Below, in pieces: positions 1 through 64,000 of a DNA stretch of 64,000 nt. Location of the stretch: positions 32,235,398 through 32,299,397 of the forward strand of contig NC_068983.1 in assembly GCF_001194135.2 (NCBI RefSeq), written 5' to 3'. The notes under the pieces are model-generated. The model did not search any database and was not told the DNA's origin. It saw only the letters and a list, made by a program, of their open reading frames with translations. This stretch comes from Octopus bimaculoides. Lineage: Eukaryota. Position 1 is the first letter of the stretch. Each line of letters starts with the position of its first letter. The translations under genes were made by a program, and so were the position numbers.

Positions 1-155
1 GTTTCCAATCTTTCATTGAAACCCATCTTGTTGGTCACTGAGAAATATTTTTGGAAACTAGTGTGGCTTGGTGACGGGAAGAATGTTAATAATTCTCAAC
101 GAATTTCATTTAATCTAAAAGGAAAAATGAACATTAAATTGGATATAAATTTTGA

Positions 156-281
156 GGTGTGATGATGAAGTAACTGCTATTAAGCGTTCGGCTCTTTGGC
201 ACTAGTTACCGAAAGGTTGAACCCACTAGTGTTTGCTGGACGCTATGACAAAATGTAGCCAAGTATGGCTGTCTGAACACC
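156..281 (+). ncRNA. SNORD22: C/D box snoRNA, U22 (SNORD22)-like, in RPLP0 intron
   Basis: Terminal stem GGTGT(156-160)/ACACC(277-281), C box ATGATGA 162-168, D box CTGA 273-276, length 126 nt. Central AAAGGTTGAACCCACT and 3' CTGTCTGA resemble vertebrate U22 as recalled. Long stem 183-244 and small hairpin 256-271. Confidence 0.8.
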
Positions 282-352
282 CCTGAATACTAAGTATTTC
301 AGCATGCTGTTGATATTACTGTACTGACTAATTTTCTTTTAATCACATTCAG

Positions 353-2433
353 TTGTCCTCATGGGTAAAAACACAATGATGAGAAAGGCCATAAGAGGTC
401 ATTTGGAGCACAATGCAGCCCTTGAAAGGTAAGTTCTAAATCTTTTCCACTGAAATGAGGTATGTATATTGCCAGTTTAGATTCAAATGTTGCTTGGGTT
501 ATTCTTGATCAGAAGCAATCTTGGACTGGTATAGTAATCGGTCACTTTTTGCCTTGTAGTATCTTTCATACTGGACACTACAACTTCCCCATAAGTGATA
601 CAATTCTTCTTTTTTTTAATTTTTTTTTCCCCTTTTGTTATATAGGGACGTGTAATTAAACAATGGTATCTCTGATCACAGAAAATAAATATTTATGCAA
701 CTATTGAAAAATATAACATTTAGTGAAGTGTTTTAAATGCAGATGCTGGCTTCACTCGTTTTTTTTTCTATTATAGCATTGGACCAGTCAAAGCTTTCAG
801 ACTGGAGAAGCTAGCCATGGTGTTTCATGCCTGTAAATGTCACTTATGCATGCAGTGTCCATTCCCAATCTCTTGTGAAAATTCATCTTAGCTATGGGGA
901 AATAACTGAAGACTGGTGACAGGCAGGGTGGCTGTAGAAAATCCACGTGTAATTTTGTTCTACCCATTCCTCAATGGGAAAGTGGATGACTGTCAATCTT
1001 GCTCACCCCCCACACCTAACAACCAATAAAAAAAAAAGCTGGATATAAGTACTGAGGTCAATTTTGTTTGACTAAGCCCTGTGTTGCCCTAGCATGGCTG
1101 CAGTTCTAAGATGAGTCTTTAAGAGGGTGATGTGTATAGTAATATAAAATGAGCACCTATACAAGATTTGCTTGATAATAGTGTTTAGTAATTGCCTTAA
1201 TATTTAGGTTATTAAACAAAAACTTGTCTGTTGTAGGTTGCTACCACACATTAAGAACAATGTTGGTTTTGTGTTCACTAAGAATGACTTGGCTGATATC
1301 AGGGATAGATTGCTGAATAACAAGGTTAGTTGATTTTCATTCCATCTACATATGGAGCTTTAATTTTGATTTTTTTTTTCTCCCCTCGCTACTGACAAAT
1401 TGATATTTATTTATAGGTGAAAGCTCCTGCTCGTGCTGGTGCTGTTGCTCCTTGTGATGTGTTGATACCTGCTCAAAATACAGCTCTTGGTCCTGAAAAG
1501 ACTTCTTTCTTCCAAGCTTTGTCTATCCCAACAAAAATCTCCAGGGGTACTATTGAAATCTTGAATGATGTCCGTTTGATAAAGGAAGCTGATAAAGTTG
1601 GTGCTTCCGAGGCTACATTGCTGAACATGTTGAACATCTCACCATTTTCATATGGTTTGGTCATTGAGCAAGGTAGGTTGGGCATTATTTTATTTTGCAG
1701 CCCTCAAGAATGATGAAAAAAAAGAATGACTTTCGCTCTACTGAAAGCTATGTAGATTCTTGTCCACTGACTTAAGGGCTATATTTATTTATTAGTGTCC
1801 TGTCTGGTTTATATTTAATTGTTATATTTAATGTTTTTAAAATTTTCTATACTAGTGTATGACTCTGGAACTGTTTTTGCACCTGGTGTATTGGACATTA
1901 CTGATGATGATATCCGTAAGAAGTTCATGTCTGTAAGTACTTTTCTCATTTATAAACTCCTTGCAGAATGTTCAAATCTGCCTTCATCATGATATTCAAG
2001 TAATATATTTTCTTTGCAGGGTGTGACAAATGTTGCCAGCTTGTCTCTGGCTATTGGGTATCCAACTTTGGCTTCTATACCACATCTTCTTGTCAATGGC
2101 TTCAAAAATCTGGTTGCTATATCTTTGGAAACAGATATTGAATTTGAAGAAGCAAAAGAGGTATATTACATTTGAGTTTTTATATTTTTTTTTCACTTGG
2201 TAAATCTGTCAATATTACATGTTTTTATTGGATGATAATATGAAAATGATTTGTATTTTCAGATCAAAGAGTTGTTATCAGATCCTGAAAAGATGGCAGC
2301 TGCTCTGGCAGCAAGTGCTGCTACTACTGCTGCTGCAGCTCCATCTACCCCTGCAGCAGAAGAAAAGAAGGAAGAAAAAGTGGAGTCTGAAGAAGAGTCT
2401 GACGAGGATATGGGTCTTGGCTTGTTTGATTAA
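353..2433 (+). CDS. RPLP0: 60S acidic ribosomal protein P0, 3' six coding exons (353-428, 1237-1324, 1417-1672, 1856-1932, 2020-2160, 2263-2433); 5' exons lie before the window
   Basis: All introns are GT-AG and phases join in frame. Peptide includes [61 protein letters not shown]-like [14 protein letters not shown], and the P-protein C-terminus [17 protein letters not shown]-stop. Confidence 0.98.
469..605 (+). ncRNA. H/ACA box snoRNA in RPLP0 intron
   Basis: Hairpin 1 (471-530: GCCAGTT/GACTGGT and TTGCTT/AAGCAA), H box ATAGTA 531-536, hairpin 2 (TCACTT 542-547/AAGTGA 593-598; TTGTAGT 554-560/ACTACAA 577-583), ACA 600-602 plus 3 nt. Confidence 0.85.
1705..1774 (+). ncRNA. SNORD59: C/D box snoRNA, U59 (SNORD59/snR54)-like 18S methylation guide, in RPLP0 intron
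   Basis: C box ATGATGA 1710-1716, D' CTGA 1741-1744, D CTGA 1767-1770, flanking stem AGCCCTCAAG(1699-1708)/CTTAAGGGCT(1771-1780). Guide AATGACTTTCGCTCTA versus recalled human U59 AATGACTTTCGTTCTT. Confidence 0.85.
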
Positions 2434-2440
2434 AGATGAA

Positions 2441-2446
2441 AATAAA
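2441..2446 (+). terminator. candidate RPLP0 polyadenylation signal
   Basis: AATAAA just after the stop codon, followed by T-rich sequence. Confidence 0.45.
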
Positions 2447-3538
2447 CATCACCTTCATCTTAAATTGGGTTTTTTGTTCTTTTTCAAAATTCAAATGTGG
2501 TTTATAAGTAATGGTTGATAAACTGTTCTTGTATCTAGTTTTCTTAGTGACAGACGCATCTCGGCAGTGGAAAAGTATTTTTTGAATTGATGGTGACTGA
2601 GGACCTGTATAGTGTATGGGTTTCACAAGACTGGTAGTTATTTGCTAATAGTGCTTTGAAGTAAGAATGAAACTATTGCTGCTAAAACTAGCTTCTAAAC
2701 TGCACAAAAATATTGAAAACCCTTTGGTCGTGAATGAAAGTTCACCTCTGAAGTACAAATATACATCTTGATATCACCATTGCATCCAATTTCTACAGCT
2801 GGGTGACCTGGAACAACTTGAAATAAGTGTCTTAAGAATATGACACACCCTGGTATGGAAATTGAATACCCTCCTGGTTGAGACATGCTCTTACCACTGA
2901 GCCATGCACATGCATGACTACACACACTCCTCCCTATGTAATTGGAGGTGCTGTTTGGGATATATCAGGATTCCATAAACATTCTGCAATTTTAACGTAG
3001 AAAGAGGAAGTTGACAGTAAACTACAAAGCTGGCTGACAGATTGCCTTTACACTAAGCAATTTGGGCTTATGGTTCTATTGCTGTTTACTTATGAAACCA
3101 ATATAAACATGGATGAATACTTAAAAATTTGGTTCGCTTTCTATTGAATTGGAAATAGTGTGACTAGTGGATGTTACGTCAGTGTAAATGGAAAGTCCAA
3201 AGTAGCTAAAAGCAGGAGTTACTATTCTGAAGTTGTACTTGCTATCCATAATAATAGTTCATAGGTGCAGGAATGGCTGTCTGGTAAGTGGCTTGAAGCC
3301 AAAAACAAGGGAAAGAAAAAGCAAGGGCTCTACCCTGGTGGTTGGATGCCTATCCTTCAGGAAAGCCATTACAAATTGCATCTGTGATGAGCAATGCTTT
3401 AATCGAACATTGTAAATATGAAATTATTATTGTATATTTAAAATTGTAAGTATTTAATCAATACAGCTACTTCACCCCTTTTATGTTTGTCCTTGTTCGT
3501 CCCCTCTTTGTAATGCCTTTATGGCAAATATGAAATAA

Positions 3539-3672
3539 AGAAGCTTGCTTACCAACCACATAGTTCCGGGTTCAGTCCCACTGTGGCACCTTTGGCAAGT
3601 GTCTTCTATAGCCTCTGGCCAACCAAAGCCTTCTGAGTGTATTTGGTAGACAGAAAATGAAAGCCCATTGTG

Positions 3673-3704
<32 letters not shown>

Positions 3705-3910
3705 GTAAATATATATTATGTGTCTGTGCTTGATAGAAGCCTGTCGTGTGTGTCTGCTAGTCCCTCCAACATAGCTTGGCAACCGATGCTGGTGTTTGTC
3801 TACGTAACGTAGCAATTTGGCAAAAGAGACAGAATTAAGTCCTGGGGTCAATTTTTTTCTCGATTACAGGTGGTGCTCCAGCATGGCTGCAGTCAAATGA
3901 CTGAAACGAG
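3539..3910 (+). mobile_element. tRNA-derived SINE (family ending ...CAGTCAAATGACTGAAAC)
   Basis: Homologous to copies at 12641-12880, 47180-47385 and 63143-63782; tRNA-like head GGTTCAGTCCCA. Confidence 0.75.
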
Positions 3911-5407
3911 TAAGAGAATATGGCTAAGCCATAACATGGATTACAACAATGAGAGAAAATTGCTCACTTACAAACTTTGCATTTATAACAAAACCTTACA
4001 GACTGCAGCCCTTAAGATCTTGACCAATCCTTCATTGCTTTCACTTTTGAACAGTAATAGCTTCATTTGGAATATTTTCACAAGCTTAATTTAACTATAC
4101 AGTGAATTGTCAAATGTTATATACCCATGCATTTTCAGTCTCATCAAAGTCCCCTAATATGCTGTCCTGATCTGTGGCATATCCCTCAAATGAACTGTCA
4201 CACAAACTATTGCTTTACATGTAAAATAGAGGAAAGTAATTGGCAACACTTGAATTTGTTGCTTGTAATTTGTACCTTATCCTAGCCATCTTTGACCCTT
4301 ATGTCTGTCCTAACGGGTACTAGCTGAACCTTTCCTTGAATGTCAACCCTTTAGAATTCCTCTGCCTAAACCCCCACCTCCATAACCTTCAGCATTAAAA
4401 GAGCATGAACTATATTATTACTGGTTTTATAGGGCTGGTTCAGAGCACAATTAAATCCCCCATCTTGAGGTTAAAAGAAAACTTAGTCAGTGTATAAACT
4501 CAGCCTACTTTCTAAAGTTATACATCAAAGGTCAGTTTTATAATTTCATACAAGGAATAAAATCGACTTTAAAATAGATTTATCCAATCAAAAATTTTTA
4601 TTATTGCATATAGTGAACGATAAGTACACAGTAACACATTTCTGTGGTGTAATGCATTATTTTGTAATGACAGTCTCCACTGAATATTTTCTTCATGAGA
4701 GGAAGTTAACTGGTCAACAGGAATATGGGATTGAATCCAAGTTGTGCTTGTCTCAGCAAAAACAGAAGTATGTGATCAGTAATTTGTGTATGACTTGTTT
4801 ATTGTAGCTGTAATTATTTTCAAGACATGAAGTTATTTCCCTTCTGATAACCGATTGAATTTGTAGTCATAAGTGTCTAGTATTTTCTCTTTCATTGTAC
4901 CTGATAGTGGAAAGTAAAAGCTGGTGTAATCAAGTTGATTGTTCAGTGCTTTCCTGTCTCTGAACCGTTAATATACCACACTGTATAGTCTCTCTTTTAA
5001 GAATAAAATGTTTTTTGTCACAATACTTAAAAAACATTTTTTCAACAAAATGAGACTATTCTTACATTCTGAATACTTTTTGTATTTTTAAAATTCAGCT
5101 TCTTAGTCATGTTATGTCAGATGTCAACATTTAGCAAACTGAAGATAATTGGTATCTGTAAATCTTTGACATTCTCAATTATGGTTTCTTTTTTATTTTT
5201 TGGTTCTTACATAGTTCCTTAATGTTTCAGTTATATCTTATTAAATATAACCTGTGTGAATCTATAAATAGCAATAGTGCTTGCCATTTCCCTGGTTTAC
5301 AAGTAGCTATGGGAAAATGTCACATAGCTTTAATCTTGTCTTCAAGGATTTCCTATGACGCTTTTGGGTACCAAAGTGCAAAACTTGCCTACTAGAAGAT
5401 ATACATA

Positions 5408-6411
5408 TGTAGTGAAACTACCTATCGTCACTAGATACAAAACTACTATCGCCATTACATGCAATCTTCTCATTTAAATATAAATAAATGCGAGCGTAGT
5501 AGGGAACCCATTCCTTGTCATCACGTGACTGATTATTATTCGAATCGGTAACTTCTTCGAACCTTTCCCGCCAGAACGCAAACTGACCAATCACGGCCTC
5601 TAATAAGGTCACGTGATGGAGTAAAATTCTGAAGGCATTTGGAGCCCTCTTAACGCTATATATAGATCAACTCATACCCCACAAATTCGTCTTGGTCCAG
5701 TTTCTCTTTGAGAACTGTTCTGTGTACCACACGACAGCAGCAGCAGTTCCAGCGACCACTTCAACAGCTTCGTCCAGCCAACGATGACCACCGCCGTCGN
5801 NNNNNNNNNNNNNNNNNNNNNNNNNNNNNNNNNNNNNNNNNNNNNNNNNNNNNNNNNNNNNNNNNNNNNNNNNNNNNACTACCGAGTATCTCCACCAGCG
5901 TCAACACGACTTACTATGTACACCACACCAAACTACCGCGGCACATCTCTCTCTTCGATTCTGTTAGGTGACTCAGCTTCACCACGGTAAATAAACAGAC
6001 AAGAGTTCTTAAACAGACAAGAAATTCTCAGCCAGCGACGAACATCTGTATAACAAGAATCACGGCCCGGCATCGATGCCACGACATCACAACTAGTGAT
6101 CAGCTCTGCCAAACTCAGCCAACTCACTTCACATACAGATTCATATTATTGTGTACCCAAGAACTGGTATAATTGTTCACGTGTTATTGACTCTCCTTTT
6201 CTCTGCTGTAATATTTCTCATACACATACATGTATCACTCACATACACACTTTTCTTTGCATGACGGCCTGTCTTTGATTATGCTATTATATGTCGCATT
6301 CACACTCTCACACAGACATACATCTTTAACGCTACAATAAATATCTCTGTTATTCATCTAATACGGTTGTGGTCTTTCATTACTGGTCATCTATGTTATC
6401 GTCGCATAACA
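5408..6411 (+). mobile_element. candidate solo LTR (about 1 kb)
   Basis: TGTAGTG...CATAACA termini, CCAAT 5587-5591, TATATATA 5657-5664, AATAAA 6336-6341, CpG-rich relative to flanks; no clean TSD. Confidence 0.5.
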
Positions 6412-7189
6412 TATCATGTATATCATTATTCATCATGATGATGATTATTGATATCTATAATATTGTGTGTTCGACCGTGTGACACGTTTAAATAAAAGGA
6501 GTCCTCTGTTTTTCCATTCGTCACCATTTCTCCTTTTTGAGTTCGCACGGTCGTCCCTTACACATACATGTATGCATACATACATTTATAAATTCGAGTT
6601 TGTTTGAGACCTGCATTCTAAATATTCAGGTGATTCAAGCCGAGCTTTAGAGGAAGGTGCAAAGAACCATGTATAGCATAAAAGAATATCTTACTCAACT
6701 TTTAAAAATTTTCTTTGAAAATATCCATACACAATACTGTATTAATGTGTATAAGTATTGTAAATGAAATCTTTTTTTTTTCTCTAAGTTTTTCCAATGC
6801 CTATTGCTGTTCTCAATACACATCCCATTACTTTCTACCAAAATCTCAATTATATTTTAAATAAATTAAAACACTTGGGCAATCTTGCTCATTATGACAT
6901 GGTAATGAAAGAATTATGGGCAGAAAGATTAGCATTTAGTTGGATAGTCCATATTTATAGAGTAGGCAATTTCTTTGCATTATTTTGCAAAAAAAAAAAA
7001 GGTAGAAATGGATGCAAATTTGTTATATAACAGGCAGAATTCTTATTCTGAAAAATACAATATTTCAGCCCAAGTATTTTATTGATCCTGGAAGGTTGCA
7101 GGGCAAAGTAAACCCCAGTAAGCCATTCTACTTGGAGTGGCAAAAGTGATATAATAGAAATTAATTATTATATACTTGGCACATAAAAA

Positions 7190-7503
7190 GCATGTGCCTT
7201 ACTGGCACATGAATGAAACATTCGAGCTAGGTCGTTGCCAGTGCCACTGGACTGACTCCTGTGCAGGTGGCATGTAAAAGACACCATTAGAGTGTGACCT
7301 TTGCTAGTACTGCCTGACTGGCCCTTGTGCTGGTGGTACATAAAAGCACCCACTACACTCGGAGTGGTTGGCGTTAGGAAGGGCATCCAGCTGTAGAAAC
7401 TGTCAGATCAGATTGGAGCCTGGTGCAGCCATCTGGTTTGTCAGTCTTCAGTCAAATCGTCCAGGCCATGCTAGCATGGAAAGCAAACATTAAACGATGA
7501 TGA
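7190..7503 (+). mobile_element. RTE LINE 3' UTR/tail copy ending (GAT)n
   Basis: Matches copies at 26927-27396, 46460-46716 and 63797-63976. Confidence 0.75.
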
Positions 7504-8088
7504 ATCATATATCTCTGCTCTTCTAGAATTGCACTGTGCTGGAACAGCAACTTCTAGATATAATTCAAATATAACCTATCAGATCATTAACATGGAAGAA
7601 TGTGATTCAGCCTTCGTTTAGTATGCTTGCTTGGAACAAACTACTAACCCTGTGAAGTTGAACTGAGTACAAATAAATGAAAGACTCATCAGTTATGTAG
7701 TACTGTGACTGCTTGGTATCACACTATTTCCATATTGTACCTGCTTACAATTAAATGTCATGACATTAAAAACACTCCTGTTAAGAGAGTAAACTCCTGA
7801 CCCTTCAGCTCGCAGTTGCTATGCAATGAAACCATAGTTATAGTATTCAGGAAAGACCTCTTACCTCAAAGAAATGCCTTTTCAGCTGTTGCTTGTTTAA
7901 AATGTCTGAGTATTTTGTTAATACATAATAATCAGAGCCAGAGGTGATTATTCACAGGGTATTTTTTTTTACCAGTTCTCATGAACAATAATGATAGCTA
8001 AAATATTTATCAATGTGCTCAAAGAAACATCATACCACCAATAAGGTAGCTGAACGTTAAATTAATTCTAATGTTGTTTTTGATTTAC

Positions 8089-8210
8089 CGGGCGCCGTGC
8101 TTAAAGAGCGACAGCTGCCACCGGTTGTTAAAAATTGCGTCTCCGAAATCTCTTGATTGTGATTCCGCCCAGACGCTCGCAAATCGGCAACTGGGTGTCA
8201 CTGACGACAA
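8089..8210 (-). promoter_or_regulatory. CpG-rich candidate promoter / non-coding first exon
   Basis: Local CpG cluster, GC box CCGCCC 8165-8170, minus-strand donor CCG|GTAAAT at 8089/8088. Confidence 0.3.
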
Positions 8211-8729
8211 AGACCCTTTTAATAAGTTAACATTTCAGTAACTGATATATATCGTTACTATAATAACTTTAAAGTGATATTGCAATGCAAGTTCTGCTTA
8301 AAATTTAAATAAGATCTCAATACAAGCGAATATAATTACAATTTTCGATATTTACAAACAATATCTAATAGTTTTCTGCTAGTAGTTAATTATTTTGTTT
8401 TAAAATAAGCTAGTAAAATATCAAAAAAATTCCTTGCCATGTACTTATTCCCAGTCAATCTTTTCTAAAATGTATCCTATGTAAGGGAGGTAATTCATAG
8501 CAAATAGGTTCGCTCTTTAGAGATGGCATACTTTCATTGAATGTCAGTAATAATTGAATTAATTAAATAAAAATAAATAAATCGCTTCTACTAACACATG
8601 ACTCGTGACTCATACTTGATAATTTAGTTTATATAAAGGTATTCTACGTTTGTGAAAAGAAAATCCCGTTTCACTATCTTAAATTTGTGCGTGTTTTCGA
8701 GCGACCATTAGCTTTGATTTTTACCAGTT

Positions 8730-8953
8730 CTTTCTTTCAACCACTAATTTTCAGCTACGCCTTTTCTACTCTAGGCAGAAGGCCCGAAATTTTTGGGGAG
8801 ATAAGATCGATCTCAGTACTTAACTGGTACTTAATTTATCGACCCCGAAAGGATGGAAGGCAAAATCGACCTCGCCGGAATTTGAACTCAGAACATAAAG
8901 ACAGACGAAATACCGCTAAGCATTTCGCCCGGCAACAGCTCTCTCTGTCTGCC
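8730..8953 (-). mobile_element. tRNA-derived SINE (second family)
   Basis: Reverse complement of GTTCTGAGTTCAAATTCC B-box head and ...GGGGTCGATAAATTAAGTACCAG core; homologous to 22871-23080 and 63423-63641. Confidence 0.75.
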
Positions 8954-9654
8954 GAATATTACTTGTGTTAAAGTTTGTTGACTGTACATACGTAAGTTAT
9001 GATTAAAAAAAAATTAAATTGGCATCCCTGCAGGATAGAATGTGAAATTATCGAGTACTTCCAAAATAATAATTTCTTCGGATCCATGTTTCACGCATCG
9101 TAGATTATGAATCTGCAATTTTGGGTGGGGTGTGTAGACCCCCTTTCCGTAATTTTTCAGTTTTTACTTTCTTTTGAATTATTTGTTTAAATTATACGTA
9201 ACAAAATTATACATAAGCATAAGTCCGAAAAAAAAAATCAAAGCTGAAAATTTACGGAAAGTGGAGTGGATTTTGCTCCTCTTTCGAGAAAACGCGGAGT
9301 AGATAAAACAGGGGACAACTGATGAAGGGAATGTTCTTTATGTTCCCTTTCTCGTTTCTCTATTTGTTTCTTTCGTTGTTCGAAAAAAGTTAGTTTTCTA
9401 TGTTTTTGTTTTTATGTTCACGTTTTTTGACGTCCTTGTACCCATATATGCATGTATATATACATATATAACTAGGTATGTACATATATGTATGTATACA
9501 TGCATATATTTATATATTATTTATATTATTATATATATGTATATATGTGTGTGTGTGTGTGTATAACCTTATGGTTAGGATATTAATTCATAGTTATAAG
9601 AAAGCTTGGGAACAACATGTAAATATAATTGCAGGAAAAAAAAAAAAAAACCCC

Positions 9655-9782
9655 GATAAATTTTCAGATTAACACCCGCACGATTTTCACTGGGGTTTTA
9701 GGGTTAGGGTTAAGGTTAGGGATGGAATTCCCACCCTAACACCCTAGTAAAAATCGTGCGGGTGTTAATCTGAAAATTTACC
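9655..9782. mobile_element. 128-bp MITE containing TTAGGG repeats (Merlin-type candidate)
   Basis: About 41-bp terminal inverted repeats (G[A/G]TAAATTTTCAGATTAACACCCGCACGATTTT...), interior TTAGGGTTAGGGTTAAGGTTAGGG, AAAAAAAC near both flanks. Confidence 0.75.
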
Positions 9783-10206
9783 AAAAAAACACAAGTCCAC
9801 GAGATAAATGAAAACAAATCATTTGCGGAAGTGCGTGTAAACTTTAGGACTGTTCACTCCCAAATTCTAAAACAGGAAAAAATATTAACAAAAGAAATAA
9901 TAACAAATATGACACCAAATTCGAAATAATTCATCGAAATAAAATAAAACGATAGGGCCTCTATCAGAGAGGATACGTATTATAAATAAATATCAGGGTG
10001 TTTCAGGAACGTGTAACTGATGCAAACTCAACACACACACACATGTATAAACAAAGTGTGTGTCGGCATTAAAGTGAATCTACAACGTACCTGATTAATA
10101 TATGTAAAGTCCGAATGGAATGATTTATTTGTGATTATTTGAAATTTGTGATTATTTGAAATCTGAAAAAAATAATTACAATTTTTCTTTCTTACAATGA
10201 AAATGA

Positions 10207-11148
10207 TTATGACAAAGGATAGTAAGTTCTAATGCATTTTACAAATGACATAAACATATTATGTTTATGAGAACGTCGCCAGCAAAATTCTTGTAAATAT
10301 GTTTCAAAAAGATTATCAGAAGTTCCATGCATGGCGCGATATTTGTCTTTGATTTTGCCCCACGTTCTTTCTATGGTGTTTGTATGAAAAGTTGCATCAT
10401 TAGGATCAACAAAGTGCAGATTGTGGTTCATGTTTGTGTGGTTTGACATTTGTTGATAAGCAAGCCAGCCATCAGTAATAATACGAGTCTCTGGCAATAC
10501 ATGCTGAGCAATGATAGGCAATAAAGTGGAAGCATTTCGATCGGAGACAGGTACAAGGACACATCTCAGACTTTGGCGTTCTACCATTCCTAGAATCCAG
10601 CGGCACTCTTCATAACGACCATTATAGAACTTCTGGTGCGTAAATTTCGTTTCGTCAATCTCCACAACCATTCCTTCGCCTCCAATCTGCATTGCATTAT
10701 CGATACACCATACGGCACATAGTTCTCTGAAATAGTTATACCATTTAACAATTGCTTCTGTACCGATACCGACCTGCTCCATAACTACATATTGTTTGCA
10801 GTCAAGTGCTGCCCACCAATATATAAGCTCTATAAGGCGAGGCAATGGGAGACGGGACCCAGAGAAGAAAGAATCTTGCCTAATACTTCGATAATGCATG
10901 CATACACAGCACCTCCAAGCTTTTCCATCCGATGAAGTGCATCGATTCATCAAACGCATTGGCGTATTACAGCACATTGCTGAATTATGAATTAATCCCA
11001 AAGAGGCAAGAAAGTTGATTGTACTTTCATTGTTCATTGTCATCATGCAAATATCCCGCACAACGTAATTCCTTTCGGTCAGCTTATCAGCATCAATAAT
11101 TTCATCTGCAATTCTCACGGGTGCTTGTCGTTTAACAGAGCCAGCCAT
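10207..11148 (-). CDS. Merlin (IS1016/IS1595-like) DDE transposase, uninterrupted 313 aa
   Basis: N-terminal Cys cluster (CCNTPM...WRCCVC), catalytic motifs VEIDETK, IITDGW, HTNTIERTW, C-terminal YLQEFCWRR. Confidence 0.92.
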   Translation of the reverse strand: MAGSVKRQAPVRIADEIIDADKLTERNYVVRDICMMTMNNESTINFLASLGLIHNSAMCCNTPMRLMNRCTSSDGKAWRCCVCMHYRSIRQDSFFSGSRLPLPRLIELIYWWAALDCKQYVVMEQVGIGTEAIVKWYNYFRELCAVWCIDNAMQIGGEGMVVEIDETKFTHQKFYNGRYEECRWILGMVERQSLRCVLVPVSDRNASTLLPIIAQHVLPETRIITDGWLAYQQMSNHTNMNHNLHFVDPNDATFHTNTIERTWGKIKDKYRAMHGTSDNLFETYLQEFCWRRSHKHNMFMSFVKCIRTYYPLS

Positions 11149-11379
11149 TTCTGGTTTATATTAGGTATTTCTAAATAAACTTTTAAACTCCAAAAATACA
11201 CACAAATTTTAACTGAGTTTTAGTCCACTATTGCCAAACATTGTTTTACTTTCACTTTATTAAAACTAAATCCCTGTCATTCAGATCATCAATGTTTATA
11301 ATGTCAGTTACAATTACGATACCTGTCGTCTGAAACAATCTTTCTGTATTCGTATATGAAGTCATGCAGATGCTTTATC

Positions 11380-11731
11380 GGCATTCCTTCGATATAACTC
11401 AACAACATTTGACTGTTTATTTCGGGTATCTTCGACAATTCACTTCGGATATCTCCGTGACAGCTGCTAAAATGGGAGGAGGAGAAGAAAGCTAATGGGT
11501 TGTGTGTGCGTGTTTGTTCTTGTCTCTGTGTGTTCTCTGTTCTGTTCAACAACACATAAATACAGAACAGGCACACACACAAACACTGACAAGAACAAGC
11601 ACGCATACATAACCCATTAGGTTTCTTCTCCTCCTCCCATTTCAGCAGCTGTTACGGAGGTATCCGAAGTGAATTGTCGAATTATATCGAATTGATGTTT
11701 TGGTTTCGTCGAGTTATATCGAAGGAACGCC
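11380..11731. mobile_element. Merlin-type MITE with long inverted arms and 8-bp TSD
   Basis: Termini GGCATTCCTTCGATATAACTC/GAGTTATATCGAAGGAACGCC; perfect TSD GCTTTATC at 11372-11379 and 11732-11739. Confidence 0.88.
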
Positions 11732-11869
11732 GCTTTATCGATGTGTTCGGCAATTTACGTAAAAACATTCTATTTCTTAATTTTTTTTCATGAGCTGGTG
11801 AAACCGACATTATTTTTGATTTACACGAAAGCAAACACACACTCACGCATACATACATCCTTTTTTCTT

Positions 11870-12439
11870 GGCATCCCTTCGATATAACTCGACAAGATTT
11901 GACATTTCACTTCGGATGTCTTCGATATAACTCGACAACTCACTTCGGATATTTCCGTGACAGTTGCTGAAATGGGAGGAGAAGAAACCTAATGGGTTGT
12001 GTGTGCATGCCAGCTATGTCTCATTTTAAACTTGGGGGGAAAAAAAAAGCCTTGCATATTTGTTCTTACCTGCGTCATGTGTGTATGTAAAATCCGCAAA
12101 TTTCCAAGCAAAAAACAGAATCGAAGTTTATGCCTCACAAATATCAGAAAACGAGAACGTCGTATCAATTACACTAGTTTATGTTTTTTTTTTAACCACC
12201 AAAGAGCAGAAAAGGACTGACTATACAATGTATTTTATGAATTTCATAAAAAAACATTCTTGAAGTTTAAATTAGACAAGAAAATGCACGCGCAGACAAG
12301 GACAAGCACGCACACACAACCCATTTAGCTTTCTTCTTCTCCCATTTCAGCAACTGATATCCGAAGTGAATTGTCGTGTTATATCGAAGACACCCTAAAC
12401 GAAATGTCAAATCTTGTCGAGTTATATCGAAGGAATGCC
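11870..12439. mobile_element. second MITE of the same family
   Basis: Same terminal motif, roughly 140-bp inverted arms, different interior; T-rich flanks with no clean TSD. Confidence 0.82.
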
Positions 12440-12640
12440 CTTTTTTAAATGTTTTTATGATTCGCCTATGTTTATGTACATTTTCCCCCGATTTAATTGA
12501 TTTGGCAATCTTTCGGCATTCATACATGACGTCATATCTATATGTTCGGCAATTTACGATGCACACGCACGCACATACACACTGAATACACATACATGCA
12601 TTCTTTTCTGTATGTTTTTACGATTCGCATATACTCTTTT

Positions 12641-12880
12641 AATTGTTTCAGTCATTTGACTGTGGCCATGCTGGAGCACCGCCTTTAGTCGAGCAAATTG
12701 ACCCCAGGACTTATTCTTTGTAAGCCTAGTACTTATTCTATCGGTCTCTTTTGACGAACCGCTAAGTTACGGGGACGTAAACGCACCAACATCGGTTGTC
12801 AAGCGTTGTTGGGGAGACAAACACAGATGCACAAACACACACACATACATATATACGACGGGCTTCTTTCAGTTTCCATC
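12641..12880 (-). mobile_element. tRNA-derived SINE (3' part, runs into gap)
   Basis: Homology to 3539-3910 and 63143-63420. Confidence 0.8.
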
Positions 12881-14439
12881 NNNNNNNNNNNNNNNNNNNN
12901 NNNNNNNNNNNNNNNNNNNNNNNNNNNNNNNNNNNNNNNNNNNNNNNNNNNNNNNNNNNNNNNNNNNNNNNNNNNNNNNNNNNNNNNNNNNNNNNNNNNN
13001 NNNNNNNNNNNNNNNNNNNNNNNNNNNNNNNNNNNNNNNNNNNNNNNNNNNNNNNNNNNNNNNNNNNNNNNNNNNNNNNNNNNNNNNNNNNNNNNNNNNN
13101 NNNNNNNNNNNNNNNNNNNNNNNNNNNNNNNNNNNNNNNNNNNNNNNNNNNNNNNNNNNNNNNNNNNNNNNNNNNNNNNNNNNNNNNNNNNNNNNNNNNN
13201 NNNNNNNNNNNNNNNNNNNNNNNNNNNNNNNNNNNNNNNNNNNNNNNNNNNNNNNNNNNNNNNNNNNNNNNNNNNNNNNNNNNNNNNATATATATATATA
13301 TAAAATGTTCTAGTAGAAACTGGATCTTAGTATATTAGAAATATCAATTGTTCCATGTTTTAAATTCAGATTTTAGTTATGCAGGTTACAGTATAACAGT
13401 CAGTGGATAGTGTATCTAGTTTATAGAGTCTGTTTTTATTAAAATTAAAAAAATACTGTGACAATCAGGATGTGTTCTAGCACATTTAGATTGTCTGATG
13501 TTTAGTGTGGAAGTTAGGACAGGTTTCTTGGGTTCTAGTGCAAACAATCATGGTTTGTTCAACCCAGTTTAGTGTTCTATTGTATTGGTCTTAGTATTAA
13601 CACTCATGGCATGTTAGGCCCGTTTGTGTATGGTTGTGCAAGAGTAGTGTGGACAGTCACAGCATATTAAACCCAGTTTAGGGTCTGGTTTTAGGTGTAG
13701 GATATAGTGTGCACAGTTATGACATATCAGGCCCTGTTTGGTGTCAGGTTGTAAAAAGGGGTGAAGTGTGGACAAATATAAGCTTGAATAATGTCTGTTC
13801 TTTGTATATATCGCAATGTCAAAGTAACTATGTGAGATATTCTCATTATCATTTTGTTGGTCATGAAGACTTCCCGAAAATGGGATCAGTTGAATCTTAG
13901 ATTGTAATGGTCAATGTGTGTGTGAGTGTGCACATGCATGATGCAACTGTATGCATACTGTTCTATAATGCTATGCAAATTGCATGAGATGCTGAAAAGA
14001 GATACACAATGACAATGCAAGAAGTCCTTCACTCATCATTATCCACAGCATCCTCGTTTTACTGAGAAGGTTTCCATCACCATTACGACCAACATCATCT
14101 ACTTCTTCATAAAAATATTTTAAATCACCTAGCATTCTGAAGCTCTTCAAGCTAATTAATCATACGTTTATGTATTGTTTTACGATTCGTATTTTTAATT
14201 TTTTAAAATCTATTTCTGTCAGCGGTGTGTATGTATCTGTTTTTTTTTTAATGTATGTATTGTATGTGTGTGTGTGTGTGTATTCAATGACAATCTCGGC
14301 AACGTCCAACACAGGAAAATAAAGAAATTTTTTTTTCCGTAAATTGCTAAACACAGATATAACATCATGTATAAATACCAAAAAATTGCCATTGTTTTTT
14401 TTTTATCTATGTCCTAATTACCCATATAATTAATCAGGT

Positions 14440-16090
14440 TGTCTACAAGGGAGTCATACCCAATGATGGGTGTAACAACATTATAGTCAACTGCTACAAA
14501 GGTGACATCTTAGACAGAAATAATTACAGAGGTGTCAAATTGCTGGACCAGGTGATGAAAGTTACAGAAAGGGTGTAGAGTTAGCCTAGATGAGATGCAG
14601 TTTGGTTTTTTGGCAAGAAGAAGCACTACTGATGCTATCTTCCTGGTGCGGCAGCTGCTGGAGAAGTATTTAGCCAAAAATAAATTTCTGTTTTTGGCTT
14701 TTGTTGACATGGAGAAAATCTTTGTCAGAGTCCTCACTCCTTTATCTGCTGGCAAATGTGGAAGCTGTGGATGGATGAGTGGGTGGTGAGAGCTGTAAAA
14801 GCCATGTATAGGGATGCTGCCAGTAAGGTGAAAGCTGGCAATGAGTATAGCAAGACATTTAGTGTACAAGTAAATAGTTCACCAAGGATTGGTTCTCAGC
14901 CCCCTCTTATTCATCCTTGTTCTCTGGGACATAACAGAGGAATTTCAGACTGGCTGCTCTTGGGAGCTCTTCTATGCTGATGACCTTGTTCTAATTGCTG
15001 AATCACCACTAGAACTAGAGAGGAAACTGCAGGTGTGGAACCAAGGTATAGAATCAAAGGACCTTAGTGTTAATTTAGCAAAGACCTTAGTGTTAATTTA
15101 GGAAAACAGACAAATCACTGATCCCTTCAGAGTGATGGCCCTGCTTGATATGTAGAAAAGGTATGGGTAGAAACTACATATAGTGTACCCAGTGCAAGTT
15201 ATGGACACATAAGAGGTGCAGTAGTATCACAGGAAGGTTAAAAGAGAAAGTAGTCTTTGTGTGCGGCAGATGTGCAGGTACAATAAACATTAGGAATGTG
15301 CAGAAAATAAACTCCCTCAAATGTCTGGTGGGTGGATCCTTAGAAGACGTAGATAGTTTTTGCTACCTAGGTGACCAAATTAGCAGTAGAGAAGGAGGCT
15401 TTGAAAGCGTAGTTGCTAGAATAAGAACAGAGTGGGAAAATATCAAAGAGCTACTACCTTAGTTGGTAACAAAGGGCCTCTCCCTCAGAGTGAATGATAT
15501 GACGCCTTTGCGTGAAAAGCTATGCTACATGGGAGTGAGACATAGGCTGTAACTATTGAGGACATGTGAAGGCTTGATGGGTAGTGTTAGCATACATGTG
15601 TGACAATGTACACTAAATTGAGTATAAGAGGCATCAGATGTAGTTTGCAAGAGAGAAGGGTTGGTCTCTAATTGCAGAGGGAACATGTGGAAGATACGGG
15701 GTAAAGTGGTGAGAAAGGATCTTCAGGTGTTGGGCTTCACTGAGAGGACAGTGGACAGAGACTTCTGGTATTTTGCTGTGCTTGAGAAGACATCTAGCTA
15801 AGTAAAAGTGTAGCTATCTATACAAGCAAGCATGTTCCTCTGTCAGCCAAGAAGTCCTCGTTTTGTGGTCTCATGTGGGCTGGTGTCATGTAAAAAGCAG
15901 CTGTGTTTTTGTCACATAAGGACCTGTACCAGTGCCACCTAGAACAGCACGTTTGGAGACTATGTAAAAAGCATGCATGTACACACATTCCATTTCTACA
16001 AAGACACCAACCTTAAAGATGCACCCATTTTCCATAAAACCTTTTCCAGAAAACTCTTGCCAACTTACAACGACCACCCCAAGAAATGGT
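14440..16090 (+). mobile_element. degenerate 5'-truncated RTE LINE (RT, C-terminus, 3' UTR)
   Basis: Frameshifted MQFGF...STTDAIFLVRQLLEKY...FVDMEK, VLSPLLF, LFYADDLV, FCYLGD. Confidence 0.88.
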
Positions 16091-16475
16091 GTTTTTCGTA
16101 CCAAGGGACATAACTCTTAACTTAACCCTGGCTCGGTTCATTTCATTGTCTTTTTTACAGCAACCACAAACTGGATGCGTCTGCTCACCTTTAACAATAG
16201 AGAGCAGTCACCATATTTCATACCATAATGGCTTTGTCTGAGGAGCACAAAGTTACATAATCAGACTGTTACCTAACACTCTGTTGAACCCCCCCCATGT
16301 GAAACTGATTGGTAAGATTGGCTGTAATGGAGATATAATATTAATATACCCACTCTACTAACAATTCAACAAGTGCATTTTTTCCTGACTTATGGATTCT
16401 TAGACGTCTCTCTCTCTCTCTCTCTCTCGCTCTCTCTCTCTCGCTCTCTCTCTCTCTCGCTCTCTCTCTCTCTCG

Positions 16476-16513
<38 letters not shown>

Positions 16514-16516
16514 ATG

Positions 16517-16548
<32 letters not shown>

Positions 16549-16621
16549 TATATATATATATATACATACATACACATATAGCTTATACATATGTATACAT
16601 ATACATACATAAAAATGTTTG

Positions 16622-16964
16622 TAATTATAAACATATAGGGATCAGCATGAGTTGCTTCACCAACATACTGAAAATTTAGAAATAGCAGTCAAAGAACTAC
16701 TAATTCTAACTACAATTTTTTCTCCAACGGATGGCGATATTTACGGCACACACAGAACAAAACGGAAGAGAAAATAAACAAAAACAAAAACAACAGGTTT
16801 GTTTTCGTTTATTTTCTCTTCCGTTTTGTTCTATGTATGCCATAAATATCGCCATCTGTTGGAGAAAAAATTGTAGATAGAATTAGTAGTTCTTTGACTG
16901 CTATTTCTAAATTTTCAGTATGTTGGTGAAGCAACTCATTCTGATCCCTATATGTTTATAATTA
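16622..16964. mobile_element. near-perfect palindrome (about 165-bp arms), MITE-like
   Basis: Arms differ by several substitutions (e.g. CGG/CAG, TACGG/TATGG), so not a read inversion; TA-rich ends. Confidence 0.7.
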
Positions 16965-17554
16965 TAANNNNNNNNNNNNNNNNNNNNNNNNNNNNNNNNN
17001 NNNNNNNNNNNNNNNNNNNNNNNNNNNNNNNNNNNNNNNNNNNNNNNNNNNNNNNNNNNNNNNNNNNNNNNNNNNNNNNNNNNNNNNNNNNNNNNNNNNN
17101 NNNNNNNNNNNNNNNNNNNNNNNNNNNNNNNNNNNNNNNNNNNNNNNNNNNNNNNNNNNNNNNNNNNNNNNNNNNNNNNNNNNNNNNNNNNNNNNNNNNN
17201 NNNNNNNNNNNNNNNNNNNNNNNNNNNNNNNNNNNNNNNNNNNNNNNNNNNNNNNNNNNNNNNNNNNNNNNNNNNNNNNNNNNNNNNNNNNNNNNNNNNN
17301 NNNNNNNNNNNNNNNNNNNNNNNNNNNNNNNNNNNNNNNNNNNNNNNNNNNNNNNNNNNNNNNNNNNNNNNNNNNNNNNNNNNNNNNNNNNNNNNNNNNN
17401 NNNNNNNNNNNNNNNNNNNNNNNNNNNNNNNNNNNNNNNNNNNNNNNNNNNNNNNNNNNNNNNNNNNNNNNNNNNNNNNNNNNNNNNNNNNNNNNNNNNN
17501 NNNNNNNNNNNNNNNNNNNNNNNNNNNNNNNNNNNNNNNNNNNNNNNNNNNNNN

Positions 17555-17588
<34 letters not shown>

Positions 17589-18179
17589 GGAAAAGAAACA
17601 GGCTTAGATGGACTGGAAGAATGGTGGTAGCAGGGAATTGTATCAGATTGTATCATATATGCATGCATATATGTGTGTGTGTGTTCAAAATTAATTGAAA
17701 TGAAGGTAGTTTGTTTCAACAGAAATATGGTAACAAAAGGGTTAACATACAGTCAGAAGAGGAGGAAAAAAATTCACCAACATATTTTTGTAGGTCTGAA
17801 ATTTTGTCAGTTGTTGAATAACTAAGTTGAATGTATAGAAGAATATCTGCTATCAAAGACTTTTGATATACTGTATGCAAACATTTCAGAAATACCAATA
17901 GGATAAGTGTAAACATCGGACAAGCACATTACCCCCTCCCATAAGAGTTCAATATATGTTGCGCATTTAATAAATCCACATACAAGGGTGAATTTATAGT
18001 GACTGTTATTATTATTTCCTTTCCCGTTATTAAATGTAGAAACTTGATGTAATGGAATAAATGGTCATAGCTGTTCAAGAATTGCCTCCCTTACATTACA
18101 TTGTACTTTGTTTTAAATTTGGAAGTTATTTAATTTTATACGTTATGATATATTGTCATTCTTCAGAATTGAATGTTTA

Positions 18180-19190
18180 TATTATTATTTTCTTTTTATC
18201 ACAGGTTTTGTCGGAACTCCTAGAGTGGTACATGCGTAGTGGGCTTGTTACCTGCAGCCTATGGTAACATGCTATCCGTTCTTTTTAACTATCTAATACT
18301 TTACTGATTATTCTGGCCGTGCCAAGGAGGCAAACATTTTGTAACTGTTCTACTAGGCATTCTATTTCAATTTCCTTTATATTCCCCTCGATGCCTTCTG
18401 ATACTGTCTCTAAGGACCCAACTATAACTGGCACTATCTTCACCTTCTTCATTTTCCATAGGTGAGCTATTTCGTACTTAAGAAGGCTGTATTTATCTAT
18501 TTTTTCGCCTTCCTTCACTATTCGTGTGTCAAATGGACATGCAACATCAACTAATATAGCACATGCGGTACATCTTGTCCACCACCACTATGTCCGGTCT
18601 ATTATGCTCTAGCACCAGATCTGTTTGGATTGGGAAATCCCAGAGGATTTTCTTAGTCTCTGACTCTACCACTCTACAGTTTGCGCTCATACTACATCTT
18701 CCTTTCCACTTTTCACACAGTTTCCAATAGGTAGCACTTTTGCAACCTTATCGTGTCTCTACAGCTTGTCATTTTGGGCAAGTCTAGGGCATTCGTTCGT
18801 GATATGGGCAATGGTTTCAGCCACTGTATTACAGATGCGGAGACATTTGCTCATTCCTAAGGTTGACCCTCCCGTTCGTGACTAAAGCTTGGTCTTGTGC
18901 TGCCTGTATAGTGCTCTTGATCCCTTTCTTTAAGGTTTCTTTCTTCAGCCAATCCCACCAATGTTTTCTAGCAACTTCTGTTGTGGCTACACGAAATTGA
19001 TTGTGTAGTCCCTTGTTGCGTAATTCTTCTTCATGTCCTTTTTGTACTTCTTCCTTTGTTTGGGCTAGGTATCTCATTAAGCTCTCTCGAATTCGATATG
19101 CATGCAGTCTTCCACAGTTATCAGTCATCTTCCTCCGTTTGCTCTCCATGTATAGGTGACCAGTGTCTTATCATTGTTGTTGTTGTCTTT
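18180..19190 (-). mobile_element. R4/Dong-like non-LTR retrotransposon 3' fragment (CCHC + RLE endonuclease)
   Basis: ETIAHITNEC zinc knuckle, RHDKVA, EKIDKY..LKYEI..LW, VPVIVGSL, GTARII; (AAT)-like tail. Confidence 0.8.
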
Positions 19191-19324
19191 CAAGTGGACG
19201 GACGTGTCTCCTGAAGCTCCGTAAGTTGTTGACCAATTTTATTGGAAAATTTGTTTAAACTAGTAATATTTTTGTATATTTGTGTAGCCAAGCCGACTAG
19301 GTTCTTGTGGAGCTAGTTGGTTAG

Positions 19325-20480
19325 GTGGAATTTTCTCCTTTTAGGGGTGAAATTTTCGTTCAAAACTTTAAATTTTTTACTTTGCTATTTGCAAATTTTG
19401 ACAAAGTGTTTTTGAAGAGAGCGGTGAGCTGTTCCTTTCTTTGTGCACCATACCCTCTGCAGACGGACAACAAGACAAGTTGGATGTCAAATGTAATTTC
19501 AACCCGCCCATCTTGTGCCTTAAAAGGCAAAGAAGAAAATATTGAAGAGCGTTCCACCATGTGCAGCGCAACTGAAGCAAATAAAGGTTGTTCCTTCAAC
19601 CGTCTTTCGGACCTACATTTCCCAGCTCTCACCACCCCTATTGCTCCTACACTGGAGAAGGAGGTAGAGAAAACAATCAACAAAGTCAACAAAGAACCCA
19701 ACACCAATGACACCACCAAGACCAACAACAGAAACCATTGTAATGGTTTCGCCTCCGCAGCAAAGCAAAGCTCGGAGGAAATCAATGTTGCAATGGATGA
19801 TATTAAAACTGCAAAAGAGTTAAGGAAGGATGGAAACAATGTCTTCCTTAGCACTCCACAAACATTAATAAACAAAACAAACAGATGCACAATAACATAC
19901 AAAATATTCAGCATAAAACACAAAAAGATGGAAATTGCATCTCCACAGCAGTTGGAGATAGCACTCAAGCCCATATGGGGCAAGAAAAGTTTCGTGACCA
20001 AAGGGAAGCGGTTTGGTACATTAGAAGTCCGCTTCTCAACCGAAGAGGATGTAAGGTAGCATTCAACTACAACACTGAAAACGGAAGATTTGATGCTCGT
20101 GCCGACATACCTTGGTCAGCGCATAACGAAAATCAATATTGACCAAGTGTCACCCAAGCTTAACATATGCTGGCTAGTGGCAGCTGTCATCTACGACATA
20201 GAAGACACTGTCACTATTTTGGAAGTGCATAAGTTGCACATCCAGAACTGGTCAGGTATGAGGAATGCAGCTTCTTGCGCAAATAGATCAACAAACCATA
20301 AATTCCATACCTGACTCTATAAATTTGCTGGACGGCACAAGACTGCACGTTGCTGTAGAGGGGTGAAGGCCAAAGTGCTACCTCTGCAGCAGTGAACAAC
20401 ATTTAAAAGTAGATTGCCCAATTTACAAGCAGAGAATGGAGGCGGAGAAAAAGTCGCAGCAGAAGCAAAAGCCTAAATCT
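19325..20480 (+). mobile_element. Tx1/L1-like ORF1 remnant (gag-like, CCHC knuckle)
   Basis: GTLEVRFSTEED region; PKCYLCSSEQHLKVDCP (CX2CX4HX4C) near 20370-20420; stops and frameshifts. Confidence 0.65.
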
Positions 20481-21234
20481 TTCGCACCACCAACACCATC
20501 ACCACCACCATGAAAAGCGACACCACCTCCAACCATCACCAACCAACACCAACACCAACACCAAGGACCATAACACCAAAGAAGACAATAATACTATCAG
20601 CAGCAGCAACAACAACAACAATTTCGACAGAAATACCTACATTTTGAAACACGACTGAAACAGACTCCAAAGACATCCCCTTTCCTGACCAAATCAGCTT
20701 GGATAGTGCGAGTACTGATAGTGAGAAGGGGTAGTGGCACACTGTGCCACCGAAAAAGAAGAGAAAAATAAAAATAAAGAAACAACTGACAAGCTGGGGA
20801 GGCGCGAGAAAGGAGAGCTTCCCAACATCAACAACAACAACATGCACTCACAACAATTAGCAACACCTTCTCCACCTCTACCACCGCAAACACCAACACA
20901 CACAGACACCACCAACATTACAGCAATAAACATGAAAAATGAACAATTAGTGACATACTTGAAAAACAATACAGACATGAAAATTTCGGATTTTGTCATA
21001 CCCACACAACACACCACCAGCAAACACACTCATACAAAAAATTTCGCAGAACAACTATGAGAAAATAAAATCCAAATTTCCAGATGATGTTGGGTCGCTA
21101 GGGAGAAGTTTCCCCAAAAAACTCTTTAGAAATCTGGTGGAAATACCCATGCAGAAGCACAAGGGAGTCACCCCACCCGACAACAACCGTAAGTAGAGCT
21201 TTTTCTCCTTAATAAATACTTTTTTTTTTGAAAC

Positions 21235-21948
21235 ATGGTCGTACTCAGAATCAGTAGTATAAATGTGAGAGGCCTTGGGTTGCCTTGGAAACAAGGTCAC
21301 CTGTTAAACGACCTGAGGTCTTACAGTGTGGATGTTGCAGCCATTAGCGAAACCAGGCTCTCTGACCTGCGGGAACTTGCAGCCCTTTTCGGCGGATACG
21401 AGATTTTTCTGTCTTCGTGTCGGCTGGGAGCGGACGGTGGTGGTACTACGGTGTTATTTCAGAAAGGCTTGGATTTGAAAATAAAGACAGTCTTCTTGGA
21501 TTCAGAGGGTAAGTTGGTGGTCCTGGATGTGGATGGTAGTGATGGTGGTACCTTCAGACTGCTAGCTGCCTATGCTCCGACAGAAGCTCCGTTTGCTGTC
21601 AACAGCCACTGAACAGAGGCCTTGGCATGCCGTGGTTGCTGATGCGCAGACATGCTCTCAGGTTACAGCATCTCAAGCGTTTTCTGGATGGTGAGCAGGT
21701 GTGGTCGCCGTTTGTCAGACACGACTTTCCGCAGCTTGTCTCTTTGACAGAGCTGCAATCTTGGATCAAATGCAGACCGAGAAAAGGTGCTTGGTACCTC
21801 GAGTGCTGTCAAGCTCTCACCACCCTCCACCAAGTGGGCAATGCGATCGGTAGTAGTTCCACTCTAGCGTTCTATAGAGGGTTAGTGGAGGAAAAGTGCA
21901 ACGACGCTCTCGGGGAAACTCTAAGTGCCGACGATAATCAGCTAAACA
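21235..21948 (+). mobile_element. Tx1-like ORF2 with internal deletion (APE N-terminus joined to post-RT region)
   Basis: SINVRGL...VAAISETR...AYAPT joined at about 21580-21595 to CCQQPLNRGLGMPWLLMRRHALRLQHL. Confidence 0.75.
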
Positions 21949-22870
21949 NNNNNNNNNNNNNNNNNNNNNNNNNNNNNNNNNNNNNNNNNNNNNNNNNNNN
22001 NNNNNNNNNNNNNNNNNNNNNNNNNNNNNNNNNNNNNNNNNNNNNNNNNNNNNNNNNNNNNNNNNNNNNNNNNNNNNNNNNNNNNNNNNNNNNNNNNNNN
22101 NNNNNNNNNNNNNNNNNNNNNNNNNNNNNNNNNNNNNNNNNNNNNNNNNNNNNNNNNNNNNNNNNNNNNNNNNNNNNNNNNNNNNNNNNNNNNNNNNNNN
22201 NNNNNNNNNNNNNNNNNNNNNNNNNNNNNNNNNNNNNNNNNNNNNNNNNNNNNNNNNNNNNNNNNNNNNNNNNNNNNNNNNNNNNNNNNNNNNNNNNNNN
22301 NNNNNNNNNNNNNNNNNNNNNNNNNNNNNNNNNNNNNNNNNNNNNNNNNNNNNNNNNNNNNNNNNNNNNNNNNNNNNNNNNNNNNNNNNNNNNNNNNNNN
22401 NNNNNNNNNNNNNNNNNNNNNNNNNNNNNNNNNNNNNNNNNNNNNNNNNNNNNNNNNNNNNNNNNNNNNNNNNNNNNNNNNNNNNNNNNNNNNNNNNNNN
22501 NNNNNNNNNNNNNNNNNNNNNNNNNNNNNNNNNNNNNNNNNNNNNNNNNNNNNNNNNNNNNNNNNNNNNNNNNNNNNNNNNNNNNNNNNNNNNNNNNNNN
22601 NNNNNNNNNNNNNNNNNNNNNNNNNNNNNNNNNNNNNNNNNNNNNNNNNNNNNNNNNNNNNNNNNNNNNNNNNNNNNNNNNNNNNNNNNNNNNNNNNNNN
22701 NNNNNNNNNNNNNNNNNNNNNNNNNNNNNNNNNNNNNNNNNNNNNNNNNNNNNNNNNNNNNNNNNNNNNNNNNNNNNNNNNNNNNNNNNNNNNNNNNNTA
22801 TATGTTTTGATTTATATTAGCCCTTGTGGCCAATAAAAGAGAATTAATTAATTATTATTATTATTATTAT

Positions 22871-23091
22871 TATTATTTTTTAGGCAGTGAATGTTAGCAT
22901 GCCTGGCAAAATACTTAGCGGTATTTTATCTGTCACTATGTTCTGAGTTCAAATTCCACTGAGGTTGACTTTACTTTTCATCCTTTTGGGGTTGATAAAA
23001 TAAGTACCAGTTCAACACTGAAGTCGATGTAATTGACTTACCCCTTCCCCCAAGCTGCCGTGTGGCAAAAATTTGAAATCATTTTCAATAC

Positions 23092-23161
<70 letters not shown>

Positions 23162-23165
23162 TATA
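22871..23165 (+). mobile_element. tRNA-derived SINE with (ATT)n tail
   Basis: GTTCTGAGTTCAAATTCC head; homologous to 8730-8953. Confidence 0.75.
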
Positions 23166-23487
23166 GTTCTAATTTGTTAAATGATATTTCTGTAATATAT
23201 AACTTTTGAGGGCTCTTTATTTTCATACTAAAATTTATTTCATGATAATTAATTATCTTTTACTTGTTTAATTCATTGGACTGTGATCATGCTGGGGGTG
23301 GGGGTGGGGGTTCCACTTGAAGGGATTAGTCCGTGAAACTTTATTTTCTAATGTCTGGTCTTTATTCTGTTGGTAATGTTTGTTGAAGCGCAAAGTTACA
23401 GGGTCATAAAAAGAACCAAGCCCTGCTGTCAAGTAATGGTGGTGGTGGAACAAAGAAACCCCCCCCCATACACACACATAACAGCAG

Positions 23488-23668
23488 TGTTAAAAGGCAT
23501 CACTTCACAAGAGTCCCAGGACTGCTTCGAACAGTGGAAAACGTACCTGGACTGATGCATTGCTTCAAATGAAGAATACTTTGAAGGCAATAAAAGTGTA
23601 ATTATATAAAACGAAGTGAATAAAATAATATTGTAAAGTTCTGGTTTCCTTTGAGTAACCCCTTGTAT
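23488..23668 (+). mobile_element. mariner transposase 3' end fragment with right TIR
   Basis: QDCFEQWKT.LD.CIASNEEYFEGNK-stop, then TIR-like ...TTTGAGTAACCCCTTGTA. Confidence 0.65.
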
Positions 23669-26600
23669 ATGGGCATATGCACTAGTATATCTGTGTGTGT
23701 GTGTATATCTGCATGTGTGTATGTGTATTTTTTTTCCTCCTTCACCAGGGTTATTTGTGCTCTTCCTGATTACTATCTAAATATGAACACTCCATCCAAA
23801 TGTAAAATTTGTATTATAATTTTTCTGTCTGAAGAACTTCTAATTGGAGATCCCTTGCATGTTTCTCTTACGTATAAATCTTTGTAATTCCTATTAGCAA
23901 ATGAAACATGTGTAATAGAGAATAAATAGCACCAAAAAATTTCGAATTTCCAATATGTATATATATGGATATATATCTATGAGTGGGCATCTTTGTTTGT
24001 GTTTGTCTCCCACCACTGCTCGATGCCTGGTGTTGGCTTGAATATGTTCCTGTAACTTAGCTGTTTGACAAAAGAGACTGATAGAATAAGCACAGGCTTC
24101 AAACTAAGTACATGGGTCAATTTGTTCAACTGAAAACTTCAAGACAGTACCTCAGCATGGCGGGAGTCTAATGACTGAAATGCAGTGCATTAAAATGGAT
24201 TTGAAAAAGGGCATCAGTTGCTGAATTATCTGAATTCTTAATGTGGTAAATATCAGTCATATACTGCAATATGTAACTGAGGTGGTATATTTCTCCAGAC
24301 TAGTGGTGATTAAGCTTGAATTTGAAAGCATCAGTAAGTGGTTTAAAGTCAGAGTAAATACAGAAAGCAGAACTTTTCAGTATGCACTGAAAATATTTAA
24401 CACTGTGACAGGCTGCCAACAGTTCTCTTCCAAAAGTACTGTATTTTGTTACAGTCTGTTCAAGATACTTTGAGAAGAAAAAAAGCAGTTGCCATAGACC
24501 ATTAATGCAATGCTAAACAACGTTGCTAATGCTGCTATCCAGCTCAATGACTAATAGATAGAGTGGTATATTGGAATTAGGACAAACCAACAAAGAACGG
24601 CAGAAGAGTATGTATCATCAAGAGTGATGAGCTGGTTCTTACATGTTTTATTACTGAGTTGTGAAGAGTTGAAGAAAGCTCGCACAGTGGGAAATAAAAT
24701 GACAATAAAAACCCACCAGCCTTAGAAACTTCCTCAGTGAAGTAAAAGCAAGAAAATACAAGATAGATTTAACCTTCTTGTTGAGTGAATGAATTATATA
24801 TTTGTCAATGAAATGTCTCAGAAAAGATAAAGAAGCAACTTCAAAAAGGCATTTACTGGGTTAATAAGGATATTATATTGATGATTCAAAAAGAAGTGGA
24901 AATGCTTTTCATGTTCATCATCAGATGTGCTGGCAGCTAACAGATCATAAACATCGGTATAAATGAAAGATAAGCCACAAATTACTGTAGTGAAAAAGTG
25001 TTAGAATGTCTGTGACACTTTTTAAACTGAAAGGCATTTAAAGGATCCCTAAAAGACCGTAAGGGGTAATGATTGCAATTTCATGAATGTCATCCAGTTC
25101 GTCTGTATCTGATTACATGCAAGGACAAGATCAATTGTAGGGAATGTCTTAGCATGATAAAGGAAGAGATGTTCTGTAAGTAGAAGTTTAGGATATTTAT
25201 TGAATTTAGTATGGGTATCATGCATCCATTAGTTGCTAGAGGTTACTAGTCCCCTGCTGTTATTTTAGGAACTATATGAAGGGGTGACAACCAGTTGCTA
25301 TCAGTTGGGTGAATAATGACCAATTACAGTGTATGAATTGTAGCAGGAATATTAACAGTCCCAAATACCAACTAACTATCTAGAAATTTAACTTGAACTC
25401 ACTGTGTTTAGATGTGAAAATAACTAAAAGCACCCAGCACGGTCTTATTAGAGATTGATGATGTCAGCAAACAACTAGTCATTCAGGTCTCTAGTTAACA
25501 CATCAAGAACTTGTTTTTATCAGTTGTTGGGCTGGCCCTCAAAAATGTTGTAAACAACCTAACCATTTTTGTGATAAACAATATATTGTAATGTTATTTA
25601 TGATTTTGTCTTTGACACTTTTCCTTTATTAGGCCATCAGGTATATATAGATGTTTTGCCTGCTTACTTGACTAGTTGTGACACAGCTAAGGTTAACCTA
25701 AGGAACTTCTGCCACCTACTCAGATATGGAATTTGATGACTAAAACCTACTGTCAATGCTGACACACATCTCTCATGGACGTATATGAATTGAATATCTT
25801 TTTACTGTTGTCATTTCAATGACATTTTTTTGTTAATGATCAAATATTGTTCTATTTGGACTTCACACAGATTTTTGTTTTTCTGTCAACTAACAAAATA
25901 TCTTGTTACAGATGGAATTCAGTCATAGCAAACTCAACTCAATCAGGAGCAAGTTGGTTTGAAAAAAGGGAAAAATGGGGTCCATCAATGACAAGGTAGA
26001 TAATAGAATGGGTTACAGCTCCAGTTTTAAAAATGGGGTGAGTGACTTCAGGGTACATGCAAAGATAGTAGTGTCTAGGCTTGACGATGAAAAATTTTGG
26101 AAGATAAGCTGACAGAACATGTCTGCATGCTAACACTGGGTGCAATAAAACTAGCAATAGAATTTACCAGTCTATTGTTTTAACATCCCCTAAAAAAAAA
26201 CAAAATTTAAAAAACCAGTTCTGATAATTTGAATCAAGAATTTGCTGACATCAAGAATCCCTTTGAATACTGGAATAAAGTATACTTAACTCCCTGTAGA
26301 AAGTGAAACCTGGAGAATGGTTTATGGCTTGTAAAAGAATAGGGGTATGTTTCTTGTTACATTACATCTGGGCAGTTGGTAGTATACTAACCTGTTATTC
26401 AGTGTCTAAAAGAAAATAAGCAGCAGTAAATTGATTGGTGATGAAGGAGAGACAGTTAGGCCTATGAGTGATTGATGCAGTCACTGCTGTTAATCCCTGG
26501 CCATGTCCTTTACCTAAAGAGGAAGGGAAACTTATGGAAAAAATCAGAGGTAATTACTCTGGGTATTCTGTTTGAATATGCAATGGTACCAACTTTCAGA

Positions 26601-26871
26601 ATTAGTCAATAGCTTCTGTTGTCTCCTGTTGCCTAATTAGCAATGGAGACATGGAAGCATGCATGCATGTATGTGTGTGTATGTATGTACGTATGTATGT
26701 ATGTACGTATGTATGTATGTATGTATGTATGTATGTATGTATGTATGTATGTCATTGTTCAGTTTTATTTCAAGATTTCTTGCCAATCAAGAAAGAGTTG
26801 GTTTCTAACCTAGATTCAAGGCTCCTTCATTGAAATTTCAACATTGTATGTATGTATGTATGTATGTACAT

Positions 26872-27457
26872 GCAGATTTGTATGCTTTATGTATATATTC
26901 TCAGTTGCATATCTAAACATGCTCAACATCATCATCATCATCATCTTTTAACGTCCGCTTTCCATGCTAGCATGAGTTAGACGATTTGACTGAGGGCTGG
27001 CGAACTAGATGGCTGCACCAGGCTCCAATCTGATCTGACAGAGTTTCTACAGCTGGATGCCCTTCCTAATGCCAACCACTCTGAGAGTGTAGTGGGTGCT
27101 TTTACGTGCCACCGGCATGAGGGCCAGTCAGGCAGTGCTGGCCATTCTCAAATGGTGTTTTTTATGTGCCATCTGCACAGGAGCCAGTCCAGCGGCACTG
27201 GCAATGAAATGAATGTTGTTTTTCACGTGCCAGTAAGGCGACGCTGGTAACGATCATGCTTGAATGGTGCTTTTTACGTGCCACCAGCACGGAAACAGTC
27301 AATGCTCGGATGGTGCTCTTAGTGCTCCACTAGCATGGATACCAGTCATCAAATTTGATTTCAATTTCGACTTCACTTGCTTCAACAGGTCTTCGCAAAT
27401 GATAAACTTCTGGAAAGTTTTACAGATTTTTACAGTTCCAGTGATGGATTGCATCTT
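26872..27457 (-). mobile_element. R4-like LINE extreme 3' end (26872-26926 + 27397-27457) interrupted by an RTE tail
   Basis: QSITGTVKICKTFQKFII and 3' UTR match 52205-52380. Confidence 0.75.
26927..27396 (-). mobile_element. RTE LINE 3' UTR/tail copy
   Basis: (CAT)n tail, TTTAACGTCCGCTTTCCATGCTAGCATG core, internal GTGCCAC-type repeats. Confidence 0.8.
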
Positions 27458-28009
27458 ATGTATGCATGTGTGTGTGTGTGTGTGTGTGTGTATTGATATA
27501 TGTGCATGATTGTGTGTGTTTATGTATGTGTATGTAAGGTTGTGTGTGTGTGTGTGTAATGCTTTTGTATGATAGGCACCAAAGTTGATTGTTTGACCTT
27601 TCATGATTAGTGGTGTCTGTCAATGAATGGTCAACTCTGCTGACATTTGACATCATATATCTGCCTGTTTAATCTTGTTTAAATTAAAACATGTACGTAA
27701 TACATCATCATCATCCTCATCAGTAGCATTTTACATCCATTTATTTTCATGATAGCATGGGATGGATGGAAATAGATCCTTCATAGAGGCCATTTGGCTC
27801 ATCTATTATTTCCTTTCCTTGATTCATCCCACAAATATTGCAATAAACAAATTTATCCTCATTCCTTCCTTCCTTCCTTCTAGAATTACTTGATTTTGCT
27901 ACAAACATTGAGCTACAGAAGTTTCAACTGAATATCACATATATTGCTTTTACCAATCTGGAGGAGCCTGCAAAGTTTATGTGCACTGCCCCTCCACCAC
28001 TACTTAACT

Positions 28010-28041
28010 ACTGCTGCTGCTGCTGCTGCTACTGCTACTAT

Positions 28042-28094
<53 letters not shown>

Positions 28095-28095
28095 G
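28010..28095. repeat. (CTG/CTA)n trinucleotide repeat
   Basis: Direct inspection. Confidence 0.9.
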
Positions 28096-28457
28096 AGTTT
28101 GTGACACCTAGAAACCAACTAAACTTCAGGTTTTTTACAAGTTTATCTTCTAGGAGGAAGTTTGAATGAGAATAAGGGTCCTTCATTCCCTAATTAACCC
28201 ATTGCTTGAACCCCAGGTTAGAGAAGACCTGGGAACAATAGTGATTCCACATTCCTCAACACCTTGGCACCATCGTACCAGAGTTACACTACTGGATGCA
28301 ACTTAAAGTCATACCCAGGACTACATACATACATACACATGCACATAATGCACACATACATACATACATACATACATACACACACACATACATACACACA
28401 GACACATACATACATGCATAAACACATGCGCACATACATGCATGCGTGTGTATATAT

Positions 28458-28492
<35 letters not shown>

Positions 28493-29639
28493 ATACAGAA
28501 ATATAATTATTTCTGTATCTTACAATACATCTCAACGCTTCTAAAAAAAACAANNNNNNNNNNNNNNNNNNNNNNNNNNNNNNNNNNNNNNNNNNNNNNN
28601 NNNNNNNNNNNNNNNNNNNNNNNNNNNNNNNNNNNNNNNNNNNNNNNNNNNNNNNNNNNNNNNNNNNNNNNNNNNNATATATATATATATATATATATAA
28701 ATATATATACATATACATACATAAGCACATACGTATATACATGCAAGCATACACATGCATACATATATGATGTGAACAAAATAAGTTAAATAAGATTAAT
28801 AAGATAATGAAAAAAAGGTGAGAAACAATACAATATCATATGGGATGTGAGTGGATAACACAAATGGTACTGGAAGGGTAAGTTAGCAATCAACTGTGAG
28901 ATTTTCTGTGATTGAGAGATGTTAACTAAAATATTAATGAAATGGGTAAATGGATGATGGAGTAATTCAATAATGAAATAAATAGATTAAGTAAATAGAT
29001 AGGTGTCAGAGTAAATAGTAAGTAATATACTTAAATAATTGGTTAGAGATTAAGCAAGATAATGTATAGAGAACACGAACACACAATAAAGTAGGGGCAT
29101 AAGATAAGGTAACATGTTTTAAAGAAGAGATAATTAGTGAGTAGTCATTAGTGGATATTATTAGTGAATATTAGTGGGTAATAAGGGATAAGAGATAAAA
29201 AGCAGACAGAATGTTATATGATGCAAAATTAAGTTTGAAGGTTTAATCAAGAAGTCAAGTTTTCATTGCAAATGTGCTGTGACAATATCTGTGCCATGAC
29301 TTAAATAAAATCTGTTAAAAAGGCTTAACAGTTTGGGTATTAACCCTTTGAGCCTTGACCTCCTGAATCTTATTTGACCATATATCTGGCTTCCTGATGC
29401 ACTCCACTGGTAGAGCGGTACTACAGTATAGAGAGAAATAAGCCATCCCCTGGTAAACCGGTGTTATGAACTCAAAGGGTCAAGTGTCTGCACATTTGTA
29501 ATATTCAAGCCAATCCCGGCTAATCATTGAGTATGCAAGCCTATGAAATTTATGTTTGAGTATAAGTTTTTGTTGGAATATTATGTATGTAGCCAAAAAT
29601 TCAGCTATAAGCCTCATTGATTTAAGTTCTTTGGCTTGG

Positions 29640-30900
29640 CTTCGCTGACAAAGATTAGGAAGGTTGTCATCCACATCGTCTGCATGCTCATTTGTAGCTG
29701 ATAAGGCTGATGTGGGATTGACATATCCAATTGCAGTGATGACAAGGGTATGGTTGTTCAAGGTCTGATGATGCAGCTGCATTGTTTTTTCACCTCTGAC
29801 ATTTGTCTTCAAGAGAAGCACTGTGAGAAATCTCAGAAGAGGAAACGATATCGCTGATGATATGGCACCAAGCAACGCAATCAACTGTTAGAGTGGACCA
29901 CTCATGATAATCAATGTCACAAACACTGCTTCAGGTAGTCCTTGTAATGCTTCCTTGATGTCCCCCCACCCTGTTGTGGTGGTGAGTTCACTGTACATGA
30001 TGATCTTGGGTAGGCGGTGTTCTTACATCCTGTCAATGTGCCCTGCCCAATGCAGTCATGTCTTAAGTAAAATGGCTTCCAGGCTGGTGACCTTTCCTTG
30101 CTTGATGACCTTAGAGTTTGTGATGTAGTTGCTCCAGTAAATGTTGAGGGTGGTATGGAGGCAGTGTTGGTGATAATGTTTGAGGAATCTGAAATGATAG
30201 CAGTAGGGGACCCAGGACTCAGAGCCATATAGGAGTGTTGTGAGAATGGTGGCCCTGTCAATGCTAGCTTTTGGTTTAGGATCTGCCACAAATCTTTTCT
30301 GCTCTCAGTGTCGAACGCTTTTGTCAGATTGACAAATGTTGCATAGAGTGCTTTTCTTGGAAATGCCTGAGAATGAAAACCATATCTGTTGTGCCCCTAT
30401 TGGCTCTGAAACCACACTGGCTTTCTGGGAGATGGTTTTGGCGATGGATAGAACAAGTCTGTTGAGGGGTAATCTTGCTAGAACTTTTCCTGCAGTGGAA
30501 AAACAGGGTGATCCCCAGGTAGTTTGAGCAATCTAACTTTTCCCCTTTGTTTTTGTACAATGTAATGATGACAGCATCACAGAGATCTCACGGCAACTTG
30601 CCCTATTCCCAGCATGCAACGAGGAGCTTGTGGCATTTAGCATGTAGGACAGAACCTCCATGTTTCCATATCTCTTGTGGTGTGTCATCGACTCCTGTTG
30701 TCATTCTATTCTTCAGCTAGCCTATGGCAACTGTGGTCTCTTCCAAGGCTGGAGGCTCATCTGGTTCCACTCTGACTGGATGCTGCTGGATGTGGAGTAT
30801 TGCGTTTTCCTGGACAACTTAGTTTGCACTGAAAGAGACCTCTGAGGTCTTCTGCAAACTGGTCAGCCAAGCGGCGTCCTGTTTGCCCGATGTATAGAGA
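29640..30900 (-). mobile_element. degenerate RTE (BovB-type) LINE with internal deletions
   Basis: NYLGITL, LPESQCGFRANRGTTDMVF, LLYGSESW, RKHYKDYLK, terminal PCHHCNWICQSHISL zinc-finger motif. Confidence 0.82.
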
Positions 30901-31006
30901 AGGGAAGAGAGAGCAGGTGATGCAGTAGATGACATTAGTAGAAGTGCAGGTGGAGGAGTCGGTGATGTGATAGGGTCGATGATGGGTGCCGGTGAGGAGA
31001 GAGAGA

Positions 31007-31043
<37 letters not shown>

Positions 31044-31140
31044 GACCTCTGCAGGATTTGAACTCAGAAAGTAAAGAGCCAGAATGAGTACCATAAAAAG
31101 TATTCTTACTGAGTTTTAATGATTTTTACCAATTGTTTAA

Positions 31141-31222
<82 letters not shown>

Positions 31223-34200
31223 CACCTCATTCTATTTGTTCATGATTGGTTCACAAACAAGATATGTGCTGTCATATAAACACACTCAGTCATATATACA
31301 TACACAAACACACATTCCCACATACTCACTACACATACCACATACACAAATATACACACTACAACTGACACTCATTGTTGATTCTTAGTTTTATCATGTA
31401 AATGTGTGTTCTCAAAATGATTAATCCCTTGACTACTAATCTGATTTTAGCTATGTTACCCATTTGTTATTTGATTTCTTAAGACATACTGTTTGATACA
31501 AATGGAATGTTGTTTAACAGATTGGTTCGCAGAGACAGGGTGACTAATGAAGAAATGGTGTTCAAATAAAGTATATTTGGTAAGCCAGTCTACCAGAATA
31601 CATCCCTATTGCAGTTCCACCCAAACCGGAAAAAATAATAAAAACATATCAACTTATCAACGCTCCTGCTGCTTAGATCAATGTGTTGTTTACATATTTG
31701 GATGATACCTGTAGCAATAAATTACTCAGAGATGCCATCTGCATAGAAAACAATATTTAAGTTAGTGTTGACAAGCTTAATGCAGTAAGCATAAAAAGCA
31801 AACTAAAAATAATCATATGGTGAGATAAAGGCAATATTAATCAGTAGCTAATACTATTTAAAAAATTTCAGTAAGGAAGAGAACTGCAAACATGTTTCAG
31901 TTTTATGAGATCTCCTTAGTAAAGCACAGACTTCATCACATTTGCTGAAGTAGGGGTTTGAATCACAAATTCTAATTTTTCTACATCAACCAATGAACTA
32001 TATTGTTCATTGATTGATGTAGAAAATTAGAATTTTTAGCAAATAAATTAACCAAAGGAATTAGTATAAACTTAATATTGTCTTTTTATGAGGATAAACT
32101 TTCTGCATGTTTTAATCTCTAACAATTTCTTATTCCTTCAGCCAACCACTGTATAGTATTGTACATTTACTTCTTTCAATACTTCTTCAATAAGTACAGT
32201 CAAATTTATGTTTCACTGAGGAAATTTAGTAAAACTGAAACATGTAAGGAGTTGTCACTTTTACTTGCCAAAATAAAATAATATTAGTCGTTATCAAATA
32301 TTGAGTTTTTCTCACTTCACAGGTTTGGTGACAGGAAAGACATCTAATGTCAAAATAGGAACTATGATAAGCACAGTTAGATTGTCATGGAACCTGCAAA
32401 ACTAACACCAACTTTAGTAAGGAAAATAGTCTTAAAAAGTTTATTGTGTTGTTTGTTCACACATATTTCTAGTTAACTTTTTAATGCTCATTACATAAAT
32501 ATCTTAACACTAACTTAACTATACCAGAGTATGTCAAGTTATAGTCACTGTATAGTGCCAGTGATGGTACAAATTGCTGATTCTGTGGCTGGTAGTTAAG
32601 AACAGAAGATCAGAGGAATTTCATTGAGTTTTCAGATCATTTGTGAATATTACTGAAAATAGACAAGCAACTTATCCAGGGAGAGATTTATTTTGTATCT
32701 ACACAACACCAAAGAATGTTGGAACTCACCTTTGGAGATCTTTTTCTTAACTGACATTTGGTTAAGGTGCTTGGCTCATGATCATAGGTTCAATTCATAG
32801 ACTAGGTGTTGTTTTGTGTCCTTCAGTAAAACACTTGATTTCTTGTCACTCCTGTCTACTCAGCAGTAATGAATACAAATTCTATTCCTCAGTGGTTACA
32901 TCCTGGATGTTTTCCTGAATCAAGGGTATGGGTGGGGTGGTGTGGTAGGGACAAGTGATGTCTATGTCTGCACACAACTACACAGTCACCTAAAACAGTT
33001 AGTGAAAGCATGGTACATAATACCAAGCCATACTCACTTGTAGATGCTGGCTGTATTATACTTCCAAACTGGTGTATCTGTATAACATGTACACTTTTGA
33101 GCCAATGAAAAAAACCTTTACATGGTCACTCGAATTGCTAGAAATAGCAGCTAAATCTTCTTCCAATTATACTCATCACTTTTAGAAAAGAACACACTGG
33201 ATAATGTAGAAAAATACTGAGAAATATACTGCATAGCTATGACTGGAATGTCTTTGATTAGTCCCAGGTCTGTTCAATCAGGACTCGCTAGAGGCTAATA
33301 ATAATATGCATGTCTTGCCTTTTGATTGCTAATTTCTCATTTAAGTCCTATAGACAATTGCATTGCCAGTCAAACTGATGGGTTTCCCAGACCAAGATTC
33401 ATAAAAGTGTAATTTGTTCTGTGAAGTGGGAAGAAATCCAAAGTATTTCCATGCTTCACATTTCATTTCCTACTACCATCCTGCTTTCTAATGATGGTGG
33501 CATTTTTGCTCCATTCAAGACTTCAGGATTCCACTGTAACTCTGGTAATGTGGTTAATGGGTGCTATACCTTGCCAAAGGGCAACCAGTGATTTTGTTTG
33601 GGATTGCTTATTGAGCATTTGTAGCTAATCTATATATCTACAGGCCATTCCCTTATCCACAAACTGGGGACCTAATGGATGGGAGTTTCCATCATGACAC
33701 CATGTATTCTTGGCTTAAACTTTTAAAGTTATTTAATTCTGTATTAGTATTGAAACTAAATTTAAATATGAAAAAATTCTGATTTTTTTCTATTCTAAAT
33801 CAATATATGAAAAGGACATTGTATTTGTGATGGACAGAAATGGCTGAACCCTCTATGTTTCTAACGTAAGTCCCACATATAAGGCTCTTTGAACAACAGT
33901 GAAACCTTCTTATTTTCATGCAGTTGTGGGTAGAAGGAAAATATCTGAGTGGATAAAGATTTGATGGATTCAAATGAACATCAGGAATATATGTTTTTTT
34001 CTGAGAGTGAGTTATGCTGCCTGTTTTATGGGATTTTCCCTCAACTGGAATGTACTGCTGATAGTATTTTCTTCAATGAGCTTGTGATATTTCTGAGCTA
34101 TGCCTGGGATTGAACCTGAGAAGTTTTTTATCAAGTGAATATGGCTTTTTAGGATCTATCCTAATCCTAACTCAGCAACATAATTAAAGTTGATGTGAGA

Positions 34201-36329
34201 GAATAACTAATTGGAACATTGTCTCAACAACATATTTGAAATGAATAAATAGCTAAAAAAAATCCGACACCAACAGCAAGCACAAGGTCCACTTTGATAG
34301 AGAAGACCTATGATCGAAAGTGTCCCATCTGTCACCTTTTATCAGACATAGTGTATCTAGGACTACATTATCTAATGTGTCATTGTTTTAAAGACAACTG
34401 AGTGTGGTTTGTAGCAGGTCAAATGATTGCATAGAGGCCCTTGTCTTAGCTCACAGACATATTGTCATCTATTTAAGCAGTGCACTTAATTCCTTATACT
34501 TGAAAATTTCTAGTTGCCAGGAATAGTTAGTAAGGCATCTGACAATGTTACTGGAGATAAACTGGGTATCCTAGTAGAAGTGGAAGTTGATTTCATACCT
34601 ATTCAACACTGTGAAACTAGGATTAAAAAAAGTGTATTTAGGGAAATAGCTACTCAACAGGTTCCATCCTTACCAAATTTAATGCTTAATGGTGGAAAGA
34701 GTTGTCAGGAGCTGAGTGGATGAATTGTGAGACTATCACATGACCAGCTAAATTAGTGATTTCCAAAGTGGGTGCTGTTATCACCTTGTAGGTGCTGGAA
34801 GGTAAGGATGTGGAAAGGGGCATAAGAAAGCAAGGCAAGGAGTTTAGGGGCAAAAAATGCAAATAAGTTGTTTCTCATAAAACTATCACCTGTATTAAAT
34901 AACTCAATGAAAGGGCAAGCCTCTTTAATGGATAATATAAAAATGAATGATAGTAGACTTATCTGTAAAAATCTTTTGTAACCATGGTAGAACTAAAGAA
35001 GAAATGTTGACAGTGCAGAATACTAAATAGTAGACATATGGCTTTATTCTGTCACCTAAAACCAAACTTAATATGCTGTGTCCATGGCCAATATACTTGA
35101 CTCCTTTTAGTTCAGTTCACCTAGCATTGATTTTGTGGTAGATATGTTCACTTAAAGCAGAAGCAGCACAATAAAAATGATGAATGTCTCATTCATTTAT
35201 TTTGTAAGTATGTCACTCACATTTTTATTTCAGAAGAAGTAGGATTAGTTACTGGTCCAGCAACCTTTACTCTTACAACACAAATGTATGAATAAATACA
35301 TTTGGAGTATGAATAGATAAACAAAAATGAGCCAAGCGATATATTCTCAGAGGAGCTAGTGGCATTGACAAATACGGGTATATCAAGTACCATATAACAT
35401 AAATCCTTGATTTATTAGAATTATATCTGCCTTCAGAGGATGTGTCATAATTACCAAATGGCAGTTGCAACCAGCTCCATATGAAAAAGGGAGATAATCT
35501 CAAGAATTAAGAATTTCTCTGAAGCTGATATGCTATCACGGAAGAGGACAGGCTTGTTGTCTGGAGATAAGAGAAATGCTATAAAGATATATGTTTCTGT
35601 AGAGGTCACCAACACAGCAATTGTCCAGCTTTATCTCCAGAAGCCAAGAGACTGAGTCTTACATAAAAAGAGTAGAACACATGACTGGGGTATTTGCATA
35701 AATTAAACAAAAGTGAGCTAAGAGAAATGAAAATGCATTAAGCTGTATGTTTCTTCACACATTTAGTAGATAAATGATGAGGAAACTCAGGGCCAATAAG
35801 AAATGTGGTTCAGCTGGTAAATTGGCCTGGGGTTTGGATCAGGAGTACTCAGGGACAAGAATAACAATGACACAAAAACTAAAATTAATGATTACAACCG
35901 CATGACTGTTGTTACAATTGACTATTTTATTGAATATACTTCCACAATACTAACCTCTTCCTTTCAGCTAAAAAGAACTGTACAGTGTACTACAAAGAGA
36001 GGTACTGTAGAGAGGTTCTGTACTATAGGTACCAAACATACTGTATACCTAACAATTGCTGAAATCAAGTCCTCCAGAGGGCGATGTCCATCTAGAGAGG
36101 GAGAAGTATTGCCATTAAAAGCAGCAACAGCAGCAGCAGTAGTAGTAACTATAACTGCTGTGGCAGCAGCAGCAGCAGCAGTGACAGCAGCAGCAGCTGA
36201 AGCATCTTTTACCTAATTACTTAATCTAATCAATGTAGCAGTTGAATTTTTTCAACAAATTGTCTTCTAATCTCAGGCTATTATGATACTAAAAAAATAC
36301 AAAATAACTCTAGAGTATCCATGGTCCCT

Positions 36330-36745
36330 CATAAAAAATACCCATACTGGTGCCATGAACAAAGCACTCGTGCTGGTTCTATCTACAAAGTACCCATGCT
36401 GGAGGTACGTTAAAAGCATCCATGCTGGTGCCACATTAAAGCCACCAGTGCTGGTACCATGTAAAAAGCATCTGTGCTGGTACCACGTAAAAAAAGTGCC
36501 AGTGCTGGTGCCATATTAAAAGTGGCAATGTTGGTGCCATGTATAAAGCACTGGTGCTGATGCCATGTAAAACACACTCAATACACTTTGTAAAGTGGTT
36601 GGCATTAGGAAGGGCATCCAGCTGTAGAAACTATGGCAAAACAGGCAATTGAAGCCTTGTGCAACTCTCTAGCTTGCCAGCTCATGTCAAACCAACCAAC
36701 CCATGCCAGCATGGAAAACACACATTAGATGATAATGACGATGAT
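36330..36745 (+). mobile_element. RTE 3' UTR copy with tandem ~25-bp GTGCTGGTGCCA(C/T)GTAAAAAGCA units
   Basis: Ends in ...CATGCCAGCATGGAAA...GATGATG; homologous to other tail copies. Confidence 0.72.
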
Positions 36746-37104
36746 GTTACAACAGGGTAATTAAAACCGACAAAAAACAAAACAGAATAATTCACTGGGT
36801 AACCACAGCACACAATAGACACAGGATAACCACAGGGTAACTATGACCCACCATAAATATACAATAACCTCAGGATAATTATGACTGTCAATATATAATA
36901 TCACGTAGTAACTTGGACCCATAGTAAACATAGTAAATGCACAGTAGAAATATATAACCATAGGATATGAGCTGTAACGAATATATAGCAACTAGTGAGT
37001 AACTATGACCCCATCACAATAAGCATATAATAAGCACTGAGTAACTGTGTCACACAGTCTTTGCTTTGCAACTATGAAGACTAGTTTCTCAGCTATTGAG
37101 ATAA

Positions 37105-37140
<36 letters not shown>

Positions 37141-37150
37141 NNNNNNNNNN

Positions 37151-37203
<53 letters not shown>

Positions 37204-38064
37204 TAGCAATGCTGGTACACAGAAGCCAACAAACAAAAATTAAATCCAAGCTATATTTCATTAATTGTATAAGAAAATAAAACAGTAAAATAAGTATAAA
37301 AATAAAAATAATAAATAAGGATAAGACACCTCTTGCCCCAAACACAAAAAAAAGAAAGAAAAATGGAGAAACAGAACTGAAAAAAAAAAAAGAAATAAGA
37401 AAAGAAAATCTAGTTCAGGCTTGTTGGAATGGTTTGTGAGAAAATATCAAGTTGTTGACATTCACAAACAATGGAGTGGAAAGTCTCATATATTCATATA
37501 TAAAGTATCAATCTTCTATACACAATACATTCCAGAGTTGTTGATAACTGTCCTGGCTGTTAACTGAATCAATAAAATGATGAAATATAATAGCAGAATA
37601 GATGATACACTAGGTTTAGTCTTAATTCTTTTTAGTAGCTTTAAGTCTTTGGGTTATGGCAGCCATGGCGGGGCATTTATTGCTGGGTGAAAAATTATAA
37701 ATAAGAATAGAACAACTTTTTAAAATAGGGTTGAAATATTGATGTTCACAGGGAGTTGTGAGGTTTATTTAAGGTTGCGGCAGACCAGGGAAGACCTGGT
37801 GGGGAATGACAAGTATGAAGGTCAGAAATGAAACTGTTATGCTCCCAAAATGATGCACAGATTGCAACAAATTTAGAGGAGGTTAGCTGTGCTGTAAACC
37901 ATCCAACTCATGTACTGGGGTTGGTTTAATTGATTTCCACTCCTGCAATATTTGTGGCCTGTGCCTTAATTGTGTTGGGGATACACACACACACACATGC
38001 ATACGCGTGAACACACACACACACAGAAGCACACCACCACTGTTGCCACCATTGTCCTCCTCCT

Positions 38065-38960
38065 CTTCATCATCATCATTATCATGTAGTGTCCAGTTTC
38101 TGTGTTAGTATGGGTTAGATGGTTTGACAGAATCTGATGAGTTGGAGGACATCATGTTCTAGTGTTTATTTTAGCATGCTTTAGTTCGTGGGAGTTCCTT
38201 TATGCTGATGACTTAGCTCTTATAATAGCAAATATTGTGGAAGATATAAAGAATAATTCTAGACATGGAAGCAAAACCCAGAATCAAGAGGACTCAGAAT
38301 AAATTTAGTGAATATTAATGTTTTAGTCAGTAGGAAGGAAAGTAGAGCACTGATACCACCAGGCAAATGGCTGTGTTCAATATGCAGAAAAGAAATAGGA
38401 AGAAATTCCATATGATATACTCATTGTGAAGTATGGCTGTACAAAAGGTGTAGCAGAATCAAAGACAAGTGATAGTGAATAAAGACTTTACTTGTGGTAA
38501 ATGTACAGAAATAGCCCTCTGGGCACCAGTAAAATAAATTCCTTGAAATGCCCAGAAGGATTTATATAAATAGTTGACAACTTTTCTTTCTTTTGAGACC
38601 TAATCAGCAACATTTAACAAGAAAGTGTAATGGCTATAACCAGAATGGGAGTGAAAAAATTTAGGGAGCTGTTACGTCAGCTGATGTCAAAAGAGCTATC
38701 TCTGAGCAAATAGTAGCTTGTATAATGCATGTGTATGATGAACTGTGATATTTCATAGTAGAGAGACATGGGCACTAAATGCAAAAGATGTATCAGGGAT
38801 GGAAAGAAACAAAGCAAGTACGATCTACTGGATGCGTAATGACACAATGAACAAATGATGAGACACAAATGGGCTGACAGAAAAACTGGGTATAAGAGGA
38901 ATCAGTTGTAATTGTACAAGAGAGTTGCACTGATATGGACATGTAATGTGTATGGGTGAA
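38065..38960. mobile_element. RTE copy with minus-strand tail (38065-38182) joined to plus-strand RT region (38188-38960)
   Basis: (CAT)n tail, then WEFLYADDLA at about 38190-38215 and downstream C-terminal domains. Confidence 0.6.
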
Positions 38961-39004
38961 AAATATGTCAGGTAATTCATGTGGAAGGAATTAATAAGTT
39001 CAAT

Positions 39005-40410
39005 AGTTTAACTGGAACTGATAAGCTGGAGGGCTGCACCAGGCTCCAATTTGTTTTAGCTTGATTTTTATGGCTGGATGCTCTTCCTAATGCCAACCAC
39101 TCCACAGAGTGTATTGGGTACTTTTTACATGTTGCTGACATGGATGCCTTTTACATGGCACCAGCAAGGGCATCTTTTACGTGTTACTGGCACATGCACC
39201 TTTTACATGTCACCAGAACTGGTGCCTGTTACATGTCACCAGCACAGGTACCTTTTATGTGTCCCTGGCACTGGCCACAACTACAATTTCGCTTAGCTTG
39301 ACATATCTTCTCAAGCATAACAAATTGCCAAGAGTCTCGGTCATCTCTGTGAGACTCAACACCCAAAGATCATATTTCACCTCCTTGTCCCACATCTTCC
39401 TGAGTTCCCTCCACAGGTTTCCTCCACAGTTAGAGATTAGCACTTTTTTATGCAGCTGTACTCATCCAGATGCACCATATGGTTATACCAGCACAGTATT
39501 CTTTCTTGCATGCTACATCTACCCAATTTTTCTCTTAAGATACACTCTGTCATATGTGTACACTGACATTGCATGCCCAGCGGAGAATACTAGTACATGT
39601 TTCACTGCCATGTAGTATGAGTTTTCACACACGGGTGTCATACAATCTGCTTTTCACTCTGAGGGAGAAGCCCTTTGTTACCAACAAAGATATTAGCTCT
39701 CTGAACTTCACTCAGCCTGTTCCTATTCTGGCAGCTATACTCTCAGAGCATTCTCTTCCACTGCAGATTTGGTCACCTAGGTAATGGAAGCTATCTACTA
39801 CTTCTAAATATCCCCCTAGGCATTTGACAAAGTCTATTCTTTGTACAATCCTAGTGTTTATTGTGCCTACACATCTGCCACATACAAAGAATACTTTTTC
39901 TGTTAACCTTCCTCTGATACTACTGCACCTCCTATGTGTCCATAGCTTGTATTAGGTACACTTTATAGAGTTTCTACCTATACCTTTCCTACATATTTAG
40001 TAGGGCCATTGCCCTGAAAGGATTTGTGATTTGTCAATTTTCCTACTTATTAAGACTTTGGTCTTTGCTAAATTAACCCTAAGGCCATTTGATTCCAGAC
40101 CTTGCTTCCACACCTGAAATTTTTCTCTAGTTCTGCTAATGATTCAGCTATAAGAACAAGGTCATCACCATAGAGGAGCTCCCTAGGGAAGCCAGTCTTA
40201 AATTCCTCTGTTATGTCTTCGAGGATTATGACGAACAAGAGAAGGCTGAGAACTGACCCTTGGTGAAATTCTTCCTGTACACTGAATTTTCACTTTATAA
40301 TATCCTGGTGCATGGCTTCTACAGCTCTCACCAACCACTCATCTATCCCTAGCTTAAACATTGACTACCAGATGACAGAGTGGGAGACCCTATCAAGGGC
40401 TTTTTGTAAG
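39005..40410 (-). mobile_element. RTE LINE: RT, C-terminus and contiguous 3' UTR
   Basis: FVDLQKALDRV, VLSLLLF, LYGDDLV; ORF end contiguous with the UTR repeat array. Confidence 0.85.
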
Positions 40411-41699
40411 TCAACAAAAGCCAGTCTGTTTCTATTATTTTATTATATATTGCCTTCAATATGAAAACAGTACATTGGCAGAGACAATAGTATGTTCAAC
40501 AAGGTAAATTTTTAATTTCATTCTTCTTGTAAATCCAGTCAGAAACTAATTGCAATTCCAAAGAACATTTTATGGCAATATATATATGTTGCAATAATAA
40601 GGATTTCTCCTTGAATCAAAAGTTCAAGTTTTGAGGGTAGTGGTTAGCCAATTGAATCAACTTCATTATATTATTTACTATCAGTATTACAGGTGTGAGA
40701 GTGTTGGAAATAAATGGTAAAGATGATAACATAGAGTTTTTTAGATTCTTGCTTTAATAGAAGAAAGTGGCAGAAATGGTAGAATGACATGATGGACAAA
40801 ATATCTCTCAGTATTTAATAGCATTTATAAGTGTTTTAGTCCTACCAAGGATAACTTTGATTTTTTAAAAACTCTTCTGGAGATGATTAAATAAGTGCCC
40901 CAATACTTAATTAATGTTCATTGCTTTTATTTCTCACCCTACATTTTTTAATGGTATTATGTAAATGTGAGAAATCATTCCAGTATATTCCAATAGTTTC
41001 TTTACTCAGATTGTTAATAATTAAATTCTCTCTGCACCCAAGTGATTGTGTTGACAAAATCCTGCATTGTCACCACTAATACATACTTAGCATTTTTTCA
41101 GGTGTGCTAAGCTTTATATGTAATTGTATTTTAGTAATTTTGACTATATGTGGGCTGGTGTGTGTAGGTTGTTCAATGTAGATTGTTGAATTTATGAGTT
41201 TTGGTGATGATGGTGAGTCTCACAAATTAATCAGGTTACAAAAGTAACAACTGAAACTGAAGGTTGTTACTTCTATAACCTGATTAATTTGGGCTATCTG
41301 TAATGTGTTAACAATGTATTGTTCTATTTAGTTTTGTTGTTATTGATGCATGGCCTCAGGTTACCCTTAATTAAAAGAGGTCTATAATTAAAGATATTAG
41401 ACAATGACCAATATATCTAATGTATAATATTTAGATAGAATATCCAGGACAACATTATCCATTATGTCTATTTTAAAGATAGTATAATAATATTTTAGGG
41501 GTCATTTGGCTACTATTTCTAGTCAGTTGAGTTCTGCATAGGGGTTCCCTCATTAGCTGTCAGACTGTTGTAGTTCAACTAGGATGTTATGACAGTAGAT
41601 AAGATAAGTGTAAACATATTTAATGTAGAGAACATAAAAAATTTAACTCAAAATTATTGGAGGAGACGAAAAGAAAACATTAGTCATTGATTAATATTC

Positions 41700-41756
41700 A
41701 CTGCTGCTGCCGCCACCACCAACAACAACAGCAACAACAGCAGTAGCAACAGCAGA

Positions 41757-41823
<67 letters not shown>

Positions 41824-41883
41824 GCAGCAGCAGCAGCAGCAGCAACAACAACAACAACAACAACAACAACATCATCATCATCA
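41700..41883. repeat. (CAA/CAG)n trinucleotide array
   Basis: Direct inspection; source of the poly-L ORF. Confidence 0.9.
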
Positions 41884-42083
41884 TTTTACATAGTGGTAAG
41901 TTGGACAGTTAATAGGATCTGATGGGTCAAAGGACCACATTTTCCTGTAGTGTCCCAGTGTTGAGTATGGAGGGGTAATAATGGAGGATGCAGAGGAAAA
42001 ACAAAAAATAATGACAGAGGTTAGTGTGAAAGAGAAGTAGAAAGGGTGGTAGTGAGGGTTCTGTTGGAAGACCCAGCGCTTAT

Positions 42084-42560
42084 CATCGTTATCATCATCA
42101 TCATCATTTAACATCGGCTTTCCATGCTGGCATGGGATGGATGGTTTGATGAGAGCTAGTAAGCTGAAGTTGCTGCACCAGGTCCCAATTGTCTGTTTTG
42201 GCTTGGTCTCAATGACTGGATGCCCTTCCTAACACCAACCACTTTACAGTCTTTTTATGTCTTTTTACGTGGCACTGGCACAGTTGCTTTTTTATGTGAC
42301 ACCAGCACGAGTGCTTGTTGCATGGCACTGGCACAGGCACAAGTGCTTTATATATGGCATTGGTATGGATGCTTATTATGTGGCATCAGTATGGGTACTT
42401 TTTACATGGCATCAGCTCGTCCACATTATATATATGTCTCACCCATGCTAGCATGGAACATGGACGTTAAAGGATGATGATGATGATGATGATGATATAT
42501 CATCATTTTACATTCTCTTTCCATGCTTGCTTGGGTTGGATGGGTTTCTAAAAATCTGAG
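42084..42560. mobile_element. cluster of three RTE tail fragments in alternating orientation
   Basis: Minus tail 42084-42420, plus tail 42437-42495, minus tail 42497-42560. Confidence 0.65.
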
Positions 42561-43075
42561 TCAGTTCTTGTTGGAGTTATACAAGTTTATTGTCGAGAGG
42601 GGGCAATTGGAAGAGACCAGCAGAGACAGTGTTAAGGAAGGATAATAGAAGGGAAAGGGGAAAAACAGTCATATCTGAGTGTTAGTGAGAAAGAGCTGGA
42701 GTATGATGAGGATGAGGAAAAAGGTTGAGTAGGAAGAGATGCAGTGCTACTCCATGCTACACATGGGTAATCAGAGTGGTTTGTGCAGAAGTTATAAGAT
42801 GATGATAACAATGAGCCAGACTGTATCTCTAAATAGCATGTCCAAGAGAGCATAGGGACAGAACAATTAGGGAGGGTGAGTTAGAGTTTCATGAGTCAAA
42901 CTCTAAATACCTTTCAGTGTTAAGGTATGTCACTTCAGAGTAATTGAATCTAACCTTCTCTGTAAACCAAAACAGCCATAAATTTTACATCGTTACTTCT
43001 TACAGCAGTGATTTGATCTTAGGTTAGTGATCCATTTTTATGTAGATGGGACCATTTAACATTTAAATATATTGG

Positions 43076-43143
<68 letters not shown>

Positions 43144-43600
43144 AGAATTGGTGGTGGAATACAAACTACTAACTTCTTATCTGATTGCTGTTTGATACCC
43201 TATTGTCTTTGTCATCCAAGATCTTGATGTGTCTCAACAAATCTGTATATATGATGGATCTCATGTTAGTTTCAACAATGATCATTCCAGTTGTTCAATC
43301 AACTGAACTACATTCATCATATTACAGTGTAAGTGATTGAGTATTCCACAGTCACATGTACCCTTGATGTAACTCTCAGGTAGATTCAGCATCACACAGA
43401 ATGTGGCAAAGCTCATCCTTTGAATTACAGGCTTCTGTTTACTTAATTTCACTCAGAAAACTTGGGTCAACGTAAACTTGCAAAGCTGAAGATACTTGCA
43501 TAATGTGCCATGGTGTCAAGTAATAATATTGGCCTAAATCAACATAGCTGCCATACAAACTTCTTAACTATTCCCTCATGTATATGTATATTTACTCAGG

Positions 43601-43638
<38 letters not shown>

Positions 43639-43738
43639 CACATGCACACACACATATGCACATGCACATGCACACACAGACATGCACACGCACATGCACA
43701 TACACACATTAACACATATTCACACATACCCACTCATA

Positions 43739-45282
43739 CAGGGGTTGGACAAAATAATGGAAACAACTAGCATCATAGCATCATAATTTTGAAATATCAA
43801 TAAAACTGTCAAAAGCTTGTTTATAATAATAATAATAATGAAATTATTGTATACAATGCTCAGGTGCACTACAACTTATCAAAAGTGCGTATAAGGCATA
43901 TGTAGTAATGTACAAATGTCTGGAAAGTGAACAGTTTATGAGTCAGATACATGCTTGCATGTGTATGAAGGGGAGAAAATCAGGTGTAGTGTTGGCGAAT
44001 CTCAGGAAGCATGGAAGTTTTGAAGGATGCAGTGCTCTGACAACTAACAATTGATGCTGGCAGTTTGTTCCATACTTCAGCAAATCTTAGCATGAAAAAA
44101 TGTTTCCGAAAGTCATGGGAGCTGTGCTATTTTCTAGTGTCACTTAATATGTTTTGCTAAAATTGCTATTTCTTTTTAGATATCACCAGAAAAAGGTAAT
44201 TAAAATTCATTAAAATGACAGATCTATTGGACTTTCAAAGAGGTAAAATTGTTGGTGCTCGTATGGCAGGTGCTAGCATAATGAATGCTGCCGAATAGTT
44301 TGGTGTATCAAGAAGTACTATCTTGAAAGTAATGACAGCCTTTGAGAAAGAGGGAAAAACCTCCTTGTGGAAACAAAACTCAGGAAGAAAACCAAAACTT
44401 TCAGCTAGGGACTGTTGAACTCTTATGTGAATTGTTAGAAAGGATCACAAAAGTACAGCTCCCAAAATTACTGCAGAGCTTAATGACCACCTCAAGAACC
44501 CAGTTTCCACAAAAACTGTTTGCCAGGAGCTGCACAAAGCCAGATTTCACAGGAGGGCTGCAATCAGAAAACCACTACTTTCAAAAACAAATGTTGCAAA
44601 GCATTTAGAGTGGAGTAAAAACCTACAGAATTGGCCCCTAGAGCAGTGGAAGACTGTTATTTTCTTGGACGAGTCATCCTTTACTTTATTTCTGACCACC
44701 GGCCGAGTATATGTGTGGAGGCAGCCAAAAGAAGCATTTGATCCAGACTGCCTTCTTCCAGCTGTTAGACATGGAGGAGGATTTGTGATGATCGGGGTGG
44801 TGGGGTGGTGGGGGTGGTGTTATATCTTGGAAATCTGCTGGGTCAATGGTTTCCCTTCATGGCAAAATTAATAGTCAAGACTATTTAAACATTTTATCTG
44901 ATCAAATTCATCCTATGGTTACAGATAATGTACCAATTCACACAACTAAAGTTGTTACTGAATGGCACGAGGAGCATTCTAGTGAAGTTGAACATCTTAT
45001 CTGGCAACTGCAGGCCCCAGGTCTCAATATCATTGAACATTTATGGTGCATTTTAGAAAAACAGGTAAGGAGTCGATATCCTCCACCATCATCACTACAA
45101 GAAATGGAGACTTTTCTAGCTGAAGAATGGACAAAAATTCCTTTAGAAACAATTCAAACTTTGTACTGAGTCCATACCTTGTAGAATTCAAATTGTAATT
45201 ACTGCCAAAGGCAGTCCTACCCCATATTAAAATAAATTTGTTTGAAATTTTAAGTTGTTTCCATTATTTTGTCCAACCCCTG
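43739..45282 (+). mobile_element. full-length Tc1 transposon, transposase disrupted
   Basis: Perfect 30-bp TIRs CAGGGGTTGGACAAAATAATGGAAACAACT, TA TSD; MTDLLDFQRGKIVG..., FLDESSF, DNVPIH, LNIIEHLW, ending TPY-stop. Confidence 0.95.
43823..44127 (-). mobile_element. CR1-like LINE 3' end nested in the Tc1
   Basis: FRKHFFMLRFAEVWNKLPASIV...SFK-type C-terminus, (ATT)n tail. Confidence 0.75.
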
Positions 45283-45353
45283 TATGTTCACACACATATA
45301 CACACACAAATACACACACACACACACACGCATGCGCGCACACACACACACAT

Positions 45354-45397
<44 letters not shown>

Positions 45398-45654
45398 CGT
45401 TCATCATTGTTGAGCTTGACATCCTGATGATAAGTTAATGTGATATTGAAATGTCAATTATATGGGAACTTGGGAAAATTTGTATAAATGCTATCAATAA
45501 TAATAAATGAACAACAACTAGAAAAGATATATATGTATATGTGTGTATGTGTGTGTGTATGTGTACATACATACATGTATACATGTGTGTATGAGTATAT
45601 ATATATATATATATATATGATTGCACACACATGTACACGCACATATAGGCACAT

Positions 45655-46140
45655 GCATGGCAATGTGGTTAAGACGTTTGCTTCTCAATCCAAGGATTTC
45701 AGGTTCAGTTCCACTGTATAATACCCTAGGCAATATCCTCTGGTATGGCTCTCAATCAGTTACAATGACAAGTGATCCAGTTGATATGATCAACCAAACA
45801 ACCTGCTCATGAAACTAATGTGCAAGTTGCTGAGCAGTCCACAGACATGCACATCTTTAATGTAATTCTCAGGGAGATTCAGCATGGCACAGAATGTGAC
45901 AAGGTTGCCTCCTTGAATTACAAGTACAACTTATTTTTGCCAGTTGAGTGGACTAGAGCAATGTGAAATAAAGTGTCTTGCTTAAGGGCACTGCCAGTAG
46001 TTGAACTCAGGACCTTATGATTGTGAGAATACCTAGCCACAAAGCCATGCGCTTTCACTGTTTTCTACTACAGGACTGGCCAAATAAAGTTTTTGAATGG
46101 ATTTGGTAGACGGAAACTGAAAGAAACTCTTTGAGTATGT
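45655..46140. mobile_element. composite of degenerate tRNA-derived SINEs
   Basis: GTGGTTAAG...GGTTCAGTTCCA head; reverse B-box near 46000. Confidence 0.55.
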
Positions 46141-46459
46141 AATATAAGTATGTGTGTGTGTGTGTGTGTGTGTTCATGACACTCCTTATTTTGAGATCAG
46201 ACAATAATTGTACAAATAGTGTTGTTTATTTGCAATATTCTGTGCAAACATGTCTAACCAATGGGCAACTCATGTTTCAAGAATTAGAGGAAATATCTTA
46301 TTTGGTAAGAGAGGGGGCATTTGGCAGTGCAAAATTTACCTCAACAAATATATTGAATCATGCAAGCAGGGCAAGAGGATGTTATAATGATAATGATGAT
46401 AAACAGGTATATATATATGTATGTGTGTTGTGTATGTGTGCATATATGCTGGTATATAT

Positions 46460-46716
46460 ATGACTGGCTCTTGTGCGGGTGGCACATAAAAGACACCATT
46501 TCGAGCGTGGCTGTTTTCGTGCGGGTGACACGTAAAAGCACCCACTACACTCTCTGAGTGGTTGGCGTTAGGAAGGGCATCCAGCTGTAGAAACTCTGCC
46601 AAATTAGATTGGAGCCTGGTGTTGCCATCCGGTTTCACCAGTCCTCAGTCAAATCGTCCAACCCATGCTAGCATGGAAAGCGGACGTTAAACGATGATGA
46701 TGATGATGATGATGAT
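46460..46716 (+). mobile_element. RTE 3' tail copy (well preserved)
   Basis: Near-identical to the reverse complement of 63797-63976. Confidence 0.85.
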
Positions 46717-46884
46717 ATATATATATATATAATGCGAGGGAGTTAGGGGTTGAGGGTTCAACCCACTAAGGGATAGTATCTATCCAGTATACTGCTGGGA
46801 GGGTACCCAATTATTGCTACACTAGTGCTATACCAAGTGCAATCAATGGGAGCGGGTAAAAGTGGAGGTTTTACCCCAAATTTG

Positions 46885-47124
46885 TATAACAATTAGAAAA
46901 TGGAGGATAATATGCTGAACCCAACTACTTGCAGTCAATGTATCCCGTTGAATTCATTAATTTAATTTGTAGCTGAAGTGACAAAAAAGAAAGAATAGAC
47001 ACCTGTACTTTGGGTTTTTTCTTTCTTTTTTGTCACTTAAGCTACGGATTAAATTAATGAATTCAACGGGTTACATTGACTGCAAGTAGTTGGGTTCAGC
47101 ATATTATCCTCCATTTTCTAATTG

Positions 47125-47129
<5 letters not shown>
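46885..47129. mobile_element. palindromic MITE (about 110-bp arms) in TA context
   Basis: TATAACAATTAGAAAATGGAGGATAATATGCTG... and its reverse complement. Confidence 0.8.
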
Positions 47130-47162
<33 letters not shown>

Positions 47163-47389
47163 ACATATAGGTATATATTCTTTTACTTGTTTCAGTCATT
47201 TGACTGCAGCCAGCTGGAGCACTGCCTTTAGTCAAACAAATCGACTCCAGAACTTATTCTTTGTAAGCCTAGTGCTTATTTCATCGGGCTCTTTTGCTGA
47301 ACAGCTAGGTTACGGAAACGTGAACACATTGGTTGTGAAGCAATGGTGGTGGTGTGGACAAACACACACACACACACACACAGAGGAAG

Positions 47390-47685
47390 AAATTTGTGCG
47401 TGTCTTGCAATATGAAGATCAGAGATGTGAAGTGTTCAGGATAGCAAGACAAATGTGTGAGAGAGAACTGATATGTCATTGGTGAGAAGCATATTTGGAA
47501 TGATGAAGGCATGGAAGTGCTATTATGAGAGGCTGCTGAATGTGGTATATGCATGGCATAACAAGGGGCTACTTCAAGTTGGTAGCAACATAGTAGATAA
47601 GCTATCAAGGGCATAGAGAGAAGGAATGCCACAGATCAGTCAGGGATAATTGTAGGGATGCTCAAAATATCTAGTGATGCAAGAT
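47390..47685 (+). mobile_element. RTE LINE fragment (endonuclease-RT linker), runs into gap
   Basis: Resembles RTE ORF2 region preceding RT; limited motif support. Confidence 0.45.
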
Positions 47686-49434
47686 NNNNNNNNNNNNNNN
47701 NNNNNNNNNNNNNNNNNNNNNNNNNNNNNNNNNNNNNNNNNNNNNNNNNNNNNNNNNNNNNNNNNNNNNNNNNNNNNNNNNNNNNNNNNNNNNNNNNNNN
47801 NNNNNNNNNNNNNNNNNNNNNNNNNNNNNNNNNNNNNNNNNNNNNNNNNNNNNNNNNNNNNNNNNNNNNNNNNNNNNNNNNNNNNNNNNNNNNNNNNNNN
47901 NNNNNNNNNNNNNNNNNNNNNNNNNNNNNNNNNNNNNNNNNNNNNNNNNNNNNNNNNNNNNNNNNNNNNNNNNNNNNNNNNNNNNNNNNNNNNNNNNNNN
48001 NNNNNNNNNNNNNNNNNNNNNNNNNNNNNNNNNNNNNNNNNNNNNNNNNNNNNNNNNNNNNNNNNNNNNNNNNNNNNNNNNNNNNNNNNNNNNNNNNNNN
48101 NNNNNNNNNNNNNNNNNNNNNNNNNNNNNNNNNNNNNNNNNNNNNNNNNNNNNNNNNNNNNNNNNNNNNNNNNNNNNNNNNNNNNNNNNNNNNNNNNNNN
48201 NNNNNNNNNNNNNNNNNNNNNNNNNNNNNNNNNNNNNNNNNNNNNNNNNNNNNNNNNNNNNNNNNNNNNNNNNNNNNNNNNNNNNNNNNNNNNNNNNNNN
48301 NNNNNNNNNNNNNNNNNNNNNNNNNNNNNNNNNNNNNNNNNNNNNNNNNNNNNNNNNNNNNNNNNNNNNNNNNNNNNNNNNNNNNNNNNNNNNNNNNNNN
48401 NNNNNNNNNNNNNNNNNNNNNNNNNNNNNNNNNNNNNNNNNNNNNNNNNNNNNNNNNNNNNNNNNNNNNNNNNNNNNNNNNNNNNNNNNNNNNNNNNNNN
48501 NNNNNNNNNNNNNNNNNNNNNNNNNNNNNNNNNNNNNNNNNNNNNNTTTTGTCACCCATCCTACATTCTCAATATCACTTCATTTTCCACTGAATGTTCC
48601 TTTCCTCTGAACACTCTCTCATATCTACCATCAGTTCCCTTACCCTCCCATGTTTGTCATTATATCTACACTTATGTATCTCTGATTTTCATCTCTATCA
48701 TTGTACATCACTCTCTTACCATCCCCACCACACTTCACATTATCTTCTTATTCCTTATCTATCTACCATCCTTCTTTTCGTACTGCTACTCATCACCTCT
48801 TCCTCCTTGGCTCATTTCTATTTCCTTCACCTTTTCCCCCACCGTTGGTCATATCTCCACATTTATTCACCATTCACTGCATTTACCATTTACTGCATTC
48901 ACCTGTAGGTGTATCTCCATCTCTAACCATTTGTCATCCTCCTTTCACCTCCATCATGCTTAATCCTCTATCCCTACTCTCTCTTATATTCAAACTCCTG
49001 TACCTTAAGGATATGGCCTGACACCTCATCACCACAATCTTTCTAGCTGGAGTTGCCATGTATCTTTTCTACCTGCTTCTGCCCCACTATTATACTGTAG
49101 CCTCTCAACACTTGGAAAAAGCAACACTCTCAATACTACTTCCCCAACTCAGTTGAGGGATCTTGTCTTGTAAGTTACTTGGTGACTTCACTCATACTAG
49201 TGCCATGTAAAAAAGGACCCAGTACATTCTGTATAGTGGTTGGCATTAGGAAGGACATCCTGCTACAAAAACCAAACCAATGTGAGTACTGGAGCTTCAT
49301 GCAGTCCTGTGGCTCATCTAATCCTGTTAAAACATCCAAACCATATTAGCATGGAAGCTGTTGATGTTAAATGATGATGATGATGATGACATATTCATAC
49401 ACACATACATACATACAAACAAACACGCACATAA

Positions 49435-50260
49435 TGTTCAGGCTAAATTTGACAGTTTGCATAAAAGGAAAAGAAAACCCAATGTCCCATTCAAAAATAA
49501 AAGTATCTTAAAAATAAAAAAAATATCAACTAGATTATAGCTGAGAAATAATTTACTTAAAGTAGTTGCACTCAGCTTCCACCACAGCCTCAAGATAGCT
49601 CTGAAACCTGGCACATGCATTCCTCACTGTATCCTTGGGAAAATCTTTAAACACTGCTTTGATCTTGGCCACTAGCTTGGCCTTGGTATTGCAAGCAGAG
49701 CACTTGGTGTCTTTCTCAACAGCACCCCATACATAGTAATCTATGGGATTACAATTGGGGGAATTAGGAGATCAGAAATTGGGGCTTGTGAAATAGTAGA
49801 AACCAATTCTGACTCTTTCTGGAGGTATGGCAAGAATCTAAATTCTGCTGCCATACATCTGGCTGACCAGTAGCAACTCTCTCCAGTCAAGTATTGACTA
49901 CAGTTTCCATCAGCTCCACATTACAGTCTGAATTAAACCTAAGGCTCTGTTCAAAGAAGTGTGACAATATGACACACCCAAAGACCATCATAGTTTTTTG
50001 GGGGGCACTTGCTTTTCACAATTTCTATGTCATGTCTTACAACCTTTATAGTGTTCACAAAGCACCGAGTAGCAGTCATTATGCCAGCATTTTGGTTCCC
50101 AGTGTGAATCATCATGACACAGGTAAATCTTTTCCAATATTCTGATGGCTTCCAGTCCTCCAGGTCAGCTAACTTTTTCTCAGCTACAACTTTAATCTTT
50201 ATGCTCTTCAATGCTGTTAACTGTTCACTAACACATCAAACTGTTCCTGACAAAAGAAGA
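49435..50260 (-). mobile_element. maT/DD37D-type Tc1-mariner remnant
   Basis: NSPNCNPIDYYVWG...LVAKIKAVF...VRNACARF..LEAVVEAE; homologous to 56460-56870. Confidence 0.75.
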
Positions 50261-50289
50261 CAAAAAAATCATCATATTTAGTGTAAACA

Positions 50290-50291
50290 CA

Positions 50292-50373
<82 letters not shown>

Positions 50374-50494
50374 GCCTGCCTGCCCACCCGCCTACCTACC
50401 TACCTACCTACCTACCTACCTACCTACCTGTCTGTCTGTCTGTCTGTCTGCCTGTCTGTCTGTCTGTCTATCTATCTAATATACTATCTATAGA

Positions 50495-50538
<44 letters not shown>

Positions 50539-50540
50539 AA
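50290..50540. repeat. compound tetranucleotide microsatellite (TATC/TGCC/TACC/TGTC, then inverted TAGA/CAGA)
   Basis: Direct inspection. Confidence 0.9.
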
Positions 50541-50559
50541 AGAATTAATGAGTACAGCA

Positions 50560-51020
50560 CTAAGTTTGGTATGCAGGTTGGAGTTCCTCAGGGTTTGTTC
50601 TCAGTCCCTGCTTATTTGTTATAGAGCTCTTGGCCATAACAGAGGAGTTTAAGGTCAGTTGACCATGGGAATAATTTTATGCTCATGATCTCATTATTAT
50701 AGCTGAATCTGTTGTGGAATTAGAAAATAAATTGTAGGTGGGAAGCATAGCCAGGAATCAAAAGGCCCTAAAGCAAAGATCAGATTTTGCTTATTAGGAA
50801 AACAAATTTATGCTTCTATCAGGGAAATAGCCTTGCTTGATATAAAGAAAAAGGAGTAAGTAGAAATTCCACATGGTGTACCCTATGTAAATTATGGGCC
50901 TGTGCAAGAGATGCAATGGAATCACAGGCAGGTTGCCAGAGAAAGTAGATTTCATATGTGATAGCTACTCAGGAGCAATTGGTGCTAAGGGCATGTGGGA
51001 AATAGACTTTCCTAAGTCTT
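50560..51020 (+). mobile_element. highly degenerate RTE RT fragment
   Basis: GVPQG...VLSP, FYAHDL (YADD remnant). Confidence 0.65.
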
Positions 51021-52204
51021 CCCCATCACTCATCATTCCTCTACCAGTGATATCTCAGTTACCTCCCTAACTGCTGTATTTTGCTGCTGTACTTAAATGA
51101 GAGTAAAACTGCATATTTCATCATCTTTTTCTGTTATACAGATTATCTTTCTCACTTCCCAGAACCACTTCACTTGTCAGCCCTCCTTTGTTCTTAATAT
51201 TTTAAAATGATTGCCATTCTTCTTTTTAATTTTATTGCCATAGGTCAGACCTGATGGAAGCACATCCATAGTCAAAAGCACTCCAGCCATGAACATGTCA
51301 TATGTTTTTTCAGACTGTTGACTAGATTAGCCAATGTGTTCTTGCTTTTAAAAAAATGCTAGGGTGTAATTGGAGGGTAATTTGATTGCTATAGCTAGCA
51401 GGTTGAGTAAATATACTGAGGATCTCCATTGTTCTTCATGCTGGTGCTGGTGACAATGGTGTTTGTGGTGGAGCCAACACTGTCCTGGTCTGCAATAATA
51501 TACTTTTGGTGTGAAAATATGCATTTCACATTCTGGCTGTGGTTAACCAAATTTTGAAGAGAAATGTGACAAAATATAAAACTTAAAACATGTTACTCCA
51601 CTTTCAGTTAATATTTACTGAAAATGATTTTACTCCTGTATTTAACAAGTATCTAGTAACATTTTTGGCATGCCTTTATTACTTACTGTTGAATTGTGAG
51701 AAAAAACTAAACACCTGTTTTTATGCTCCCATGTCAGAATCTTGAGAAATTCTCATAAGGAAACACCATAGGTGTATTTATTTATTTTATTAGTTTCATT
51801 TGAATTTTTTTTACATATTTCACTGTTAAAAGTAATTAAAATACTTGACGCACCACATTTATAATGTCTTCTTCATAATCCAATAAAGAGGGGAAAAAAA
51901 AATGAGATTTACAATTTTTTTAACCTTATGAATTTACATAAACCTAAAGACAAGACGAAAAAATTATCAAGCATAGGTGTGTGGCTAAAAAGCATGCTTT
52001 GCAGTCAAATGGTTTTTGGTTCAGACCCTTTGTTTGGTATCTTGGACAAATGTCTTTTAAACTAGAGCATTGAGCTGACCAATGCTTTGTGAGTGAATTT
52101 ATTAGACAGCAATTGTGGGGGCCTGGCAAATGTATGTATGTATGCATGTATGTATGTATGTATGTATGTATGTATGTATGTATGTATGTATGTATGTATG
52201 TATG

Positions 52205-53131
52205 TGCAGATTTGTATGTTTTATGTATGTATGTGCAGATTTGTATGTTTTATGTATGTATTGTCATGCATATAGTTGCATATCTAGACATGCTCATATG
52301 TATTTAAATGATAAACTTCTGGAAAGTTTTACAGATTTTTACAGTTCCAGTGATGGATTGGATCTGTAGTCTTCAGATTAACTTTCTCTTTTCTGGTTTG
52401 AGAAGCCTAATTTCTCAAGATTGGTATTTAGGCAGTGTGCTACATATCTCAGGACTCCAGTAATTACAGGTATAAACCTGAACTTGTAATCTGGATAGAG
52501 TAACTGCAGATTTCTCAATAGTTCAGCGTAGGTGTTCTCTTTTTCACTGATCTTCAGCTTTATGTTAACATCCACTGGGCAGCTAATTTCTGTAACTGTG
52601 CTCAGTTTCTCTTCTGCATCCCAAATCATCATATCAGGTCTGTTGTGATTACATTTTATTGAGCTTTCACTGGTACATTCCACCAGTATTCCTTTTCATT
52701 ATTATGAGTGGCTATGGCCTCTACCATATTGTGGGTTTTTATTTCTTTGTCCTTGGGATTATCCTTCCAATGGATTTCATTATAGAGTGTCCTAGCGACA
52801 ATGTCATGTCTCATTGGTAAATAATAACGTGATGACATTTTCGGACAGCTGCTTATGATGTGGGTAATATCTTCAGTGTGAACTCTATAAAGTCTGCATC
52901 AGTTGTCACACATTAAGGCTTTACCTGCATCTCTATCCCTTTTGTGCATCAGGTACTTGGTTGATATTTCCTGTTCCTGGATTGCAAATGCATACCCTTC
53001 AAAGTGGGAGGTAGTAATCTGGCTATTCGTTAAACTGCTTTGATGATTGATGTTATTATCATCACAGAGCTTTCTAGTAACATATCCTTTCATAGTCTTT
53101 TGCCCATATAATGACAGCATTGGACATATAG
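52205..53131 (-). mobile_element. R4-like non-LTR retrotransposon 3' portion
   Basis: FAIQEQEI, EDITHIISSC (CCHC), RHDIVAR, NRPDMMIWD, EISCP, EKENTY (PD-D/ExK RLE); 3' end abuts (ATAC)n. Confidence 0.85.
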
Positions 53132-53800
53132 CATGTATGTTTTTTAGATGTGCCTTTGAATATAACTGTTCGTGTATGGTTACATGCACGTGTGTGTGTG
53201 TGCACGCATGTGTATTTGAATATAACTGTGTGCATATGGATATGTATACGTGTGTGTGTGCACATGCGTGTGTGGATTTGTATATGTGTACATGCATGGT
53301 TGCATATATATGTGCATCTATTTGACGTATGTGTGGGTGTGCATCTGTGTGTTTCATGCGAGTCTGAGTGGACATATACATATAGGCACATGTACGTGGG
53401 TGTGCATGCATGCATGTGTGTGTATGTACATGCGTGCACACCCGATTGCTATGAGCTTTCTTACTCCTTTACCTTTTACTTTTTACTTCCTCCTTTCATT
53501 TTTTTCCCTTGGTTAACTGTCATTCTAATAGCTCTTTTGTCTTAATAATGGTCATTTACATAGTAATTTCCCTCTGTTTAATGGTCATTTTCATAGCATA
53601 TTTTAATTGCCTCGATAACTGAAGAGATGCTGGTGTAGGTTTCTGCCCCGGCATCCAAGTTTTATCCGAGTTTATCATGATAAAACATCCGAGTTTTATC
53701 ATGGTGACCGAATAATTGTCACATATTATATTACAAATAAATTCCTCTATTTACATAATATCAAAGTCTCTTTCATTCTTTTGTTATCTTACCATTACTA

Positions 53801-53836
<36 letters not shown>

Positions 53837-53986
53837 NNNNNNNNNNNNNNNNNNNNNNNNNNNNNNNNNNNNNNNNNNNNNNNNNNNNNNNNNNNNNNNN
53901 NNNNNNNNNNNNNNNNNNNNNNNNNNNNNNNNNNNNNNNNNNNNNNNNNNNNNNNNNNNNNNNNNNNNNNNNNNNNNNNNNNNNNN

Positions 53987-54028
<42 letters not shown>

Positions 54029-54059
54029 AACACAATATGTTTTTATGTGCTACTATCAT

Positions 54060-55140
54060 TGTAGTTGTCTATGTTGATTTTTTAGATGTTTCTCTTGACC
54101 TGAACTCCTCTTATAAACCTTACCATAAGCTTAATGAGAAACTTTCCTATATACATAAACAATCTTGTCACCTTGCTGTAGTATTAAAAAATCTGACAGC
54201 TAACATTAGTAATAGAGTTTCTAACCTCTCTTCCTCTAAAGAAGTTTTTGAGAAGACAGCTCCCCACTATAACAATGCTTTAGCCAATAGTGGATTTAAG
54301 GATAAATTAATATAAATTATCATATAGCAGCTGCCCCAATATGAAAAACATCCTTACATGAAAAACATCCTTACAAGCGGCCACTCCCAGTTGTAACTGG
54401 CGAGCTCCAGGAACTTGTCCACTTGACCAAGGATGTATGATTAAATCTGTCATATTTGAGACAGAAGTTATAGCAATGCTAAATAATAATACAATTGATG
54501 AGAAGAGCTTTATGAGACTTTGCGAAGGCAAATTCAAAAATCATTATGCTAATCCCATATCTTTCTTCCAATACAGTGACAGAAGTAAAGCTACAAAGTT
54601 GGCTAGTCACGAATGGGGTTTGAAGTCACACACTGCACCACTTATGATAAAGTGGAAAATAGTTGAAAAATCAATACCATATGTTAATGGATAAAAAAGA
54701 TGTAAGTTATGCGTAACTGAAAGAACTCAGACACTTTTCAGATCTAAGCATTCTGACACACTACTGAATTCTAGATCCATAATTTTCAGTGGTTGTAAGC
54801 ATGTTAATGAATTGGAGAGTGCCAACCACTCTGGATTGAATAACTGTACCATAGACTCTGAGCAATTATCTTTTCAGCCTTATATTTTACAGTCTAAGGG
54901 GAAATAACTCTAATTCTGCGCTTTGCTTCTTTCTGTTTTCTTTTTTGTTTTCTGGTTTTTCAACCTTCTACCTTTATATCTACTTCTTTCTCACTTTTTC
55001 ACTTGTCCTATCATCCCATTTTTAGTTTGTTATGCCTGTGAGCAGTGCCTGAAGATTGTGCTAGGACACCAGACATGTTAAAAAATACTGTGTGGTATGC
55101 TCACAGCACATGAAACTAATAGTAGCACATAAAAACATAT
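54060..55140 (+). mobile_element. Penelope-like element (Neptune-type): RT thumb, GIY-YIG remnant, 3' pLTR
   Basis: VDFLDVSLDL..YKPYHK, CN...CPL.QGC, EGKFKNHY, IKWKIV, CKLC; frameshifts. Confidence 0.85.
55030..55135 (+). ncRNA. type I hammerhead ribozyme in Penelope pLTR
   Basis: GTGC-CTGAAGA-stem II (TGTGCT/AGCACA)-GAAAC-TAAT-AGTA-GCAC; GUA cleavage triplet 55122-55124. Confidence 0.75.
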
Positions 55141-56459
55141 ATTGTGTTTATTAAATAATATTTATCTCTCACCAGATGGAGTACTTTTTTTATTGATCTT
55201 ACCATCATGGAACAGTACACTATATATATATATATATATATCATTACATGTATACATGTGTATGCGTTTATGTCTCCTTGTCTTGATAGTTGTAATGAGT
55301 ATTACTGTCATACAAGCAGTAACATTTCATATCCAGTCCTCTGAAAAAACATGTCTAGCCATAGGAAAGTATTACCTTGCTTGGAAATAGGTGAGGGTTG
55401 GTGACAGGAAAAGTAAATATCGTAGAAAACCTGCCTCAATAAACTCTGTCTGACCCATGATAAAAAAGAATGCTAAAAACGATGATGATGAAGTAGAACT
55501 GTTCTTTCTTTTTATGTTCTGGAAATCTAAGTTTGTTATAAAAGGCATTATTTAATACTCTAGAAATTCAGAAATGATAAAAACTGCAGGACAACCAGCA
55601 AAAACTAAAATTAGTTGAATGACTCAACCTCTAGGTTTACAAATAATAAATGATCATTTCAGTTTACTTAGTAAATGGTCTTCCTTTTTATCCTTTCTTT
55701 TTCTTTTGACATTTTTTTGTCACCTGATAATTAACTGTTTCTCAGATATGAGACTTCAGTAGGGCAACCACTACCATATCTTTTCACAATGTTATTACTG
55801 CTGTTGCTACAAGTGCTACTGTTGTTGCTGCTGTTATTGTCGTAGGTAGTATTGGCCATAATACAGCTATTTTGTTTGCTTTCCAATCTTTTTGTTTAAC
55901 TTATTTAATTTTTTGTTTTCCTATCTCTCTCTTTAAAAATAATGCTTTCCAGTTCTAATTTGGATGATATAAACAAAAGACACTCAATTTATGCAGTATT
56001 TGACTTACAATAGTAGTGGTAGTTGAGGTAATAGTAGTGATAGTAGTAGTAGTAGTAGTAGTAGCAGCAGCAGCTGTTGTTGTAGCAGTGGCACTGATAG
56101 TGGTGGTGATGGTAGTGGAGGGGGAAACAGTGACAGTAGTGGTAGTAGTGGTGATAGTGGAAACAATTATAAAACTATTATTTTTTAGTAAGTCTTATTT
56201 TTCATTGTCTAAGGATTAAGTGTTTGTCTCATGAATGTAAAGGTGATTTCTGAAGTGGGGTGCACATTGCGATCTTCAGCAAGTTACTTCATTTCACATT
56301 GCTCCAATCTACTCATCTGACAATGAGTACCAGATGATTGCCAGTGCAGCTCTTTTTTCCTCCAGCTGTCTATTCCTCAGCATTCTGCTGAATCAAGAGT
56401 AAGAGGATTGAAACAATATCTATGTCTCCTTATGTATTCATTGACACCTAAAACAACTA

Positions 56460-56870
56460 ATGAAAGTATAGTAGAAAATTTCAAGCCATACCTACTTTCT
56501 ATGACTTCATCAACCCCAATTTCTGGCCTCCTCATTCCCCTTATTGTAATTCCATTGATTACTGTGTGGAACAGGAATGAAAAAGACACCAACCACTCTG
56601 CCTGCAATAGAAAGGCTGAGCTGGTGACTAAGATCAAGGAGGTGTATGAAGATCTTTCCTGGGATGCAGTGAGAAACGTATTGCTAGGTTCCAAAGTCAT
56701 CCTAAGGCTGTGGTGGAAGCTGAAGGTGGCTACTTTGAATAAACTATTCTCTCCCAGCTATAATCTAGTTGATAGTTTTTGATTTTTTAAAAAATACTTT
56801 AATTTTGGGATGGGATATTGTTTTTTCTTTTCCTTTTTTGTAAACACTTAAATTTATCCCAAACTCATTG
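56460..56870 (+). mobile_element. maT/DD37D-type transposase 3' fragment
   Basis: FYDFINPNFWPPHSPYCNSIDYCVW; homologous to 49435-49800. Confidence 0.72.
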
Positions 56871-57874
56871 TATTTGCATGGAAACAAGTAATAATTAAAT
56901 AATTAAAACAAGATGTAATTAAAATAAAACACAAAAGATTACTGGTTAGGTTAGATTAGAGCACTTCATGACCCTGTTCACAATCATCTCTCAAATTGAA
57001 TACAAGTGCAATTTACTGTACTAGTAATCATTACTTGAGAAATTTGTCATTGAAAAACTCCCATGTCCTGAGAGTAATCTGTTTTAAGTACAGTGTAATG
57101 TTTTAGTTTTAATTTTAATAATAATCTATCATTTGCATGTTGTTTATATTTTGAATCTAACTGTTTTTGTGTCATTAAAACCTCTTTGGAAATCTGTAGC
57201 ACCATGGACTTGTTTGATTTTGAAGAATGGTGACTCTTAGTTACTCTTTACTCTCTTCATCCTCTTCATTTTTTTGTTATTTCTCTGAAGAAAATAACAT
57301 TGTTGTTTTGAAGAAATTGTTCCTTCCCATCCATTTTTGTAGTTTTATGCTAAGCTTTCTGTTTTTCCTGATTTCATTCTCTTTTATTCTTTTACATTTT
57401 CACCAACTATTTGTAAGTTTTCACCTTCAGTTCTTATATCTTTGTCATTGCACAATGTAATTCCACACCAGCCTGTATGGTAGAACAAGTTGGTATGGAA
57501 AGGAATCGATCTTCATTATTTTGTCTTTTTTTCTGTTTAGTCTTTCTGGTTCTTCTGGGTAGTTTGGCTCTGAGATAAATTTGTACTATGACAAATGTAG
57601 TAGCTAAGCTTTCTGCCCTGTATCATTAATCTTATTCCGTTAGTTTTCAAAATCTCCAACTGGGCACAGTTCTGGTATGGCACTGCAGCCTTTGAGAGAC
57701 ATTAGGACTTGCAAATCCATTTTCATTCCTCTAACTACATGTCATCTTTCTTTAGCCCTGCATTAACCATTCATCCCTACTGTCATACAAAACTGATGAC
57801 GAGCCACAAATTTGTGTCAATTCCAATGTCACTTATCCTCATCCTTATATTTCTTTGATCCATTGCGCATACAC

Positions 57875-57905
<31 letters not shown>

Positions 57906-58219
57906 TTCACATACCCTCTTTTACATACACACGCATATATTCACACAGAGTTGAAACGCTGTTTGAGTTATATCTTCAGCGTACAATTTTCATCATCCCA
58001 CTACCAAGTATGACATCACCCCTTCCTTCCTTTCTCATTCATAAACACAAGAGTATCATTATAGTAAATTATCTTGGTAACCATGGGAGGTATGAAAAAA
58101 ATACAAAGCTTAATATCACCACTGGATCATTCTTGTGTAATTTTTTGTGCAATTACTCAGTCATTTGACTGTGAATCCCAAGACAAGAAAGAATCGACCA
58201 TGTCAAATTTATATGTATG

Positions 58220-58257
<38 letters not shown>

Positions 58258-58261
58258 TATC

Positions 58262-58297
<36 letters not shown>

Positions 58298-58735
58298 ATA
58301 TGTATGTATAAAGTATGTATATGGGCTATACATATTAATACCCACACATACATATGACCACTTTAGTGACCAGATACTACATTCAGATGTATTGAGATGT
58401 GAAGTACTAGTGTATATCTCTCTTCCACATAGATAGCATAAGTTTTTAAGTTTACTAGCATTTCATTTCCTATACCTACCGGCAAAACACTATAAACATA
58501 TTTTTACTGCCTCAGTGAGACAAGGCTTTTTTGGCTTTATATATAAACTGCTAATTTTATTTCTTTTATTCTTCATGTCTATTTCATATCAACCACTCAA
58601 GGCCAGTATTATTTATACAATGGTTTCACAAAATTTTACCCATTGCTGCTGCTGGAGTTACAGACTAGTAACAAAACAAAATACCCCAATGTCCTGGAAG
58701 GTCAGATATGCATGTTTTTTCTTTATACATGTATA

Positions 58736-59632
58736 CAAGGTCTGATCAATAAGTATCCGGACTGTTGCCATAGTAAGGAATTTAAAGCATGCAAAGTAAA
58801 ACCGACCAGCAAAGATTGAACTTGAATTCTGCTATGAATGCACAGTAAATTTTAATGTTCTAGCTCACTTCTGCTGTTTACAGCAGTGCTTGGAAGGAAG
58901 ATGTGTAGCATGTGATCACTGCATTGACCATGATAGAGAAAGTTGTCATGGCGATACCTGCTCAGAGGCCTATACAAAGTTGCAGAAAGTGTATGGAGAG
59001 GAGTGTATGAGCTGCACAAAAGTGTTCGATTGGTTCAGATGTTTCCGAGATGGCCGAAAAAATGTCGATATTGACGAATATTCTGACATACCTGCAATCA
59101 GCGGAACTGAGAAAAACATCGCAGATGTGCATGCAGCTGTGAGGGGAAAAAAATCATCGAATCACCATCTGTGAGTTATCAAAGATTGTGCAGAATAGTT
59201 ACGGTTCAGTTCAGTCTATTATCAATGAAGATTTGGTTATGAGACACATGTCTGCCAAGTTTGTGCCAAAACTGCTTTCAACTGACCAAAAAGACACAGG
59301 TTTCAGTTGCATAAGATCTCCTTGATTGTGTTGAGAACAATGAAAACTTTTTGAAAACTTTCCATAGGCCTCTGAGCAGATATTGCTAAGCTTTTGGCAA
59401 AATTTGCTGCAGATTCTCTGCTCAACTTTCTCTGCATTGGTCAATGCGATGATCACACATTACACACCTTCTTATCAAGCACTGCTGTAAACAGTGGAAG
59501 TAAGCTAGAACATCAAAACTTAGTGCACATGCACAGCAGAGTTCAAGGTCAATCTATACCAAGCAGCTTCACTCTGCATGCTTTAGCTTCCTTACTATGA
59601 CAACAGTCCTGATACTTATTGATCAGACCATG
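58736..59632. mobile_element. mariner derivative with both ends made of the 5' end
   Basis: 29-bp TIRs with TA TSD; 59355-59632 is the reverse complement of about 58736-58975; HTH-region remnant between. Confidence 0.88.
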
Positions 59633-59873
59633 TATTCAGGTTTTGCCTTGTCTGTTCTTTCTTTCAAATAGACATTGGTCAAAGCTCTAACTAATCCTCA
59701 ATTAGTTATCAAGTACTCAATCTCAGTGAACAAATATCTTATTTTAGATGAGTTAAGATGTGCCTTGTGAAGTACATGTGTATCTATTTATTACACACTC
59801 TCAAGCATGTACATATGCATATATGTATGTATATTTTTTGTATGTATGTATGTATGCATGTATGTATACATGA

Positions 59874-59905
<32 letters not shown>

Positions 59906-60769
59906 GTGTGTGTGTATGTATGCCTGTCTGTCTATTTATGAGTGTGTGTGAATATGTGTGTGTGCATGTGTACACAAATATATGGATACGTATATGTACA
60001 TAGAGTTTTCATATATATGTATACACATACACACACAGATGTATGTATTTATATCTTTACCTTTTCTTATAATATATAAAATTTTCATACTTAACCTTAA
60101 ATTGAATATATATCTTTTAAATAAAAAAGAAAAATCTCATTTCATCTTATGATTTAAAATTTAATGATAAATATCTAAAAAGGTCATAGTAGTAGTTTTA
60201 ATGTTACAAACCCTACAGATTTAAAATGAAAAATAGTAAAGAAGAAAATAATGTTGAGGTGTGCAAAAATTAAAGACGAAATTATATAAAGTTTACTCTT
60301 TCACATTCAAGAACTTTGAGGAAAAAAAATAATCAAACACATTTTTATCTGGAATGGTTTTTAGCTGGAGATGTCAGCAAGATGAAAAGAAATCAAGTGG
60401 AATAATACTACTGAAGAGGCATGAAAAAAAAAAAAAAAGATTTTTCATCTAAAAGTCTGGGCTAAGCTGGAGTTAATAAGACTCCATATCCACCCCCAAC
60501 ACCATCACCATTGTTGTTGTCATTTTCATTTCCACTTTCCCATGCTTGCATGGATCAGACTATAATTTTGCATGTTATTCAATCTTATTTTCTAAGAACA
60601 TCAACATAGGTGCAGGCATGGCTGTGTAGATACAGAGGTTACTTTGTAATCACATACTTCCTGGTTCTATCCTACTGTGTGGCATCTTGGATGAGTGTCT
60701 TCTACAACCTCAACCTGATCAGTGTGTTGTACATACATACATACATACATACATACATACATACATACA

Positions 60770-61237
60770 TGATGGTTGCCCCCTCGTTATTGAGTATGAC
60801 CATTGCACGACGCTTAACTTAACGGTGCTGTGATCGAATGTGACTTTTTAGCCCAGCCAAAGAGCTACAATGTCTTGCACAGAGTTGGCATCCAAAACCT
60901 TTACTGGCAATAGCTGGCTGTTGTTGTAATTGGGCTCCATGTACCTTTGCGTGTCGTTTAAGTCCTCACGTACATGCTAGTGGTTGTCTACTACTCATGC
61001 AGAGTTTGACCACCTCCTGTACCTATACCTTAGAATCATCATGGCATCTGATGTGGCTTTTTAAACCAGACAATGTTTTGAAAAGACACCCACATAGATG
61101 GCATATCTGATTTGGGCCACCAAGAGCTGCAGTTAAGTTCTGATCATTGTGGATCTTAAAATGTCTTTTGAGGCCTCTGTTAGATTTGCAAACCTTCCGG
61201 CATACATTGCATTGAAAGGTGTGCACAGATGTATAGG
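60770..61237 (-). mobile_element. two tandem RTE-like LINE 3' ends encoding C2H2 fingers
   Basis: FQCNVCRKVCKSNRGLKRHFKIH...CHLCGCLFKTLSGLKSHIRCH; second copy GLKRHAKVH...CQLCARHCSSLAGLKSHIRSQH; related 3' UTRs. Confidence 0.68.
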
Positions 61238-61315
61238 CATGCATACATACATACATACATACATACACACCGGCATACATACATTTACATACATATATAC
61301 ATACATGTGTGTGAA

Positions 61316-61348
<33 letters not shown>

Positions 61349-61621
61349 TTGTGGGTTAACAAGGCTACCAATGGTTTCATGTAAAGATATTTTCACAATT
61401 GTTCCAACGTACCACATAGAAATAAAGAATATTTATCCATGAATGTGGTGTTGACCATGCATTCTCACTGTTGATATTAGCATGTGTGGCTGTGTAGTAA
61501 GAAGCTTGCTTCCCAGCCACATGGTTCCATGTCTAGTCACACTGCATGTCACCTTGAGCATGTGCCTTCTACTATAGCCTCAAACCAACCAAAGCCTTGT
61601 CAAGGGAAATTGAAAGAAGTG

Positions 61622-61654
<33 letters not shown>

Positions 61655-61663
<9 letters not shown>

Positions 61664-62272
61664 TTATTTAAAAGAGTTCCAACACTGTCTGTTTTTTATG
61701 TTTTATTTATATTCCTGCAAAACCAATATGGGATATAGAATATGGAATATACAATATATAATATAATATACAATATATAATATAGAATAAAAATGGATGG
61801 TACTATGAAATAAAGTATTGAATGTCTTATTGAATATATGGAATATGTCTTATTGAATAGATGAAATATTGAGTGTTCAATATAAAGGATTAAATNNNNN
61901 NNNNNNNNNNNNNNNNNNNNNNNNNNNNNNNNNNNNNNNNNNNNNNNNNNNNNNNNNNNNNNNNNNNNNNNNNNNNNNNNNNNNNNNNNNNNNNNNNNNN
62001 NNNNNNNNNNNNNNNNNNNNNNNNNNNNNNNNNNNNNNNNNNNNTATTGAACACTCAATATTTCATCTATTCAATAAGACATATTCCATATATTCAATAA
62101 GACATTCAATACTTTATTTCATTGTACCATCCATTTTTATTTTATATTATATATTGTATATTATATTATATATTGTATATTCCATATTCTATATCCCACA
62201 TTGGTTTTGCAGGAATATAAATAAAACATAAAAAACAGACAGTGTTGGAACTCTTTTAAACAAAATAATATA
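61655..62272. repeat. AT-rich inverted repeat (about 225-bp arms) around an assembly gap
   Basis: 61655-61882 versus 62045-62272, with a few substitutions. Confidence 0.75.
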
Positions 62273-62323
62273 TTCCTCTATACACAATCATACAAAACCC
62301 CTTTTTTTGTATTTATTTTTACT

Positions 62324-62375
<52 letters not shown>

Positions 62376-62444
62376 TATATGTATATGTATATGTGTGTGT
62401 GTGTGTTTGTGTGTGCATGTGCGTTAAATAAAATGAGACTACAA

Positions 62445-62810
62445 AGCCAAAGGCTTTCTCCGTGTCAACGAAAGCCAGGTACAGAGGTTTATCTTTGGCT
62501 AGGTATTTCTCCTGCAGCTGTCTTACCAGAAATATAGCATCAGTGATGCTTTTTCCTGGCACAAACCCAAACTGCATCTCATCTAAACTGATTCTCTCTC
62601 TAATTTGTTGGGCTATGACCCTCTCTGTGACCTTCATTACCTGATCCAACAACTTGATACCTCTGTAATTATTTGTATCTAAAGCATCACCTTTACCTTT
62701 GTAGCAGTTGACTATGGTGCTGCTACACCAGTCCTCAGTCAAATCGTCCAACCCATGAAATGCGGACGCATGGAAAGTGGACGTTAAACGATGATGATGA
62801 TGATGATGAT
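62445..62810. mobile_element. 5'-inverted RTE copy: minus-strand RT joined to plus-strand tail
   Basis: DWCSSTIVNCYKGKGDALDTNNYRGIKLL...FVDTEKAF on minus, then plus tail ending (GAT)n. Confidence 0.85.
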
Positions 62811-63142
62811 ATAATTGAATGTTTACTGGCTGATGTTTGTTGATTGTATATCCTCTCCATTTGCTTATTTGCCTTATAAATCCTGGGTAAATTTCTAATT
62901 AACCCCCAACCCATATCTAATTCCCAAATGCGATATTGCCATGCAATAGTAAGCACTTGGTTATAAATACTTAGGTACACATCCAGTAATACACTGGATA
63001 TTTAATATCCCTTAGATGGTTTCTTAACCTTTAACTCATATAGAAATATATATATGTGTGTGTATGTGTGTGCGCGCTTGTGTATCTTATCGTCATTATC
63101 ATGTAATGTCTGCTTTCCATGCTGGGTTATATATTCTTTCTT

Positions 63143-63782
63143 TTATTCTATTATTCCTTTCAGTCATTTGACTGAGGCCATGCTGGAGCACTGCCTTTAG
63201 TTGAACAAATTGACCCCAGGACTTATTCTTTGTAAGTCTCATACTTATTCTATCGGAATCTTTTGATGAACCACTAATGTTACAGGGACATAAACACACC
63301 AGCATCAGTTGTCAAGCGATGTTGGGAGGACAAACACAGACACACAAAAACATACACACACACTCACACACACACACACACACACATGCGCATATATATA
63401 CGATGGGCTTCTCTCAGTTTCTTATTTCTTTATTGCCCACAAGGGGCTAAACATAGAGGGGACAAACAAGGACAGACAAAAGGATTAAGTCGATTACGTC
63501 GACCCCAGTGCATAACTGGTACTTAATTTATCGACCCCGAAAGGATGAAAAGGAAAGTTGACCTCGGCGGAATTTGAACTCAGAACATAATGGGGGACGA
63601 AATTTCACCCGGCATGCTAACGTTTCTGCCAGCTTGCTGCCTTCTCTCAGTTTCTGTCTACCAAATCTACTCATAAGGCTTTGGTTGGCCTGAGGCTATA
63701 GTAGAAGACACTTTCCCACGGTGCCATGCAGTGGGACTGAAACCATATGGTTGGTAAGCAAGCTACTTACCACACAGCCACT
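63143..63782 (-). mobile_element. tRNA-derived SINE interrupted by a second SINE
   Basis: Homology to 3539-3910 on both sides of the insertion. Confidence 0.82.
63423..63641 (-). mobile_element. nested tRNA-derived SINE with 14-bp TSD
   Basis: TTCTCTCAGTTTCT at 63409-63422 and 63642-63655. Confidence 0.88.
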
Positions 63783-63796
63783 CCTGTGCCTATATA

Positions 63797-63976
63797 TATC
63801 ATCATCATCATCATCATCGTTTAACGTCCGCTTTCCATGCTAGCATAGGTTGGACGATTTGACTGAGGACTGGTGAAACCGGATGGCTACACCAGGTTCC
63901 AATCTGATTTGGCAGAGTTTCTACAGCTGGATGCCCTTCCTAACGCCAACCACTCTGAGAGTGTAGTGGGTGCTTA
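63797..63976 (-). mobile_element. RTE 3' tail copy
   Basis: (CAT)n followed by CGTTTAACGTCCGCTTTCCATGCTAGC. Confidence 0.85.
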
Positions 63977-64000
63977 CATATACATATATACATATACATA

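Follow-up and report, generated by a model that had tools for sequence, protein, structure and literature searches.

Animals carry intron-encoded box H/ACA snoRNAs in ribosomal protein genes, examples being human SNORA52 in RPLP2 and SNORA70 in RPL10, and the uridine that such RNAs modify usually lies 14-16 nt upstream of the H or ACA box. Human RPLP0 is not known to host a snoRNA. The H/ACA scaRNAs, which act as Cajal-body guides for snRNA pseudouridylation, are built on the two-hairpin H/ACA scaffold that we also find in the octopus RNA described here. Outside animals, Arabidopsis snoR144 is a 144-nt H/ACA snoRNA from an intergenic cluster, whose 5' pocket (P1) is predicted to direct modification of 25S Psi1897 and whose 3' pocket is predicted for Psi1255 (Chen and Wu, 2009, PMC2685112). 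Our search of the literature found no report of snoRNAs from cephalopods or from RPLP0 introns, and no usable pseudouridine map for Drosophila.

Here we analyze a 64,000-nucleotide stretch of the Octopus bimaculoides genome (hereafter the window). Judged from its sequence, the element at 469-605 is a box H/ACA snoRNA of octopods: it is absent from annotation and ordinary in kind.

Results

A candidate H/ACA snoRNA within an RPLP0 intron

The first 2600 bases of the window match locus L122, from the O. bimaculoides chromosome record CM046603.1, at 100% identity, and tblastn with ribosomal protein P0 placed RPLP0 (uL10) exons on the forward strand at about 349-428, 1237-1324 and 1417-1671, with more downstream, the closest protein matches to these exons being octopod P0 proteins. 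The candidate lies in sense orientation in the intron between the first two of these exons and begins about 40 nt past the 5' splice site (Table 1).

Table 1. Predicted snoRNA features and host-gene elements (window coordinates)
Feature	Position	Strand	Description
Predicted box H/ACA snoRNA, whole	469-605	+	about 135-137 nt; two-hairpin fold and conservation
5' hairpin	470-531	+	long lower stem, asymmetric internal loop (8 nt / 1 nt), upper stem, apical stem-loop
H box	531-536	+	AUAGUA (ANANNA), in hinge; read directly
3' hairpin with predicted pseudouridylation pocket	541-599	+	from the fold
3' hairpin lower stem	541-547 with 593-599	+	GTCACTT with AAGTGAT; 7 bp
5' guide strand	548-553	+	UUUGCC; pairs with GGCAAA 3' of target U-C
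3' hairpin upper stem and apical loop	554-583	+	TTGTAGT (554-560) with ACTACAA (577-583)
3' guide strand	584-589	+	CUUCCC; pairs with GGGAAG 5' of target U
ACA box	600-602	+	directly after lower stem; then AUU, the predicted 3' tail
RPLP0 upstream exon	349-428	+	tblastn of RPLP0
Host intron of RPLP0/uL10	429-1236	+	GT 429-430 and AG 1235-1236, read directly
RPLP0 downstream exon	1237-1324	+	tblastn of RPLP0
Candidate C/D-box snoRNA, preceding RPLP0 intron	157-281	+	about 125 nt; UGAUGA near 5' end, CUGA near 3' end, terminal stem
Candidate C/D-box snoRNA, intron after the 1417-1671 exon	1702-1777	+	sub-threshold SNORD59 match

When folded with RNAfold, forward-strand positions 465-608 reach -35.6 kcal/mol (z = -2.8; one of 200 shuffles equally stable), fold z-scores range from -2.4 to -3.1, and two hairpins appear in both the MFE and the centroid folds of all four distinct copies that we recovered (see below). 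The original prediction, made from the letters alone, had proposed a complete hairpin-H-hairpin-ACA architecture with pocket strands TTTGCC and CTTCCC set 16 nt from the ACA box: the RNAfold layout and the boxes, as read directly, bear out that architecture, and on re-reading the sequence all of its coordinates are correct, including those of the two strands and the 16-nt spacing (counted from C584 to the base before ACA). The ends of the RNA, 469 and 605, are taken from the base of the stem and from ACA+3, respectively. The reverse strand is no more stable than its shuffles (z = -0.7).

The Rfam search that the original prediction had recommended, run against 4227 families, matched the element to none of them, H/ACA or otherwise, at gathering or at E<=10, on either 6 kb or 201 nt, so the candidate would represent an unannotated, new snoRNA within a known class. 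We rejected a reading as an scaRNA: none of the four distinct copies contains a CAB box (UGAG), and the best target is rRNA.

Two other introns of the gene contain candidate C/D-box snoRNAs. The first (157-281) is a sub-threshold Rfam match to SNORD22 (29.5 bits, gathering 50; E 0.003), with which it has an internal GAACCCACU block in common, and it is 95% identical in O. sinensis and 78% identical in A. hians. The second (1702-1777) scores 23.8 bits against SNORD59 (gathering 45), has the near-identical guide UGACUUUCG.UCU.CUGA, and is kept in A. hians (79% over 89 nt). With conserved C/D-like elements in introns neighboring that of the H/ACA candidate, octopod RPLP0 appears to be a multi-snoRNA host gene.

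The locus has several other peculiarities. O. vulgaris has extra copies of the block at window 1536-1823, which comprises an exon end and the SNORD59-like element, within its RPLP0 locus. This arrangement suggests a local tandem duplication in O. vulgaris that is absent from O. bimaculoides, and the sole sign of repetition in O. sinensis is a 24-nt repeat of 1536-1559. The coordinates involved in these two Octopus loci are 6263-6286 and 6386-7430 in L123, and 6283-6567 and 7100-8143 in L124. The octopus host intron is also about 540 nt longer than its A. hians counterpart. The additional stretch, at about 770-1035 (+) downstream of the snoRNA, terminates in an A-run (AATAAAAAAAAAAGC, near 1025-1040), shares 86% identity with O. 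sinensis and resembles a SINE-like insertion produced by retroposition. The window also holds a full-length gene for the minor-spliceosome snRNA U11, located downstream of RPLP0 at a distance of about 6 kb (8088-8221, reverse strand; Rfam RF00548, 94.5 bits, E 4e-16).

Conservation of the element in octopods

We compared the window with the RPLP0 loci of O. sinensis, O. vulgaris and Argonauta hians, which together provide five sequences of the element, four of them distinct, from two families. All three additional octopods carry the element in the same RPLP0 intron: O. sinensis and O. vulgaris have one orthologue each, and A. hians has two copies, one in the orthologous intron and one in the next. 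By BLAST, the candidate is 91% identical to its O. sinensis and O. vulgaris orthologues, as against 83% over window positions 1-1068 (mostly intron) and 66-70% in the intron immediately flanking it. (In the O. bimaculoides row, MAFFT set a gap of the U-run at the wrong place; the identity calculated for the 3' hairpin is too low as a result, as is the 88% obtained for the element, and we read these columns by eye.) In A. hians the element is 78-79% identical and the remaining intron is unalignable. Such conservation across Octopus and Argonauta, together with sense-strand hosting in an intron of a ribosomal protein gene, reinforces the assignment to the H/ACA class.

The second A. hians copy (L001 7706-7966) occupies the intron that follows the LLPHIK exon and is part of a 210-nt block duplicated from the preceding intron, the two blocks now being 92% identical. 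In O. bimaculoides, the intron corresponding to that of the second copy (window 1325-1416) is only 92 nt long and contains no copy.

The positions that remain fixed are informative. The ACA box, the 7-bp lower stem of the 3' hairpin and both guide strands (UUUGCC and CUUCCC) are invariant in all five sequences, and the H box, which reads AUAGUA in O. bimaculoides, AUAAUA in O. sinensis and O. vulgaris, and AAAGUA in A. hians, fits ANANNA throughout. The U-run beside the 5' guide strand ranges from 5 to 7 in length, and the distance from pocket to ACA is 16 nt in the three Octopus species and 17 nt in both A. hians copies. In Argonauta, the apex of the 3' hairpin is remodelled with its helix retained, the 5' hairpin has a compensatory change (G492-C516 to A-U), and the extension of its lower stem has changed on both sides. 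With four distinct sequences such covariation is thin, and the lower stem and guide strands of the 3' hairpin, which never vary, provide conservation and no covariation; the case rests mainly on which positions are conserved.

Neither BLAST nor the guide pattern detected anything similar in the RPLP0 genes of a nemertean (Tubulanus, L125) or a horseshoe crab (Tachypleus, L126). The RPLP0 proteins with 83-84% identity, which we take to be those of squid or cuttlefish, are listed only from transcript-length contigs, with no genome record.

The 5' hairpin

In all copies, the 5' hairpin has a lower stem of 9-11 bp and an internal loop of 8-10 nt on its 5' side and 1-3 nt on its 3' side, with just 11 nt between the upper stem and the H box. 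We rejected it as a guide: this asymmetry and spacing leave no canonical pocket, and the long lower stem is partly backed by the compensatory changes. Applying five pocket definitions in three species, we recovered only weak, GU-rich rRNA matches that differ between species. The original prediction had assigned no target to the 5' pocket, as is to be expected of a hairpin that has no canonical pocket. The apical stem-loop GUUAUUCUUGA (498-508, +) is invariant in all five sequences though the stems below it change, and no guide function seems to account for it. We take the 5' hairpin to be structural.

A predicted target in 28S rRNA

The 3' pocket is complementary to the segment GGGAAG-U-C-GGCAAA of LSU rRNA, with which it forms 6+6 Watson-Crick pairs that leave U-C unpaired. 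We scanned every U of four complete rDNA units under the H/ACA pairing rule, in which the 3' pocket strand binds the rRNA upstream of the U, the next base on the 3' side of the U is left out, and the 5' pocket strand binds downstream: the target U is the sole match with at least 12 pairs in the four units, and there all pairs are Watson-Crick (6+6 or 6+7). Of 5000 shuffled pockets with matched composition, 11 attained 12 Watson-Crick pairs at some position in a 9.1-kb unit. Across 128 kb, i.e., both strands of the window, no site has more than six Watson-Crick pairs with at least four per arm, and the U11 gene of the window has no match to the pocket.

At least 120 metagenome contigs contain the 18-mer GTAAGGGAAGTCGGCAAA; among the matches listed, four long contigs are the complete eukaryotic rDNA units used in the scan, with the motif inside LSU rRNA. 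The Rfam consensus LSU_rRNA_eukarya has UAAGGGAAGUCGGCAAA in capitals, and its structure line presents AAGUCGGCAAA as an unpaired junction. The target U would thus sit in a highly conserved, single-stranded junction of eukaryotic LSU rRNA, and from the conservation of this core segment, the target sequence GGGAAGUCGGCAAA should be present in octopus 28S. The 5' half of the motif is spanned by the widely used invertebrate 28S primer rD7b1. The 25S rRNA of S. cerevisiae has the identical GGGAAGUCGGCAAA, and the equivalent uridine there, U1903, is not known to be modified. Both the conserved LSU segment and the 6+6-bp duplex with U-C unpaired had been put forward in the original prediction; the rDNA units and the Rfam consensus confirm that the segment exists, and the scan and the shuffles support the complementarity.

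We located the site in other rRNAs by offset. The target U lies 15 nt 3' of the U in AAUGUAGG, and the letters at +2 and +6 from that U are also U (sequence L037), matching the pattern of Um2824, Psi2826 and Psi2830 in human 28S (Taoka et al., 2018, PMC6182160). The complete human map contains nothing between Psi2830 and Cm2848 (Taoka et al., 2018, PMC6182160), so the target corresponds by offset to human 28S U2839 and is unmodified there, in agreement with the original prediction, which did not count this uridine among the mapped human pseudouridines. Among animal pseudouridine maps, we found none that shows the target position as modified.

In plants the situation is different. Arabidopsis Um1882 equates to human Um2824 and yeast Um1888 (Streit and Schleiff, 2021, PMC8351944 supplement), and because 1882 + 15 = 1897, the octopus target would equate to Arabidopsis 25S Psi1897 (rice 1900). 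By this offset mapping we infer that the target site is a known plant pseudouridine; the letters at the neighboring plant sites G1913 and U1918 appear consistent with this. Psi1897 is described as having no human or yeast equivalent (Chen and Wu, 2009, PMC2685112); it was detected by Sun et al. (2019), according to the supplement of Streit and Schleiff (PMC8351944), and its stoichiometry by plant BID-seq is about 0.6-0.7 in Arabidopsis, with 0.63 for rice (PMC12273003 supplement). The original prediction had suggested that the site may be lineage-specific: it is indeed unmodified in the complete human map, but if it is the plant Psi1897, it is not unique to octopods. Modification of the same U in plants would indicate that the site is accessible to H/ACA RNPs.

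One published entry disagrees with this mapping. Supplementary file 2 of PMC8351944 pairs Arabidopsis U1897 with human U2826, which is incompatible with its own equation of Um1882 with Um2824 (a 15-nt as against a 2-nt spacing). The U1897 = U2826 entry is probably a mix-up of two human 28S numbering systems. These systems differ by 13 in the target region.

Discussion

How the element should be read depends on two questions, namely whether it is an H/ACA snoRNA at all and whether 28S rRNA is its working target. AT-rich introns fold readily, the fold z-score is moderate (-2.4 to -3.1) and covariation is sparse, such that a pair of hairpins arising by chance in an AT-rich intron, or some other conserved intronic element (a splicing regulatory structure or a small-RNA hairpin precursor), could in principle have been mistaken for a snoRNA. 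However, the features that are conserved are the very ones that define the H/ACA class (i.e., the ANANNA hinge, the ACA, the pocket strands and the lower stem), they survive in Argonauta, where the other intron sequence cannot be aligned, and the 210-nt block with the element was kept intact after its duplication into the next A. hians intron. The reverse strand folds no better than shuffled sequence. We consider a non-snoRNA origin very improbable.

The second question leaves somewhat more latitude. The element might be a genuine H/ACA snoRNA for which the 28S match is not the working target, its partner being some other RNA (an snRNA, another rRNA site or an mRNA), or it might be of the orphan or chaperone type: the modification is a predicted one, the 17-nt spacing in A. 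hians is outside the canonical range, and the invariant GUUAUUCUUGA loop of the 5' hairpin is not accounted for by guide function. Yet the four rDNA units contain only one strong match, the 6+6 duplex composed entirely of Watson-Crick pairs with U-N unpaired, which shuffled pockets seldom equal, and from Octopus to Argonauta neither guide strand changes, though adjacent bases do. A Cajal-body guide for snRNAs is unlikely given the lack of a CAB box, and the U11 of the window offers no match. We regard a snoRNA with a different target, or with none, as unlikely. An intronic H/ACA snoRNA of RPLP0, with a 3' pocket that guides modification of the predicted 28S site, is the reading in which we have high confidence.

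For this intronic guide RNA, the sequence, fold, boxes, geometry, conservation, host and complementarity are those reported above, and we infer expression, processing, protein binding and modification. The snoRNA would be transcribed within the RPLP0 (uL10) pre-mRNA; after splicing, exonucleases would trim the intron back to the snoRNA, on which the H/ACA proteins (dyskerin/Cbf5, Nop10, Nhp2 and Gar1) would be bound. The 3' hairpin would be the active guide, its UUUGCC and CUUCCC strands pairing with GGCAAA and GGGAAG of pre-28S rRNA: the U-C dinucleotide, 16 nt from the ACA, would stay unpaired where the upper stem begins, and there dyskerin would isomerise the U to pseudouridine. The 5' hairpin would guide no modification and would instead contribute to the assembly and stability of the snoRNP.

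These results add a new and well-supported snoRNA to the sparse catalogue of cephalopod non-coding RNAs, and they point to octopod RPLP0 as a multi-snoRNA host gene. They also yield a precise prediction, i.e., a 28S pseudouridine that is absent from human and yeast and present in plants, and thereby offer a small data point on the turnover of rRNA modification patterns between lineages. Nothing here challenges current snoRNA biology; what is of mild interest is that the target is modified in plants yet not in human or yeast, and that the guide gene was duplicated from intron to intron in Argonauta. More tentatively, and with slightly less than even confidence, we suggest that octopods evolved, independently of plants, a guide for the junction U of GGGAAG-U-CGGCAAA, which is unmodified in human and yeast, and that in Argonauta the guide gene was recently copied between RPLP0 introns. 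If so, the same ribosomal position would have been recruited for modification twice.

In its general design, the octopus RNA resembles the intronic H/ACA snoRNAs of other animals: it is about 135 nt long, has the hairpin-H-hairpin-ACA layout with one bipartite guide pocket, lies in sense orientation, and has as its host a ribosomal protein gene that also carries C/D candidates. By its predicted target it is closest to Arabidopsis snoR144, which would address the same uridine, as judged by the offset from a conserved Um site. The two RNAs differ in the pocket employed, snoR144 using its 5' pocket for Psi1897 and the octopus RNA its 3' pocket, with no functional 5' pocket; independent origin of the two seems at least as likely as common descent.
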